This document shows positions 1 through 64,000 of a stretch of DNA of 64,000 bases, one piece after another. The stretch comes from Escherichia coli. Lineage in GTDB: Bacteria > Pseudomonadota > Gammaproteobacteria > Enterobacterales > Enterobacteriaceae. Within the stretch, counting starts at the first letter, position 1, and every line of letters begins with the position of its first letter. The stretch is from assembly GCF_030384885.1 (NCBI RefSeq), contig NZ_CP128613.1, one strand, 5' to 3'. The notes below the pieces were generated by a model. The model ran no database searches, was not told the DNA's origin, and saw only the letters and a program-made list of their open reading frames with translations. Made by a program: the position numbers and the translations under genes.

Positions 1-195
1 TCAATGAGCTACATGAAAGACTTGTGGAGCGAGGAAGAGAAAAAAGAATTCGCTAAACTGGATCAAATGGGCGTGAAAGTCTACAAGGTTGATAAAGCAC
101 CGTTTATCGAGAAAGTGCAGCCGATGTACGCAGCCTTTGCTAAGGAAAACCCTGCTCTCGCCCCAATGCTAACTGATATTCAGGCGACTAAGTAA
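1..195 (+). CDS. 3' fragment of a periplasmic solute-binding protein, TRAP-transporter DctP-like C-terminus; gene starts upstream of the window
   Basis: Frame is open to base 1 (track ORF 4..195 is only the part after an internal Met). C-terminal sequence (GVKVYKVDKAPFIEKVQPMYAAFAKENPALAPMLTDIQATK) resembles TRAP SBP C-termini; followed by a hairpin terminator. Not the gene I expect here in K-12. Confidence 0.4.
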   Translation, partial: SMSYMKDLWSEEEKKEFAKLDQMGVKVYKVDKAPFIEKVQPMYAAFAKENPALAPMLTDIQATK

Positions 196-257
196 TTATC
201 TTAATAGGGCTGCTTATTGTGGCCCTTAGCAATATCTACAAGCGCTCGCTATAAAAG

Positions 258-286
258 CAAAACGCCGACCAATGGTCGGCGTTTTT
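258..286. terminator. Bidirectional intrinsic terminator between the left-edge gene and rplI
   Basis: GC-rich hairpin cgccgacc-aatg-gtcggcg flanked by A-run on one side and TTTTT on the other. Confidence 0.6.
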
Positions 287-306
287 ACGTCTCGTTGAAT
301 AACGAA

Positions 307-768
<462 letters not shown>

Positions 769-797
769 TCAAAGTCGTATTAATGGACCGTGACCGA

Positions 798-1344
<547 letters not shown>

Positions 1345-1350
1345 CAGAAA

Positions 1351-1764
<414 letters not shown>

Positions 1765-2073
1765 TTATTCAGCCTCCTGTCTGGGTCAGCCGAATCCCGG
1801 GGAGGCAAGGAACGTGTTAAAGGTCGGCTGAAAAATGACGCGTTATAGTACTGACATACCCCGCTAAACTCAAGGCCAGCCGACAAATAAATCTCATCTT
1901 TCACCAAATCGTACTAACACGCTGATTTGAAGTTCATCACACTTCATCATGGTGTTTTTTTGAACAACTGCATCAGAAATGGTCACCATCCACTTCTTTA
2001 TCATTGATTAAAATTAAATCAGAAGATCACCACAAGAGGAGAGCACACAAAGTCAGCCGTCGAGGAGGTATCT

Positions 2074-2349
2074 ATGTTCAGCCGTGTTTTAGCCCTTCTG
2101 GCTGTGCTTTTGCTAAGTGCAAATACATGGGCAGCCATTGAAATTAATAACCACCAGGCCAGAAATATGGACGATGTGCAAAGCTTAGGCGTGATTTATA
2201 TCAATCATAATTTCGCCACTGAAAGTGAAGCACGTCAGGCATTAAATGAAGAGACAGATGCGCAGGGCGCAACGTACTACCATGTGATTCTGATGCGGGA
2301 ACCGGGGAGTAACGGCAATATGCACGCCAGCGCGGATATTTATCGCTAG
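2074..2349 (+). CDS. yjfY: DUF1471 (YhcN/BhsA/McbA-like) small secreted protein
   Basis: 91-aa ORF with signal peptide and DUF1471-type C-terminus; RBS GAGGAGG upstream. Confidence 0.9.
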   Translation: MFSRVLALLAVLLLSANTWAAIEINNHQARNMDDVQSLGVIYINHNFATESEARQALNEETDAQGATYYHVILMREPGSNGNMHASADIYR

Positions 2350-2389
2350 CACCAGGTATAACCAACGAAACATTGCCATAGTTTGCTTT

Positions 2390-2414
2390 GCCCCCTTTTC
2401 AGGGGGCTTTTTTT
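2390..2414 (+). terminator. Intrinsic terminator after yjfY
   Basis: Hairpin gccccc-ttttca-gggggc followed by TTTTTTT. Confidence 0.7.
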
Positions 2415-2477
2415 GAAAAACGGCTGCGGACTTAGACCAGTTATCTCCCGAAGAAGGAAATCTCCGCAGCGCGTGTT

Positions 2478-3164
2478 TTACTTCTGCCCGTAATAGGCGT
2501 TGGGACCGTGCTTACGCATGAAGTGTTTATTCATGAGATAGCTGTCGATGTGATTCAGTTGCGGGTTAATGCCGCGGGCAATCCACGCCATTTTCGCCAC
2601 TTCTTCCATCACCACCGCGTTATGCACCGCATCGTGAGCATCTTTCCCCCAGGCGAATGGCCCGTGCTGATACACCACAATTCCCGGCGTATGCAGCGGC
2701 TCGGCGTCACCCAGCGTTTCGATAATCACTTTGCCAGTGTTTAGCTCGTATTCCCCCTGCACTTCTTCTTCGCTTAACCCGCGCGTACACGGGATATCGC
2801 CAAAGAAGTAGTCAGCGTGCGTGGTGCCTAATGCCGGGATCGCCAGCCCCGCCTGCGCCCATGCGGTGGCATGCGTGGAATGGGTATGGACAATGCCGCC
2901 AAGCGACGGATAACGACGGTAGAGTTCAAGATGCGTCGCAGTGTCGGAAGACGGACGATACTCCCCTTCCACCACCTTGCCACTCATATCAACCACCACC
3001 ATATCGTTCGCTTTCATGCTTTCGTAGGCAATGCCGCTGGGCTTGATCACCACCAGCCCGCGTTCGCGGTCAATGGCGCTGACGTTACCCCAGGTAAAGG
3101 TCACCAGCCCGTAGCGCGGCAGATCCATATTGGCTTCAAATACCTGCTGTTTTAGCTTTTGCAT
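2478..3164 (-). CDS. ulaF: L-ribulose-5-phosphate 4-epimerase
   Basis: 228-aa ORF, class II aldolase/epimerase; last gene of ulaABCDEF. Confidence 0.95.
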
Positions 3165-4018
3165 TATGCCGCCTCCACCATGCCGGCTTTAGCCATGCGC
3201 GCTTTCACCCAATCACGCGCTTTCGCCACTTCTGCCGCCGGGTCTTCCGCCGTTTCGCTCCACATCTCAATCAGGTACGGCCCGCAATAACCACTCTGTT
3301 TGAGCGTTTCGAAGCAACGTTCGAAATCCACTACACCTTCGCCAAACGGCACGTTTTTGAAGACGCCTGGTTTAGTGTCTTTCACATGCACCGCAACGAT
3401 GTGCCCGATTCCGGCCTGCAACTCCATCTGCACGTCGTTGTCCCACGCCGACAAGTTGCCGATATCCGGGTAGAGCTGGAACCACGGGTTGTTAAGATAG
3501 TGCGCGTAACCCAGCGCCTTGCTGATGGAGTTCATCAACGGGTAATCCATGATCTCCATTGCCAGCGTCACCTGCGCGCGGCTCGCCATCTCAACGCTCT
3601 CTTTCAGGCCGTCACGGAAACGACGACGCGTTTCGTTATTGGCTTCCTGATAGTAAACGTCGTAGCCCGCCAGTTGGATCACGCGAATACCGACATCCTG
3701 GGCGAACTGGATAGCTTTGCGCATAATCTCCAGCCCCTGCGCCCGCACTGCGTCATCTTCGCTGCCCAGCGGGAAACGGCGATGAGCAGAAAGGCACATG
3801 GACGGCACGCGCACGCCGGTTTCAACAATCGCGTTCACCAGCGCCAGACGCTGCTCGCGGCTCCAGTCAAGGCGCGAGAGGCGATCGTCCGTTTCATCTA
3901 CCGACATCTCGACAAAATCGAAGCCTAACGTTTTTGCCAGTTGCAGCCGTTCCAGCCAGCACTCCCCGGTGGGGAGCGCTTTTTCGTAGATGCCAAGCGG
4001 GATTTGTTTGGACAACAT
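3164..4018 (-). CDS. ulaE: L-ribulose-5-phosphate 3-epimerase
   Basis: 284-aa ORF; start overlaps ulaF region, operon order. Confidence 0.95.
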
Positions 4019-4027
4019 ATCCGCTCC

Positions 4028-4678
4028 TTAGCCCCACAGCTCGGCGATGGAACGTTTGAACTGACGCGCGGCTTCAACCGGAGAAGCGGCATCACGGATA
4101 CTACGCCCCGCGATAAACACATGAATCGGAATGCCTTTGAACAGCGGCAGGTCTTCCAGCGCCAGGCCACCGGTGACGGTGACTTTGAAGCCCATATCGG
4201 AAAGACGTTTGATCGCGGTGATATCCGCTTCGCCCCACGCCACGCCTGCGGCCTGCGCGTCACGGCTGCGGTGATAAACCACCTGCTGGATACCTGCGTC
4301 GCGCCACTGCTGCGCCTGTTCCCAGGTCCAGTAACCGGTCAGTTCGATCTGCACGTCGCCATTAAACTCTTTTGCCACGTCCAGCGCGCCTTTGGCGGTG
4401 TTGATATCTGCACAACAAATCACGGTCACCCAGTCAGCGTTGGCTTCAAAGCACATACGAGAAAGGATTTTGCCCGCATCGGCGATTTTGGCGTCTGCCA
4501 GCACGATTTTGTGCGGATAAAGCGCTTTCAGATCGCGAACCGCACGCACACCTTCGCCCACGCACAGAATGGTGCCCACTTCGATAATGTCGACTTCTTC
4601 GGCAATCAGGCGAGTAGTTTCGTAGGCGCTAGCCATAGTCTGGTTGTCCAGCGCGACTTGCAACATCGGTAATGACAT
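4028..4678 (-). CDS. ulaD: 3-keto-L-gulonate-6-phosphate decarboxylase
   Basis: 216 aa from [12 protein letters not shown]...; track ORF (267 aa) is an upstream in-frame extension into ulaC. Confidence 0.93.
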
Positions 4679-4691
4679 TTTCAATTCCTTC

Positions 4692-5156
4692 TTAAGCAGC
4701 CGCGTTGGTGCGGTCAATGAGATCCAGGACTTCCTGCTCAGTACGGCAGGCGCGTAAACGGTCGAAATTCTCTTCATCTTCAAACAGGTTGACGATCTGC
4801 ATGATGCCCACTTCCTGATGCGTGTTGGCATCGACCGCCGCCATCGTGATGAGGATATCCACCGGGTCGTTATCTTCGTGGTTGAACTCCAGCGGCTTTT
4901 TCAGCGTCACCAGTGCAAAACCGGTTTTCTTAACGCCCTCTTCCGGGCGACCATGCGGCATTGCCAGGCCCGGTGCGAGCACAAAGTACGGGCCGTGTTG
5001 TTCAACCGCATCCAGAATCGCCTGGTAGTAACGCGGCTCTACCACATCTGCCGCCACCAGCAGGTCAACGCCGATTTTCACTGCGTCCTGCCATGTCTCA
5101 ACTTCAGCCTGCAGACGGATAGATTTATTCTCCGCCAGCGAATCACGTAATTTCAT
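4692..5156 (-). CDS. ulaC: Ascorbate-specific PTS enzyme IIA
   Basis: 154-aa ORF. Confidence 0.95.
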
Positions 5157-5165
5157 AGCGCGCCC

Positions 5166-5471
5166 TTACTTCACGTCCTGCGGGAAATGTTCTTTGATCA
5201 CTTCCAGCAGTTTCGGGCCAAAATCGGCAGGAGAGAGCATGTTGCGCACGCCAACCACGTATTTATTGCCGGTCACGGTTATTTCGCCCGCGATGTGCGT
5301 AGAAGCGATGATGATATCCGCGCCGCTCAACTCGCTTTTGTATTCACCAACCGCGCAGCTGTTTACCGTGTGGTCGATGTTCGACTGGGTTAAAAACTGG
5401 TCCACTTTCATTTTCATGATCATGGAACTGCCTTGTCCGTTACCACACACAGCCAGAATACGTACGGTCAT
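5166..5471 (-). CDS. ulaB: Ascorbate-specific PTS enzyme IIB
   Basis: 101 aa from [16 protein letters not shown]...; track ORF has 2 extra N-terminal codons. Confidence 0.93.
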
Positions 5472-5486
5472 AATCAAAACTCCTTA

Positions 5487-7238
<1,752 letters not shown>

Positions 7239-8303
7239 ATGAGTAAAGTGAAAAGTATCACCCGTGAATCCTGGATCCTGAGCACTTTCCCGGAGTGGGG
7301 TAGCTGGTTGAATGAAGAAATTGAACAAGAACAGGTAGCTCCTGGCACATTCGCGATGTGGTGGCTAGGCTGCACCGGGATCTGGCTGAAATCTGAAGGA
7401 GGCACCAACGTTTGCGTCGATTTCTGGTGTGGTACTGGCAAACAAAGTCACGGTAACCCACTAATGAAACAGGGTCACCAGATGCAGCGCATGGCTGGCG
7501 TGAAAAAACTGCAACCGAACCTGCGTACCACCCCATTTGTTCTTGATCCGTTTGCGATTCGCCAGATCGACGCGGTACTGGCAACTCACGATCACAACGA
7601 TCATATCGACGTCAACGTCGCTGCTGCCGTGATGCAGAACTGCGCTGATGACGTGCCATTTATCGGGCCGAAAACCTGCGTGGATTTGTGGATTGGCTGG
7701 GGTGTGCCGAAAGAACGTTGCATCGTGGTCAAACCGGGCGATGTCGTTAAAGTGAAAGACATTGAAATTCATGCCCTTGACGCGTTTGACCGTACTGCAC
7801 TGATCACTTTGCCTGCCGATCAAAAAGCGGCTGGCGTACTGCCAGACGGCATGGACGATCGCGCGGTAAACTACCTGTTCAAAACGCCGGGCGGTACCCT
7901 GTATCACAGTGGCGATTCCCACTACTCTAACTACTATGCGAAGCACGGTAACGAGCATCAGATCGACGTGGCATTAGGTTCATACGGTGAAAACCCACGT
8001 GGTATCACCGACAAAATGACCAGTGCTGATATCCTGCGTATGGCAGAAGCGCTGAATACAAAAGTGGTTATCCCGTTCCACCACGACATCTGGTCAAACT
8101 TCCAGGCCGATCCGCAAGAGATCCGCGTACTGTGGGAGATGAAAAAAGATCGCCTGAAGTATGGCTTCAAGCCGTTTATCTGGCAGGTCGGTGGCAAATT
8201 TACCTGGCCGCTGGATAAAGACAATTTCGAGTACCACTATCCACGTGGTTTTGACGATTGCTTCACCATTGAACCGGATCTGCCGTTCAAGTCGTTCCTG
8301 TAA
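7239..8303 (+). CDS. ulaG: L-ascorbate-6-phosphate lactonase (metallo-beta-lactamase fold)
   Basis: 354 aa from [12 protein letters not shown]...; HxHxDH motif (ATHDHNDH). Confidence 0.95.
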
Positions 8304-8410
8304 TCTGTCGTTTATACCGGATGGCGTGGAGAAGTTCGCGCTATCCGGCGTAGTATTTCCTGGCTATTTCAAATATCATCTAAAAAAATCAAATTTTATC
8401 GGAATAGCTC

Positions 8411-9166
8411 ATGACTGAAGCACAAAGACATCAAATTCTCCTGGAAATGCTCGCACAATTGGGCTTTGTGACCGTTGAGAAAGTCGTTGAGCGTCTGGGA
8501 ATTTCGCCTGCTACCGCTCGACGCGATATCAATAAACTTGACGAAAGCGGCAAACTGAAAAAAGTGCGCAATGGCGCAGAAGCCATTACCCAGCAGCGCC
8601 CACGCTGGACGCCGATGAATCTGCATCAGGCGCAGAACCATGATGAAAAAGTACGTATCGCTAAAGCAGCCTCGCAGCTGGTTAATCCGGGCGAAAGCGT
8701 CGTCATCAACTGCGGTTCCACCGCGTTTCTGCTTGGGCGGGAAATGTGTGGCAAGCCAGTGCAAATCATTACTAATTATCTACCGCTGGCGAATTACCTG
8801 ATCGATCAGGAGCATGACAGCGTGATTATCATGGGCGGCCAATACAACAAAAGCCAGTCCATCACCTTAAGTCCACAGGGCAGCGAAAACAGTCTCTATG
8901 CCGGGCACTGGATGTTTACCAGCGGCAAAGGACTGACCGCAGAAGGGTTGTATAAAACCGATATGCTGACGGCAATGGCAGAGCAGAAGATGTTGAGCGT
9001 GGTAGGGAAACTGGTGGTACTGGTTGATAGCAGTAAGATCGGCGAACGTGCGGGGATGCTCTTTAGTCGTGCAGATCAAATCGATATGCTGATCACCGGC
9101 AAAAATGCTAACCCGGAAATCCTGCAACAACTGGAAGCGCAAGGGGTCAGCATTCTGCGTGTTTAA
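8411..9166 (+). CDS. ulaR: DeoR-family repressor of the ula regulon
   Basis: 251-aa ORF with N-terminal HTH and sugar-phosphate-binding domain. Confidence 0.95.
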
Positions 9167-9912
9167 AGATGCTGCTGGAAAAATGTCACGGCAGCATCTA
9201 ATGCCTCAGGCGTAATGCGGTGACGCACGCCTGGCTGCCATGAACAGGTTAGCAGTTTATCCCGTCCCGTCTCGATTAAGGCCTGCTGCAAACGTAGTGA
9301 TTCGTCGGCAGGCACGACGTCATCGTCAAGGCCATGCCACAGCAGTAGAGGTCTGTCACCAAGTTGTTCCAGATGGTTTGTCGCTTCCCACTCTGCCAGC
9401 GGCGCGACAATGTTATTGAATTCATTCTGCTGTGCTGCCGTTTCAGGTATCAGCGGTGGAAACAGTGAACGGGCGAGCGATGTAAAATAGCCCGATCCCA
9501 TCATGCTGGCGGTACATTTCACCGTGGGGTGGCGAGCGGTAATTCCCAGTGCCGTCATCGCGCCCATCGACGCGCCACCGACTGCCAGACGGTCAGCAAG
9601 CAGCCAGTTTTCTTCGGCTATTGCCGCACGTAAGGTAGTGAATTCCTGCATACTTTGTAGCAAAATTTGCCAAAATTGATATAACCGCCGCGCTGCGTCG
9701 CCCCTAAAACGGCTACCGTGATCGGGCGCATCCGGCATGATCACCCGCAAACCAGCCTGCGCCAGCGCAACGGCAAAATAGCTATACACCAGACTGGACG
9801 AAGTAAAGCCGTGATAAAAAATCACGCACGGTAACGGGGTATCTTTTTGCCCGACAGGATAAGCATGAAGAACGGGAATATCTGCCAGCACGCGCGAGTC
9901 TATTTCAATCAT
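9163..9912 (-). CDS. yjfP: Alpha/beta-hydrolase esterase
   Basis: 249-aa ORF; GGASMG nucleophile-elbow-like motif; convergent with ulaR, 4-nt overlap. Confidence 0.9.
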
Positions 9913-10093
9913 CTGTCTCTCCTTTTTGTCTGGTATGACATGAAGAAATCCTTAGCACAAGTTTCTGCTGGCGGTATTAGTTCATAATGTTGAGATGTGG
10001 GTTACGCTTTCGTCACGTTTTCATTCGAAAATCGCGTACCAGGTAACAATTCGGGAACATTCCCCCAAAGTTAAATTAATAAGGCACTACACT

Positions 10094-10423
10094 ATGGTTA
10101 GCAGGAAACGTAATAGCGTTATTTACCGGTTTGCCAGTTTATTATTGGTGTTGATGTTAAGTGCCTGTAGCGCACTGCAAGGTACGCCACAGCCAGCACC
10201 GCCAGTAACGGACCATCCGCAAGAGATTCGCCGCGACCAGACGCAAGGGTTACAGCGAATAGGTAGCGTAAGCACGATGGTTCGGGGTTCTCCGGATGAC
10301 GCATTAGCAGAAATCAGAGCGAAAGCTGTCGCTGCAAAAGCTGATTATTACGTTGTCGTCATGGTGGACGAAACCATCGTGACAGGACAGTGGTATTCAC
10401 AAGCTATTTTATACCGTAAATAA
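10094..10423 (+). CDS. bsmA: Biofilm/stress lipoprotein, DUF1471 family
   Basis: 109 aa from MVSRKRNSVIYRF...; lipobox LSAC; track ORF has a 33-codon upstream extension. Confidence 0.88.
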   Translation: MVSRKRNSVIYRFASLLLVLMLSACSALQGTPQPAPPVTDHPQEIRRDQTQGLQRIGSVSTMVRGSPDDALAEIRAKAVAAKADYYVVVMVDETIVTGQWYSQAILYRK

Positions 10424-10571
10424 ATCAGACAACTTATACAGCCAGCTTTACATTGCTTTGCGTCCCTATGCGTTTACCTGTGCACAATAAATTACCAGCT
10501 GGAAGCTCGGGCGTTTATTACCGCGATGGAATGCCCTGCAACATGTGGGGAAACGAAAAATGGAGCTGATG

Positions 10572-10847
10572 ATGAAACAATTACTTGCCTCACCCTCACT
10601 GCAATTAGTGACTTATCCTGCGAGCACCACGGCACAGTCTGCAGAATTCGCCAGTGCTGACTGCGTGACGGGCCTGAATGAAATAGGTCAGATCTCGGTT
10701 AGCAATATTTCAGGGGATCCGCAGGACGTGGAACGTATCGTGGCGTTAAAGGCCGATGAACAAGGTGCGTCATGGTACCGCATTATTACCATGTATGAAG
10801 ACCAGCAGCCTGATAACTGGCGTGTACAGGCGATACTGTATGCGTGA
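10572..10847 (+). CDS. yjfN: DUF1471 family small periplasmic protein
   Basis: 91 aa from MKQLLASPSLQL...; alternative upstream starts exist in frame (track ORF from 10545). Confidence 0.85.
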   Translation: MKQLLASPSLQLVTYPASTTAQSAEFASADCVTGLNEIGQISVSNISGDPQDVERIVALKADEQGASWYRIITMYEDQQPDNWRVQAILYA

Positions 10848-10849
10848 GT

Positions 10850-10905
10850 GTCATCCGCAGCAAATGAACAATGCCGGATGCGACACCTGTGCCTTATCCG
10901 GCCAA
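10850..10905. repeat. REP (repetitive extragenic palindromic) element
   Basis: gccggatgcgacac...gccttatccggcc imperfect palindrome, typical enterobacterial REP; between convergent yjfN and aidB. Confidence 0.6.
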
Positions 10906-10996
10906 CAGTTCCTGAAATTTCATTGTGTTAGTTGATAACACGTAATGCTGCTGTTGCCATTATAAGACGCGCTAGCATCACATCTGGCTGACTCGT

Positions 10997-12622
10997 TTAT
11001 AAACATACTCCCCCCGTCGCCCGCAGCAATAAATCATTCTGGATCTGCTCTGACAACCGCACGCCGCCGCGCGTATCAAACATCATCTGACACCACGCCT
11101 GCGCCATTGGCGGAGAGGCATATTTCAACATTTGCGCGCCGCAACCCAGCAGGAATAGCTGACGAGTAATCTCTCGCCCCATTTCTTCAGCTGGCTTACG
11201 CAGTTGCTGCTGCAAACGACGAACCGCGCGATCAAAATAGCGATCCTGCCCTTTCACTTCCATAAACGCTTCCGACAGTAAGTCGTATACACCCGCCTGC
11301 TTATTAAGAACGCGCAATACATCCAGGCACATAATATTGCCAGAACCTTCCCAGATGCTGTTCACCGGCATTTCCCTGTAAAGCCGCGGCAGCTCGCTCT
11401 CCTCGCAATAACCAATACCGCCCAGCACCTCCATCGCTTCGGCCACAAACGGCATACCACGTTTGCAGATAACCAATTTCGCCGCAGGCGTAAATAAACG
11501 CGCCCACAGGGCTTCTTTGGCATCGGCACGCCGGTCCCACGCTCGCGCAAGACGAAACAGCAACGCCGTTTGACCTTCAAGCTGAAGTGCCATGCGACTT
11601 AAGACATGACGCATAAGGGGTTGTTGGATCAATGGATTACCAAAAACATGGCGTTGATGGGCATGATAAATCGCCAGCGAAAATGCACGGCGCATCATGG
11701 CATGGCTACCCAGGGCGCAATCAAAACGCGTCATCCCACCCATTTTCAGGATCAGACGAACTCCTTCCCCTTCCTGCCCCAACAACCAGCCAATGGCATC
11801 CTGAAACTCCACTTCGCCGCTGGCGTTAGAGCGATTACCCAGCTTATCTTTCAGCCGCTCGAGGCGAATCGCGTTGCGTTGCCCGTCAGGCAAAAAGCGC
11901 GGCACAAAAAAGCAGGACAAACCGCCAGTGGTCTGCGCCAGTACCAGATGCGCATCGCTTTGTGGCACCGAGAAAAACCATTTATGCCCCACCAGCCGAT
12001 AAGAGCCATCGTCCAGACGCTCTGCGCGGGTAGTGTTGCTCATCACATCGGAACCGCCCTGCTTTTCCGTCATGCCCATGCCAATCAACAAACCGCGTTT
12101 TTGCCCACCTGGCAATAAGTGGGAATCGTAGCGATCGCTCAACAGCGGCGTGGTCCAGTCCTGAAACGGCGCGGGTAACATCTGTAACAGCAATGGCGTG
12201 GCGGCAAAGGTCATGGTTATCGGACATAACGACCCTGCCTCAACCTGTGCGTGCAACATAAAACGCGCCGCTCGCGCCACAAATGCGCCGGAGCGAGCGT
12301 CTTCTTCCCAGGCCAGATTGTGTACCCGATTGGTACATAACGCCTGCATCAGCAGGTGCCAGGCGGGGTGAAAACGCACATCGTCCAGACGGCGTCCTTG
12401 CGCATCGTAGCGCAATAATTCGGGCGGATTCACATTCGCCAGTCGCCCCAGTTCAAGGGATTCAGCCGTTCCTAACTGCTGACCAATACTGGCGAGAAAA
12501 TCGCTATCCCAGCCAGCACCTTCACGCGTTACCGCTTCGCAGAGCGCGCCATCAGACAGGTATAAGTTGCTGTTATTTAATGGTATAGGTTGATTAAAAA
12601 CGGTGTGAGTTTGCCAGTGCAC
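10997..12622 (-). CDS. aidB: Acyl-CoA dehydrogenase-family adaptive-response protein AidB
   Basis: 541 aa beginning at GTG (..VHWQTHTVFNQP); track ORF starts 6 codons further upstream. Confidence 0.93.
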   Translation of the reverse strand: MHWQTHTVFNQPIPLNNSNLYLSDGALCEAVTREGAGWDSDFLASIGQQLGTAESLELGRLANVNPPELLRYDAQGRRLDDVRFHPAWHLLMQALCTNRVHNLAWEEDARSGAFVARAARFMLHAQVEAGSLCPITMTFAATPLLLQMLPAPFQDWTTPLLSDRYDSHLLPGGQKRGLLIGMGMTEKQGGSDVMSNTTRAERLDDGSYRLVGHKWFFSVPQSDAHLVLAQTTGGLSCFFVPRFLPDGQRNAIRLERLKDKLGNRSNASGEVEFQDAIGWLLGQEGEGVRLILKMGGMTRFDCALGSHAMMRRAFSLAIYHAHQRHVFGNPLIQQPLMRHVLSRMALQLEGQTALLFRLARAWDRRADAKEALWARLFTPAAKLVICKRGMPFVAEAMEVLGGIGYCEESELPRLYREMPVNSIWEGSGNIMCLDVLRVLNKQAGVYDLLSEAFMEVKGQDRYFDRAVRRLQQQLRKPAEEMGREITRQLFLLGCGAQMLKYASPPMAQAWCQMMFDTRGGVRLSEQIQNDLLLRATGGVCL

Positions 12623-12705
12623 TGTGTCTCCCTCCATCAATGGCAGTCACCATTAGTATGGTCACTGCCACGGATTCCTGACAGAAAGAGATTGCTAAAA
12701 CATTC

Positions 12706-13869
12706 TTAGCCAGCAATATAATGCGGAACGAAACGTGAGGTGTCTTTGGTGATCAGCGTGTTATCTTCACGGATCCCCATTCCGCACGCTTCATCATCGA
12801 CAATCCAGCTACCAATGAGTGTGTAGCTATCGCCAAACCGTGGTAGAGGTTGAAATGCCTGGTAGATCATCGGTTCATCGGCGTAATCACCCTCAGCGTG
12901 GTCAACGACGTTATTCTGACCATCGAAAATGGTGACGTTACCGCCCTCGCGTGAGTAGATCGGTTTACGCACATAGCTTTCGCCAGCGGCAATCTGCGGT
13001 TTTTCGCCATCAAACCAGGATGCAAGTAGGTTAGGATGACCAGGAAAGAAGCGCCAAAGCAGCGGCATTAACCCTTTGTTGCTCAAGATACTTTTCCATA
13101 ACGGCTCCACCCATTGCTCGCGGCGCTTGCGCAGCAGCGGACCGTTATCGTCACGCATCATCCATTCCAGCGGATACAGCTTAAATGCACGCTGGATGAC
13201 ATTATCATCAAGATCGGTCAGTACACCGCCGACGCCCAAACCGAGATCTTCAATGTAGATAAACCGTGACTCCTGCCCAGCCTGCTGAGCGCAGTCCTGC
13301 AAGTACAGCACAGTACTCCTGTCTTCGTCGGTATCCTGACAACAGCAGAAATAAAACGGTTCCCGACTGTAAAGCTCGCTAAAACGCGAAATCAGGCGTT
13401 CCTGAATGGCATTGTACTGATCGGCATCACGCGGAATAATGCCGCTACGCCGCGCATCTTCCAGCCACAGCCACTGGAAATAAGCCGATTCATACAACGA
13501 GGTTGGCGTATCGGCGTTGTACTCCAGCAGCTTCACCGGCGCATTGCCACACCAGGCAAAATCCATCCGACCATACAGCGAAGGATCGCGTGCGCGCCAG
13601 CTTTCAGCGATCACATCCCAGTACAGCGGTGGGATCGCCAGTTGCGTCAGGATCTCTTCGTCTTGAACCGCACGATCCACCACCTCAAGGCACATCTGAT
13701 GCAGTTCCGCAGTTGGTTTTTCGATCTGCTCTTCTATCTGACGCAGAGTAAAGCGGTAAGCCCGACTCTCATCCCAATAGATTTCATTGTCGATGATATG
13801 AAAGTCGAAACCGTTGTCGGCGGCGATCTGGTCCAGATCCCGTCGTACAGGAACGTTGTGTCTCAGCAT
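12706..13869 (-). CDS. yjfC: Glutathionylspermidine synthase-family (ATP-grasp) protein
   Basis: 387-aa ORF; last gene of yjfKLMC. Confidence 0.9.
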   Translation of the reverse strand: MLRHNVPVRRDLDQIAADNGFDFHIIDNEIYWDESRAYRFTLRQIEEQIEKPTAELHQMCLEVVDRAVQDEEILTQLAIPPLYWDVIAESWRARDPSLYGRMDFAWCGNAPVKLLEYNADTPTSLYESAYFQWLWLEDARRSGIIPRDADQYNAIQERLISRFSELYSREPFYFCCCQDTDEDRSTVLYLQDCAQQAGQESRFIYIEDLGLGVGGVLTDLDDNVIQRAFKLYPLEWMMRDDNGPLLRKRREQWVEPLWKSILSNKGLMPLLWRFFPGHPNLLASWFDGEKPQIAAGESYVRKPIYSREGGNVTIFDGQNNVVDHAEGDYADEPMIYQAFQPLPRFGDSYTLIGSWIVDDEACGMGIREDNTLITKDTSRFVPHYIAG

Positions 13870-13871
13870 GA

Positions 13872-14510
13872 TTAGCCTCCCCAGTGCCCACGGGCGCTGG
13901 AAGAACGACCATAGCCGCCGCGAGAAACAGTTGACGCTTTTCTGGTGGTAAAGCCGCCCGAGGAGTAAGACTCTTTTTTGCCAGAACCGGAGCGCCAGGA
14001 GTAATCACCGGAAGTATTGCGCCAGACGGGGCGGGAAGCAAATGAGGATCCACCGCTGTTATAAACGAACGGCTCATCGCGATCTTTACGAATAACCCGG
14101 CTTAATAAAAATCCAGAAATGACCGGGATCCAACTCTGTTCAACATTGTCGTAGTAGCAATTTTCGTACTTAGACTGACAATTCTGCTGAGTCATATTCT
14201 TCGGAACATCGGCATAAAATGCCGCTTTGGCATTGTTCCAGCCATGAGCACAGATATCTGAATTATTACCGTCATCAATACAATCCTGCACTGTCGAGTA
14301 AAACGTTCCGTCACCGTCGTTATCGACATCACCACTATCGCCACAACCTTTCAATACAAAAAAAGCTGCACCGCCCATTAGCGCCAACGTTAAGTATTTT
14401 TGTGCGTAGCGATTGCGTCGCGGCTCAAAAGGATTATTAGGTCTTCCAATGCGACTGATCGCTCCGTGACCAATTTTACTGTTATTTCTTGATTTGCGTT
14501 TTCTGGCCAT
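13872..14510 (-). CDS. yjfM: DUF1190 protein with Gly/Ser-rich C-terminal tail
   Basis: 212-aa ORF. Confidence 0.88.
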   Translation of the reverse strand: MARKRKSRNNSKIGHGAISRIGRPNNPFEPRRNRYAQKYLTLALMGGAAFFVLKGCGDSGDVDNDGDGTFYSTVQDCIDDGNNSDICAHGWNNAKAAFYADVPKNMTQQNCQSKYENCYYDNVEQSWIPVISGFLLSRVIRKDRDEPFVYNSGGSSFASRPVWRNTSGDYSWRSGSGKKESYSSGGFTTRKASTVSRGGYGRSSSARGHWGG

Positions 14511-14519
14511 GATCGTCCA

Positions 14520-14918
14520 TTACCATGTCATACAAGCTGCGTTAAAAATACCGCCAGCCAGCGCGGCGGTTCCCATAAACATTCCTGCTGCGGTATTGTG
14601 ATTAATAATTTTTTCGCTTAATGCTGGCATATAAAGTCTGACGCCAGCAAAAACGAGTAACTGAATCACCAGTGCGATCCCGCCCCAGGCAAAATAATCC
14701 GGAATACTCACCGCATTGATTGCCGCACTAGATAATGGGATCACGTAACCCAACAATGTACCACTGAACGCCAGTGCCGCCGCGGTATTATTGTTTTTAA
14801 TTAACTGCCATTCGTTGTGTGGTGTAATTTTGGAGTAGATAAACAGAAAAATAATCACCATAGCCACGCCAATAAAAAAATAGGCGCTAAAGGCAAGAAG
14901 TGAATCCAGTATATGCAT
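14520..14918 (-). CDS. yjfL: DUF350 inner-membrane protein
   Basis: 132-aa hydrophobic ORF. Confidence 0.88.
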   Translation of the reverse strand: MHILDSLLAFSAYFFIGVAMVIIFLFIYSKITPHNEWQLIKNNNTAAALAFSGTLLGYVIPLSSAAINAVSIPDYFAWGGIALVIQLLVFAGVRLYMPALSEKIINHNTAAGMFMGTAALAGGIFNAACMTW

Positions 14919-14935
14919 CGTAAACGTCCTTGTAA

Positions 14936-15595
14936 TTAACCAATAATATGAAGTGATGTCAGTGGGATATCAACACCCAGTGCGCGCGAAAATAACCACT
15001 CCGGCTCGCCGAGATCGTTAAAAGATTCCTCACCATTTAACAGCAAATATTCACAGGTATCTTCGGTCACCTGCCGTTCATAGCCCATGGTAAAATTATG
15101 CACTTCCCATTTGGCGTGGTTTTGATTTTCAACTTTTTCCAGCATATAGACGGGTTCGATATTTCCCGGTTCTTCACTGTTAAAAAATCGCTGCCAGCGT
15201 TTTTCCTGCCAGTTTAATGTCATTGCCCCCATCGCTTTGGCGTTGATCGCTTCGCGCCAGTGGCTCTCTTTGCTGATACCGTAGCTCTCTTCATAGACAA
15301 AGAGCTTTATATCATCAATGTCATCAATATCTTCGCCGCCGGTGGTATTGATTTGCAGAAATTCATCGCCCGAAGTGTAGTAGCGGAAAATCTGACTACC
15401 GCCGCCCAGATCGATGTGGCTGACAGCGGCTACCGTAAATTCTTCACCCGGCAGCGCAATCAGCAATTCATCTTCCAGCAAACGAAACGCTAACGTGTCG
15501 AGCGTAAAGCCGCTATTGAGATGAAGTCCCAGTGGGCCACGTGCGATTGCAGGTTTATCATCCTTACCAAACAGACGCTTGAAAAAACTTGTCAT
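14936..15595 (-). CDS. yjfK: DUF2491 protein
   Basis: 219-aa ORF; start codon overlaps stop of the upstream RCK-like ORF (ATGA). Confidence 0.9.
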   Translation of the reverse strand: MTSFFKRLFGKDDKPAIARGPLGLHLNSGFTLDTLAFRLLEDELLIALPGEEFTVAAVSHIDLGGGSQIFRYYTSGDEFLQINTTGGEDIDDIDDIKLFVYEESYGISKESHWREAINAKAMGAMTLNWQEKRWQRFFNSEEPGNIEPVYMLEKVENQNHAKWEVHNFTMGYERQVTEDTCEYLLLNGEESFNDLGEPEWLFSRALGVDIPLTSLHIIG

Positions 15596-16347
15596 ATGCT
15601 TCCCTCAATGTCCTGCCATGCCACTTCTTCAGCCAAAATACGGTTATTGCCAATAAGATGCAGCCACATACCGCCTTTAACTTCCGTTGCAATGACTGGA
15701 TTCAGTTCCATTCCCCTACCATTTTTACAACTGCTTATTCCCAGGACGGTGGCATCATGATGAAGTTTCATATAATGCATCAATGCGCCATAACGCATTG
15801 AGGTAACCCGTTCAGGAATCGGTAAAACAAACCCCGTATCCCCCAGCATTGGATTCATAATCGATGCCACTGATTGAGATGAACCGGGATCTTGTATTGA
15901 ACGGGAAAGTTGTTCTGCTGAAATATTTCGCACTATTTCAATACGTTGACAATGAACCTCTAATAAACGAGCGTAGCGTTCATCTTCCAGATAAGCGACG
16001 ATATGGCATCTTTCAGGAATAAAATCCGCCAGGGATAGTGCGGTCGTGAACGTCTGCTCATCTGTTTGCGAAAAGATGATGACACTTTGGCAATTTGCCA
16101 GTCCCATGCGGGTATGTTCATGCGGATCATTAAAATTACTAATACGAATGAAATCGACCCAATTATTTCCAGGCATCGGATGTTGAATATCATCCCGCTC
16201 ACACAAAAGTACCCGGCCAAATGCTCTTCGGGAATCAAACAACAATAATGAAATCATCTTTTCAGTCTGATGCCCGCGCCATCCAATGACCAGCATATGG
16301 TTGCGCAAATTGCTGTAGTCGCCCATTCCCGTCATTCCTTTCGCCAA
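15592..16347 (-). CDS. RCK/TrkA-N-like cytoplasmic regulatory domain protein, apparent C-terminal half of a Kch/MthK-type K+ channel; start ambiguous (TTG at 16347, ATG at 16335 or 16326)
   Basis: N-terminus HMLVIGWRGHQTEKMISLL fits the Rossmann beta1-Gly-loop-alphaA pattern of RCK/CASTOR-type domains; ORF is in the same frame as the pore ORF, 2 codons after its TAA. AAGGA lies 9 nt before the ATG at 16326. Not a gene I recall from K-12. Confidence 0.55.
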   Translation of the reverse strand: MAKGMTGMGDYSNLRNHMLVIGWRGHQTEKMISLLLFDSRRAFGRVLLCERDDIQHPMPGNNWVDFIRISNFNDPHEHTRMGLANCQSVIIFSQTDEQTFTTALSLADFIPERCHIVAYLEDERYARLLEVHCQRIEIVRNISAEQLSRSIQDPGSSQSVASIMNPMLGDTGFVLPIPERVTSMRYGALMHYMKLHHDATVLGISSCKNGRGMELNPVIATEVKGGMWLHLIGNNRILAEEVAWQDIEGSI

Positions 16348-16353
16348 TATGTC

Positions 16354-16662
16354 TTACACTAATGCAATGACTTTTCCCATTAAAGCGCCAAATAAACCAA
16401 CACTCACAGGAATCTGCCAGAGCGCTGTGAACAGACGTCCCCCCACCGTTTGGGGTGTGATATCACCAAACCCCAGCGTTGATCCCACAACCGAGCAGTA
16501 ATAAATAAAATTACTAAGTTGTCCTACCAACGCCTCTTCATGCAACGCAGTTAACACCAGATAACAAAACAGATACTGTCCTGTAAATAATCCAGTCAAT
16601 GCCGGCCAGGTAAGCCTGGAAAGGTGACGTCGGCAGGTTTTAATGATCCATGAGAAGAACAT
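16354..16662 (-). CDS. Two-TM K+-channel-like pore subunit (TM1, pore helix, TLGFGD filter, TM2), apparent N-terminal half of an interrupted channel gene
   Basis: 102-aa ORF: TM1 PALTGLFTGQYLFCYLVLTAL, pore helix and filter NFIYYCSVVGSTLGFGDITP, TM2 GGRLFTALWQIPVSVGLFGALMGKVIALV; ends at TAA directly after TM2. ATG overlaps yjfJ stop by 1 nt. Confidence 0.6.
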   Translation of the reverse strand: MFFSWIIKTCRRHLSRLTWPALTGLFTGQYLFCYLVLTALHEEALVGQLSNFIYYCSVVGSTLGFGDITPQTVGGRLFTALWQIPVSVGLFGALMGKVIALV

Positions 16663-17360
16663 TACTCGCCCTGTTGGCGTTGCAGTCTTGCTAATACATC
16701 CTGGGCGCTACTTTTGTTGCTACCGCCAATTCCGGCTTCCGCCAGTTTTTCATCAAGATCGCGACCATCTGCCACTTTTTCCAGCTGTACGGCAGCATCC
16801 AGGCGAGCTTGACGTTCGGCCTGACGCGTTTGCAGACGCTTTAAGGATTCTGCCGCTGTCGAAACGCTGGAAGATGCGCCAACAGTAGAGGTCGTTACGG
16901 CCTGTTGTGCACGCTGCATGGCTTCAGTAGCTTTAACGACTTCCATTTGTTGCTCAAACTGAGCGATACGCTGCGCTGTCGCTGTAACTGCTTTTTCCAC
17001 GCCATCACGAGAGACTTCCAGATTCGACAACACTTGCTCTTCAGCGGTAATAAGATTCTCAAGGCGCGCGATTTCTTCAGCAACTTCGTTAATCAACGAC
17101 GGATTAACGTTCTTGCTTAACGCTTCCAGCGCACGAGCTTCCAGACTGGCTTTGCGCTCACGTAAATCTTTCAGCTTATCGTGACTTAATTTCACCCGCG
17201 CCAGCAGATCAACGCGAGATTTTCCGGCTTTATCGAGTTCAGCTTTAGCGTCACGAATATGCTGTTCCAGCATGCGCACACCCTGGGTTTCTTCAATGGA
17301 TTCTTCCGCCTGAGAGATAAACGATTTCCCCAGCGTAAATAAACTTTTTAAAATTCCCAT
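16662..17360 (-). CDS. yjfJ: PspA/IM30-family coiled-coil protein
   Basis: 232-aa ORF MGILKSLFTLGKSFISQAEE..., PspA-like. Confidence 0.92.
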   Translation of the reverse strand: MGILKSLFTLGKSFISQAEESIEETQGVRMLEQHIRDAKAELDKAGKSRVDLLARVKLSHDKLKDLRERKASLEARALEALSKNVNPSLINEVAEEIARLENLITAEEQVLSNLEVSRDGVEKAVTATAQRIAQFEQQMEVVKATEAMQRAQQAVTTSTVGASSSVSTAAESLKRLQTRQAERQARLDAAVQLEKVADGRDLDEKLAEAGIGGSNKSSAQDVLARLQRQQGE

Positions 17361-17378
17361 AAATACCTGTCCTTGTAA

Positions 17379-17780
17379 TTAGTGTGAATATTCTTCTGTA
17401 ATTTCAGCAAGATCCAAAGCGTTATCTACCAGCGTGGTTATTTCCAGCAGGATATCTTCAAGAGAAGATTTAAGCGATAACGCCCCGAAAACAATGTAAT
17501 ACTCTTCCTGTTGCACGCTGGAGATCCCTACCGATGACAACGGCATCATCTTCTGATTTCTTAATAAGAAGGTATTAAATTCATCTGGATTGCAGATACT
17601 ACTTACCGGACAAATAAAGGTTTCGATAATCATTTGGCGGGAAGTAAAAAGAATATTGATTTGCAAATCGCCATAATCATTCATTTTAATAATTAATGCG
17701 TTTTCATTATTTGTTATATCAATATTTTGTTCAGGTATAGTTTGCAGCGCCGTCGCCAGCGCCAACGGATTCCATGTCAT
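17379..17780 (-). CDS. yjfI: DUF2170 protein
   Basis: 133-aa ORF. Confidence 0.9.
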   Translation of the reverse strand: MTWNPLALATALQTIPEQNIDITNNENALIIKMNDYGDLQINILFTSRQMIIETFICPVSSICNPDEFNTFLLRNQKMMPLSSVGISSVQQEEYYIVFGALSLKSSLEDILLEITTLVDNALDLAEITEEYSH

Positions 17781-17860
17781 ATATTATTCCATAGTGATTA
17801 AGTTGAAATATTAATAATATAAATATTTGTAGCACGTAATTATCTTACCAGCTCCAGACA

Positions 17861-17892
17861 AAAAAAAACCATCCAAATATGGATGGTTTTTC
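17861..17892 (-). terminator. Intrinsic terminator downstream of rlmB
   Basis: Hairpin ccatcc-aaatat-ggatgg flanked by A9 and T5 runs; terminates the nsrR-rnr-rlmB transcript. Confidence 0.7.
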
Positions 17893-17906
17893 ATAATTCA
17901 GAGAAA

Positions 17907-18638
17907 TTAGCTACGCTGGCGTACCGCTTCAAATAAGCAAATGCCGGTCGCTACCGAAACGTTCAGGGAAGAAACGCTTCCTGCCATGGGGATGCTGATC
18001 AACTCATCGCAATGTTCACGAGTCAGGCGACGCATGCCTTCACCTTCTGCGCCCATAACCAGTGCCAGCCGTCCGGTCATTTTGCTCTGATAGAGCGTAT
18101 GATCCGCCTCTCCTGCCGTACCGACGATCCAAATATTCTCTTCCTGCAACATACGCATAGTGCGCGCCAGGTTAGTCACCCGAATCAGCGGAACGCTTTC
18201 TGCCGCGCCGCAGGCCACTTTTTTCGCCGTGGCGTTGAGCTGTGCGGAGCGATCTTTCGGCACAATCACCGCATGAACGCCTGCGGCGTCCGCGCTGCGC
18301 AGGCACGCGCCGAGGTTGTGCGGATCGGTCACACCGTCGAGGATCAGCAGGAACGGTTGTTCGAGCGAAGCGATCAGATCCGGCAGATCGTTTTCCTGAT
18401 ACTGACGTCCTGGCTTCACACGGGCGATAATGCCCTGATGCACGGCACCGTCGCTTTTCTCGTCGAGATATTGGCGGTTTGCCAGCTGGATAACCACGCC
18501 CTGGGACTCAAGGGCGTGAATCAGCGGCAACAGACGTTTATCTTCACGGCCTTTTAAAATAAAGACTTCCTGAAAACGTTCAGGGGCGCGCTCCAGCAGG
18601 GCCTGCACTGCGTGGATGCCGTAAATCATTTCGCTCAT
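17907..18638 (-). CDS. rlmB: 23S rRNA (guanosine-2'-O)-methyltransferase, SpoU family
   Basis: 243-aa ORF. Confidence 0.95.
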
Positions 18639-18662
18639 TAATGTACTCGTTGTTTACGTTTT

Positions 18663-18763
18663 GCCTGATGCGCTACGCTTATCAGGCCTACATGATCCCT
18701 GCAATGTATTGAATTTGCGTGATTATGTAGGCCGGATAAGGCGTTCACGCCGCATCCGGCATG
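18663..18763. repeat. BIME: two inverted REP elements
   Basis: gcctgatgcgctacgcttatcaggcctac (18663-18691) and gtaggccggataaggcgttcacgccgcatccggcatg (18727-18763). Confidence 0.75.
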
Positions 18764-18818
18764 AACAAAGCGCATTTTGTCAGCAATCTGACCCTCTTCT
18801 GTTTGAAGAGGGTAATGA

Positions 18819-21260
18819 TCACTCTGCCACTTTTTTCTTCGCCGCACGCTTCGCTTTGGTCGCTGCGGCTATTTTCTGCGTTTTCGCCGATGGCTTTTTC
18901 GATTTTCTCGCGTCTTTCTTCGCCGCTTTCGGCTTCGTTTTTTTCTCGCCACGGAAGGCGCTGTCTGGCTCAAAGTTTACCTTTTTACCGACCTGGCGAC
19001 GCTTGCCGCCTTTTTTGCCTGCATCGCCTTTTTTCGCTTTCTCGCGCGCGGTTTTACCGACGTTGCGCGGTGCGCGTTCGCTGGAGATCAGGCTAAAGTC
19101 GATTTTGCGCTCGTCCATATTAACCGCTTCGACGCGAACTTCCACGCGATCGCCCAGGCGATAAGTCTGGCCGCTGGATTCACCCATCAGGCGTTGTCCC
19201 ACCTGGTCAAAGCGATAGTAGTCATTGTCCAGCGAAGAGACGTGGACCAGACCATCGATGAACAAGTCATCCAGGCGAACAAAGAAGCCAAAACCAGTGA
19301 CGCTGGAAATTACGCCTTTAAAGATGTTACCTACCTGGTCGAGCATGAAGTCACACTTCAGCCAGTCAGCCACATCACGCGTTGCTTCGTCGGCACGACG
19401 TTCCGCCATCGAACAGTGCTGACCCAGTTGCAGCATCTCTTCCATCGAATAATGGTAGCCGCCGGTTTCAGTGGTATTCCCCTGATGCCCCTGCTCTTTC
19501 GCCAGCAGATACTTAATGGCGCGGTGGAGCGTCAGATCAGGATAACGACGAATCGGCGAAGTAAAGTGCGCATAGGACTGCAATGCCAGACCGAAGTGAC
19601 CGCGGTTTTCCGGATCGTAAATCGCTTGTTTCATCGAGCGCAACAGCATGGTTTGCAGCATTTCTGCGTCAGGACGGTCAGCAACCGATTCCAGCAGTTC
19701 CGCGTAGTCACGCGGTTCCGGCTTGTTACCGCCAGGCAATTCCAGCCCCAGTTCCGCCAGCACTGAACGGAAAGAGGTTATCGCTTCGGTGCTCGGCTTG
19801 TCGTGAATACGGAACAGTGCCGGTTCTTTGGCCTTCTCAACGAAACGCGCCGCCGAGATATTCGCCAGAATCATGCACTCTTCAATTAACTTGTGTGCGT
19901 CGTTACGCTGGGTCTGTTCGATACGCTCAATACGGCGTTCAGCGTTGAAAATGAACTTCGCTTCTTCGCTCTCAAACGAGATCCCGCCGCGTTCTTCACG
20001 GGCTTTATCCAGCACTTTATAGAGGTTATGCAGCTCTTCGAGATGCTTAACCAGCGGGGAGTACTGCTCGCGCAGATCCTGATCGCCCTGCAGAATATGC
20101 CAGACTTTGGTGTAGGTCAGACGCGCGTGAGAGCTCATCACCGCTTCATAGAATTTGTAGCCAGTCAGGCGGCCTTTCGACGAAACCGTCATCTCGCACA
20201 CCATACACAGGCGGTCTACCTGCGGGTTGAGCGAACACAGGCCGTTAGAGAGCACTTCCGGCAGCATCGGGATAACCTGCGAAGGGAAGTACACCGACGT
20301 ACCACGGTTACGCGCTTCTCTATCCAGCGGTGTTGGCGGACGCACATAGTAACTGACGTCGGCAATTGCGACCCACAAACGCCAGCCGCCGCCGCGTTTT
20401 TTCTCGCAGTAAACTGCATCGTCAAAGTCACGGGCGTCTTCGCCATCAATGGTGACCAGCGGTAAATCGCGCAGATCGACACGGCCAGCTTTCGCCTCTT
20501 CCGGTACTTCTTCTTTCAGCCCGGCAACCTGTTGCTCAACAGCCTGCGGCCAGATGTACGGAATTTCATGGGTACGCAGGGCGATATCAACCGCCATGCC
20601 GGTGCCCATATTATCGCCCAGCACTTCGACGATTTTACCCACCGCTTTGGTACGGCGAGTCGGGCGTTGGGTCAGTTCAACCACCACCACAAAGCCCATC
20701 CGCGCGCCCATGATCTGATCGGGCGGGATTAAAATATCGAAGCTCAGACGGCTGTCGTCAGGAACCACAAAGCCGACACCCGCTTCAGTAAAGTAGCGAC
20801 CAACAATCTGGCTGGTTTTTGGCACCAGTACGCGGACAATACGCGCTTCACGGCGGCCTTTACGGTCAGCGCCCAGCGGCTGTGCCAGCACCTGATCGCC
20901 ATGAATGCAGGTTTTCATCTGCTCGCTGGAGAGATACAAATCATCTTTACGCCCTTCAACCCGCAGAAAGCCGTAGCCATCACGGTGGCCAATAACGGTA
21001 CCTTTCACCAGGTCGAGGCGTTCCGGCAGCGCATAGCACTGACGGCGAGTAAAGACCAGTTGACCATCGCGCTCCATCGCGCGCAGGCGGCGACGCAGGC
21101 CTTCAAGCTGCTCTTCGCCTTCAATGTGCAGTTCTACCGCCAACTCATCACGGCTGGCCGGTTTTTCACGTTTGGTTAAATGTTCGAGGATAAATTCCCG
21201 ACTAGGGATGGGATTCGCGTATTTTTCAGCTTCGCGTTCCTGGAAAGGATCTTGTGACAT
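18819..21260 (-). CDS. rnr: Ribonuclease R (3'-5' exoribonuclease, Lys-rich C-terminal tail)
   Basis: 813 aa from [14 protein letters not shown]...; track ORF carries a 14-codon upstream extension. Confidence 0.95.
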
Positions 21261-21298
21261 CTCGGTTCCTCCGTTGTCATCTCTGATGAAGATTTTCG

Positions 21299-21724
21299 TC
21301 ACTCCACCAGCAATAATTTATAAAGCGGTTGATTCTCTTCAACCAAATCGGCAAGCGTGTAGTTATCCAGTTCCGTAAGAAAACTTTGCACGGCCTTAGA
21401 AAGTGCCTGTTTCAACCGACAGGCAGGTGTAATGTGGCAAAACTCACTGCTGCAATTCACCAGCGATAAAGGTTCCAGCTCGCGCACCACATCACCAATA
21501 CGTATCGCACTCGCCGGTTTCCCCAGGCGAATGCCGCCATTTTTTCCACGAACAGCAGTCACGTAGCCGGCACGACTAAGTTGATTGATTATTTTGACCA
21601 TATGATTACGGGAGACGCCGTAGACGTCAGTCACTTCAGAAATACTGGTCATCCGCCCTTCTGGCAATGACGCCATGTAGATCAGCGCACGTAATCCGTA
21701 ATCAGTGAAACTCGTTAACTGCAC
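21299..21724 (-). CDS. nsrR: NO-sensing Rrf2-family repressor
   Basis: 141-aa ORF, Rrf2 HTH with Cys residues for the Fe-S cluster. Confidence 0.95.
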
Positions 21725-21928
21725 ATCAACCTCAAAAGGGAAATCGGGAAAAAATACATTTATATTGATGATAAACCAGCCACAAGCTGTGTCGCTAATT
21801 TATTTCAGTTTGGGGAAGGAAAAAAGCGAGGATTTAACACTGTGTCGGAAAGCGTAATGGCTTAACCGACACAGCAATGTATCACACTGTTAGCCCGGCA
21901 GGCAAAATATCTGCCAGGCGTACCAGAA

Positions 21929-23230
<1,302 letters not shown>

Positions 23231-23330
23231 TCAAAATCACCGTTTGCTTAAAAATGGATTCTACCATCGCTTTTTCAGAGTTACAGCACTTTTTGCACTC
23301 AAAAATGACCTCGATCAGTCTGTTTTTTGT

Positions 23331-23528
23331 TCAGCCAATCGTTTTCCTCAACATGTAGTAGACCACAACGCCCGCAACCACAAGTCCACCGCCAAAACGA
23401 CGTAAAATATTATCGGGCAAATTGGTCATCGCAGCGATCATCTTCTTCCATGCCTTCGGGTAAAGCATCGGCCCTAAACCTTCCAGCACCAAAACCAGGG
23501 CAAGCGCCAGCCAGATTGTCGAATTCAT
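23331..23528 (-). CDS. yjeT: DUF2065 small membrane protein
   Basis: 65-aa hydrophobic ORF downstream of hflC. Confidence 0.85.
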   Translation of the reverse strand: MNSTIWLALALVLVLEGLGPMLYPKAWKKMIAAMTNLPDNILRRFGGGLVVAGVVVYYMLRKTIG

Positions 23529-23609
23529 TCATTATCCTTATAGAAAAAGAAAACCACCGACATCCCTGAGGATGCGGTGGCTTTATTGACCTGTACCGCA
23601 GTCGTTATA

Positions 23610-24614
23610 TTAACGCGTTGCGGAAGTCGGCGTCTTCATGTAGCGGAAGAAATCGCTGTCCGGGCTCATGACCATCACGTCCTGATTGCCAGAGAAGCTG
23701 TTCTCATAAGCACGCAGGCTACGGATGAATGCGTAGAAGTCCGGATCTTTACTGAATGCATCAGCAAACAGTTTGGCTGCTTCTGCATCGCCTTCACCAC
23801 GCATGATGCGGCCCTGACGCTCCGCTTCTGCCAGCGTTCTGGTCACTTCATAGTCGGCAGTCGCGCGCAGTTTTTCCGCTTCTTCCTGACCTTGTGAACG
23901 GTGACGACGTGCTACCGCTTCACGCTCGGCGCGCATGCGGTTGTAGATCGCTTCAGACACTTCGGTCGGCAGGTTGATCTGCTTGATACGCACATCGACA
24001 ACTTCAATACCCAGCGCCGCCATACTGTTCGGGTTGATGACCGGTACTTTACCCTTCGTCTCAGCCGTTACGCGCTCTGCCGCTTCGGCAATGGCGTTAT
24101 CTGCAGCCGGAGTAGTAACTTCATCTTCTGTACCCGCAGAACCGGAGTTTAGCGCGTCACGTACTTCCAGGGTCAGACGACCACGAGAATCGGTGACGAT
24201 GTCTTTCACATCCAGACGACCAATTTCAGAACGCAGACGGTCAGAGAACTTACGTTTCAACAGCACTTCCGCTTGCGAAATGTCGCCACCGCCCGTTGCC
24301 AGGTAGTAACGACTGAAATCACTGATGCGCCATTTGATGTAAGAGTCGACGATCAGGTCTTTCTTCTCTTTAGTCACAAAGCGGTCGGCCTGGTTGTCCA
24401 TGGTCTGAATACGTGCATCAAGCATTTTCACCGTTTCAATGAACGGTATCTTGAAATGCAGACCCGGCTCATAAACCAGAGGTTTGTTGTCATCGTCACG
24501 CAGTACCTTACCAAAACGCAGCGTAATACCGCGCTCACCTTCTTTGACGACAAAGACAGACATGTAAAGCACTACCAGCACGATGATGATAATCGCGATA
24601 ACTGACTTACGCAT
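23610..24614 (-). CDS. hflC: FtsH protease modulator HflC
   Basis: 334-aa SPFH/band-7 ORF. Confidence 0.96.
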   Translation of the reverse strand: MRKSVIAIIIIVLVVLYMSVFVVKEGERGITLRFGKVLRDDDNKPLVYEPGLHFKIPFIETVKMLDARIQTMDNQADRFVTKEKKDLIVDSYIKWRISDFSRYYLATGGGDISQAEVLLKRKFSDRLRSEIGRLDVKDIVTDSRGRLTLEVRDALNSGSAGTEDEVTTPAADNAIAEAAERVTAETKGKVPVINPNSMAALGIEVVDVRIKQINLPTEVSEAIYNRMRAEREAVARRHRSQGQEEAEKLRATADYEVTRTLAEAERQGRIMRGEGDAEAAKLFADAFSKDPDFYAFIRSLRAYENSFSGNQDVMVMSPDSDFFRYMKTPTSATR

Positions 24615-24616
24615 CG

Positions 24617-25876
24617 TTATTCCCCCTGACGCTGGTAGTCGTTACGCTGCGCGTTAGCGCGGCGTTGGTCCATAATATCGCCCTGACTGGTGGACGACGT
24701 GTTGCTTGCTCCACTGGTTGTGGAGGAAGAGGCTGGCGGCAGACGCAGCAGATTGCTGGCACCGTTATCGCTCTTCGCCGCAGGGGCGTTACCACCTTTC
24801 AGCATCTGGTCTAACGGCAGAACCATCAGGTTGCCACCTTTATCGTTAACCAGCACTTTGCGGGTGTTGCCCAACACTTTTTCCATCGTCTCGATATACA
24901 GACGCTCGCGGGTAATTTCCGGCGCAGCTTTATATTCCGGCAGAAGTTTAGCAAAGCGTGCCACTTCACCCTGGGCTTCCAGGATAGTCTGAGCCTTGTA
25001 CGCACGCGCCTCTTCGAGGATACGTTGCGCCTGACCGTTCGCACGCGGCTGAACTTCGTTGGTATACGCTTCTGCTTCACGAATGTATTGCTGTTCGTTT
25101 TCACGCGCGGCAATCGCATCGTCAAACGCCGCTTTTACTTCTTCCGGCGGACGAGCTGCCTGGAAGTTGACGTCCAGCAGAGTGATACCCATGTCATACG
25201 GACGAATCGTCTCTTCCAGTTCGCGCTGAGTATCGCTACGAATCACGGTACGACCTTCCGTCAGAATGCGGTCCATGGTGTATTTACCGATAACCCCACG
25301 CAGGGCGCTGTCGGTAGCCTGACGCAGGCTGTCATCCGGGCTGGTCACGCTATATAGATATTTTTCCGGATTGGTGACGCGGTACTGTACGTTCATCTCA
25401 ACGCGCACCACGTTTTCGTCCGACGTCAGCATCACACCGGAAGCAGCCAGTTCACGCACGGCTTCCACATTCACCGGTTTGACTTCGTCGATAAACGTCG
25501 GTTTCCAGTTCAGACCCGGCTCAACCAGATGGCTGAATTTACCAAAGCGTGTTACCACGCCGCGTTCGGCTTCTTTAATGGTGTAGAAACCACTGGCCGC
25601 CCAAATAATGACAATCGCTGCCGCTGCGATGGTAACGACACGACCGCCAAGCTGCGGGCGCGGGCCTTGCGATGAATTACCACCGCCAGATCCGGTGCCT
25701 TTACCGCCGCCCAGACCACCGAGCTTTTTGCTCAGTTTGCGGAAGATATCATCTAAATCAGGTGGCCCTTGATCGCGACCGCCTTTGTTTCCATTTCCCT
25801 CAGAGTTGCCGCCAGGTTTGCTGCTTCCCCACGGGTCGCGGTCTTGTCCGTTATTACCGGGCTGATTCCACGCCAT
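24617..25876 (-). CDS. hflK: FtsH protease modulator HflK
   Basis: 419-aa ORF, Gly-rich N-terminus, SPFH domain. Confidence 0.96.
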   Translation of the reverse strand: MAWNQPGNNGQDRDPWGSSKPGGNSEGNGNKGGRDQGPPDLDDIFRKLSKKLGGLGGGKGTGSGGGNSSQGPRPQLGGRVVTIAAAAIVIIWAASGFYTIKEAERGVVTRFGKFSHLVEPGLNWKPTFIDEVKPVNVEAVRELAASGVMLTSDENVVRVEMNVQYRVTNPEKYLYSVTSPDDSLRQATDSALRGVIGKYTMDRILTEGRTVIRSDTQRELEETIRPYDMGITLLDVNFQAARPPEEVKAAFDDAIAARENEQQYIREAEAYTNEVQPRANGQAQRILEEARAYKAQTILEAQGEVARFAKLLPEYKAAPEITRERLYIETMEKVLGNTRKVLVNDKGGNLMVLPLDQMLKGGNAPAAKSDNGASNLLRLPPASSSTTSGASNTSSTSQGDIMDQRRANAQRNDYQRQGE

Positions 25877-25961
25877 GTTTGTGCTCCATATTTGTTATGC
25901 GGTGATCCCTGTTGTCTTTCGACGCCAGAGGATATGACTCCACGCTTCAGACGCTACGCCG

Positions 25962-27242
25962 TTAGATCAGGTAATCGATCAACGCCGGTTCTTGTTTACA
26001 GAGGCGACGCCAGTCAACGATCGGCATACGAACTTGCAGACTTACGCTGCCGTCCTCCTCCATCCACTCTTTTTCTATTGCCTGAAGCTGATAAAAACGA
26101 CTTCTCAGACGCCCTTCCTGCGGTGGCAGACGCAATGTATGCTGCGCCACCTCGCCGGAAAGCCGCTCCGTCAAAGCCTGAAAAAGCTGTGGTATCCCCG
26201 CTCCGGTCTGTGCGGAAAGCCAGACACGGATCGGTTTGTTCTCTTCGTCCCGATCAATACGCGGTTCGAAATCTTCCAGCATATCGATCTTGTTCATCAC
26301 CAGCAGGGTTGGGATCTCGTGAGCATCGATCTCTTCAAGAACCGTATTCACCGCTTCGATGTTTTCTTGTACTCGCACATCTGCCGCGTCAATGACGTGC
26401 AGCAGCAATGTGGCTTGCCGCGTCTCTTGTAACGTGGCTTTAAATGCCGCCACCAGATCGTGCGGCAGGTGGCGAATAAACCCTACGGTATCTGCCAACA
26501 CGGTTTCACCGACATCCGCGACGTCAATACGCCGCAACGTCGGGTCGAGGGTGGCAAACAACTGGTCTGCCGCATAGACCCGCGCTTCGGTGATGCGATT
26601 GAAAAGGGTAGATTTACCGGCGTTGGTATATCCCACCAGCGAAACAGTAGGAACGTCGGCTTTGATACGCGATTGCCGCCCCTGCTCACGCTGTTTTTCA
26701 ACTCTTTCCAGGCGCGACTGTATCTGCACGATGCGATTACGCAACAAACGACGGTCGGTTTCGAGCTGGGTTTCACCCGGACCACGCAAACCGATCCCGC
26801 CTTTCTGTCTTTCAAGGTGGGTCCAGCCACGCACCAGGCGCGTAGCCAGATGGCGCAACTGCGCCAGCTCAACCTGCAACTTACCCTCATGGGTACGCGC
26901 ACGCTGGGCGAAAATATCTAAAATAAGGCCGGTGCGGTCGATAACACGACACTCGCACAAACGCTCCAGGTTACGCTCTTGCGCCGGGCTCAGGGCATGG
27001 TCAAAAAGAACGACCGAAGCACCCGTCGCTTTGACAGCTTCCGCAATTTCAACTGCTTTACCTTCACCTACAAAATACTTTGGGTGCGGCGCTTTACGGC
27101 TACCGGTAATCACCTGCAATGCTTCGACACCGGCGGAAGAGACCAGAGATTCAAACTCCTGGAGGTCTTCCATATCTTTGTCTTGCGTAAAATAGATGTG
27201 TACCAGTACCGCCTGCTCACCAGCATCATAACGGTCAAACAA
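25962..27242 (-). CDS. hflX: Ribosome-associated GTPase HflX
   Basis: 426-aa ORF with [10 protein letters not shown]-loop. Confidence 0.96.
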
Positions 27243-27318
27243 GCGTATAACCCTCTAAATAGATCAGCGGGGAACGCAGGATCGCTGGCTCCCCGTGTAA
27301 AAAAAACAGCATGAAACC

Positions 27319-27639
<321 letters not shown>

Positions 27640-27712
27640 TTATATGCTTATTTGTACTTTGAACCTTTCGATTCTGAAAAAATTGCGCACGATACGTCTC
27701 AATTGTACACAT

Positions 27713-28663
27713 TCAGCCTGCGATAGCACCAACAACCTGTAATACTTCATCACGCGCCTGTTCTGGTTTTTCACTGTCAAGCCAGTGAACCCCTTCCCAA
27801 CCACGCAGCCAGGTTATCTGCCGCTTCGCCAACTGTCTCGTGGCGCAAACACCTCGATAAACCATTTCATCGTATGAGATTTCGCCTTCAAGGTAAGACC
27901 ACATCTGGCGATAACCCACGCAACGAATGGAAGGCAAGTCCGTATGCAAATCTCCTCGGGCAAAAAGCGCCCGGACTTCTGCTTCAAAACCTGAAGCCAA
28001 CATCTGATGAAAACGCTGCTCAATTCGTTGATGGAGCAGTTCACGGCTCGCCGGGGCGATGGCGAACTGATGCACCTGATACGGTAGAGCGTCTCCTGAC
28101 GTTTGCGTCAGTTCCGTTAAAGTTTTACCCGAAATGAAAAAAACTTCCAGTGCCCGGGAAAGCCTTTGTGGATCATTTGGATGAATCCTTGCTGCCGCAA
28201 CCGGATCGATCTCCTGAAGTTGACGATGCAATGACTCCCAACCTTGCTCTGCCGCCTGTTGCTCAATTCTGGCCCGCACTTCGGGGTCTGCCGACGGTAG
28301 CGGCGACAACCCTTCCAGCAATGCCTTGAAATACAACATCGTACCGCCCACTAATAGTGGGATCCGCCCCGCCGCGGTGATATCAGCCATTTCCGCCAGC
28401 GCATCGCGGCGAAAATCAGCGGCCGAATAAGCCTGCGACGGATCGCGAATATCCAGCAATCGGTGCGGCGCGGCGAGTAACTCTTCAGCGTTCGGCTTCG
28501 CCGTCCCGATATCCATCCCTTTGTAAATAAGGGCAGAATCAACGCTTATCAACTCTACTGGTAAAATTTTACGCAGCTCAATGGCTAACGCCGTTTTACC
28601 GGAGGCCGTCGGCCCCATCAAAAAAATCGCCTTAGGCAGGCTCGCCTTACTGATATCACTCAT
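27713..28663 (-). CDS. miaA: tRNA dimethylallyltransferase
   Basis: 316-aa [12 protein letters not shown]-loop. Confidence 0.96.
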
Positions 28664-30503
28664 CTTTCAGGGCTTTTATCGCCGGATGTAAATCAACAGA
28701 TTGTAACAGACCACCCGGCGGCGTTTTCACAAGTTGCGGACATAACCGTTCCACGTCCGCCAGCAGGGTGATGGCCTGTGCCATTGACCACTGCGCATGT
28801 TCGCTCATCAGATTTCGTGCAATCCACTGCGCAATATTGCCAGGTTCGAATACGGACTGCTTCGCCAGGTAGCCTATCAGTTCAGGAATCAAGATTTGTA
28901 AATTTTGTTGGCGTAAGGGTAAAGGCACGGCCCTGATGGTCACATACTGTGCATCGGACTGGAAATCAATACCCAATTCCGCCAGGGCAGACTGCGCTTT
29001 TTCTAATGCCGATTTTTCTTCGCCAGAAACTTTTAGCCGCAACGGAATAAGCAACGGCTGAGCGCAAACTGGCGTTTCACCCGGCGTCAACTGCGCCTGA
29101 CGCAGCCAACGTTCTGCCACTGGCAGGGCTAAAAGTGAAATGTTGCCGTCGCGCTCCAGCAACGCACAGTCGGAATGGACGATAGTCAGTACTCGACCAA
29201 AACTCTGACTGTTCGCCGCAAGCGCTGGCTCCTGCGGTTCAGGTGCTTTTGGTTTTTGCATCGGCGCAGGCGTTTGCAAAAGCTGGCGATACACTTCACC
29301 TTGCTGTTTCTGGTAGCCTGGCTGCGCATTCGGCCAGGAAGCTGCTGGACGACCACCAGAGGCGGGCGCAGGAGAGTAGCGGGGGGCTACCGGTTCACGA
29401 ACTGCCGGTTCAGCAAAATGATTACGCCCGGCGGCCACGCGGTTCTCCGGAATGGTGCGCGGTGCAGGTTGAGGTTCATCGTCCAGTGGCAGCGGCGTTT
29501 CCAGCTGTTGTTGTAGCACACTCAGCACGCCCTGATAGATAAAGTCGTGCACCAGACGCGACTGATGGAAACGCACTTCGTGTTTGGCGGGGTGCACGTT
29601 GACGTCCACTTGATGTGGGTCGATCTCCAGATACAACACAAATGCCGGTTGCTGATCGGCCCCCAGTTTGTCTTCACAGGCCTGACGGATCGCATGATTG
29701 ATCAGGCGATCGCGCATCATGCGACCATTCACGTAGCAATACTGAATTTCTGCCAGTGCGGGCGTGGTGTGATTCGGATCTGCCACCCAGCCGCGCAGCG
29801 TGAGATCGCCGTGTTGCCATTCAATCGCCAGCGCTTGTTCGAGAAAAGCGGTGCCGCAAATCGCGCCTAAGCGCCGTTCTTTTTGCCCGCCTTCCGGCAC
29901 TGCGCGGTACTGGCGAACTATTTTGCCGTTATGCGACAGATTGATAGTGACGTCGAAACGCGCCAGCGCAATGCGGCGGATGATTTCATCAATATGGTTA
30001 AATTCGGTTTTCTCGGTACGCAGGAATTTGCGCCGCGCCGGGGTATTGTAGAACAGATCCAGCACTTCCAGCGTCGTTCCCACCGGATGCGCCGCCGGTT
30101 TAACCGTCACGTCCATATCGCGCCCTTCGGCATACGCTTGCCATGCCTCCTGCTGCTCTGCGGTGCGCGAAGTGAGCGTCAGACGGGAAACTGAACTGAT
30201 ACTCGCCAGCGCCTCACCGCGGAACCCCAGGCTGATAATAGCTTCGAGATCGTCCAGAGAGGCGATTTTACTGGTAGCATGACGCGCCAGCGCCAGCGCC
30301 AGTTCATCTTTTTTGATACCGCAGCCGTTATCACGAATGCGGATAAGTTTCGCCCCACCGCGTTCGATATCAATATCAATACGCGTCGCACCCGCATCGA
30401 GGCTGTTTTCCACCAGTTCTTTGACTACCGACGCAGGTCGCTCGACCACCTCACCTGCGGCAATCTGGTTCGCCAGTTGTGGCGGTAAGACCTGAATTGG
30501 CAT
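28656..30503 (-). CDS. mutL: DNA mismatch repair protein MutL
   Basis: 615 aa from [23 protein letters not shown]...; 8-nt overlap with miaA start. Confidence 0.96.
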
Positions 30504-30512
30504 CAATCATCC

Positions 30513-31850
30513 TTAGTTTGGCAGCGTGCGATCTGGCGTCGTCACCGTGCTGGCCGTTTGTGCCGTTGCCCCCTGCGGCGCAGATTGCATCGGATGCGCA
30601 AGGAAATAATTGCGCAGGCCTTTGTAAATGGCTTCTGCCAGCTGTTGTTGGTAATCGTCGCTCGCCAGCAAACGTTCTTCGCTGTTGTTACTGATAAAAC
30701 CGGTTTCGACCAGTACTGATGGGATATCCGGCGAACGCAGAACGCCAAGGCTGGCGTGTTCTGGTCGACGTTTATGAATTTCGCCGATGCGTTGCAACTG
30801 ACTGATCATACTGGTCGCCACATCATACCCTACCCGCTGGGAATGACCGAACTGTAAATCCAGCACCGCCTGGCTTAAATACGGGTCAGACTGACTGTTC
30901 GCCAGCACATCGCCCGCTCCGCCCAGCAGCTCCGACTGTTTCTCGTGCTGCTCCAGCCAGCTGGCCATTTCGCTGTTGGCGCGACGGTTAGAGAGCACCC
31001 ATACGGAAGCGCCAGTCGCACTGCGGTTCGGTGCGGCATCAGCGTGAATCGACACGAGGAAATTAGCGTTTTGCTTACGTGCCACATCGCTGCGCCCCAT
31101 CACCGAGATAAAGTAATCCCCGTCACGGGTTAAAACGCCCTTAAACATTGGATCGTCATTGAGCAAAGTACGCAATTTACGTGCGATGGCGATGGTGACA
31201 TTTTTCTCCCGCGTACCACCGGGGCCGATAGCGCCAGGATCCTGACCGCCGTGTCCGGCATCAATAGCGATGATAATTTTATCGCCTGTGTTAGCCGTCG
31301 CGCGCGCTGCCGGACGCGTTACCGTATTACTGCTGATAATACCCGTAGTGCGGTTACTTTCGGTTTTAAACGGATTGCGCGCTGGTTCGCTGACGCGCGG
31401 TGCGACAACCGCAGGCGTTTCAACGCGTTTCGCAACCACAGGCGGCGGAGGAGGCGGTGGTGGAACATCGGCGTTAATCGTAAAGACGACAGTGTAATTG
31501 CTACCATTCTGCCGCTTCACCGCTTCGGTTTTACCGTTTTCGGTGAGATCGACCACTAGCCGTAGCGTTTGTGCATCTTTAGGCGTTCCAGAGCGAATCG
31601 CCTTCACCAGATTATTACCGCTGAACAACAACGGTAGCCCCTGAATCACGCCCGTTTGTTTGATATCGAGCGCCACGGTGCGTTTGTTTTGATGGCTAAA
31701 CGCGTAATCAGGATCGCCAGTAAAACTCAATGTTATTCGCGCCTGTTGATTACCGTTAGAAACCTGAATATCAGAGAGCGTAGCGGCGCCAGCCTGCGCG
31801 CACAGCAGCAGCAGCGTCGCTACCAACCAATTTCTGATGCGATACATCAT
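30513..31850 (-). CDS. amiB: N-acetylmuramoyl-L-alanine amidase AmiB
   Basis: 445 aa from [13 protein letters not shown]...; Pro-rich linker (P8). Confidence 0.95.
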
Positions 31851-31868
31851 CCCGCCACCTTTCAAAGG

Positions 31869-33847
<1,979 letters not shown>

Positions 33848-33849
<2 letters not shown>

Positions 33850-34987
33850 GTCAGAGCCCCTCGATCTCAATCAGTTAGCGCAAAAAATTAAACAGTGGGG
33901 GCTGGAACTGGGCTTTCAGCAGGTAGGTATTACCGATACCGATCTCAGCGCGTCCGAGCCCAAACTGCAAGCATGGCTGGACAAACAATACCACGGCGAA
34001 ATGGACTGGATGGCGCGTCACGGTATGCTGCGCGCCCGCCCCCATGAGTTATTGCCCGGTACGCTGCGCGTCATCAGCGTGCGGATGAATTACCTTCCTG
34101 CTAACGCCGCATTTGCCAGCACGCTGAAAAACCCCAAACTCGGCTATGTAAGTCGTTATGCGTTGGGCCGTGACTATCACAAACTTCTGCGCAACCGACT
34201 CAAAAAGCTGGGCGAGATGATTCAGCAACATTGTGTTTCGCTGAATTTTAGACCGTTTGTCGATTCTGCGCCTATTCTCGAGCGCCCGTTAGCTGAAAAA
34301 GCAGGTCTTGGCTGGACAGGTAAGCACTCACTTATCCTCAATCGCGAGGCCGGTTCGTTCTTCTTTTTAGGTGAATTACTGGTCGATATTCCGCTGCCCG
34401 TGGATCAACCGGTCGAGGAAGGATGCGGTAAATGCGTGGCCTGTATGACGATTTGCCCGACCGGCGCCATCGTCGAGCCATATACCGTCGATGCTCGCCG
34501 CTGTATCTCTTATCTCACCATTGAACTGGAAGGGGCGATCCCGGAAGAGCTGCGTCCATTGATGGGAAACCGTATTTACGGTTGCGATGACTGCCAGCTT
34601 ATCTGCCCGTGGAATCGCTATTCGCAACTCACTAAAGAAGACGATTTCAGCCCGCGCAAACCACTACACGCACCGGAACTCATTGAGTTATTCGCCTGGA
34701 GTGAAGAGACGTTTTTAAAAGTCACGGAAGGTTCGGCGATTCGCCGTATAGGTCACCTGCGTTGGCTGCGTAATATCGCCGTGGCATTAGGCAATGCCCC
34801 CTGGGATAAAACGATTTTGACAGCGCTGGAAAGTCGTAAAGGTGAGCACCCACTTCTTGATGAGCACATAGCGTGGGCGATTGCGCAGCAAATCGAGAGG
34901 CGAAATGCGTGCGTCGTAGAGGTACAACTACCGAAAAAACAGCGTCTGGTTCGGGTGATTGAAAAAGGGTTACCGCGTGACGCCTGA
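33848..34987 (+). CDS. queG: Epoxyqueuosine reductase (4Fe-4S, cobalamin-dependent)
   Basis: 379 aa from MSEPLDLNQLAQKIKQWG...; ferredoxin-like Cys clusters. Confidence 0.93.
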
Positions 34988-35256
34988 TTCATCCACAGCT
35001 TGTGAATAAAAATAAAAACGCATTGCAATTCAAGGCGAATAAAATCGTCAAGTGATCGACTCGACAAAACGAGATCTTAATTTTCAACCTATATATCAAT
35101 AAGTTAAAAAAATACTATTCACCGTGCGAAGTTTCTTTGAAATTAAGATTACGACATGAGGCTGTGGATAACTCTGTTTACAAGAGTTTGTCAGAGACAA
35201 CAAAAACCAGCAATAACGCATCGCGTCGCTGTGGATATTTTATTGAGAGAAGAATT

Positions 35257-35332
<76 letters not shown>

Positions 35333-35367
35333 TTGGGTGGTCTGTGCTTTGCAGCACTTTCAAATTT

Positions 35368-35443
<76 letters not shown>

Positions 35444-35600
35444 TTAATCTTCGTCTTTCGAACCGCTACTGCCTTGGCTGCCTTCACTCACCTTAGTCAC
35501 TTACTTTTGTAAGCTCCCAAGGATTCGTTTAGTTGCCGCCTTGTCGCAATTCGAAATACTGCGATTGGGTGGTCTGTGCTTTGCAGCACTTTTCAAATTT

Positions 35601-35676
<76 letters not shown>

Positions 35677-35886
35677 GTACTGCTTAATTTTGCTTTCGTA
35701 ATTTTCGCATTTCTGCGTCGTTACGGGAGGCGCATTATACGAGAAATCTTTCCCTCTGCAACCCCCCTAAAAAATTTTTTTTGAGTTTTTATCTCAAGTG
35801 CTGAAATTATCAGCAAGACGTTCAATTTAGCGTCAAAATCACGCCGCCGCAAGTGGATTCCGGCGCTTACGTGACCAGGAAAAATT

Positions 35887-36432
35887 TTACAGCTTGATAA
35901 AATGCTCGCGGTAGTAAGCCAGTTCTGCCACCGACTCACGGATATCATCCATCGCCTGATGCGTCCCCTGCTTGGTAAAGCCGTCAAGAATTTCCGGCTT
36001 CCAGCGGCGCGCCAGCTCTTTCAGTGTGCTGACATCCAGATAACGGTAGTGGAAGTAGGCTTCCAGCTCCGGCATGTATTTAAACAGGAAGCGACGGTCC
36101 TGGCCGATGCTGTTACCACAGATCGGCGATTTACCCGCAGGCACCCACTGTTTTAAAAATTCGAGCGTCGCCAGTTCCGCTTCCCGATCGCCCATCGTGC
36201 TCGCTTTCACCCGATCCACCAGCCCGCTGGCGGTATGAGTACGGACATTCCAGTCATCCATCAGCGCCAGCTGTTCATCGGACTGGTGTACTGCAATGGT
36301 CGGCCCTTCTGCCAGAATATTCAGGTTGGCGTCGGTCACCAGCGTGGCAATCTCAATAATGCGATCGCGCTCGGGATCCAGACCGGTCATCTCAAGATCG
36401 ATCCAAATCAGGTTGTTTTCATTGGCACTCAT
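35887..36432 (-). CDS. orn: Oligoribonuclease
   Basis: 181 aa from [23 protein letters not shown]... (DEDDh exonuclease); track ORF has a 48-codon upstream extension. Confidence 0.95.
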
Positions 36433-36526
36433 GCTATTTTCCACCCATTCACAGTGACTATATTGATCCACAATTGCGTGTATCATAGATGTTTTGCCCA
36501 TCAGGGGCGACCAGGAGTCAGTACGA

Positions 36527-37579
36527 TTGAGTAAAAATAAACTCTCCAAAGGCCAGCAGCGCCGCGTGAACGCCAATCACCAGCGTCGTCTTAAAACGTC
36601 TAAGGAGAAGCCCGACTACGACGACAATCTGTTTGGCGAGCCTGATGAAGGTATCGTCATCAGCCGCTTTGGTATGCACGCTGATGTGGAATCCGCCGAT
36701 GGCGACGTTCACCGCTGCAATATTCGCCGTACCATCCGTTCGCTGGTGACCGGCGATCGCGTAGTCTGGCGTCCGGGTAAACCAGCGGCGGAAGGCGTAA
36801 ATGTCAAAGGGATCGTGGAAGCGGTGCATGAGCGCACCTCAGTGTTGACGCGCCCGGATTTCTACGACGGTGTGAAACCCATTGCTGCCAATATTGACCA
36901 GATTGTCATTGTCTCCGCGATTTTGCCGGAGCTGTCGCTCAATATTATCGACCGTTACCTGGTGGCCTGCGAAACCTTGCAGATTGAGCCGATTATTGTG
37001 CTCAACAAGATAGACCTGCTGGACGACGAAGGCATGGAATTCGTCAACGAGCAGATGGATATCTACCGCAATATCGGTTATCGCGTATTGATGGTTTCCA
37101 GTCATACTCAGGATGGACTGAAACCGCTGGAAGAGGCGTTGACCGGGCGCATCAGTATTTTTGCCGGGCAGTCTGGCGTCGGCAAATCCAGCCTGCTGAA
37201 CGCGTTGCTGGGGCTGCAAAAAGAGATCCTGACCAACGACGTCTCGGATAACTCGGGGCTTGGTCAGCACACCACGACTGCCGCGCGGCTGTATCACTTC
37301 CCGCACGGCGGTGATGTGATTGATTCCCCAGGTGTGCGTGAGTTTGGTCTCTGGCATCTGGATCCGGAACAAATTACTCGGGGTTTTGTCGAATTCCATG
37401 ACTACTTAGGTCTGTGTAAATATCGCGATTGCAAACACGATACCGATCCGGGCTGCGCTATCCGGGAAGCAGTTGAGGAAGGGAAAATCGCGGAAACCCG
37501 TTTCGAAAACTATCACCGTATTCTGGAAAGCATGGCGCAGGTAAAAACGCGTAAAAACTTTTCTGATACGGATGACTGA
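36527..37579 (+). CDS. rsgA: Small-subunit ribosome biogenesis GTPase RsgA
   Basis: 350 aa from TTG start ([14 protein letters not shown]...); AGGAG RBS upstream; [13 protein letters not shown]-loop. Confidence 0.93.
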
Positions 37580-37621
37580 CAATTAAGCTAACCGTCGTTA
37601 GAATCGTCCCCTTTTTTTCAG

Positions 37622-37647
37622 GATCCGGCATGTAGGCCGGATCAGGA
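37622..37647. repeat. REP-like palindrome
   Basis: ccggcatgtaggccggatcagg between rsgA and psd. Confidence 0.45.
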
Positions 37648-37675
37648 ACGACAAAACAATGGCCTGGAGGCTACC

Positions 37676-38644
37676 TTGTTAAATTCATTTAAACTTTCGC
37701 TACAGTACATTCTGCCGAAATTATGGCTTACTCGCCTGGCGGGTTGGGGCGCAAGCAAGCGGGCAGGATGGCTGACAAAACTGGTTATCGATCTGTTCGT
37801 TAAATACTACAAGGTCGACATGAAAGAGGCGCAAAAGCCGGACACCGCCAGCTACCGCACCTTTAACGAATTCTTTGTCCGTCCGCTGCGTGACGAAGTA
37901 CGCCCAATCGATACCGATCCTAATGTACTGGTCATGCCTGCCGATGGCGTTATCAGCCAGTTAGGTAAAATCGAAGAAGATAAAATCCTGCAAGCTAAAG
38001 GCCACAACTACAGCCTCGAAGCTCTGCTGGCAGGGAACTATCTGATGGCGGATCTTTTCCGTAACGGTACGTTTGTGACCACTTACCTCTCCCCGCGTGA
38101 CTACCACCGCGTACACATGCCGTGCAACGGTATTCTGCGTGAGATGATCTATGTGCCGGGCGATCTCTTCTCCGTTAACCATCTCACCGCTCAGAACGTG
38201 CCGAATCTGTTTGCCCGTAACGAACGCGTGATCTGCCTGTTCGATACCGAATTTGGCCCGATGGCGCAGATTCTGGTCGGGGCGACGATTGTTGGCAGCA
38301 TTGAAACTGTCTGGGCGGGCACCATTACGCCGCCGCGCGAAGGCATCATCAAGCGTTGGACCTGGCCTGCCGGAGAAAACGACGGTTCTGTGGCGCTGCT
38401 GAAAGGCCAGGAAATGGGTCGCTTTAAACTCGGCTCTACCGTTATCAACCTGTTTGCACCGGGTAAAGTTAATCTGGTTGAGCAACTGGAAAGCCTGTCT
38501 GTCACGAAAATTGGCCAGCCGCTGGCAGTATCTACCGAAACCTTTGTTACGCCAGACTCTGAACCTGCCCCGCTTCCTGCTGAAGAGATCGAGGCAGAAC
38601 ACGACGCCAGCCCATTGGTTGACGACAAAAAAGACCAGGTCTAA
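37676..38644 (+). CDS. psd: Phosphatidylserine decarboxylase proenzyme
   Basis: 322-aa ORF from TTG with GGAGG RBS; LGST autocleavage motif present. Confidence 0.95.
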
Positions 38645-38665
38645 TCCATCAAAGGAAACGCTGAC

Positions 38666-64000: not shown

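Follow-up and report, generated by a model that had tools for sequence, protein, structure and literature searches.

The first 195 nucleotides of the window, that is, of the whole 64,000-nucleotide stretch of Escherichia coli DNA analyzed here, are the 3′ end of a gene coding for a DctP-type substrate-binding protein (SBP) of a TRAP transporter. It is very likely that the following account, taken as a whole, is correct: the gene is the end of a nine-gene cluster located between ytfB and rplI, the cluster would process a glucuronate-like acid by way of a CoA thioester, it is an old resident of its locus, and the arrangement found in K-12 is a deletion derivative. The junction is an old, conserved locus with at least four common alleles, and its content here is one of them and not a strain-specific oddity. 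The window edge reflects ordinary strain variation at a polymorphic junction of the core genome; the gene is already annotated and is nothing new. The residual novelty is the uncharacterized enzyme cassette of the cluster together with its TRAP/MFS dimorphism.

On the plus strand, frame 1 is open from the first base of the window to a TAA stop codon at 193-195. The 64-amino acid fragment that it encodes matches positions 236-285 of the 286 in the Pfam DctP profile (E=0.001, 18.9 bits). This score falls below the gathering score of the family (23.4), so that the fragment taken by itself is just suggestive, and an NCBIfam search with the fragment produced spurious weak matches only. Comparison with the K-12 YjfZ protein by BLASTP gave E=0.45 over 19 residues, i.e., no similarity, and a tblastn search with YjfZ did not find yjfZ anywhere in the window (best E 9.8). 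The preliminary description had taken the fragment for the C-terminus of a TRAP-type periplasmic solute receptor. The match to the C-terminal end of the DctP profile bore this out, as did the full protein, which scores above the family cut-offs. The further claim that the edge gene is not yjfZ, the gene that follows rplI in K-12, agreed with both the K-12 annotation and the BLASTP result.

Positions 1-310 of the window are 100% identical to NZ_CP027579.1, the chromosome of strain 2013C-4282, which is the only record among 5,426 complete E. coli genomes with this exact allele. Over positions 1-15310 the two sequences differ by a single mismatch (position 8225, T in the window and C in the record), and over positions 15592-16662 they share 99.9% identity. 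These isolated single-base differences (the one at 8225 and at least one within 15592-16662) indicate that the window is nearly identical to NZ_CP027579.1 and not a byte-for-byte copy of it. The latter region is occupied by a 356-amino acid "potassium channel family protein" gene (minus strand) located between yjfK and yjfJ, which was found in 18 of the 5,426 complete genomes, in all of them with at least 99% identity, and is much rarer than the TRAP cluster. Strain 2013C-4282 belongs to Escherichia cryptic clade I, is stx1-positive, and has been sequenced completely (PMC10100065). The suggestion that the window comes from a non-K-12 strain was therefore correct, and the TRAP gene end marks it as such. 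The cryptic clade I origin accounts for the identity of just 90-95% that 5,361 of the 5,425 matching genomes show to the ula region of the window.

The complete SBP from the matching record scored far above the thresholds of the family models: E=2.6e-83 and 280.1 bits (cut-off 23.4) with Pfam DctP (PF03480), and 252.1 (cut-off 50) and 246 (cut-off 175) with the NCBIfam models TRAP_S1 and dctP (TIGR00787 / NF037995). Its N-terminus, MKIKVSAGIIGAVLMLSAGQSWA followed by VTLK, was judged by inspection of the translation to combine a basic start with a hydrophobic core and an A-x-A-like site. This predicted Sec-type signal peptide (MKIK...SWA, cut before V) suggests that the SBP should be exported. 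Residue R166, in the motif K-V-R-V-Q, is invariant in the SBP alignment and aligns with an arginine of all five PDB relatives shown, and the full SBP aligns end to end with solved SBPs. On the profile scores, the arginine, the DctQ and DctM partners, and the predicted export signal, the full protein is a member of the DctP-type TRAP SBPs, an assignment made at the level of sequence.

The gap between ytfB and rplI in NZ_CP027579.1 contains nine genes, all annotated as intact, of which the SBP gene is the last (Table 1). Pfam and NCBIfam together assigned every one of the nine. The preliminary description had proposed looking beyond the window for a dctQM-like permease pair, and genes for DctQ and DctM were found directly upstream of the SBP gene. 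In the annotation of this locus no integrase, tRNA, or IS element was present at the cluster borders, and uxaC, uxuA, and uxuB were not linked to the cluster. For the cluster proteins, public sources give generic family names and none more specific. A search of the PDB with the flavoprotein produced a weak SdhA match only, and the PDB matches of the TIM-barrel enzyme were structural-genomics entries with no stated function, SMc04130 (PDB 3ju2) being a close relative. Nothing relevant was found in the open-access literature on the locus, the cassette, SMc04130 (3ju2), or 7VPF.

Table 1. Features of the ytfB-rplI locus. Coordinates preceded by L001 are those of the locus in strain 2013C-4282 (NZ_CP027579.1), where L001 15254 corresponds to window position 254; the others are window positions.
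Feature	Coordinates	Strand	Basis or remarks
TetR/AcrR regulator	L001 5433-6080	-	TetR_N + TetR_C_29; divergent
SDR	L001 6292-7083	+	
Xylose-isomerase-like TIM barrel	L001 7093-7935	+	
Enoyl-CoA hydratase	L001 7945-8721	+	
Family-I CoA transferase	L001 8731-10272	+	
SdhA/FrdA/NadB-like FAD_binding_2 oxidoreductase	L001 10269-12350	+	693 aa
DctQ	L001 12371-12847	+	Pfam E=3e-31
DctM	L001 12870-14171	+	Pfam E=4e-119
Full SBP gene	L001 14224-15195	+	972 nt, 323 aa; WP_000695879.1, annotated TRAP transporter substrate-binding protein
DctP-family TRAP SBP gene, 3′ end	1..195	+	Codons 260-323 + TAA; frame, Pfam, identity to annotated gene
TRAP-allele-specific spacer	196..253	.	Common only to TRAP-type strains, unrelated in MFS-type and K-12-type alleles (alignment)
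Spacer common to all alleles	254..306	.	Invariant from 254 onward in five-allele alignment
rplI (ribosomal protein L9), convergent core neighbor	307..756	-	Frame + annotation

Folding of the intergenic region located an 8-bp hairpin at about 206-226, inside the TRAP-specific spacer, and a 12-bp G+C-rich hairpin at 259-285. The latter has an A run on one side and a T run on the other, has a fold z-score of -3.7, and was matched by the terminator scan on the minus strand. This hairpin is the rplI terminator, and it probably also terminates the convergent TRAP operon. The product of rplI is 100% identical in strains RM10042 and CFSAN061761, and all the non-K-12 strain tables examined list L9 under one and the same RefSeq protein id. 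Beyond rplI, the window continues with rpsR, priB, rpsF, and yjfY, and then the ula operon.

The order in K-12 is rplI, then yjfZ (DUF2686), and then the ytfA pseudogene, which overlaps ytfB. The accessory content at this junction, as had been proposed, differs from that of K-12, with the TRAP cluster found there instead of yjfZ. Homology between K-12 and 2013C-4282 extends from ytfB through L001 5835 and resumes at L001 15254 (window 254). Since it ends at L001 5835, K-12 ytfA corresponds to the 3′ 402 nt of the TetR gene (L001 5433-5835). A 102-nt remnant of the SDR gene (L001 6381-6482), with 81% identity, lies beside ytfA in K-12. In the coordinates of the K-12 locus (L003), the remnants of the TetR and SDR genes are at 4588-5096 and the yjfZ region is at 3612-4694. 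The K-12 segment L003 4590-3402 is 97.6% identical to a segment of strain 98203 that includes 102 nt past the stop codon of an MFS transporter gene, then yjfZ, and extends into rplI. This match indicates that the K-12 arrangement is a deletion derivative of an allele with both the MFS gene and yjfZ.

The distribution of alleles was determined among the 5,426 complete E. coli genomes. In allele A, the one present in the window strain, the TetR gene and the five enzyme genes are accompanied by the three TRAP genes (dctQ, dctM, and dctP); 1,478 genomes (~27%) cover at least 80% of window positions 1-310, and for the 9.4-kb island the same coverage is reached by 1,445. Allele B, found in 1,686 genomes (~31%), has the same TetR and enzyme genes, with a gene for a 425-amino acid ACS-family MFS transporter replacing the TRAP genes. 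An alignment of MFS-type loci (L004, L005, L016, L021, L022) with TRAP-type loci (L001, L002, L011) placed the switch point between the two in the last codons of the flavoprotein gene, at about L001 12338. In allele B′, exemplified by strain 98203, form B is followed by yjfZ before rplI; about 277 genomes carry it, a number estimated from two counts, 3,164 genomes with a match to any part of the island query and 2,539 with yjfZ. Allele C is the K-12 type, consisting of the remnants and yjfZ, and is represented by the rest of the 2,539 genomes (47% of 5,426) with a megablast match to yjfZ. K-12 and about 42% of the complete genomes lack the cluster. Rare variants of the locus with IS1 and IS200-family elements were also seen.

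Remnants of dctP do exist. In strain LR-24 only the last 351 nt of the gene are left, adjoining IS1 and a truncated TetR gene, and about 33 genomes have the dctP 3′ end with less than 80% of the island (1478 versus 1445). With only 195 nt of dctP inside the window, the fragment might be taken for one of these, a truncated dctP pseudogene left by a deletion and without a working transporter. However, in 2013C-4282 the match is to a 972-nt gene that is annotated as intact, as are all eight partners, with no pseudogene flags, and its product could be aligned over its entire length with SBPs of solved structure. We find it extremely improbable that the fragment is a dead remnant, and treat it as the end of an intact SBP gene.

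Comparison with RM10042, an ordinary E. coli strain of the TRAP type, provided a measure of the age of the cluster. Most island genes of 2013C-4282 share 92-96% nucleotide identity with those of RM10042, and the flanking core genes share 93-97% (cycA 95.8%, ytfB 96.7%, ulaF 93.0%). Whole-gene nucleotide identity is 83-88% for the FAD oxidoreductase gene and dctQ, and the diverged 3′ part of the former and dctQ both adjoin the breakpoint of the transporter swap. The alignments suggest that mosaic recombination may have taken place in the 3′ end of the flavoprotein gene. When identity to RM10042 was calculated in 500-nt windows, it was 71-86% in L001 11500-13000 (the 3′ part of the flavoprotein gene and dctQ) and 92-97% elsewhere; at the protein level, DctQ is 91% and the flavoprotein 88.6% identical. 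Within the final ~120 nt of the flavoprotein gene, the window strain is nearer to the MFS type than to the other TRAP allele in roughly the first 40 columns of the alignment.

Related clusters were found in other genera. In Klebsiella huaxiensis the TRAP version, joined by an additional EamA gene, is likewise found at the fklB-ytfB...rplI-rpsR-priB-rpsF-yjfY-ula locus, and the MFS version is present at the same locus in Salmonella enterica lineages and in K. oxytoca. In another genome the five enzymes and DctQM, with an inverted SBP gene and an added MaoC dehydratase, occur in a different genomic context. The flavoprotein is also encoded in E. albertii, E. marmotae, Shigella, and Citrobacter tructae. 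SBP orthologs with at least 76% identity were found only in Escherichia, K. huaxiensis, and a few contigs. As for ytfA, its presence has been reported to vary within E. coli, and every E. albertii and E. fergusonii examined had it (PMC6790063).

The absence of the cluster from K-12 and from so large a part of the E. coli genomes, the single occurrence of the exact allele, and the yjfZ allele of the nearest relative in the ula region, STN0717-20, would favor a recent horizontally acquired island, specific to a strain or lineage, that inserted beside rplI. Yet most island genes have diverged from RM10042 to the same extent as the flanking core genes and not less, the borders lack mobility-associated features (integrase, tRNA, IS element), Klebsiella and Salmonella have the cluster at this very locus, and K-12 has decayed remnants. 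Recent horizontal acquisition was rejected on the basis of the divergence and the cross-genus synteny, and we regard it as improbable. The same two lines of evidence lead to the preferred interpretation, in which the cluster is an old conserved module at its locus. STN0717-20, whose ula region is the nearest to that of the window (99.3%), has the yjfZ / truncated-TetR allele (L017 12266-13737) and not the TRAP cluster, and therefore the junction is polymorphic even among close relatives. This allele fits an exchange of alleles by homologous recombination at an old locus.

The ligand class of the SBP was approached through its solved relatives. The best of these were 4ovr, 4x8r, 4n15/4n17, 4ln5, 4n8y, 4n91, 4p1l, 4ovq, and 4mij/4mhf, with E values from 1e-71 to 1e-60; in the same search, the sialic acid-binding SiaP scored about 1e-36. 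We take 4ovr, 4x8r, 4ln5, 4n8y, and 4n15 to be glucuronate/galacturonate binders. It has been reported that 4N91 and 4MHF bind D-glucuronate or D-galacturonate and that 4N15 served as a modelling template for STM3169, in which the ligand contacts are N35, Q36, E74, R150, R170, N210, and D237, with Arg170 binding the ligand carboxylate (PMC7660916). The SBP has counterparts at identical spacing (N31, Q32, Q70, R146, R166, N206, and D233), six of the seven being certain; the counterpart of Glu74 is ambiguous, as it could be Q70 or E72, two residues on. The contact positions are invariant between the island-type SBPs and those of Providencia and Vibrio (about 55-60% identical), which sit in UxaC/UxuA/mannitol-dehydrogenase/GH2 glucuronide clusters, and Q32 varies only in three more distant outgroup SBPs, from Gallibacterium, Aeromonas, and Plesiomonas. 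A Glu-to-Gln specificity switch at residue 70 was considered and dropped because Q70 is invariant in the glucuronate-cluster outgroup too.

Beside N206, the island-type SBPs have D-M-AEN-SVM...TTM, as opposed to D-G/A-AEN-N(P/E/I)(T/P)...(T/L/N)(A/S) in the glucuronate-cluster SBPs, and these consistent substitutions raise the possibility that the ligand is not glucuronate itself. The MFS transporter of allele B matches the TIGR00893 D-galactonate transporter family (E=6e-94) and has the IMG name "hexuronate transporter-like". Both importers are thus of hexuronate-type kinship, which points to a hexuronate-like sugar acid as the substrate. To judge from the relatives and contact residues of the SBP, its most likely ligand is D-glucuronate or else a closely analogous cyclic sugar acid. 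A search of genome contigs based on the SBP returned four loci; it was uninformative on the function of the cluster, since three of them are distant TRAP systems without the five enzymes.

Quinate- or shikimate-type acids were among the candidate substrates. Two others were weighed further: C4-dicarboxylates, as in the classical DctPQM, and 2,3-diketo-L-gulonate, which would make the system a second YiaMNO. The former is suggested by the titles of many PDB relatives ("TRAP dicarboxylate transporter, DctP subunit"), but the true C4-dicarboxylate DctP structures (9dsy, 9dtl, and 9ht3) reached only E=1e-28 to 1e-30, versus 1e-71 for the group of uronate binders, and this identity was rejected on the model scores. 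For the latter, the permeases do match the YiaM and YiaN models and the ascorbate (ula) operon is nearby, but the matches are weak, far below the equivalog cut-offs (39.3 bits with a cut-off of 260 for YiaM, and 292 with a cut-off of 800 for YiaN), and the NCBIfam search produced no match of the SBP to the YiaO model. Six of the seven SBP contact residues match those of glucuronate binders with certainty. Either of these substrates is very improbable, and a glucuronate-like acid is the one assumed in what follows.

In the mechanism that we propose, the TetR regulator would keep the operon repressed as long as neither the substrate nor a CoA intermediate is present. The SBP would capture the organic acid in the periplasm through the conserved R166 and hand it to DctQM for ion-driven import. 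Once inside the cell, the acid would be activated as a CoA thioester and would not follow the classical UxaC/UxuAB (Ashwell) route. The crotonase could then dehydrate or hydrate the CoA-bound acid, the SDR oxidize it, and the TIM-barrel enzyme isomerize or epimerize it, while the SdhA-like flavoprotein might reduce or oxidize a C-C bond. The gene families allow the tentative proposal, which we consider possible but rather doubtful, that the five-enzyme cassette provides Enterobacteriaceae with a CoA-thioester route, not described before, for a cyclic sugar acid resembling glucuronate, with an interchangeable importer (high-affinity TRAP or ACS-family MFS). We know of no precedent in hexuronate catabolism for a set composed of a CoA transferase, a crotonase, and an SdhA-like flavoprotein.

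These results give a meaning to the K-12 junction, in which the ytfA pseudogene and yjfZ mark a decayed catabolic operon that is kept intact in most other Enterobacteriaceae lineages examined. The presence of two alternative importers on one operon constitutes a natural experiment for TRAP versus MFS uptake. There is also a practical side, as yjfZ was proposed in 2024 for the monitoring of water by qPCR, as a signature gene conserved in E. coli/Shigella (PMC11057252). The marker matches only about 47% of complete genomes, and strains like that of the window would be missed.

The locus can be compared with four known systems. The yjfZ/ytfA junction of K-12 has the same position between ytfB and rplI and the same right breakpoint (window 253/254), but YjfZ is unrelated to the SBP, and just the TetR and SDR remnants were kept. 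YiaMNO is, to our knowledge, the sole TRAP transporter of E. coli K-12, and its substrate is 2,3-diketo-L-gulonate. It belongs to the same transporter class, has the same three-subunit layout, and is found in the same species. However, it is encoded at a different chromosomal locus and is not an ortholog of the cluster TRAP system; orthology was rejected because of the low YiaM and YiaN scores and the absence of a YiaO match.

The D-glucuronate/D-galacturonate SBPs (STM3169 of Salmonella; Apre_1383, which is 4N91; Bpro_3107, which is 4MHF; and Bamb_6123, which is 4N15) resemble the SBP in DctP fold family and in the spacing of the contacts, the carboxylate-binding arginines included, and they are the best-scoring relatives. 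The SBP described here is likewise partnered with DctQ and DctM. Unlike those systems, the cluster is linked to a CoA transferase/crotonase/SDR/TIM-barrel/flavoprotein cassette and has no uxaC/uxuAB or glucuronidase genes. The identity to the nearest uronate-cluster SBPs is moderate (about 55-60%), and the block of substitutions beside N206 sets the island-type proteins apart. By analogy, the enzymatic part of the cluster may be closest to the Cai (carnitine) pathway. We presume that the latter differs from the cluster in its CoA transferase (type III there and type I here), in its reductase (an acyl-CoA dehydrogenase fold there and an SdhA-like flavoprotein here), and in substrate class and transporter type. 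What the two would have in common, again on our understanding of the Cai pathway, is the combination of a transporter, a CoA transferase, a (de)hydratase of the crotonase family, and an enoyl-CoA reductase that depends on flavin, with the CoA thioester of a hydroxylated carboxylate as the substrate.

Follow-up and report, generated by a model that had tools for sequence, protein, structure and literature searches.

Are the three short genes on either side of the ula ascorbate regulon and of yjfP in this Escherichia coli genome truly paralogs, and how did they come to lie so close together? A preliminary description, made from the letters of a 64,000-nucleotide stretch of DNA (the whole stretch analysed, hereafter the window), named them yjfY, bsmA and yjfN, and presented them as a small paralogous family of periplasmic stress and biofilm proteins that share a C-terminal motif of the DUF1471 type. 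The genes are as follows:

2074-2349, + strand: yjfY, 91 amino acids (open reading frame, and RefSeq 'DUF1471 family protein YjfY')
10094-10423, + strand: bsmA (yjfO), 109 amino acids (open reading frame, and RefSeq bsmA)
10572-10847, + strand: yjfN, 91 amino acids (open reading frame, and RefSeq 'DUF1471 family protease activator YjfN')

We consider, with a probability of about 0.95, that the three are orthologs of their namesakes in E. coli K-12 and represent three of the ten DUF1471 paralogs of E. coli, each made of a leader followed by a domain of about 55 residues. Their identity and family membership are already recorded in databases and in the literature, and we claim no new biology on this point; the result shows that small paralogous genes are recognizable from raw sequence.

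Gene order and identity

Genes are arranged in the order rplI-rpsR-priB-rpsF (- strand), yjfY (+), ulaFEDCBA (-), ulaG-ulaR (+), yjfP (-), bsmA-yjfN (+) and aidB (-), with yjfY placed between rpsF and ulaF, a position that it shares with K-12. K-12 MG1655 has yjfY (b4199), bsmA/yjfO (b4189) and yjfN (b4188) arranged and oriented identically with respect to rpsF, ulaF...ulaR, yjfP and aidB. Only allelic differences separate the three genes from their K-12 counterparts, with slight differences in gene content elsewhere nearby. The bsmA product starts at an internal methionine (position 10094) of a 142-residue open reading frame (9995-10423, + strand), which yields 109 amino acids, and that of yjfN at a methionine (position 10572) within a 100-residue frame (10545-10847, + strand), which yields 91. 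The coordinates proposed earlier coincide exactly with RefSeq coding sequences of NZ_CP027579.1 (positions in the window being those of locus L001 minus 1101), and the gene names, the family assignment and the paralogy were all correct.

The window is ordinary E. coli chromosome. A megablast search of 5426 complete E. coli genomes found segment 9900-11000, which holds bsmA and yjfN, to be 100% identical to NZ_CP027579.1, from strain 2013C-4282. The same segment was found in 5424 of the 5426 genomes, and the yjfY region (1990-2430) in 5425. As a separate observation, at least 99% identity was reached in 11 of the 5424 genomes for the bsmA-yjfN region and in 84 of the 5425 for the yjfY region, nearly all others lying between 95 and 99% in both cases. 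Genomes this close are few, which indicates that the lineage of the source strain is poorly represented among complete genomes.

Membership in the DUF1471 family

Pfam assignment places all three proteins in PF07338, the YdgH/BhsA/McbA-like domain formerly called DUF1471, well over its gathering score of 27 bits: yjfY scores 71.6 bits (E value 5e-20), bsmA 56.9 bits (2e-15) and yjfN 63.3 bits (2e-17). The 55-position profile is matched end to end (positions 1-55 in yjfY and bsmA, 1-54 in yjfN). The domain was delimited by PF07338 in two of the proteins:

yjfY, residues 35-91: DUF1471 domain
bsmA, residues 53-108: DUF1471 domain, C-terminal

An N-terminal export leader and one C-terminal domain in some 90 residues, the usual DUF1471 layout, are found in all three (91, 109 and 91 amino acids) by hydropathy and regular expression, the YjfN leader being weak. 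When compared to NCBIfam models, bsmA matches the BsmA equivalog NF011433 at 152.7 bits (cut-off 100) over model positions 2-98 of 98, while yjfY and yjfN match models of paralogs only, under their cut-offs (BsmA model, 31.9 and 50.4 bits, respectively).

Is this relationship visible in pairwise comparisons, as the preliminary description proposed to check? Only in part. Identity among the three proteins is 21-31%. BLASTP aligns bsmA and yjfN clearly (E value 4e-8, 30% identity across 87 residues) and yjfY and bsmA marginally (E value 1e-4, 27% identity), but gives no alignment of yjfY with yjfN at E values up to 100. The refutation test put forward earlier, the lack of significant pairwise similarity, misfires for this last pair because it is too strict for 55-residue domains at 20-30% identity, and their paralogy holds all the same. 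Homology of yjfY and yjfN is secured by the Pfam profile and by the intermediates bsmA, yhcN and ydgH. In phmmer searches of the 1163 six-frame open reading frames of at least 30 amino acids in the window, the two also retrieve each other at E values of 0.008-0.01, ahead of unrelated frames, each being the top or second non-self match of the other. Pairwise BLAST is therefore an unsafe refutation test for domains of this size and divergence.

Neither phmmer nor a hidden Markov model built from the three sequences found a fourth DUF1471 copy among the 1163 frames, the next match having an E value of 2.7. As these searches retrieve yjfY, bsmA and yjfN alone, the window holds exactly three copies.

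All ten K-12 DUF1471 paralogs were located. The family was described as restricted to Enterobacteriaceae and as comprising some twelve paralogous subfamilies, of which E. coli has ten, at 20-40% identity between subfamilies (Eletsky et al. 2014, PMC4092069). Named YjfN homologs among the best 120 matches listed all come from enterobacterial genera.

C-terminal motif and alignment of the paralogs

The C-terminal motif that first drew attention to these genes is real in each of them: yjfY ends in ...GATYYHVILMREPGSNGNMHASADIYR, bsmA in ...KADYYVVVMVDETIVTGQWYSQAILYRK and yjfN in ...GASWYRIITMYEDQQPDNWRVQAILYA. The spacing 'W/YY..I..M' by which it was described is approximate, the bsmA methionine lying one column off. 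Three columns are invariant among the aligned E. coli paralogs: the alanine of 'GA', the alanine three residues before the tyrosine, and the tyrosine of the penultimate region. The last residue varies, YjfN alone ending in alanine and the other aligned E. coli paralogs in Y-K/R (YdgH domain I is internal to its protein).

We noted a further difference in the loop that precedes the last beta-strand, which is about three residues longer in yjfN (10800-10826), bsmA (10373-10399), yjfY (2299-2325) and the YdgH domains, while yhcN, bhsA, ybiJ, mcbA, yahO and rclB do not have this longer beta-hairpin loop. The extra residues may represent a shared indel that marks a sub-group of the family.

Origin of the cluster

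Three of the ten E. coli paralogs lie within 8.5 kb, an arrangement reached in 0.12% of random placements (P = 0.0012). The clustering is non-random. Another two paralogs, ybiJ and mcbA, are likewise 4 kb apart in K-12. Ancient local gene duplication is the most likely source of the yjfY, bsmA and yjfN cluster.

The case is clearest for bsmA and yjfN, which lie on one strand with 148 bp between them and probably arose by an old tandem duplication. In an all-against-all comparison, the best paralog of bsmA is yjfN (33.9 bits, the next reaching 21.9). Against this reading, yjfN itself scores no lower with yhcN (35.8 bits) than with bsmA (33.9 bits). The three corresponding DUF1471 subfamilies are found in Salmonella Typhimurium as YjfN (STM4378), YjfO (STM4379) and YjfY (STM4389), and the adjacency of yjfN and yjfO in Salmonella was already taken as a sign of expansion by duplication (PMC4092069). 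The spacing of these locus tags implies a layout matching that of E. coli, the pair being already present there as STM4378/4379. Judged by its scores, yjfY is a more distant relative: among the E. coli paralogs it matches yhcN best (36.2 bits), followed by ydgH domain I (33.1 bits) and bsmA (23.5 bits), and it forms no tight sub-clade with its neighbors.

Could all three genes descend from one series of local duplications, as a single clustered lineage that diverged past easy pairwise recognition? The tight spacing of three paralogs out of ten, the longer loop common to yjfN, bsmA, yjfY and the YdgH domains, and the matching arrangement implied for Salmonella are consistent with such an origin, and a neighbor-joining tree of the domain (59 columns) groups the same five members. 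The grouping of all five has a bootstrap value of 22%, however, and the absence of a BLASTP alignment between yjfY and yjfN, together with the closer match of yjfY to yhcN and ydgH domain I, leaves a single local triplication unsupported. We thus view one common series as possible but rather doubtful. In the same tree, yjfN groups with bsmA at 45% and yjfY with the ydgH domains at 56%. All relevant nodes stay under 60%, and dating of the duplications from this tree was dropped for that reason. An ancient local duplication, most visible in the bsmA-yjfN pair, is the reading that we retain.

Leaders and cellular location

The three products probably do not share one cellular destination, contrary to the uniform 'periplasmic' label that they had received. 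The leader of YjfY is strongly hydrophobic, with a 10-residue Kyte-Doolittle mean that peaks at 3.48. It reads MFSRVLALLAVLLLSANTWA/AIE and ends in TWA/A, the cleavage site (slash) being placed by eye. YjfY is probably a soluble periplasmic protein.

The N terminus of BsmA combines three basic residues, a hydrophobic core (2.89) and a lipobox LSAC with its cysteine at position 25, as seen by hydropathy and regular expression:

10157-10168, + strand: codons of the BsmA lipobox L22-S23-A24-C25 (regular expression [LVI][ASTVI][GAS]C, matched at residue 22)

This protein is annotated in K-12 as 'putative lipoprotein BsmA', and a proline-rich linker of about 28 residues connects the Cys25 region to the DUF1471 domain. 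With such a lipobox cysteine, BsmA is a predicted lipoprotein, most likely tethered to a membrane, and the serine at position +2 points to the outer membrane as the probable destination under the Asp+2 rule. The 'stress and biofilm' role ascribed to the three genes is documented for bsmA only. PMC4092069 cites Weber et al. 2010 for an effect of YjfO/BsmA on biofilms formed under stress; the role given to the protein covers peroxide or stress resistance as well, and deletion of bsmA was reported to change biofilm and stress responses. YjfY and YjfN were listed as uncharacterized in 2014 (PMC4092069). YjfN is an activator of the DegP protease.

None of the other E. coli paralogs, ten in all, has a leader as weakly hydrophobic as that of YjfN (residues 1-23, 10572-10640), which scores 1.45 against at least 2.09 elsewhere. 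The leader of a Salmonella YjfN is more hydrophobic than that of E. coli (2.02 versus 1.45). We assume from the literature that YjfN is exported to the periplasm. A decay of the leader specific to E. coli was considered and rejected, weak hydrophobicity being a property of the whole subfamily: YjfN-type leaders from 105 clusters, covering many genera, have a median of 1.64 and a range of 0.62-2.36.

Conservation and expression signals

Comparison with K-12 shows few changes in any of the three genes. The YjfY protein is identical over its 91 residues, with six nucleotide differences that are all synonymous; bsmA has three nucleotide changes and one substitution (K75R), and yjfN has six and one (A19T, in the leader). 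These zero, one and one amino acid changes for six, three and six nucleotide changes, mostly synonymous, argue for purifying selection. We conclude that yjfY, bsmA and yjfN are working core genes.

Ribosome binding and termination signals were sought around them:

2063-2067, + strand: Shine-Dalgarno sequence GGAGG, 6 nucleotides before the yjfY ATG (direct reading of the sequence)
2390-2414, + strand: strong hairpin GCCCCC-TTTTCA-GGGGGC followed by T7, resembling an intrinsic terminator, 3' of yjfY (terminator scan; 7 base pairs, of which 6 are G-C)
10562-10565, + strand: GGAG, 6 nucleotides before the yjfN ATG

The annotated starts agree with the sequence; for bsmA, AAGG occurs 9 nucleotides before the ATG. 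The search for consensus sigma-70 promoters gave no match upstream of any of the three genes. Stress promoters often depart from the consensus, so that this lack means little.

Might one or more of these genes be decaying or non-expressed relics? Such a view could draw on the missing sigma-70 consensus, on the weakly hydrophobic leader of YjfN, and on the absence of an assigned function for YjfY in the literature consulted. We hold it to be very improbable in the face of intact reading frames whose regions occur in nearly all complete genomes (about 5424-5425 of 5426), changes from K-12 that are mostly synonymous, and good Shine-Dalgarno sequences at 6 nucleotides from yjfY and yjfN. In addition, other genera share the weak leader of YjfN, which reveals no local decay, and in published work, detailed below, yjfN responds with the Cpx iModulon while purified YjfN is active on DegP and DegQ.

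Predicted fold

A profile of the three proteins matches the solved DUF1471 structures 2JNA, 2M2J, 2MA8, 4EVU, 2NOC and 2MA4 with E values of 3e-6 to 2e-3. We also modeled YjfN with AlphaFold2, using the paralog alignment as the multiple sequence alignment. The model has a mean pLDDT of 84.8, exceeding 90 at residues 40-90, and consists of a short helix (29-33), a strand (37-47), a long helix (50-63) and two further strands (68-76 and 82-90). Its top Foldseek matches in the PDB, all with a probability of 1.00, are 2M2J (YdgH domain I), 2JNA/2MA8 (SrfN) and 4EVU (YdgH domain III). The match to YdgH domain I has an E value of 1e-4 and a TM-score of 0.75 normalized to the target. The YjfN model therefore has the mixed alpha+beta fold of SrfN, YahO and the YdgH domains, to which BsmA and YjfY are linked via the sequence profile only.

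The solved structures share with the YjfN model a Pfam family and an alpha+beta fold, with TM-scores of 0.75-0.77 (normalized to the target) and root mean square deviations of 2.1-2.5 Å. They differ in belonging to other paralogous subfamilies, at 19-26% identity, and in having neither the C-terminal alanine of YjfN nor the lipobox of BsmA. SrfN and SssB were linked to Salmonella virulence (PMC4092069).

A chance or compositional resemblance between non-homologous C termini, which the 21-31% identity and the missing yjfY/yjfN alignment might have suggested, is refuted and has a negligible probability given the full-length PF07338 matches (E values of 5e-20 to 2e-15), the lack of any other frame among 1163 in the window with an E value better than 2.7, the profile matches to solved DUF1471 structures and the agreeing predicted fold of YjfN.

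Next after the DUF1471 structures, the YjfN model retrieves RcsF (2Y1B and 2L8Y; for 2Y1B, an E value of 4e-3 and TM-scores of 0.47-0.49). RcsF is the sensor lipoprotein of the Rcs system, located in the outer membrane, and belongs, like BsmA, to the lipoproteins of the envelope-stress network. It lies outside PF07338, however, and has about 14% identity to YjfN. RcsF also has disulfide bonds, while DUF1471 proteins do not (PMC4092069). Judging from the model, the resemblance between RcsF and YjfN is one of fold only. This structural likeness of DUF1471 proteins to RcsF was already reported (PMC4092069, PMC12096828).

YjfN C terminus and the DegP protease

The mature N terminus of YjfN, AEFASADCVTGLNEIG, with the single cysteine Cys31, is invariant in 17 aligned orthologs. 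At the other end, the protein closes with ...AILYA:

10842-10844, + strand: GCG codon for the YjfN C-terminal alanine, Ala91 (from the sequence)

The last residue is alanine in 16 of the 17 aligned orthologs and valine in the remaining one. Among 112 YjfN-type clusters it is alanine in 85, and A, V, I, L or F in 99. Cys31 and the C-terminal alanine are kept in YjfN orthologs of Citrobacter, Salmonella, Klebsiella, Enterobacter, Kosakonia, Lelliottia and others, although the alanine is not universal. A Salmonella YjfN that is 80% identical to the E. coli protein shares both the AEFASADC and the ...AILYA features.

The C-terminal alanine of YjfN would contact DegP at its PDZ domain. The literature gives this terminus a function. 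In a preprint that cites Kim et al. (J Bacteriol 2018) on this point, YjfN is called a 'suicide activator' of DegP/DegQ, and the purified protein lets DegP and DegQ break down CsgA in vitro (bioRxiv 10.1101/2024.12.25.630354). The C-terminal alanine was reported to interact with DegP (PMC12096828). According to these sources, YjfN would engage DegP through its hydrophobic C-terminal alanine (...ILYA) and would activate the protease while being itself degraded, a property reported for the K-12 protein. Double mutants of ydgH with yjfN, bsmA or yhcN were reported to show no synthetic defect.

Is the last residue a switch of function in this family? One may imagine that YjfN (...YA) engages DegP and that paralogs ending in ...YK or ...YR(K) are blind to it, in which case bsmA and yjfN would form a two-part module for envelope quality control. 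Such a module would pair a membrane-tethered lipoprotein paralog with a soluble, self-consuming protease activator, both serving the same clients, for instance outer-membrane proteins. We regard this scheme as unlikely. No unifying mechanism has yet emerged for the DUF1471 family as a whole, and the contrast between the YjfN alanine and the basic termini of its neighbors is a cheap and testable handle on one.

Non-coding elements and variable neighbors

Between and around the two adjacent genes, we recorded the following elements:

10424-10571, + strand: bsmA-yjfN spacer, 148 bp between same-strand genes
10447-10461, - strand: CpxR-like box GCAAAGCAATGTAAA, with one mismatch to GTAAA-N5-GTAAA, 111-125 nucleotides upstream of the yjfN start
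10873-10902, strand not assigned: imperfect palindrome GCCGGATGCGACAC / GTGCCTTATCCGGC, in the interval where yjfN and aidB converge (inverted-repeat search)

The spacer contains no consensus promoter and no terminator on the + strand. The yjfN gene belongs to the CpxR iModulon (PMC7657598), and its co-expression with the envelope-stress regulon of Cpx makes the CpxR-like box suggestive. It serves as a lead only, being indistinguishable from chance by count: the window holds 5 such boxes against 2.9 expected, and 5 or more occurred in 22 of 100 shuffles. The palindrome downstream of yjfN resembles the REP consensus, and we call it REP-like on that basis.

Near yjfY, positions 1744-1828 on the - strand match the RpsF leader of Rfam (RF02893) at 110 bits, upstream of rpsF and adjoining the divergent yjfY promoter region. 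This leader is the only structured RNA that an Rfam scan of positions 1-13000 revealed near the genes.

Two differences in gene content from K-12 were observed in the vicinity. On one side, genes for a TRAP transporter permease and substrate-binding protein adjoin rplI (positions 1-195 and upstream; 1-1296 in L001), a place occupied in K-12 by yjfZ and the ytfA pseudogene. On the other, a 1071-bp gene for a 'potassium channel family protein' (15592-16662, - strand) lies between yjfK and yjfJ, where K-12 MG1655 has a 50-bp spacer alone, which indicates strain-variable content within the PspA-like yjfIJKLMC cluster.

Follow-up and report, generated by a model that had tools for sequence, protein, structure and literature searches.

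The 1,071 bp that lie between yjfJ and yjfK in this Escherichia coli genome (GCF_030384885.1, NZ_CP128613.1) are best read, with a probability that we put at roughly 82%, as a single MthK-type K+ channel gene, an ancestral member of its operon that was lost from E. coli sensu stricto and is broken by a nonsense mutation in the present strain. The gene occupies positions 15592-16662 on the minus strand of the analysed stretch of 64,000 nucleotides (hereafter the window), to which all positions refer. It represents no new kind of system: RefSeq already names the protein, its fold matches MthK, and the operon class is in the literature.

The initial annotation, made from the sequence alone, had pointed to about 1.07 kb of DNA absent from K-12 at this junction, and the comparison confirmed it (1,071 bp versus a 50-bp spacer). 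It had also divided this DNA into a module of two ORFs, one of 102 aa (16354-16662, minus strand) and one of 251 aa with a TTG start, containing HMLVIGWRGHQ (15592-16347, minus strand), a division that did not hold. Both ORFs are in one frame (16662 - 16347 = 315 = 3 x 105), and between them lie one TAA (16354-16356, minus strand) and three sense codons. Strain 2013C-4282 has one uninterrupted CDS of 356 aa here (WP_000466338.1, annotated as "potassium channel family protein"), and over the whole 1,071 bp exactly one base differs from the window: position 16356, which on the plus strand is A in the window and G in intact alleles, turning codon 103 from CAA into TAA (Gln103>stop). Intact alleles thus have 356 codons and a stop, and the gene is cut at codon 103 here. 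The three carrier genomes that were opened, out of 18, have a 1,071-bp single CDS annotated as "potassium channel family protein". Single fused chains were found in 23 of 23 enterobacterial relatives, among which Gln103 is conserved in at least 90%, and in 83 of 83 sequences of a wider alignment (335-372 aa). At its ends the gene is interlocked with its neighbours, its ATG overlapping the yjfJ stop by 1 nt (TAATG) and its stop overlapping the yjfK start (ATGA). Given the common frame and the one-base difference from an intact 356-aa CDS, this stretch is a single gene carrying one nonsense SNP and not a two-gene module, and in the annotation the two ORFs should become one gene flagged as nonsense-disrupted.

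The pore module (residues 1-102; 16357-16662, minus strand), delimited by Pfam and by the secondary structure of an AF2 model, agrees with the 102-aa pore protein proposed at the outset, both in its Ion_trans_2 match (E = 5.7e-11, residues 37-100), which was also obtained for 83 of 83 relatives, and in its selectivity filter. The model places an N-terminal helix before TM1 (approximately 19-39), a pore helix at 49-61 and TM2 from residue 73, within a helix spanning 73-111, and the module holds most of TM2 but not all of it. Codons 62-67 (ACG CTG GGG TTT GGT GAT; 16462-16479, minus strand), read directly from the sequence, encode TLGFGD, a K+ filter of the form T-x-G-[YF]-G-D; G64, G66 and D67 never vary across the 83 family members, 79 of which also have T62. 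The glycine hinge that had been ascribed to TM2 is missing, the canonical position being Ser87 here and Gly in 50 of the 83 relatives.

Residues ~121-356 (15595-16302, minus strand) are predicted from the AF2 model and from Foldseek to form a TrkA_N-like RCK domain, made up of a Rossmann-like N-lobe, a QDPGSS hinge motif and a C-lobe. The initial proposal of a K+-channel pore and an RCK-type domain was supported: Ion_trans_2, the MthK fold and TrkA_N (E <= 0.001 in 40 of 83 relatives) speak for it, but on the window protein itself TrkA_N reached only E 0.02-0.04. By itself the Pfam match of the window protein is weak, and what carries the RCK assignment is the profile of the family together with the predicted fold. 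Searched against PDB sequences, the family profile found MthK first (E = 3e-7), over the pore and the RCK N-lobe. An AF2 run on the 83-sequence alignment gave a mean pLDDT of 95.5 and a pTM of 0.85, and replaced an earlier, mediocre run on 23 close homologues (pLDDT 70.9). Foldseek against the PDB ranked full-length MthK best (E = 5.6e-16, TM 0.65-0.71, ~330-344 columns), followed by Slo1/BK, GsuK and the CASTOR ring, and superposed the isolated MthK RCK domain (2aef_B) with an rmsd of 3.1 A over 229 columns. Near-invariant positions of the family are H122, P162, D201, D258 and G260 (the latter two within QDPGSS), N321 and R341. Together, profile and model suggest that the intact protein is an MthK-type channel subunit with an N-terminal helix, a 2-TM pore and one C-terminal RCK domain.

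Two ligand classes were considered for this domain and rejected. The nucleotide-binding KTN subtype, which calls for GxGxxG and for an acidic residue closing beta2, does not fit: the window protein has G127-W-R-G-H-Q instead, and at position 155 the family carries mainly A, S, V or T. Nor does MthK-like Ca2+ gating: in the profile alignment E210 and E212 of the site-1 triad D184/E210/E212 correspond to E226 and E228 (conserved), but D184 aligns with Phe197, a position occupied by Asp in 23 of 83 family sequences. Since the D184 ligand is replaced by Phe197, we describe the protein as a predicted RCK channel of MthK architecture and do not call it Ca2+-gated. By analogy with the MthK family, the intact protein would form a K+-selective tetramer in which the RCK ring would open the pore by pulling on TM2 upon binding some cytoplasmic ligand.

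With the Ca2+-gated MthK of Methanothermobacter thermautotrophicus (PDB 1LNQ, 3RBZ, 6U68), the predicted channel has in common a similar size and an architecture in which a short helix at the N-terminus precedes a 2-TM pore with a T-x-G-[YF]-G-D filter, which a helical linker connects to a single RCK domain, and both proteins are devoid of GxGxxG (GWRGHQ in the window protein, GWSEST in MthK). Identity between the two is only 16-19% and, unlike MthK, the window channel sits within a PspA/polyamine operon; a soluble RCK made from an internal start is a feature of MthK that the window channel might possess as well. Kch of E. coli, the best NCBIfam match (covering residues 45-256), also combines a pore with an RCK domain but differs by four extra N-terminal TM helices, which make it a 6-TM protein, and by its locus; orthology was rejected (NF007828, 34.4 bits versus a cut-off of 425). 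In the K+ uptake systems KtrAB and TrkAH, too, RCK/KTN domains regulate a membrane K+ pore, yet there two genes encode pore and RCK by nature, the pore subunit is a fusion of four pore repeats and the RCK domain binds nucleotides via GxGxxG. A two-gene system of this kind was discarded for the window, which is one SNP away from a fused gene in a family whose 83 sampled homologues are all fused.

As regards the consequences of the stop, codon 103 falls inside the helix that links TM2 to the RCK domain in the AF2 model (73-111), and the Q103* product would be at most a 102-aa pore stub without sensor. The channel gene of the window is most likely a recent pseudogene, which we infer with one reservation, as an internal start at Met113 might still yield the RCK domain. 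Since the channel stop and the start codon of yjfK share bases, the early stop may moreover lower expression of the translationally coupled genes from yjfK to yjfC.

The internal start at issue is a candidate ribosome-binding site, AAAGGA (16336-16341, codons K108-G109), followed by the ATG of Met113 (16324-16326), the whole spanning 16324-16341 on the minus strand. MthK makes a soluble RCK from Met107, at an equivalent place (PMC2573919), and by this analogy we hypothesize that the RCK domain might still be made from Met113 in the Q103* allele. If so, the window could encode a functional split channel, in which a pore subunit of 102 aa and an independently made, soluble RCK domain would continue to assemble or to act, and the MthK precedent is one of several points in its favour. 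The pattern AAAGGR-N9-ATG/TTG is kept at the nucleotide level in four genera (Escherichia, Citrobacter, Enterobacter and Atlantibacter), but the protein sequence by itself already limits what the K-G codons can be. Pairing with the anti-SD sequence is stronger at Met113 (-5.6 kcal/mol) than at the annotated start (-4.1 kcal/mol), yet over the 12 genes compared the duplex energies, though suggestive in enteric bacteria, did not reach significance, and the SD signal of distant homologues was heterogeneous and not significant. Met is over-represented in the linker, where 33 of 83 sequences have it at position 110 and 20 of 83 at position 113, and the allele persists in several sequenced samples; against this, the allele is confined to near-identical DNA and hence recent, none of the sampled homologues is naturally split and an RCK ring that is not covalently joined to the pore has no means of pulling on TM2 as has been shown for MthK. 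On balance, we regard a working split channel as quite improbable and retain the reading of a single gene that is broken in this strain.

The closest complete genome has CAA at codon 103 and only four positions differ in 64 kb (three substitutions and one 1-nt indel between the window and 2013C-4282), as might be expected if the stop were a sequencing or assembly error and the gene were intact in the organism. This explanation is nevertheless very unlikely. The truncated 102-aa product was called in seven sequencing-run assemblies, and in the five SRA assemblies whose DNA was read, which are independent of one another and 99.8-100% identical to the window, the identical TAA was present each time. 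With the same stop in five independent, near-identical SRA assemblies, the TAA allele is real and recent; it would have arisen by a C>T change on the coding strand, converting Gln103 into TAA, in the sublineage of the window strain.

A megablast search with 15592-16662 as query recovered the full stretch from 18 of 5,426 complete E. coli genomes; in each of the 18 it is chromosomal and flanked by yjfJ and yjfK. Both of these genes were matched in 5,374 genomes, of which only those 18 contain the full stretch, and among the matches listed all 38 other genomes matching both genes have yjfJ and yjfK ~50 bp apart. The 18 carriers are also the closest genomes by mutL (97-100%, versus <=95.7% for nearly all others), and PMC10100065 lists two carriers, 2013C-4282 and EC42405, under Escherichia cryptic clade I. 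The K-12 spacer is unrelated to the channel gene and contains a hairpin; no channel remnant was detectable in its 50 bp, for which the local alignment score equalled the mean of shuffled controls. The junction comparison that had been suggested across genomes thus gave absence in K-12 and presence in a small group of E. coli, and presence in Salmonella as well. In Salmonella enterica the arrangement is the same from nsrR to yjfN, and the Salmonella sequence cluster counts 1,960 members. Outside these, the order rlmB-yjfI-yjfJ-channel-yjfK-yjfL-yjfM-yjfC was found in two species of Citrobacter, in Enterobacter, in two species of Atlantibacter and in another Escherichia lineage, and across those genera the identity of the channel declines in step with that of the neighbouring genes. 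A scan of a genome collection with strict peptide patterns returned six loci and is a sample, not a census, of Escherichia species; beyond E. coli, clade I and one GTDB representative of the genus were sampled directly. Among seven homologues at 25-36% identity, five are yjf-linked: two (those at 29-34%, both metagenomic) stand in the identical seven-gene order, and three further ones adjoin DUF2170, PspA, DUF2491, DUF350, DUF1190 or GSP_synth genes.

A 500-bp sliding comparison gave a uniform 93-98% flank identity to K-12 with no step at the junction, and local recombinational import was rejected. Taking together the synteny in other genera, the uniform divergence of the flanks and the start and stop overlaps with its neighbours, the channel gene appears to be ancestral and not inserted. 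Of the two origins that the initial annotation had left side by side, an ancestral gene lost from K-12 therefore stands, and a horizontally acquired, strain-specific accessory insertion into a K-12-like yjfJ-yjfK junction can be dismissed as extremely improbable: the rarity of the gene in complete E. coli genomes and its G+C of ~44%, below the genome average, would suit it, but G+C is just as low throughout the yjfI-yjfM cluster, all carriers belong to a single divergent lineage, mobile-element features are absent, and the gene recurs at this position and in this order not only in Salmonella, Citrobacter, Enterobacter and Atlantibacter but also in bacteria much further removed. The simplest history is one of retention in clade I, to which the window belongs, and of loss on the branch of E. 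coli sensu stricto, including K-12. This locus was said to be the sole difference in gene content from K-12, which is not the case, as window positions 1-194 are the end of a TRAP-transporter gene that is absent from K-12 at that site.

The neighbours of the channel lie, like it, on the minus strand. Upstream are yjfI (17379-17780; DUF2170, CesT/Tir-like chaperone, assigned from RefSeq, Pfam and PMC11237479), the first gene of the operon, and immediately before the channel yjfJ (16662-17360; PspA/IM30 family, from the RefSeq annotation of a near-identical genome and from Pfam PspA_IM30 on contigs with the same allele). Downstream follow yjfK (14936-15595; DUF2491), whose start overlaps the channel stop, yjfL (14520-14918; DUF350), yjfM (13872-14510; DUF1190) and yjfC (12706-13869; glutathionylspermidine-synthase-like ATP-grasp). 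Consistently, the Pfam order on same-allele contigs is DUF2170, PspA_IM30, channel, DUF2491, DUF350, DUF1190 and GSP_synth, all on one strand. A strong terminator-like hairpin separates rlmB from yjfI (17863-17892, minus strand), and a promoter and terminator scan of the operon detected nothing inside the channel gene above shuffled expectation. The channel is the third gene of an ancient seven-gene operon, vertically inherited in Enterobacteriaceae.

This operon class, including its K+ channel, has already been described by Ravi et al. (mSystems 2024) as the 'third group' of CesT/Tir-PspA systems, together with the proposal that such PspA systems connect membrane dynamics with polyamine status (PMC11237479). 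Compared with the third-group operon as it is presented in the sections of that paper devoted to it, nothing essential differs, except that the window has a nonsense channel allele; those sections do not take up the channel's disappearance from E. coli sensu stricto. In K-12, yjfIJKL behave as one transcriptional unit, which was up-regulated in heat-adapted lines (PMC12492005). PADLOC anti-phage models matched neither the channel nor the six neighbouring proteins.

From this context, the channel may have a role in the membrane-stress/polyamine module of YjfJ, coupling K+ flux to the operon. A more specific version, which we consider unlikely, would make it the ion-conducting effector of that module. 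Its gating signal would then be not Ca2+ but a product of the operon's metabolism (such as a polyamine or a polyamine conjugate made by the YjfC ATP-grasp ligase), and translation would give both the full-length channel and, from Met113, a soluble RCK. Were this so, Q103* would be a natural uncoupling of pore and sensor, and the channel-less K-12 operon would be crippled, a possible reason why yjfIJKLMC is without a known function; to our knowledge, none has been shown for any of the K-12 yjfIJKL genes. On the main reading, that of an ancestral channel gene that E. coli sensu stricto has lost, the K-12 yjfIJKLMC operon is a derived, channel-less form of a seven-gene system conserved from Salmonella to distant bacteria, and Salmonella or Escherichia clade I strains would therefore be better models than K-12 for the function of this PspA-linked operon.

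In E. coli sensu stricto, a 50-bp yjfJ-yjfK spacer stands where the channel gene would be. In K-12, where it occupies positions 20661-20710 of the locus examined (L004), this spacer contains a perfect 8-bp stem (GCCAGCCT...AGGCTGGC) with a T-run at its flank, and comparison of its 50 bp with the channel gene revealed no similarity. The initial annotation had considered the yjfJ-yjfK junction the sole difference in gene content from K-12; this did not hold, since a second one, unlisted there, lies at window 1-194: this segment is the 3'-terminal part of a TRAP-transporter substrate-binding gene, adjoining rplI, while the corresponding K-12 position carries yjfZ and a TetR pseudogene. The array of three tRNA-Gly(GCC) genes (window 35257-35676, minus strand) also differed: genes two and three are separated by 157 nt in the window versus ~36 nt in K-12, with no recognisable tRNA remnant in the ~120 extra nt.

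Over the 64 kb, the window and strain 2013C-4282, its nearest complete genome, showed only three differences besides the base in the channel gene: a T/C change in ulaG (8225), a 1-nt change in the length of an A-run between ampC and blc (50314), and a G/C change in aspA (60013).

We also compared the operon with that of SCPM-O-B-8794, a GTDB species representative labelled E. coli (L005, 1958-4793). The channels were 97-98% identical, but yjfI was only 80% and yjfJ 93% identical to their window counterparts, suggesting that the 5' end of the operon has a mosaic history. Three environmental genomes (LR778142, LR778146, and LR778152) had a mutL 98.2% identical to that of the window, well above other E. 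coli. In the water isolate SC477 (LR778152, locus L013), the only one of the three to be examined, the yjfJ-yjfK junction was empty and of K-12 type; this combination of a window-like mutL with an empty junction probably reflects recombination at mutL.

At window 16324-16341 (minus strand), within the linker joining the pore to the RCK domain, the ATG of Met113 is preceded, 9 nt upstream, by AAAGGA, a pattern kept at the nucleotide level in four genera. AAAGGA and Met113 may constitute a candidate MthK-like internal translation start, giving a soluble RCK domain.

Follow-up and report, generated by a model that had tools for sequence, protein, structure and literature searches.

Two open reading frames separate yjfJ and yjfK in the window analysed here (a 64,000-nt stretch of Escherichia coli contig NZ_CP128613.1), one corresponding to the pore of a K+ channel and the other to an RCK domain. 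The preliminary description took them for a two-gene "pore + RCK" module inserted into a PspA/IM30-family cluster, which raises the question of what this module is and how it came to stand there. The reading that we consider highly probable is that they form one MthK-like channel gene, an old member of the yjf operon, since lost from the majority of E. coli and cut here by a nonsense mutation.

One channel gene with a premature stop codon

The MthK-like K+ channel gene of the yjf operon occupies 15592..16662 on the minus strand (1071 nt; 356 codons if intact) and is present in the window as a nonsense allele. Its codons 1-102 are the "pore ORF" (16357..16662, minus strand), with two TM helices, the pore helix and the selectivity filter, while codons 113-356 are the "RCK ORF" (15592..16326, minus strand; 244 aa), whose TGA overlaps the ATG of yjfK. 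Instead of two genes there is one, because both parts lie in a common reading frame which is split only by the in-frame TAA at 16356-16354. This premature stop (codon 103; 16354..16356, minus strand) replaces CAA (Gln) and falls within the pore-RCK linker. It results from a C-to-T change at window position 16356, where the plus strand has A in the window and G in the reference NZ_CP027579.1, and it is the one base that differs between these two sequences over the 1071 nt of the channel.

In NZ_CP027579.1 the intact version is a single 356-aa 'potassium channel family protein' (WP_000466338.1), and this single product name is given to the channel in all complete E. coli genomes having the gene (18 of 18). 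An intact gene is present in the near-identical genome of E. coli 2013C-4282 and in 17 further complete E. coli genomes. It turned out that the ORF is uninterrupted in 18 E. coli genomes and at 11 loci of other species, where the orthologs have 355-358 codons, and Gln103 is nearly invariant across 25 channel orthologs. Moreover, about 4 positions are all that separate the window from its near-identical sister genome (NZ_CP027579.1) over 64 kb, so the Gln103 stop is very recent and not a selected architecture.

Judged from the sequence, the full-length channel cannot be made in the window strain, and this copy is most likely inactive. At most, the strain could produce a 102-aa pore fragment together with a free RCK by re-initiation at Met113, and the loss-of-function claim would be weakened if the two might assemble anyway. 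The coupling of the channel to yjfK would likewise be broken about 760 nt upstream of yjfK in this strain.

Two other explanations of the stop were weighed. If it were a sequencing or assembly error, the strain's channel would be intact, and such a reading could draw on the lone base by which the channel gene departs from that of a near-identical finished genome and on another window difference, a change in homopolymer length of the sort that assembly noise often produces. However, the identical split, with exactly these 102-aa and 244-aa products, is gene-called on contigs of public assemblies that go back to four or more different sequencing runs, and we regard an error as extremely unlikely. 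The stop might also mark a genuine two-part system, in which a pore-only subunit is accompanied by a separately translated soluble RCK and the window allele is functional, comparable to the MthK soluble RCK and to KtrAB/TrkAH. It stands in the pore-RCK linker 7-10 codons ahead of Met110 and Met113, and the split allele persists among several sampled isolates. The candidate RCK start, the ATG at 16326-16324 (Met113), has an AAAGGA 9 nt upstream which resembles a Shine-Dalgarno sequence and whose DNA letters are conserved across Escherichia, Citrobacter, Salmonella and Enterobacter. This spot of the linker aligns within 2-3 residues of Met107, the natural internal start of MthK. Against such a system, all other examined copies (those of the 18 E. 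coli genomes plus the 11 from other species) are unbroken, the stop takes the place of a nearly invariant Gln, and the change is very recent by the same count of differing sites. Besides, the AAAGGA is mostly a consequence of conserved Lys-Gly codons, and an untethered RCK would leave a gating ring with no covalent link to the pore. A functional two-part allele is thus given only a small chance, and the single gene with a fresh nonsense mutation is the reading that we follow below.

Domain content and fold of the channel

The pore ORF is matched by Ion_trans_2 (PF07885; E 5.7e-11, residues 37-100), and precomputed PF07885 matches are present in all channel orthologs. The selectivity filter is TLGFGD (T62-L-G64-F-G66-D67), which fits the T-x-G-[YF]-G-D signature; G64, G66 and D67 are invariant among 115 channel homologs, and T62 is conserved in at least 90% of them. 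For the RCK ORF alone the TrkA_N profile gave a weak match (E 0.022, residues 75-130 of the C-terminal ORF), and precomputed TrkA_N matches in the channel homologs are faint or weak as well. The predicted RCK identity depends on the model of the full-length channel. This AlphaFold2 model has a pLDDT of 95.8, with helices at residues 2-39 and 73-111, a pore helix at 49-61 and a beta-alpha alternation from residue 122. When it was submitted to Foldseek, full-length MthK came out on top (E 2.7e-16; target-normalised TM up to 0.75), and the matches to crystals of the MthK RCK domain had a target-normalised TM of 0.72-0.76 (0.73-0.76 for 2aef_B and 4l75_B). The phmmer comparison with MthK gave E 1.4e-7 over residues 6-300 of the channel and 4-285 of MthK. 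The NCBIfam search returned no family-level model for the channel, YjfJ, YjfK or YjfL, with sub-threshold matches only.

The gene is thus that of an MthK-type ligand-gated K+ channel with two TM helices and a cytoplasmic RCK, and in a tetramer the RCK domains would make up the gating ring. With MthK (Methanothermobacter thermautotrophicus; Ca2+-gated; PDB 1LNQ, 6U68, 8DJB) it shares the two-TM pore, the one RCK per subunit and a close length (356 aa against 336 aa), although the identity between the two is only about 17%. The dinucleotide motif GxGxxG is absent from both RCKs, which have GWRGHQ in the channel and GWSEST in MthK, and the filter reads TLGFGD in the former and TVGYGD in the latter. 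In the alignment with MthK, the family motif LEDERY falls on E210-A-E212-R-Y, and the equivalents of the two glutamates, E226 and E228, are conserved. In contrast, the third Ca2+ ligand of MthK, D184, aligns with Phe, which leaves the D184/E210/E212 site incomplete, so Ca2+ gating of the channel cannot be assumed. The genomic context of MthK is also unrelated to the PspA/polyamine operon in which the channel is found.

E. coli has one other K+ channel with an RCK, Kch (6TM + RCK, NCBIfam PRK10537), which is locally similar to the channel in its pore and RCK regions. It was rejected as an ortholog, since the channel scores 34 bits against a cutoff of 425 bits, Kch has six TM helices, and it lies at another place in the genome.

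Layout and junctions of the yjf operon

All genes of the operon lie on the minus strand. The first one is yjfI (17379..17780), annotated by RefSeq as 'YjfI family protein', which is a DUF2170 protein with a CesT/Tir-like chaperone fold and has PF09938 in its orthologs. It is followed by yjfJ (16662..17360; TAA stop at 16664-16662), a PspA/IM30-family gene by RefSeq annotation with PF04012 in the orthologs, and then by the channel. Downstream are yjfK (14936..15595; DUF2491), whose ATG at 15595-15593 overlaps the channel stop at 15594-15592, yjfL (14520..14918; a DUF350 inner-membrane protein), yjfM (13872..14510; DUF1190, lipoprotein-like) and yjfC (12706..13869), an ATP-grasp, glutathionylspermidine-synthase-like peptide-spermidine ligase that carries the K-12 annotation 'peptide--spermidine ligase YjfC'. 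The citation attached to yjfC is reportedly Pederick et al. 2023.

The junctions are as first noticed: the stop of yjfJ overlaps the pore ATG (16662-16660) by 1 nt in TAATG at 16664-16660, and the stop of the RCK ORF overlaps the yjfK ATG in ATGA at 15595-15592. An intrinsic-terminator-like hairpin after rlmB (17863..17892, minus strand; a 13-pair stem then T9) parts rlmB from the yjf operon, and the promoter of yjfI must lie within 17862-17781. The promoter scan flagged no sigma-70 consensus in these 82 nt upstream of yjfI; the scan is uninformative, with 6 matches in coding regions and 9.9 in shuffles. No strong terminator-like site was found in the yjfJ-channel-yjfK stretch. In K-12, yjfIJKL act as a single expression module (PMC12492005). 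Taken together, this anatomy and the K-12 expression data suggest that the yjf operon is probably co-transcribed with the channel included, from a probable promoter upstream of yjfI, while the conserved stop/start overlaps would tie the channel to yjfJ and yjfK by translational coupling. The PADLOC anti-phage models gave no matches to the operon proteins, except for coiled-coil noise in YjfJ (E about 0.002).

Conservation across genera

The association with a yjfJ/PspA-family cluster holds well outside this strain, as the same gene order is found at 12 loci in 7 genera, namely Escherichia, Citrobacter, Salmonella, Enterobacter, Atlantibacter, Buttiauxella and 'Serratia' microhaemolytica. Of these loci, 11 of 12 retain the TAATG overlap and 8 of 12 the ATGA overlap, and the identity between the channel and its orthologs declines in step with that of the neighbouring genes. 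The channel has a GC content of 44.5%, which is well within what the yjf genes span (37-52% overall, 37-50% from yjfI to yjfM).

The co-occurrence proposed in the preliminary description also extends to homologs that are only about 30% identical. These stand in clusters of the same kind, with DUF2170, PspA, channel, DUF2491, DUF350, DUF1190 and a GSP-synthase-like ligase; in the distant clusters the channel heads the DUF2491-DUF350-DUF1190-GSP_synth row beside a divergently transcribed DUF2170-PspA pair. Among the sampled distant homologs, 6 of 10 are in unrelated contexts, and therefore the channel family is not confined to the yjf-type operon. A scan of genome contigs was run with motifs specific to the enterobacterial subfamily of the channel; its nine Nitrosomonas matches were short and pore-only and were set aside.

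Loss or insertion in E. coli

Within the species the channel is a minority haplotype. It is present in 18 of 5426 complete E. coli genomes, while yjfJ and yjfK are adjacent with no channel between them in 5317 of the 5426. In K-12 the gap between yjfJ and yjfK is a 50-nt hairpin spacer, which contains neither channel remnants (blastn-short against eight channel loci gave chance 8-9-mers) nor a deletion scar. The channel carriers share a divergent haplotype, whose flanks are 90-95% identical to other genomes.

A recent horizontal insertion, by which this E. coli lineage gained the channel in its yjf cluster, would agree with the 18 of 5426 genomes that have it and with a K-12 site that is merely a 50-nt spacer without similarity to the channel. 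It is contradicted by synteny, however, because the same position and the overlapping junctions recur in Salmonella, Citrobacter, Enterobacter, Atlantibacter and Buttiauxella, the ortholog identity falls together with that of the neighbour genes, and deeply diverged homologs stand in the same type of cluster. Also against it, the GC content matches the operon and there are no repeats or mobility genes. On the latter point the earlier observation stands, since no mobility genes are in this region of the window and no direct repeats flank the channel; our search for flanking or inverted repeats around it gave only chance 10-17-mers. With the position conserved across genera, the supposed insertion into the cluster was abandoned, and no insertion mechanism is needed; we leave this explanation a very small probability. 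As an alternative, a divergent Escherichia lineage could have donated the whole segment by homologous recombination, in agreement with the common divergent haplotype of the carriers. No donor of this haplotype was identified; the other channel-bearing Escherichia genome, SCPM-O-B-8794, was rejected as such, since K-12 is at least as close to the window and the yjfI and yjfJ of SCPM-O-B-8794 diverge far more, at 76-86%. The evidence points to a channel that is an ancestral member of the operon, and its distribution suggests that it was lost by most E. coli.

Relation to known systems and possible function

Our literature search for PspA together with Ion_trans_2 returned nothing. The linkage of channel, PspA and polyamine ligase is nevertheless already known, having been reported in 2024 (PMC11237479), and conceptually nothing here is new: Ravi et al. 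2024 (mSystems; PMC11237479) assigned YjfI/DUF2170 to CesT/Tir and described, as a 'third group', an operon of CesT/Tir (YjfI) and PspA (YjfJ) with a polyamine ligase and a K+ channel. The shared parts are DUF2170/YjfI, the YjfJ-family PspA, a K+ channel whose intracellular domain senses a ligand, DUF2491, DUF350 (the 4TM YjfL), the DUF1190 lipoprotein and the ATP-grasp GSP-synthase-like ligase. At the window locus the DUF2170 gene directly precedes the PspA_IM30 gene and the remaining components follow in a row, with the difference that the channel gene has a premature stop. In K-12, as in most E. coli, the operon exists in a channel-less form. Whereas the DUF2170-PspA pair is divergent in distant members of the group, in Enterobacteriaceae the seven genes are co-directional with overlapping junctions. 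The classical psp system (pspF-pspABCDE) is likewise built on the PspA/IM30 family to which YjfJ belongs, but the yjf cluster is without PspF, PspB and PspC and has other partners, namely a CesT/Tir-like protein, DUF proteins, a polyamine ligase and, where the haplotype of the window occurs, the K+ channel.

That the channel adjusts membrane potential under envelope stress, as was first suggested, is speculation. The role which the gene content suggests would be a regulated K+ flux alongside PspA-type membrane repair and the polyamine conjugation by YjfC. A further idea is that the RCK might sense a polyamine or the peptide-spermidine conjugate of YjfC and, in relation to this, that a free RCK started at Met113 keeps a partial function for the split allele. 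It can appeal to an acidic LEDERY/DEQ cluster that is conserved where MthK has its cation site, with one ligand missing, to the repeated linkage of channel homologs to GSP-synthase or spermine-synthase genes and, for a natural free RCK, to the conserved SD-ATG in the channel linker. We hold it to be unlikely; if true, K+ flux would be tied to polyamine chemistry during membrane repair by YjfJ (PspA/ESCRT-III-like).

The case also gives a warning that neighbouring in-frame ORFs should be compared with sister genomes before a 'module' is named. The yjf operon is an uncharacterised PspA-family system for which a single experimental lead was found, namely that heat-adapted E. coli upregulate it. 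For this system three natural states now exist side by side in E. coli, an intact channel (2013C-4282), a nonsense allele (the window) and a clean absence (K-12), and they are ready genetic material to test what the channel contributes to it.

Structure of the channel gene

Two minus-strand ORFs can be called between yjfJ (17360-16662, minus strand) and yjfK (15595-14936, minus strand), one of 102 aa at 16662-16354 and one of 251 aa, counted from a TTG, at 16347-15592, which represent the N-terminal and C-terminal parts of a channel. The preliminary description read them as a module of two genes, for the pore and for the RCK domain, and this turned out to be wrong, since both ORFs belong to one gene of 1071 nt in a common reading frame. 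Its best match among 5,426 complete E. coli genomes was NZ_CP027579.1 (strain 2013C-4282), in which the same 1071 nt are annotated as a single 356-aa “potassium channel family protein”, and the two copies differ at one codon only, CAA (Gln103) in NZ_CP027579.1 and TAA in the window. Gln103 is almost invariant in 25 orthologs, and every other channel copy examined has an unbroken ORF of 355-358 codons.

In NZ_CP027579.1, the counterpart of the window is 3009999-3073998, with about 4 differences across 64 kb: a synonymous AAT/AAC change in ulaG (window 8225), the nonsense change at channel codon 103, the length of an A7/A8 homopolymer upstream of blc (window 50314) and another SNP downstream of 50330. 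Because the two sequences differ at so few places, the stop codon is very recent, and the window comes from a sister isolate of strain 2013C-4282 or is a second assembly of that strain. An assembly artefact was ruled out as the source of this allele by the identical split into 102-aa and 244-aa products, which are called in assemblies from four or more separate sequencing runs, always with the same yjf context. The window's copy is most likely dead. Besides, P0033, a protein from NCBI (207 aa, Salmonella-type sequence), has the last ~87 channel residues fused in frame to YjfK, while its YjfK part leaves the frame after about 55 residues. It is a decayed channel-yjfK junction, and decay of the channel gene is therefore not unique to the window's strain.

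Fold and motifs of the encoded channel

The N-terminal part matched Ion_trans_2 (E 5.7e-11) and contains the filter T-L-G-F-G-D, in which neither the glycines nor the aspartate vary across 115 homologs; the C-terminal ORF on its own gave a weak match to TrkA_N (E 0.022). The full-length channel aligned with MthK over residues 6-300 (E 1.4e-7). An AlphaFold2 model built from the 115-sequence alignment had a mean pLDDT of 95.8, and its best PDB matches were full-length MthK (E 2.7e-16; TM 0.66-0.75, target-normalised), with Slo1 gating-ring channels and MthK RCK crystals ranking next. Together, the domain match, the filter, the alignment and the model matches indicate a channel of the MthK type, in which a 2TM pore is combined with a single RCK. 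In the RCK, GWRGHQ stands in place of the dinucleotide-binding GxGxxG. The conserved LEDERY of the channel aligns with E210-A-E212-R-Y of MthK, while MthK D184 aligns with a Phe.

In the linker between pore and RCK (window 16324-16341, minus strand), AAAGGA is followed 9 nt on by ATG (Met113), an arrangement kept at the DNA level in Escherichia, Citrobacter, Salmonella and Enterobacter (equivalent codons 108-113 in loci L001-L010 and L032). Since this conserved candidate start coincides with the position of the MthK linker Met107, a natural soluble RCK may be made from an internal start in this channel family.

Organization of the yjf operon

Upstream of the yjf genes lies rlmB (18638-17907, minus strand), which ends ahead of a strong terminator-like hairpin (17892-17863, minus strand). 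Then come yjfI (17780-17379, minus strand), yjfJ, the channel and yjfK, with yjfL, yjfM, yjfC and aidB downstream in that order on the same strand. The overlapping stop and start codons reported earlier were confirmed exactly by a sequence check: the yjfJ TAA and the channel ATG have one base in common (TAATG, 16664-16660), and the channel TGA (15594-15592) overlaps the yjfK ATG (ATGA).

In K-12, yjfIJKL make up a single expression module, and heat-evolved strains turn it on through a mutation in the promoter, 80 bp ahead of yjfI (PMC12492005). The finding favours one shared promoter, at least for the initial genes of the operon. Inside the 3' end of yjfL (window 14550-14570, minus strand), a terminator-like hairpin of 7 pairs (5 G-C) followed by ATTTTT stands just before the stop codon; as a partial terminator, it could explain why the K-12 module lacks yjfM and yjfC. 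The K-12 annotation of YjfC is peptide-spermidine ligase, which reportedly goes back to Pederick et al. 2023. The association of the channel with the operon is already known, as exactly this operon class is described in Ravi et al. 2024 (mSystems; PMC11237479), where such systems are proposed to tie polyamine state to PspA-based membrane dynamics. No known defence-system model matched the operon proteins.

Distribution and ancestry of the channel

When one genome per bacterial species was scanned, full-length relatives turned up in ten representatives of the Enterobacteriaceae (one Escherichia, three Citrobacter, C. sedlakii, 'Serratia' microhaemolytica, one Enterobacter, two Atlantibacter and one Buttiauxella). 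All ten have the channel between yjfJ and yjfK within the complete row yjfI-yjfJ-channel-yjfK-yjfL-yjfM-yjfC, and the Salmonella enterica ortholog (a cluster of 1,960 sequences) holds the same position. Operon membership thus holds beyond one strain, as the proposed co-occurrence test had asked. TAATG is conserved in 11 of 12 loci and ATGA in 8 of 12. Identity of the channel declines in parallel with that of its neighbours, from Citrobacter (channel 82%, YjfK 80%, YjfJ 90%) to Buttiauxella (61%, 53% and 64%). Its GC content (44.5%) falls among those of the yjf genes (37-52%); yjfI to yjfM (37-50%) lie below the flanking rlmB and aidB (55-57%). No repeats or mobility genes flanking the channel were found in the window region. 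The insertion supposed in the preliminary description is contradicted by the shared site and overlaps, the neighbour-like divergence, the operon-like GC and this lack of flanking elements. The simplest reading is that the operon of these genera's common ancestor already included the channel, which was then lost repeatedly.

In 5,317 complete E. coli genomes, yjfJ and yjfK are adjacent. At the corresponding site, K-12 (L020, 15253-15302) has a 50-nt spacer that forms a 10-bp hairpin (-18.6 kcal/mol, z -2.7) with a U-rich stretch behind it. Nothing in this spacer resembles the channel gene, so that no recognisable scar of the loss is left. The channel carriers, 18 of the complete genomes or roughly 18-20 in all, have a common divergent haplotype (window ~4900-17400, yjfK to the ula genes). 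Their flanks share 90-95% identity with the other ~5,400 E. coli, as do the ula genes at a distance of 8-10 kb; further upstream, identity to K-12 is 98.5-99.7% for hfq, miaA and purA. This common divergent DNA suggests either an old presence/absence polymorphism or a segment imported by homologous recombination, for which no donor was found.

Beyond the family, a profile was searched against 1.8 billion representative proteins, and 179 relatives reached E ≤ 1e-30; for ten of these, which share ~25-36% identity with the E. coli protein, the genomic context was looked up. In two, the channel heads a channel-DUF2491-DUF350-DUF1190-GSP_synth row beside a divergent DUF2170-PspA pair; one has TelA, DUF4178, DUF2617 and DUF350, one adjoins a spermine-synthase gene, and six have unrelated surroundings, one of them phage-like. 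The linkage is recurrent and deep, not obligatory, and the partners that stay constant are the DUF350 and polyamine genes, not PspA by itself. P0160 (5001-6050 on L030, GCA_964648765.1) represents a PspA-less neighbourhood variant, with TelA, DUF4178, DUF2617, an unannotated 550-aa protein and DUF350 following the channel. P0120 (5001-6029 on L029, Logan SRR29889425 contig), a distant homolog, lies among ~17 short same-strand genes without Pfam matches, and this contig looks like a phage or mobile element.

Proposed working of the channel

On the established gene structure, fold, overlaps and conserved neighbourhood, a working can be proposed. Judging from this anatomy, the intact gene would share a transcript with yjfI and yjfJ and be translationally coupled upstream to yjfJ and downstream to yjfK. 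The product would form a K+ channel tetramer, with an RCK ring that binds a cytoplasmic ligand and thereby opens the pore. Speculatively, the channel might tune K+ and membrane potential during the action of YjfJ on the membrane and the conjugation of spermidine by YjfC. In the window's allele, ribosomes would halt at codon 103, so that the tethered channel would not be made; restart at Met113 could yield free RCK and renewed ribosome traffic into yjfK, and without it polarity on yjfKLMC is possible. The natural E. coli alleles come in three states (intact, nonsense and absent), which gives them practical value.

Follow-up and report, generated by a model that had tools for sequence, protein, structure and literature searches.

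A probable young nonsense allele of an accessory MthK-type potassium channel gene in an Escherichia coli clone

A potassium channel gene broken by a single in-frame TAA at codon 103 was found on the minus strand of the 64-kb stretch of Escherichia coli DNA analysed here (the window, 64,000 nucleotides). Our main reading, to which we give a probability of roughly 85%, is that this is a young, clone-specific nonsense allele (Q103stop) of an accessory enterobacterial MthK-type K+ channel gene, which has likely lost its gating and is an incipient pseudogene. The gene lies in an operon region with the order rnr-rlmB-yjfI-yjfJ-channel-yjfK-yjfL-yjfM-yjfC-aidB. Its features, in window coordinates, are as follows.

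15592..16662, minus strand: channel gene frame, 356 codons, broken at codon 103; ortholog of RefSeq WP_000466338, 'potassium channel family protein'
16357..16662, minus strand: pore half, 102 codons, with N-terminal tail, TM1, pore helix, selectivity filter and TM2 (Pfam and MthK alignment)
16462..16479, minus strand: selectivity filter T-L-G-F-G-D, codons 62-67 (direct sequence reading)
16354..16356, minus strand: premature stop TAA, codon 103 (from CAA, Gln103); the coding C-to-T change is G-to-A at plus-strand position 16356
16336..16341, minus strand: AAAGGA, codons K108-G109, Shine-Dalgarno-like (SD) (duplex energy and codon conservation)
16324..16326, minus strand: ATG codon 113, probable internal or re-initiation start of a free 244-aa RCK (ortholog codons and SD)
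15592..16326, minus strand: RCK half from M113, 244 codons plus TGA (AF2 model and Foldseek)
16662..17360, minus strand: yjfJ (PspA/IM30 family), upstream gene, whose TAA overlaps the channel ATG by 1 nt (TAATG)
14936..15595, minus strand: yjfK (DUF2491), downstream gene, whose ATG overlaps the channel TGA (ATGA)

The minus strand was read across the interruption. The ORF at 16662..16354 comprises 102 codons from the ATG at 16662 and ends with the TAA at 16356-16354. The same frame then continues as GAC ATA TTG(16347) GCG AAA GGA ATG(16335) ACG GGA ATG(16326), where the TTG at 16347 is L106, the ATG at 16335 is M110 and the ATG at 16326 is M113, and it remains open until the TGA at 15594-15592. 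The positions given for the stop and the following in-frame codons by the first-pass annotation were all borne out. Its read-through length of about 354 aa was wrong, as the frame holds 356 codons (102 + 1 + 2 + 251), exactly the length of the 356-aa intact orthologs. The linker of about 19 residues that it described holds, with TM2 ending near V102 and beta1 of the AF2 model occupying residues 122-126. The interrupted pore/RCK frame is real, far beyond chance; except for one base, it is the annotated intact 1071-nt CDS of strain 2013C-4282. No internal promoter-like or terminator-like site was found inside the channel gene on the coding strand.

The pore half matched Pfam Ion_trans_2 over residues 42-103 (E=1.7e-10) and aligned to MthK, TOK1 and K2P channels. 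This two-TM pore carries the K+ signature T-x-G-[YF]-G-D in the form TLGFGD (residues 62-67), of which G64, F65, G66 and D67 are nearly invariant across the family. For the RCK half, Pfam returned only a marginal TrkA_N match (E=0.039), and searches of this half alone against the PDB gave no matches, either by phmmer or by an 18-sequence profile. An AlphaFold (AF2) model was therefore the source of the fold assignment, the C-terminal RCK domain with its Rossmann-like N-lobe and C-lobe being recognised through the structure model while sequence evidence was weak or absent. The model, for which an 18-sequence family alignment was the input, showed an alternating beta-alpha N-lobe and a C-lobe (pLDDT 82, pTM 0.77). 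Foldseek placed MthK RCK domains and gating rings first (E ~3e-10, probability 1.0) and Slo1/BK and CASTOR/DMI1 rings next, with overall E values of ~1e-9 to 1e-10 and TM ~0.5. Taken with the Pfam and MthK alignments, these matches support the MthK-like architecture of 2TM pore, linker and RCK that had been proposed for this locus. Pore and RCK lie on one polypeptide in all orthologs and not in the window, where the TAA cuts the linker; as read from its codons, the window allele cannot encode the canonical tethered channel.

The product was compared with MthK of Methanothermobacter thermautotrophicus, a Ca2+-gated channel (PDB 1LNQ, 6OLY, 2AEF) of 336 aa against 356 here. The two share one layout, in which a short N-terminal tail and a 2TM pore are followed by a linker of about 18-19 residues and a single RCK domain, and residues 6-300 aligned by HMMER to MthK 4-285 (E ~1e-7), although overall identity is ~17-18% and the filter is TVGYGD in MthK and TLGFGD here. 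Both also have an in-frame start codon with an SD in the linker, M113 lying 14 residues and MthK M107 15 residues before the beta1 GW. In the low-identity HMMER alignment, 'EAERY' of MthK pairs with 'EDERY' here (residues 226-230) and E210/E212 with E226/E228, whereas D184 pairs with F197, so that the Ca2+ site is not fully conserved. D184, E210 and E212 are the Ca2+ ligands of MthK. The aligned residues hint at a related but non-identical ligand site. The N-terminal motif C/R-R-H-L-x-R-L (residues 5-17, window 16600-16650) is nearly invariant and aligns with RKHLPRV of MthK, which is part of its 'desensitization domain' (PMC2573919). Further differences from MthK are the bacterial origin of the gene, its place in a PspA-like/polyamine operon and, in this window's allele, a stop codon that severs the tether.

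Kch of E. coli K-12 (NCBIfam PRK10537) is likewise an RCK-regulated K+ channel of E. coli, but it has 6TM instead of 2TM and is encoded at a different locus. The match to the PRK10537 profile was weak (residues 45-256, E=1.2e-8), and an assignment as Kch ortholog (NCBIfam NF007828 / PRK10537 equivalog) was rejected, with 34.4 bits against a curated cut-off of 425. A published gene neighbourhood of DUF2170, PspA_IM30, channel, DUF2491, DUF350, DUF1190 and GSP_synth is the arrangement seen here, and the channel of that PspA_IM30 neighbourhood almost certainly belongs to the same gene family. The published work covers the association only, and describes neither the presence/absence polymorphism in E. 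coli nor the internal start signal nor the nonsense allele.

The ancestry of the stop was examined in other carriers of the gene. A megablast search of 5,426 complete E. coli genomes found the channel gene in 18, every one of which has CAA at codon 103 and a single annotated 1071-nt CDS (356 aa); the products are named 'potassium channel family protein' (WP_000466338 and four close variants). The closest allele is that of strain 2013C-4282, from which the window gene differs solely at coding position 307, where C to T creates the TAA. Across the entire 64-kb window, 3 SNPs and 1 indel separate the two genomes, the stop being one of the SNPs, and this near-clonal match indicates that the stop is very recent. 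All the non-stop differences are a TTT (Phe) versus CTT (Leu) at ulaG codon 330 (window 8225), a homopolymer (A7 versus A8) shortly before the blc start (window 50307-50313), and a G versus C within aspA (window 60013).

Sequences from other taxa were 15 in number, namely 11 loci from named taxa (a second Escherichia lineage, 3 Citrobacter, Salmonella, Enterobacter, Serratia microhaemolytica, 2 Atlantibacter, Buttiauxella and Scandinavium) and 4 metagenomic relatives. In all of them the ORF is fused and 355-362 aa long, and codon 103 is CAA or CAG (Gln), or CGA (Arg) in Scandinavium, so that the sense codon expected in orthologs at the stop position was seen in every ortholog examined. Orthologs in at least eight genera are fused, usually at the same operon position. 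Among the 18 intact E. coli alleles, 10 of the variable sites are synonymous and 4 are missense, indicating that the intact gene is under purifying selection where present. The window allele thus has what is expected of a pseudogene or nonsense allele, a derived premature stop in a frame that close relatives and outgroups keep open. Polarised by 17 other E. coli alleles and 8 other genera, the stop is derived, and the normal, ancestral state is a single fused 356-aa polypeptide. Of the three explanations put forward in the first-pass annotation, a nonsense-interrupted channel gene is therefore the one supported, with all orthologs sense at this codon and the nearest genome's gene differing by one base.

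The TAA was also recovered outside the window. Exact look-up of the 102-aa product found it in contigs from five different SRA runs, namely SRR35948513, SRR34489103, SRR35967224, SRR34938331 and SRR30938853, four of them identical to the window across 2.5-5 kb and one with two additional SNPs, in yjfJ; all five runs may represent one clone. At least 1,000 contigs carry the intact protein, against 1 listed for the 102-aa product and 3 for the 244-aa product. The TAA is a real, rare allele. A sequencing or assembly error, in which the true base would be C and the gene intact, could appeal to the single-base difference from the nearest complete genome and to the A7 versus A8 homopolymer, a typical error type, among the four differences from 2013C-4282. 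This explanation now retains almost no credibility, because the exact TAA is found in five assemblies from different SRA runs and what changed is one base in non-repetitive sequence rather than the length of a homopolymer. Two ENA metagenome contigs, L024 (ERZ27234138) and L025 (ERZ27259879), stop at codon 102, short of the site of the TAA, and were excluded as TAA evidence. In both of them the break falls directly before the C/T polymorphic base and resembles a de Bruijn (assembly-graph) branch, which would point to the presence of both alleles in the samples concerned. An exact search of JGI metagenomes with the pattern GTGYAAGAC, which covers either allele, returned 0 matches and was uninformative.

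The distribution of the gene was then considered. In 5,408 of the 5,426 complete E. coli genomes (~99.7%), the 1,071-nt channel gene is absent and a 50-nt yjfJ-yjfK spacer is found instead. Salmonella, Citrobacter and Enterobacter carry it at this place in the operon, which suggests an ancestral gene that most E. coli have since lost. The spacer carries its own AAGGA SD for yjfK, and that of the K-12-type strain DH1Ec095 (L045:1560-1609; window 15595-16662) contains an inverted repeat, GCCAGCCT...AGGCTGGC, a hairpin. The 18 carriers are mutual best matches over a 20-kb flank, with 98.6-100% identity. In Enterobacter hormaechei (L046, CP058160.1), the channel gene is cut at about residue 190 by a DDE-transposase IS element, and a second IS copy adjoins a truncated yjfJ. 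The IS disruption is an independent inactivation, consistent with a dispensable, sporadically decaying gene. Two further members of the family alignment (P0026 and P0030) are apparent frameshift-truncated variants. In Scandinavium (L039, L040), the channel gene has an MFS transporter gene on one side and aidB on the other, with yjfI/J/K/L/M/C absent in the stretch fetched, indicating that the channel is able to exist outside the PspA-like operon. A predicted 207-aa Salmonella protein (P0033) joins the last ~86 channel residues to the N-terminal part of YjfK (PF10679), implying that the channel stop in the ATGA overlap was lost or bypassed in some Salmonella assembly. Overall, this is a dispensable accessory gene that is sporadically lost, of which the window is one very young instance.

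Initiation downstream of the stop had been proposed to give a free RCK domain. Computational evidence supported this for codon 113 (ATG 16326) and not for TTG 16347, which has essentially no SD, or ATG 16335, where the spacing is zero. ATG 16326 lies 27 nt downstream of the TAA, with nine nt between it and the last base of AAAGGA; the predicted duplex with the anti-SD stops 8 nt short of the ATG and has an energy of -5.6 kcal/mol, comparable to those of yjfK (-6.1) and yjfL (-5.5). Gene callers picked ATG-113 in the TAA contigs.

The conservation of this start was assessed in the 16 enterobacterial orthologs for which DNA was available. Codon 113 is ATG in 10 and TTG in 6. TTG is the start-capable Leu codon commonly used in bacteria, and all six Leu residues at codon 113 are TTG, whereas other invariant Leu columns use 3-5 different codons. 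Codons 108-109 are AAA GGA in 13 of the 16, the purine-rich SD is kept in the variants AAG GGA and GGA GGA, and one ortholog has AAA GGT. G109 is GGA in 15/16, which makes it the most codon-conserved of the 60 invariant columns with at least 4-fold degeneracy (next best 11/16), while the neighbouring G112 and G127 use 3-4 codons. The spacing of GGA, three codons and start is invariant throughout. When 347 codon columns were scanned without bias, four were start-capable in all 16 orthologs, and codon 113 alone had a conserved SD at a functional distance, with a mean of -6.0 kcal/mol against a gene mean of -1.7 (sd 1.9). SD energy alone is unremarkable, as 13% of windows in the gene are equally strong. 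A sliding-window analysis of synonymous entropy showed no regional dip at codons 105-113, where few conserved columns qualify, and the synonymous signal is confined to codons 108-109 and 113. In a set of 128 distant homologs with 25-36% identity, every member has G112 and many have M at 110, and position 113 is unconserved (L 26, M 21, K 21), which narrows the internal-start claim to the enterobacterial subfamily. With this restriction, the codon patterns incline us, by a little, towards a native internal start at codon 113 in the subfamily. The internal start of Kch is reportedly M240. The precedent claimed for MthK is documented in the literature (PMC2920069), a free RCK being made from internal Met107 and co-assembling with the tethered RCK (PMC2920069, PMC2573919).

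For the window allele, we propose that ribosomes would terminate at the TAA and release a 102-aa pore-only subunit with a complete pore module, the derived UAA cutting the linker one residue after TM2. Starting or restarting 27 nt on at ATG-113 via AAAGGA would then produce a free 244-aa RCK of ~27 kDa, AAAGGA/ATG-113 being the putative native internal start of the subfamily, comparable to MthK Met107. Because ribosomes terminating at the TAA would be 27 nt from ATG-113 with the SD in between, free RCK should still form. The translational coupling of yjfK through its overlapping start would be kept, and polarity would thus be limited. Without a covalent TM2-RCK tether, the RCK ring would be unable to pull the inner helices. 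In MthK, gating requires the covalent linker that pulls TM2, and the pore-only protein conducts with a much lower open probability (PMC6879586). The net effect would most likely be a loss of ligand gating with the pore mostly closed and unregulated, leaving an allele that is functionally null or a weak leak, the incipient pseudogene of a gene already lost by most E. coli.

The position of the stop bears on whether selection was involved. The intact gene can undergo 146 single-base nonsense changes, of which 5 (3.4%) fall in codons 103-112 and leave both modules whole; among transitions to nonsense, 1/32 falls in these codons. That the stop fell in this interval would not be predicted from a purely random lesion; the coincidence is mild and post hoc, and insufficient to argue selection. 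The allele has no secondary lesions, so that neutral decay and selected change are inseparable by sequence alone.

Other explanations accept the TAA as real and give it a different meaning. Adaptive loss, in which this lineage benefited from inactivation of the gated channel and positive selection favoured the stop as a knock-out, would fit with the absence of the gene in 5,408/5,426 complete genomes, the IS disruption in E. hormaechei and the toxicity of misregulated RCK channels in high K+, as in the Kch 'loose cannon' mutants (PMC2234077). The mostly synonymous variation in the 18 carriers (10 versus 4 missense), which indicates purifying selection where the gene is present, and the lack of a sweep signal in a single rare allele speak against it, and we regard it as unlikely. 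A still less probable account is that Q103stop is a working natural 'split MthK', formed by a pore-only tetramer and a free RCK ring from the native codon-113 start, and perhaps retained because the ring or the low-open-probability pore still serves the YjfIJ-KLMC envelope-stress/polyamine operon. In a wider form of this account, the enterobacterial subfamily and archaeal MthK may share a dual-product strategy, in which tethered and free RCK come from one gene. Read-through or an ochre suppressor tRNA could in principle restore the full-length protein and make the stop phenotypically silent. UAA followed by G is an efficient terminator in E. coli, and the stop here is UAA then G. The only tRNA genes in the 64-kb window are three tRNA-Gly(GCC), with no suppressor tRNA among them, and folding of the junction was no more stable than that of shuffled sequence (z = +0.84), giving no stimulatory RNA structure; we give this explanation next to no weight.

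An evolved two-gene channel, with pore and gating ring separately encoded, assembled non-covalently and separated by a selected stop, was also weighed. The stop does fall in the 10-codon interval from TM2 to the internal start, which receives ~3% of the nonsense mutations that are possible, there is a usable SD and ATG 27 nt past the stop, free RCK is a natural component of MthK (PMC2920069), and the one TAA contig with two extra SNPs places the allele in more than one strain. However, every ortholog examined is fused, the stop/restart arrangement is found in 0/18 complete E. coli carriers and 0/15 other-taxon sequences, and an exhaustive representative search gave 108 clusters at E<=1e-30, nearly all of them 340-360 aa and fused. 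The RCK-only-length homologs checked as natural split candidates, P0029 (244 aa), P0072 (237 aa) and P0134 (236 aa), with starts at 110-113, were rejected as contig-edge artefacts because they lie 14-68 nt from a contig end and their upstream frame is open; P0041 and P0046 proved to be plain partials. In addition, the allele is rare and one base from the intact allele with no adaptive follow-up changes, and gating in MthK needs the covalent linker, the pore alone having a low open probability (PMC6879586). The first-pass annotation had taken a stop shared by orthologs in many genomes as the mark of an evolved split; the stop is common to no ortholog examined, which is the opposite, and no split ortholog was found among those checked. 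An evolved two-gene channel is thus very improbable, and a young nonsense allele with likely loss of gating is the explanation that we prefer.

These results point to an ordinary young lesion in a known kind of protein, not an evolved two-part channel. In annotation, the locus should accordingly count as a single potassium channel gene of 356 aa in the form of a pseudogene or nonsense allele, and not as two genes. Strain 2013C-4282 with CAA and the window clone with TAA form a natural near-isogenic pair in which the in vivo effect of an untethered pore plus a free RCK could be studied. As Kch RCK mutations ('loose cannon') deregulate the channel and make cells K+-sensitive, with toxicity in high K+ (PMC2234077), these mutants are a guide to the possible phenotypes of an untethered pore. 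The AAAGGA-N9-ATG at codon 113 is a testable internal start in an uncharacterised enterobacterial MthK-like channel. The biological value of the nonsense allele is modest, and the by-product of its analysis is a conserved candidate for an internal start, analogous to Met107 of MthK.

Follow-up and report, generated by a model that had tools for sequence, protein, structure and literature searches.

A premature stop codon between the pore and the RCK domain of an MthK-like potassium channel gene in Escherichia coli

The MthK channel of Methanobacterium thermoautotrophicum (PDB 1LNQ, 6OLY) is a Ca2+-gated K+ channel of the 2TM-RCK type. A soluble RCK protein (M107-A336) is made from an internal start at Met107, is co-expressed and co-purifies with the channel, and has been proposed to complete an octameric gating ring (PMC2573919). 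In the established model of MthK-type channels, the gating signal passes along the covalent linker that joins TM2 to the tethered RCK domain (PMC2573919, PMC6879586). TM1-P-TM2 pore modules can fold and conduct alone (PMC6879586). Spermidine and spermine block MthK from the intracellular side (PMC7335008). In E. coli Kch, mutations in the RCK domain deregulate the pore and create a "loose cannon" leak (PMC2234077). A K+ channel gene is also part of the "third group" of operons described by Ravi et al. (2024), together with genes for YjfI (DUF2170), YjfJ (PspA), DUF2491, DUF350 and DUF1190 proteins and a GSP-synthetase-like ATP-grasp protein; the DUF2170 protein YjfI is CesT/Tir-like (PMC11237479).

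An allele of such a channel gene is described here from a 64,000-nt stretch of E. coli DNA (the window), in which a single stop codon stands between the pore and the RCK domain (Table 1). The channel family is already known and annotated, and uncharacterised; the window gene is its E. coli member. No functional study of the channel was found in full-text literature searches. An older review mentions an extra "2TM-RCK type K+ channel" in S. typhimurium (PMC2234077), possibly this same gene. New here are the exact mutation, together with a near-isogenic relative in which the gene is intact, the finding that few E. coli carry the gene, and the sequence evidence for an MthK-like internal start.

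Table 1. Features of the channel locus and the differences from E. coli 2013C-4282, in window coordinates
Feature	Position	Strand	Remarks
yjfI	17379-17780	minus	DUF2170; first operon gene
yjfJ	16662-17360	minus	PspA/IM30 family; immediately upstream of the channel gene, 1-nt overlap with its start
Whole channel gene	15592-16662	minus	1071 nt, one in-frame TAA here; 356-aa 2TM pore + RCK protein where intact (WP_000466338.1)
Pore-fragment ORF	16354-16662	minus	ATG-initiated, 102 aa + premature stop; N-terminal helix, TM1, pore helix, filter, TM2
Selectivity-filter codons T62-L-G-F-G-D67	16462-16479	minus	ACG CTG GGG TTT GGT GAT
Premature stop TAA, codon 103	16354-16356	minus	Mutated base 16356 (A on plus strand, G in reference); ancestral codon CAA (Gln)
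Shine-Dalgarno-like AAAGGA (codons K108-G109)	16336-16341	minus	9 nt upstream of codon 113
RCK-like half, possible separate product	15592-16326	minus	244 aa, Met113 to normal stop; stop overlaps yjfK start (ATGA)
Acidic motif Y-L-E-D-E-R-Y	15975-15995		Codons 224-230
yjfK	14936-15595	minus	DUF2491
yjfL	14520-14918	minus	DUF350
yjfM	13872-14510	minus	DUF1190
yjfC	12706-13869	minus	Glutathionylspermidine-synthase-like
Difference 1	8225		ulaG SNP, synonymous
Difference 2	16356		Nonsense SNP in channel gene
Difference 3	50307-50313		A7 (window) vs A8 run, 18 nt upstream of blc start
Difference 4	60013		aspA codon 201, GGT Gly in window vs GCT Ala in reference

The pore fragment and the stop codon

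The 102-aa ORF (MFFSW...STLGFGDITPQTVGGRLFTALWQIPVSVGLFGALMGKVIALV) ends directly after TM2, the second hydrophobic helix (...GLFGALMGKVIALV-stop), and contains the signature filter T-x-G-[YF]-G-D in the form TLGFGD at residues 62-67. Both features had been read from the DNA in the original prediction and were confirmed by in-frame translation. When the stop codon is repaired, residues 42-103 match Pfam Ion_trans_2 in a profile search (E 1.7e-10). The 102-aa fragment alone matches PDB pore domains of K2P, TOK1, NaK and BK channels (E down to 2e-7), pore chains of 92-97 aa being included among these matches. The two sets of matches identify the 102-aa ORF as a genuine K+ channel pore rather than one that arose by chance. 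In an alignment of 24 family sequences, the filter residues G64, F65, G66 and D67 never vary, T62 shows at least 90% conservation, and L, I, V or T stands at position 63. The matches and the invariant GFGD thus bear out the prediction that the ORF encodes the pore of a 2TM K+ channel whose filter is of the GFG type. Helices span residues 19-39, 49-66 and 73-112 in the AlphaFold2 (AF2) monomer model. We infer K+ selectivity and the oligomeric state of the channel: by analogy with MthK, the intact protein would be a tetramer gated by a cytoplasmic RCK ring.

Downstream of the pore ORF, an RCK-like ORF continues in the same frame to position 15592, with a single TAA between the two (...KVIALV*DILAKGMTGMGDYSNLRNHMLVIGWRGHQ...). 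In the nearest genome, E. coli 2013C-4282, codon 103 is CAA (Gln103). The change to TAA, a C to T transition at gene nt 307, is the sole difference in the gene (1070/1071 nt identical), and over the whole 64 kb (NZ_CP027579.1, 3009999-3073998) only four positions differ. With so few differences from an intact relative, the stop is a derived point mutation of very recent origin. In the 24-sequence alignment, Q103 is at least 90% conserved; where DNA was available, the codon is CAA or CAG in 13 of 14 orthologs and CGA in one. The stop is thus premature and in frame relative to both the nearest relative and the orthologs, and it is derived and rare. Because the orthologs are single-chain proteins, the nearest genome has CAA and the truncated allele is rare, the division into pore and RCK parts is attributed to a recent nonsense mutation. 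The 102-aa ORF is very probably the N-terminal fragment of a derived nonsense allele (Q103*) of an MthK-like pore+RCK gene.

The encoded pore does lack a cytoplasmic domain, as had been predicted, with the TAA at codon 103 and the RCK-like domain following it; the idea of a "stop-repaired fusion" was exactly right, one frame being interrupted by a single TAA. What did not stand is the view that the locus is built to make a "pore-only subunit": pore and RCK form one polypeptide in every ortholog examined, and codon 103, TAA in the window, is CAA in the nearest genome. An annotation should treat the locus as a single gene that has been disrupted (a pseudogene or a nonsense allele) instead of a novel pore-only subunit with a separate RCK gene beside it.

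A sequencing or assembly error in a gene that is actually intact in the source organism would also appear as a single-base difference from the closest genome. The same TAA, however, is present in five independent SRA assemblies (SRR35948513, SRR34489103, SRR35967224, SRR34938331 and SRR30938853), on contigs of 1.3-7 kb whose gene DNA is identical to that of the window; four of the five contigs are 100% identical to the window throughout and the fifth has two mismatches, both outside the gene. An error was rejected on this ground and is close to impossible. The TAA allele is real, rare and carried by a circulating E. coli clone: the identical intact protein occurs on at least 1000 contigs and the truncated product on seven, six of which reach the stop codon. 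It could also be argued that the ORF represents a stand-alone pore-only K+ channel family of the KcsA/Kcv kind that adjoins an RCK gene by chance, small pore-only channels such as Kcv being found in nature. Against this, no homologue is natively ~100 aa long: the 24 aligned orthologs all have 350-362 aa, none ends after TM2, and only one E. coli clone has the 102-aa form. Furthermore, the exact 102-aa product falls in the same 90%-identity cluster as the 356-aa proteins, and the two ORFs share one frame. A native pore-only family was rejected and has next to no chance of being correct.

One metagenome contig (ENA ERZ27234138 k141_5369, 495-800) ends exactly at channel codon 102, at the polymorphic C/T site. 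It merely ends there and was not counted as evidence for truncation; as a speculation, its end is possibly an assembly-graph break caused by both alleles being mixed in the sample.

Orthologs, operon and distribution

The 1071-nt gene was found by megablast in only 18 of 5,426 complete E. coli genomes. Six of the 18 carriers were inspected, and in all six the gene is an intact single CDS of 356 aa, named "potassium channel family protein" (WP_000466338.1 and close variants) and free of a pseudogene flag. Differences between the intact E. coli alleles lie mostly at synonymous sites, which indicates that the intact gene is under purifying selection. Homologues with 56-87% identity are present in Salmonella enterica (a cluster of 1,960 sequences), Citrobacter, Enterobacter, Atlantibacter, Buttiauxella, Scandinavium, Dryocola and "Serratia" microhaemolytica; the full-length ones all have 355-362 aa, with pore and RCK in one chain. 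More than 100 columns are invariant in the 24-sequence family alignment. A scan of GTDB representative genomes added copies from Citrobacter, Enterobacter, Atlantibacter and "Serratia" microhaemolytica; matches in Nitrosomonas, which showed the pore-helix and filter pattern only, were disregarded. Thus, a second, MthK-like K+ channel exists in ~0.3% of complete E. coli genomes, yet is widespread in other Enterobacteriaceae.

Disrupted copies are also found elsewhere. A Citrobacter-like sequence (P0040) has a frameshift near residue 258 and one from Enterobacter hormaechei (P0045) is truncated near residue 188; the shorter ortholog entries examined are frameshifted, truncated or partial sequences. 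These independent disruptions point to recurrent decay of the channel gene and, taken together with its absence from most E. coli, suggest that it is often dispensable. A further disrupted copy (P0044) has an altered tail after about residue 287.

The operon lies between rlmB and aidB in the order yjfI-yjfJ-channel-yjfK-yjfL-yjfM-yjfC, and the same order is found in Salmonella, Atlantibacter, Enterobacter and Buttiauxella. The channel gene is located between yjfJ and yjfK in all genomes examined that have the operon. The gene order in the window and in six other loci (L001 of E. coli 2013C-4282, L004, L014, L016, L018 and L019) matches the published CesT/Tir-PspA-polyamine operon set. The channel ATG shares one base with the yjfJ stop (TAATG); the channel is translationally nested in a PspA-family operon that also codes for a glutathionylspermidine-synthase-like ligase. 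A promoter and terminator scan of positions 12500-18000 detected nothing beyond chance inside the channel gene, and the rlmB terminator (17863-17892) was the only terminator that the scan found. The channel being co-operonic with the yjfC ligase, it is conceivable, by analogy with the polyamine block of MthK, that polyamine chemistry is linked to block or gating of this channel. In Scandinavium sp. the ortholog (L020, 1740-2828; 56% identity) has an MFS transporter gene on one side and aidB on the other, and is accompanied by none of yjfI, yjfJ, yjfK, yjfL, yjfM or yjfC; the link between the channel and the PspA-family operon is thus not a strict one.

In 5,356 of the 5,374 E. coli genomes that match the region, what lies between yjfJ and yjfK is instead an unrelated 50-bp spacer containing a hairpin. 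In a typical example (L012, 1000-1049), the hairpin is GCCAGCC...GGCTGGC and yjfK has a separate Shine-Dalgarno (SD) sequence. Comparison of the 50-bp spacer of typical E. coli with the channel gene showed no similarity. The possibility that the spacer is a deletion scar of the channel gene was rejected: it is unrelated, it contains a hairpin and it provides its own SD. The N-terminus of YjfK also differs, reading MSGFFQRLFG in E. coli versions without the channel and MTSFFKRLFG in those with it. Over positions 3160-21260 (ula-yjf-rnr), the window is 3-7% divergent from the typical E. coli 2013C-3252, and over the adjacent nsrR to hflX segment 1-2%. The channel-bearing locus is thus part of a haplotype of unusual divergence, which may represent an ancient polymorphism or may have been imported from a divergent lineage of Escherichia.

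A candidate internal start and the truncated allele

The gene caller of the public assemblies calls the downstream 244-aa ORF from Met113. Codon 113 was compared in the DNA of 14 orthologs from seven genera. It is ATG in 11 of them and TTG, with no other Leu codon, in the three Atlantibacter sequences; AAAGG followed by ATG or TTG at codon 113 is present in all 14. The residues K108-G109 are encoded by AAA/AAG-GGA in 12 of the 14, and the other invariant Gly columns use mixed codons. In E. coli the duplex with the anti-SD has an energy of -5.6 kcal/mol, the best of the in-frame NTG codons of the gene. This value is similar to those of the yjfK and yjfL starts; the energies span -3.9 to -5.6 kcal/mol across the orthologs, and within each gene the site is placed only among the top 10-19% of positions. 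As the SD-like motif overlies the invariant residues K108-G109, constraint at the protein level could explain part of its conservation. In the phmmer alignment, Met110 and Met113 flank the position of MthK Met107. The pattern is suggestive of a conserved, MthK-like internal start at codon 113, and the RCK half of the window allele may still be made on its own. In the intact gene, such a start would probably supply extra soluble RCK subunits for the gating ring. The RCK half of the Q103* allele shows no further decay, as expected for a very young mutation, an observation that is uninformative either way.

The intact protein has a 2TM pore with the filter T-[LIVT]-G-F-G-D, followed by the RCK domain with its C-terminal subdomain. 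The covalent RCK that follows TM2 in the intact orthologs is absent from the pore ORF of the window; the stop falls at the TM2/linker boundary and cuts the pore from the RCK domain. At most, the clone would produce an untethered pore (1-102) and a free RCK protein (113-356), the latter from codon 113, 27 nt past the stop, through re-initiation or internal initiation, and ligand gating would no longer be transmitted to the pore. Since the ring is thought to act on the pore via the covalent linker, the likeliest outcome would be that regulated channel function is lost, leaving a young pseudogene or a low-activity ungated pore and not a constitutive leak. We consider it likely that the Q103* allele has lost function, rather than encoding a leaky or a working split channel. 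The clone with the stop occurs in several samples, so the allele is tolerated at the least, and may be neutral or indeed beneficial.

A constitutively leaky bare pore had been raised in the original prediction; uncontrolled K+ flux through it would clamp the membrane potential towards E_K and give a K+-sensitive or selectable phenotype. The fragment ends with V102, which aligns by phmmer with MthK residue 98, and this we take to be about where the crystallised pore-only constructs of MthK end. In E. coli Kch, gain-of-function RCK-domain mutations produce a leak that inhibits growth in a K+-specific manner (PMC2234077). Selection would be expected to remove a toxic leak, yet the clone has been seen in at least five samples, and a leaky pore appears improbable. 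To the same small degree one may credit a functional split channel, in which a tetramer of the 102-aa pore and a soluble RCK ring started at Met113 would assemble non-covalently and still gate. It would draw on the conserved SD-like motif and start codon, positioned 27 nt after the stop and with an anti-SD energy like that of the real starts of the operon, on the free RCK subunits that the MthK ring naturally uses (PMC2573919), and on the persistence of the allele in several samples. However, in the established model MthK-type gating passes through the covalent TM2-RCK linker (PMC2573919, PMC6879586), all 24 aligned orthologs are single chains with no split form among them, and the allele is extremely young, with 0-4 differences per 64 kb from its intact relative. 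Barely more probable than either is that the internal start at codon 113 still yields free RCK protein, that the 102-aa pore tetramerises, and that the Q103* clone carries a natural "uncoupled" channel, either an ungated low-activity pore or one reassembled non-covalently, which is retained for altered membrane potential or K+ handling. If true, it would be a ready-made natural experiment on the function of the PspA-family and polyamine envelope-stress operon. Loss of function is the preferred reading, and the Q103* clone and the intact, near-isogenic 2013C-4282 make a convenient pair for probing the role of the channel.

Comparison with MthK and other K+ channels

The RCK part is seen only weakly by Pfam (TrkA_N, E 0.039, a partial match) and an NCBIfam search gave no specific family name for the intact protein, so structure prediction and a fold search were needed. 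The AF2 model built from the alignment (mean pLDDT 74) has a beta-alpha-beta Rossmann-like core after TM2. Its best Foldseek match in the PDB is full-length MthK (6OLY; E 1.5e-12, 316 columns); next come Slo1/BK channels and the isolated MthK RCK domain. A phmmer search of PDB sequences aligned residues 6-300 of the query to MthK 4-285 (E 1.4e-7).

MthK and the intact protein have the same architecture and length: a short N-terminal helix, a 2TM pore, a linker of ~18 residues, an RCK domain and a C-terminal subdomain. The identity is only 16-19%, and the filter is TLGFGD here and TVGYGD in MthK. D184, E210 and E212 of MthK are, we assume, Ca2+-binding residues. The position of D184 is occupied here by Phe197, and for this reason the ligand of the channel may not be Ca2+. 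E226 and E228, which show little or no variation, align by phmmer with E210 and E212. They are part of the acidic motif Y-L-E-D-E-R-Y, itself (nearly) invariant and aligned with A-E210-A-E212-R-Y of MthK, and this motif hints at a ligand site of the divalent-cation or polyamine type.

Kch, the other RCK-regulated K+ channel in E. coli, is encoded at a different locus and has 6TM plus RCK, as against 2TM here. The protein was rejected as a Kch ortholog, with 34.4 bits against a cut-off of 425 for NCBIfam NF007828. The pore-only constructs of MthK and the NaK, KcsA and Kcv channels are engineered or native, whereas the 102-aa product is a mutational truncation; it is likewise a TM1-P-TM2 module. 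The locus belongs to the MthK-type family by descent. It differs from MthK in that the channel gene is embedded in a PspA-family and polyamine-ligase operon, and in that a stop codon separates the pore from the RCK domain in the window allele.

What the first reader, a model, noticed from the sequence alone, without database searches (positions are those of the whole stretch)
18663..18763. BIME between rlmB and rnr
Two inverted REP elements occupy most of the 180-bp spacer between rnr and rlmB; such elements can act as mRNA stabilisers or decay barriers within an operon, here possibly differentiating rnr and rlmB transcript levels.
Basis: partly seen in the sequence, partly recalled or inferred. 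Interest (0 to 1): 0.15.

Follow-up and report, generated by a model that had tools for sequence, protein, structure and literature searches.

The report
Ordinary BIME-1 repeat between rnr and rlmB
The spacer between the E. coli RNase R gene and the rRNA methyltransferase gene rlmB holds a well-known kind of chromosomal repeat (a BIME-1: two inverted REP hairpins around a conserved linker); it is real but ordinary, and its effect on the two genes' transcript levels is still untested.

Summary
The window is E. coli chromosome. On the minus strand it reads nsrR-rnr-rlmB, with a 180-bp rnr-rlmB spacer (18639-18818).

The spacer holds:
- a Z1-type REP (18662-18691);
- a 35-bp conserved L linker (18692-18726) with an IHF-like core;
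- an inverted Y-type REP (18727-18761).

This is the defining architecture of a BIME-1. The repeated unit is larger than reported. Copies at other loci also share a 30-nt outer motif, out to about 18794, so the element fills about 74% of the spacer.

The spacer has no U-tract terminator and no promoter-like site on the coding strand. rlmB therefore has to be transcribed through the element.

The BIME-1 is polymorphic. About 71% of 5,426 complete E. coli genomes carry it. About 29% (UTI89, Nissle and ATCC 11775 among them) have a 91-bp spacer with one REP, which aligns with a Citrobacter hairpin. Nearly all Enterobacterales have some U-tract-less hairpin in this spacer.

The proposed role as an exonuclease barrier or attenuator fits published REP biology, but I could not test it here. 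The element is already known in kind and of low interest.

The parts
18662..18691 (+). Z1-type REP (palindromic unit). TGCC head at 18662, CCTAC tail facing inward. On the transcribed (-) strand it reads GTAGGCCTGATAAGCGTAGCGCATCAGGCA and is the distal hairpin, 23 nt upstream of the rlmB ATG.
   Evidence: Sequence. Identical to the Z1 unit of copies at mog-satP and entD-fepA. As RNA it folds at -12.9 kcal/mol. It has the GTAG tetranucleotide 5' of the stem, as defined in PMC3333891.
18692..18726 (.). L linker of the BIME-1 (35 bp). It holds the IHF-like core ATTCAATACATTG at 18714-18702 (-).
   Evidence: The linker plus 4 nt of each REP tail is found at a median of 15 places per E. coli genome. 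It is conserved in copies at other loci. It gives a sub-threshold Rfam hit to ES036/CssrF, 33.2 bits against a gathering score of 37.6. It has one 1-mismatch match to WATCARNNNNTTR, against a background of 1.56 per kb. [quoted passage not shown]
18727..18761 (-). Y-type REP (palindromic unit), TGCCGGATGCGGCGTGAACGCCTTATCCGGCCTAC on the - strand. It is the first REP hairpin to be transcribed, 57 nt after the rnr stop codon.
   Evidence: inverted repeat I4. It aligns to the first (Y) hairpin of the Rfam naRNA4 model, 38.2 bits, E = 9e-6, below the gathering score because only one of the model's two hairpins is present. As RNA it folds at -21.3 kcal/mol. It is invariant in 5 Escherichia alleles.
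18762..18794 (.). Outer motif of the repeated unit (+ strand ATGAACAAAGCGCATTTTGTCAGCAATCTGAC). It is not a REP but travels with BIME-1 copies. It contains the small palindrome TCAGATTGCTGA.
   Evidence: A median of 8 places per genome. Copies at other loci in genomes with the short spacer align out to window positions 18792-18799. The three-locus alignment shows it conserved at mog-satP and entD-fepA. It is absent from the short (UTI89) allele.
18791..18813 (-). Perfect 9-bp stem, 5-nt loop hairpin (ACCCUCUUC AAACA GAAGAGGGU) starting 5 nt after the rnr TGA. It is not a REP and has no U-tract.
   Evidence: Inverted repeat I6. Folds at -14.0 kcal/mol. Present in both the long and the short E. 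coli alleles and in E. albertii and E. whittamii. Absent from Citrobacter.
18819..21302 (-). rnr (RNase R), the upstream gene. Stop codon TGA at 18821-18819. The listed ORF starts at an upstream GTG; the profile match begins at residue 15.
   Evidence: NF008648 equivalog, 1787 bits. MG1655 annotation.
17907..18638 (-). rlmB (23S rRNA Gm2251 2'-O-methyltransferase), the downstream gene. ATG at 18638.
   Evidence: NF008386 equivalog, 490 bits. MG1655 annotation.
17863..17892 (-). Intrinsic terminator after rlmB (13-bp stem followed by a T-run). It marks the 3' end of the transcription unit that contains the BIME-1.
   Evidence: Terminator scan. Conway et al. end the operon at rlmB (PMC4161252).

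Best explanation
The element is a single-copy BIME-1: a Z1 REP, an L linker, an inverted Y REP and a 30-nt outer motif. It belongs to the E. coli REP/BIME family of dispersed extragenic repeats and sits inside the nsrR-rnr-rlmB transcription unit.

Shown here: its identity and architecture, its repetition elsewhere in the genome, its strong RNA folding potential, the lack of a U-tract terminator or promoter-like site in the spacer, and its presence or absence across strains.

Inferred: RNA polymerase coming from rnr transcribes through it. The nascent RNA first forms the post-stop hairpin and the Y REP hairpin. It then forms either the Z1 hairpin or one long Y:Z1 hairpin. These structures act as a barrier to 3'-to-5' exonucleases (PNPase, RNase II). 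After endonucleolytic cleavage or Rho-dependent termination further downstream, the rnr part of the message would therefore outlive the rlmB part. The structures may also attenuate read-through into rlmB. The net effect would be a higher rnr:rlmB transcript ratio.

At the DNA level the L linker probably binds IHF, as in other BIME-1 copies. The BIME-1 is a derived addition in Escherichia. A single REP-type hairpin at this position is older and is shared with Citrobacter.

The confidence value of 0.55 is for identity and mechanism taken together: identity about 0.97, the expression effect about 0.5.
For: Identity:
- Searches show two inverted REPs, tail-to-tail, 35 bp apart.
- (PMC3333891) defines BIME-1 as z1 + y, single copy, with a long conserved L linker that often carries an IHF site.
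- One search gives Rfam alignments to the naRNA4 Y hairpin and to ES036.
- Searches show that the linker, the outer motif and the whole unit recur at other loci.

Context:
- Searches identify the genes.
- Searches show that the literature treats nsrR-rnr-rlmB(yjfH) as co-transcribed.
- One search finds no U-tract terminator or sigma-70-like promoter on the coding strand of the spacer, and a strong terminator after rlmB.

Structure:
- Searches give the spacer -72 to -76 kcal/mol (z = -6.5), the Y hairpin -21.3, and the core as one hairpin -45.0 against -34.2 for two separate hairpins.
- One search finds two compensatory changes in E. albertii in the Y:Z1 helix.

Function by analogy:
- REP tandem gene pairs are biased toward upstream expression.
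- REPs act as stabilisers and partial Rho-dependent terminators, and they block exonucleases.

Comparative:
- 94% of 77 Enterobacterales rnr-rlmB spacers hold a hairpin of -15 kcal/mol or stronger, and only 3 have a U-tract.
Against: - No transcript, 3'-end, half-life or IHF-occupancy data for this spacer could be obtained. The held Term-seq supplements of PMC7815308 contain no entry for rnr or rlmB (the stored files may be truncated).
- About 29% of E. coli genomes lack the BIME-1, so it is dispensable.
- The post-stop hairpin and the older single REP may already provide any barrier, which would leave the BIME-1 redundant.
- Stable hairpins are common in co-directional spacers generally: 65% of 20 crude spacers in this window reach -15 kcal/mol. 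The comparative signal is therefore modest.
- The 2026 preprint stresses that REP effects depend on context and are not uniform.
- The IHF core match has one mismatch and is not significant on its own.
Confidence: 0.55

Rival explanations
1. Neutral passenger. The BIME-1 is a selfish or hitch-hiking repeat that landed at, or grew from, a pre-existing REP in a tolerant intercistronic spacer. It has no meaningful effect on rnr or rlmB expression.
For: - Presence/absence polymorphism: 3,842 of 5,426 genomes carry it, and the rest have a 91-bp spacer.
- The Z1 unit is decaying in some strains. K-12 has 3 substitutions including stem mismatches, and strain SCPM-O-B-8794 has GGTCAGAT.
- The short allele's REP aligns with a Citrobacter hairpin, so the BIME-1 is a later addition.
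- BIME number and content vary by locus and strain, and are attributed to TnpA-REP activity (PMC3333891).
Against: - The long allele is retained with 95% or higher identity in E. coli, E. albertii and E. whittamii.
- The Y unit is invariant, and two compensatory changes keep the Y:Z1 helix intact.
- A -45 kcal/mol structure in a transcribed spacer is unlikely to be invisible to the decay machinery.
Confidence: 0.3
2. Transcription attenuator. The main effect is partial, Rho-assisted or structure-induced termination within or just after the BIME. This would lower rlmB transcription rather than stabilise rnr mRNA.
For: [quoted passage not shown] 2001) is cited.
- In several other genera the same spacer carries a true U-tract terminator followed by a TATAAT-type box (L004, L059, L076, L105). 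Uncoupling rnr from rlmB is therefore an evolutionarily recurring solution.
Against: - There is no U-tract after any hairpin on the coding strand.
- No promoter-like site was found in the spacer, so strong termination would silence rlmB.
- The operon is described as reading through to rlmB/yjfH and yjfI.
Confidence: 0.25
3. Primarily a DNA-level element. The BIME-1 would act as an IHF-binding, DNA-bending site or supercoil-diffusion barrier that contributes to local chromosome architecture, with RNA effects incidental.
For: - The BIME-1 L linker frequently carries an IHF site (PMC3333891), and an IHF-like core lies at the centre of this linker.
- BIMEs have been proposed as topological domain barriers (PMC6907758).
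- The + strand core also forms a -50 kcal/mol hairpin, so a cruciform is possible.
Against: - The IHF core has one mismatch and is not significant alone.
- No ChIP data were retrieved for this site.
- A recent study found no measurable chromosome-compaction role or REP-REP contacts for the model REP325.
- The element is absent from 29% of strains.
Confidence: 0.12

Closest known systems
BIME-1 (also called RIB or RIP elements; Gilson/Bachellier/Hofnung classification, summarised in Ton-Hoang et al. 2012, PMC3333891)
   Same: One z1 and one y REP in inverse orientation, tail-to-tail, single copy, separated by a long conserved L linker with an IHF-like core. GTAG lies 5' of each palindrome. The location is extragenic. 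It is near-identical to copies at mog-satP and entD-fepA.
   Different: It sits between two co-transcribed genes rather than at the 3' end of a transcription unit. The title of Boccard & Prentki 1993, cited, places RIBs at 3' ends. Only one of the two flanking outer motifs seen at the other two loci is present: the GACTGATGACAAACGCAAAAC flank next to Z1 is missing here. This window's linker has AATACATTG where other copies have AATATATTG.
REP325 / naRNA4 (yjdM-yjdN BIME-2 array)
   Same: A Y-type REP hairpin within a tandem gene pair, transcribed from the upstream gene's promoter. REP325 is proposed to act both as a stabiliser of the upstream mRNA and as a partial terminator.
   Different: REP325 is six tandem Y-l-Z2 units with short linkers (BIME-2). 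Here there is a single Y-L-Z1 unit. The Rfam naRNA4 hit covers only the Y hairpin and falls below the gathering score (38.2 vs 59.5 bits).
Rfam ES036 (CssrF) sRNA family, RF02751
   Same: The 43-nt model aligns to the L linker plus the GTAGGCCU tail of the Z1 REP (18726-18684, minus strand). This suggests the 'sRNA' family is itself the linker of a BIME-1.
   Different: The score of 33.2 bits is below the gathering score of 37.6. There is no evidence here for a discrete sRNA.
Intrinsic (Rho-independent) terminators
   Same: A GC-rich hairpin downstream of a stop codon.
   Different: No U-tract follows the post-stop hairpin or either REP. The scan finds none on the coding strand of the spacer, whereas a canonical terminator follows rlmB.

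Membership tests
BIME-1 | Composed of one y-type and one z1-type REP (palindromic unit) | tested here: met
   The Y unit aligns to the Y hairpin of the naRNA4 model. The other unit is the short GCCTGATG-type REP and is identical to the unit in two other BIME-1-like copies. The z1 versus z2 call rests on its 30-nt length and on consensus sequences recalled from memory. PMC3333891 gives the composition rule.
BIME-1 | REP and inverted REP separated by a long, well-conserved L linker | tested here: met
   The linker is 35 bp. It recurs at a median of 15 places per genome and is conserved in the three-locus alignment.
BIME-1 | Occurs as a single copy, not tandemly amplified | tested here: met
   There is one Z1-L-Y unit in the 180-bp spacer. 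All 5 Escherichia long alleles have the same single unit.
BIME-1 | L linker binds IHF | tested here: inconclusive
   There is one 1-mismatch match to WATCARNNNNTTR at 18714-18702 (-), in the middle of the linker, but such matches occur 1.56 times per kb in the window. Binding itself cannot be tested with these tools, and no ChIP table could be retrieved.
REP / palindromic unit | Imperfect palindrome of 30-40 nt with a conserved GTAG 5' of the stem foot, in an extragenic location and at high copy number | tested here: met
   Both units carry GTAGGCC (or its complement GGCCTAC) at the stem foot. They lie between the rnr stop and the rlmB start.
REP as mRNA stabiliser / 3' exonuclease barrier | Transcribed as part of an mRNA and able to fold into a stable stem-loop | tested here: met
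   Transcription is inferred from the operon descriptions and from the absence of a terminator or promoter in the spacer.
REP as mRNA stabiliser / 3' exonuclease barrier | Upstream mRNA segment accumulates or has a longer half-life, with 3' ends at the REP | not testable with these tools
   No RNA-seq, Term-seq or Northern data for this spacer could be retrieved.
Intrinsic terminator | GC-rich hairpin followed at once by a U-tract | tested here: not met
   The terminator scan finds none on the minus strand within 18639-18818.
REP that stalls terminating ribosomes (Liang, Rudd & Deutscher 2015; recalled from memory, not read here) | REP begins within about 15 nt of the stop codon | tested here: not met
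   The Y REP begins 57 nt after the rnr TGA. The structure 5 nt after the stop is a private, non-REP hairpin.

The most novel reading that the evidence does not exclude
The structured RNA placed just downstream of rnr could form an autoregulatory loop. In Escherichia this RNA is the post-stop hairpin plus a REP or BIME-1. In nearly every other Enterobacterales genus sampled it is an unrelated U-tract-less hairpin. RNase R is described as the only exoribonuclease that digests highly structured RNA without a helicase (PMC4042491). The 3'-protected rnr message would therefore be degraded preferentially by its own product. High RNase R activity would shorten rnr mRNA life, and low activity or cold-stabilised structure would lengthen it. 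The BIME-1 versus short-allele polymorphism would then tune the set-point between E. coli lineages.
Probability: 0.08. Interest if true: 0.5.

Novelty: already known. Interest (0 to 1): 0.1.

Why it matters
It matters little beyond correct annotation. REP/BIME elements of E. coli K-12 have been catalogued for decades, and this copy is 96% identical to the one in MG1655.

Three points have modest value:
1. The natural long/short allele split (about 71% versus 29% of complete E. coli genomes) is a ready-made experiment. It could show whether a BIME-1 inside an operon changes the ratio of a stress-induced RNase to its co-transcribed rRNA methyltransferase.
2. A U-tract-less hairpin after rnr recurs across Enterobacterales with unrelated sequences. 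This hints at a conserved need for a 3' structure on the rnr message.
3. The Rfam 'sRNA' family ES036 appears to be a BIME-1 linker. That is a caution for automated sRNA annotation.

Tried and rejected
- **Transcript and protein-binding evidence.** I looked for direct transcript evidence in Conway 2014 (no supplements held), Dar & Sorek 2018 (none held), Adams 2021 Term-seq supplements (no rnr or rlmB entries in the held text) and PMC9023263 (none held). I looked for IHF ChIP tables in PMC3333857 and PMC8407004 (nothing usable). RepRanger supplements had no entry.
- **Primary BIME/RIB papers.** Gilson 1991 and Boccard & Prentki 1993 are not held. The Y/Z1 consensus sequences and the 'A/B extremity motif' nomenclature therefore rest on memory, and I do not name the outer motif.
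- **MG1655 annotation.** I checked the MG1655 RefSeq record for a REP feature at this locus. This copy carries no REP features at all, not even REP325. The REP number and annotation status could not be confirmed.
- **Rfam hits.** Rfam gave only sub-threshold hits. The mir-76 and other weak hits are generic hairpin matches and were rejected.
- **Intrinsic terminator.** Rejected, because there is no U-tract.
- **Internal rlmB promoter in the spacer.** None was found by the simple scan. This does not exclude non-consensus promoters.
- **The 69-aa ORF 18638-18847 (-) and the + strand ORFs over the spacer.** Treated as spurious, because they run through repeat sequence and overlap rnr.
- **Comparative hairpin conservation.** I considered treating it as strong evidence of function, then tempered it after the in-window control showed 65% of co-directional spacers also hold a hairpin of -15 kcal/mol or stronger.

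Full report
**What is there**

The window is E. coli chromosome. A 341-bp query around the finding is 100% identical to strain 2013C-4282 and matches 5,425 of 5,426 complete genomes.

On the minus strand the genes are:
- nsrR (21724-21299);
- rnr (stop codon TGA at 18821-18819);
- rlmB (18638-17907);
- yjfI and yjfJ.

These were identified by NCBIfam equivalog models and by the MG1655 annotation. The rnr-rlmB spacer is 18639-18818, 180 bp.

Read 5' to 3' on the transcribed strand, the spacer contains:
1. 5 nt;
2. a perfect 9-bp hairpin ACCCUCUUC-AAACA-GAAGAGGGU (18813-18791);
3. a 30-nt segment, UCAGAUUGCUGACAAAAUGCGCUUUGUUCA;
4. a Y-type REP, UGCCGGAUGCGGCGUGAACGCCUUAUCCGGCCUAC (18761-18727);
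5. a 35-nt linker (18726-18692);
6. a Z1-type REP, GUAGGCCUGAUAAGCGUAGCGCAUCAGGCA (18691-18662);
7. 23 nt carrying the rlmB ribosome-binding region.

**Is it more than chance?**

Yes. The REP tail motif occurs 4 times in the window against 0.41 expected, and none of 100 shuffles reached that count. The spacer RNA folds at -76.4 kcal/mol against -49.2 ± 4.2 for shuffles, z = -6.5.

**What kind of element is it?**

Ton-Hoang et al. (PMC3333891) summarise the classification. BIME-1 elements are composed of z1 and y REPs and occur as single copies. [quoted passage not shown] BIME-2 elements are tandem arrays of z2 and y with short linkers. This element meets each structural criterion.

- The Y unit aligns to the Y hairpin of the Rfam naRNA4 model (38.2 bits, E = 9e-6). 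The score is below the gathering threshold because the model's second hairpin is absent.
- The linker aligns to Rfam ES036/CssrF (33.2 vs 37.6 bits).
- The linker recurs at a median of 15 places per genome.
- It contains one 1-mismatch match to the IHF core WATCARNNNNTTR, at 18714-18702 (-). That match is not significant alone, because such matches occur 1.56 times per kb in the window.

**The repeated unit is larger than reported**

In genomes that lack this copy, the best match elsewhere in the genome to 18650-18800 extends from window position 18662 to 18792-18799. I aligned this locus with copies at mog-satP (Nissle 1917) and entD-fepA. A 30-nt motif outside the Y head, TGAACAAAGCGCAYTTTGTCARCAATCTGA, is conserved at all three loci. 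On its own it recurs about 8 times per genome.

The element thus spans about 18662-18794, which is 133 bp or 74% of the spacer. The other two copies also share a flank next to Z1 (GACTGATGACAAACGCAAAAC) that is missing here.

**RNA structure**

| Segment | Energy (kcal/mol) |
|---|---|
| Post-stop hairpin | -14.0 |
| Y REP | -21.3 |
| Z1 REP | -12.9 |
| 100-nt core as one long Y:Z1 hairpin | -45.0 |
| 100-nt core as two separate REP hairpins | -34.2 |

Among five Escherichia long alleles, the only double substitutions are two compensatory C-G to U-A changes in E. albertii. Both lie in the inter-REP helix. This is a small sample. It fits either selection on the long hairpin or cruciform, or arm-to-arm templated repair.

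**Transcriptional context**

The simple scans find no U-tract terminator and no sigma-70-like promoter on the coding strand of the spacer. They do find a strong intrinsic terminator right after rlmB, at 17892-17863. The literature treats the genes as co-transcribed. Conway et al. define a complex operon ending in nsrR-rnr-rlmB (PMC4161252). A 2025 review lists nsrR-rnr-yjfHI as a cold-shock unit controlled by Rho at its leader (PMC12360218). So rlmB appears to depend on transcription through the BIME-1.

**Variation**

The BIME-1 is polymorphic. 3,842 of 5,426 genomes carry the long spacer. The remainder, including UTI89, Nissle 1917, ATCC 25922 and the type strain ATCC 11775, have a 91-bp spacer. 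The short spacer keeps the post-stop hairpin and a single REP of a different stem sequence, GTAGGCCGGGCAAGCGTGGCGCTCCCGGCA. It lacks the outer motif, the Y REP and the L linker. The Z1 and short-allele REPs are collinear and differ by paired changes that keep the stem.

**Outgroups**

A pattern scan for the rlmB start returned 120 loci from GTDB species representatives. The 180-bp BIME-1 spacer is present in E. coli, E. albertii and E. whittamii only. Citrobacter species have a 64-87-bp spacer with one hairpin, GTA(A/G)GCCGGGC...GCCCGGC. It aligns position for position with the short-allele REP, at the same distance from the rlmB ribosome-binding site. A single REP-type hairpin is therefore the older state, and the BIME-1 is a derived addition in Escherichia.

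I analysed 77 spacers of 40-200 nt whose upstream gene is confirmed as rnr:
- 94% contain a single hairpin of -15 kcal/mol or stronger, with a median of -21.7;
- the median whole-spacer z is -3.6;
- only 3 of these hairpins are followed by a U-tract.

The sequences are unrelated between genera. Enterobacter has CCCTCTCCC/GGGAGAGGG, Klebsiella has CCCTTCACCC/GGGTGAAGGG, and Atlantibacter has CTGGCCTTATC/GATAAGGCCAG.

As a caution, a crude control of 20 co-directional spacers in this window gives a median of -20.2, with 65% at -15 or stronger. Many of those are terminators. The enrichment is real but modest.

In a few genera (L004, L059, L076, L105) the spacer instead holds a canonical U-tract terminator followed by a GGTTATAATGG box. 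That would uncouple rnr and rlmB outright.

**How it most likely works**

Identity is essentially certain. Function is inferred from the family.

- REP hairpins resist 3' exonucleases and define stable 3' ends after downstream Rho termination (PMC6061677; PMC10100675).
- The model REP325 both stabilises the upstream gene's mRNA and partially terminates transcription into the downstream gene.
- Genome-wide, REP-containing tandem pairs show a raised upstream/downstream expression ratio with wide variance (bioRxiv 10.64898/2026.03.23.713779).

Applied here, the hairpin cluster should favour rnr over rlmB transcript abundance. I rate it about even odds for a measurable effect of the BIME-1 itself, for three reasons: an older REP plus the post-stop hairpin may already do the job, 29% of strains lack the BIME-1, and no expression data could be retrieved. 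IHF binding to the linker is likely by family resemblance but was not tested.

**Comparison and novelty**

This is a member of a long-known family. The K-12 copy is 96% identical. I could not confirm its REP number, because the RefSeq copy available here carries no REP features at all.

Nothing about the element is anomalous. The one mild point is that it sits inside an operon rather than at the end of a transcription unit.

The most novel reading not excluded is an autoregulatory loop. In it, RNase R, described as the only exonuclease able to digest structured RNA unaided (PMC4042491), preferentially degrades its own hairpin-protected message. I give this a low probability.

**Verdict**

The element is already known in kind. 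Interest is about 0.1.

Noticed in passing
window 18791-18813 (- strand): A perfect 9-bp hairpin with a 5-nt loop and no U-tract starts only 5 nt after the rnr stop codon. It is not a REP. It is conserved in both the long and short E. coli alleles and in E. albertii and E. whittamii, and it is absent from Citrobacter. At that distance it could interfere with terminating ribosomes, but this was not tested.
   Followed up: partly
L002 (UTI89) 380-470; About 29% of complete E. coli genomes (UTI89, Nissle 1917, ATCC 25922 and ATCC 11775 among them) have a 91-bp rnr-rlmB spacer with a single variant REP in place of the BIME-1. This gives a natural long/short allele pair for functional tests. The short allele's REP aligns with the Citrobacter hairpin.
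   Followed up: partly
window 18684-18726 (- strand): The Rfam 'sRNA' family ES036 (CssrF, RF02751) aligns to the BIME-1 L linker plus a REP tail (33.2 bits, just under the gathering score of 37.6). The family looks like a repeat-element linker rather than a dedicated sRNA gene.
   Followed up: no
window 17863-17892 (- strand): A strong intrinsic terminator (13-bp stem GAAAAACCATCC...GGATGGTTTTT plus a T-run) lies 15 nt after the rlmB stop, between rlmB and yjfI. Some papers nevertheless call the unit nsrR-rnr-yjfHI.
   Followed up: no
loci L004, L059, L076, L105, L016, L048 (rnr-rlmB spacers of Enterobacter sp. Bisph1, Siccibacter, Leclercia, Kosakonia, Kluyvera): In some genera the spacer is 150-540 bp. 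It carries a canonical U-tract terminator after rnr, followed by a conserved GTCGGTTATAATGGGCG box and a conserved downstream segment before rlmB. This looks like an independent rlmB promoter or leader. The Kluyvera spacers are 306-430 bp and may hold a small ORF.
   Followed up: no
window 10872-10906 (+ strand): A solitary Y-like REP (TGCCGGATGCGACACCTGTGCCTTATCCGGCCAAC) with a degenerate tail (CCAAC instead of CCTAC).
   Followed up: no
window 37620-37650: A short REP remnant (GGATCCGGCATGTAGGCCGGATCAGG) lies in a 240-bp intergenic region, directly after a T-run.
   Followed up: no
alignment A3, columns 88/132 and 98/122 (E. albertii, L005): Two compensatory C-G to U-A changes keep the Y-tail:Z1-tail and linker helix paired while weakening each individual REP stem. 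This hints that the long Y:Z1 hairpin or cruciform, or arm-to-arm templated repair, is what gets preserved.
   Followed up: partly
hit H2 (NZ_CP166435.1): In at least one RefSeq genome, PGAP annotates a 'hypothetical protein' overlapping this spacer. It is probably the spurious ORF that runs through the repeat (compare the window ORF 18638-18847, - strand).
   Followed up: no
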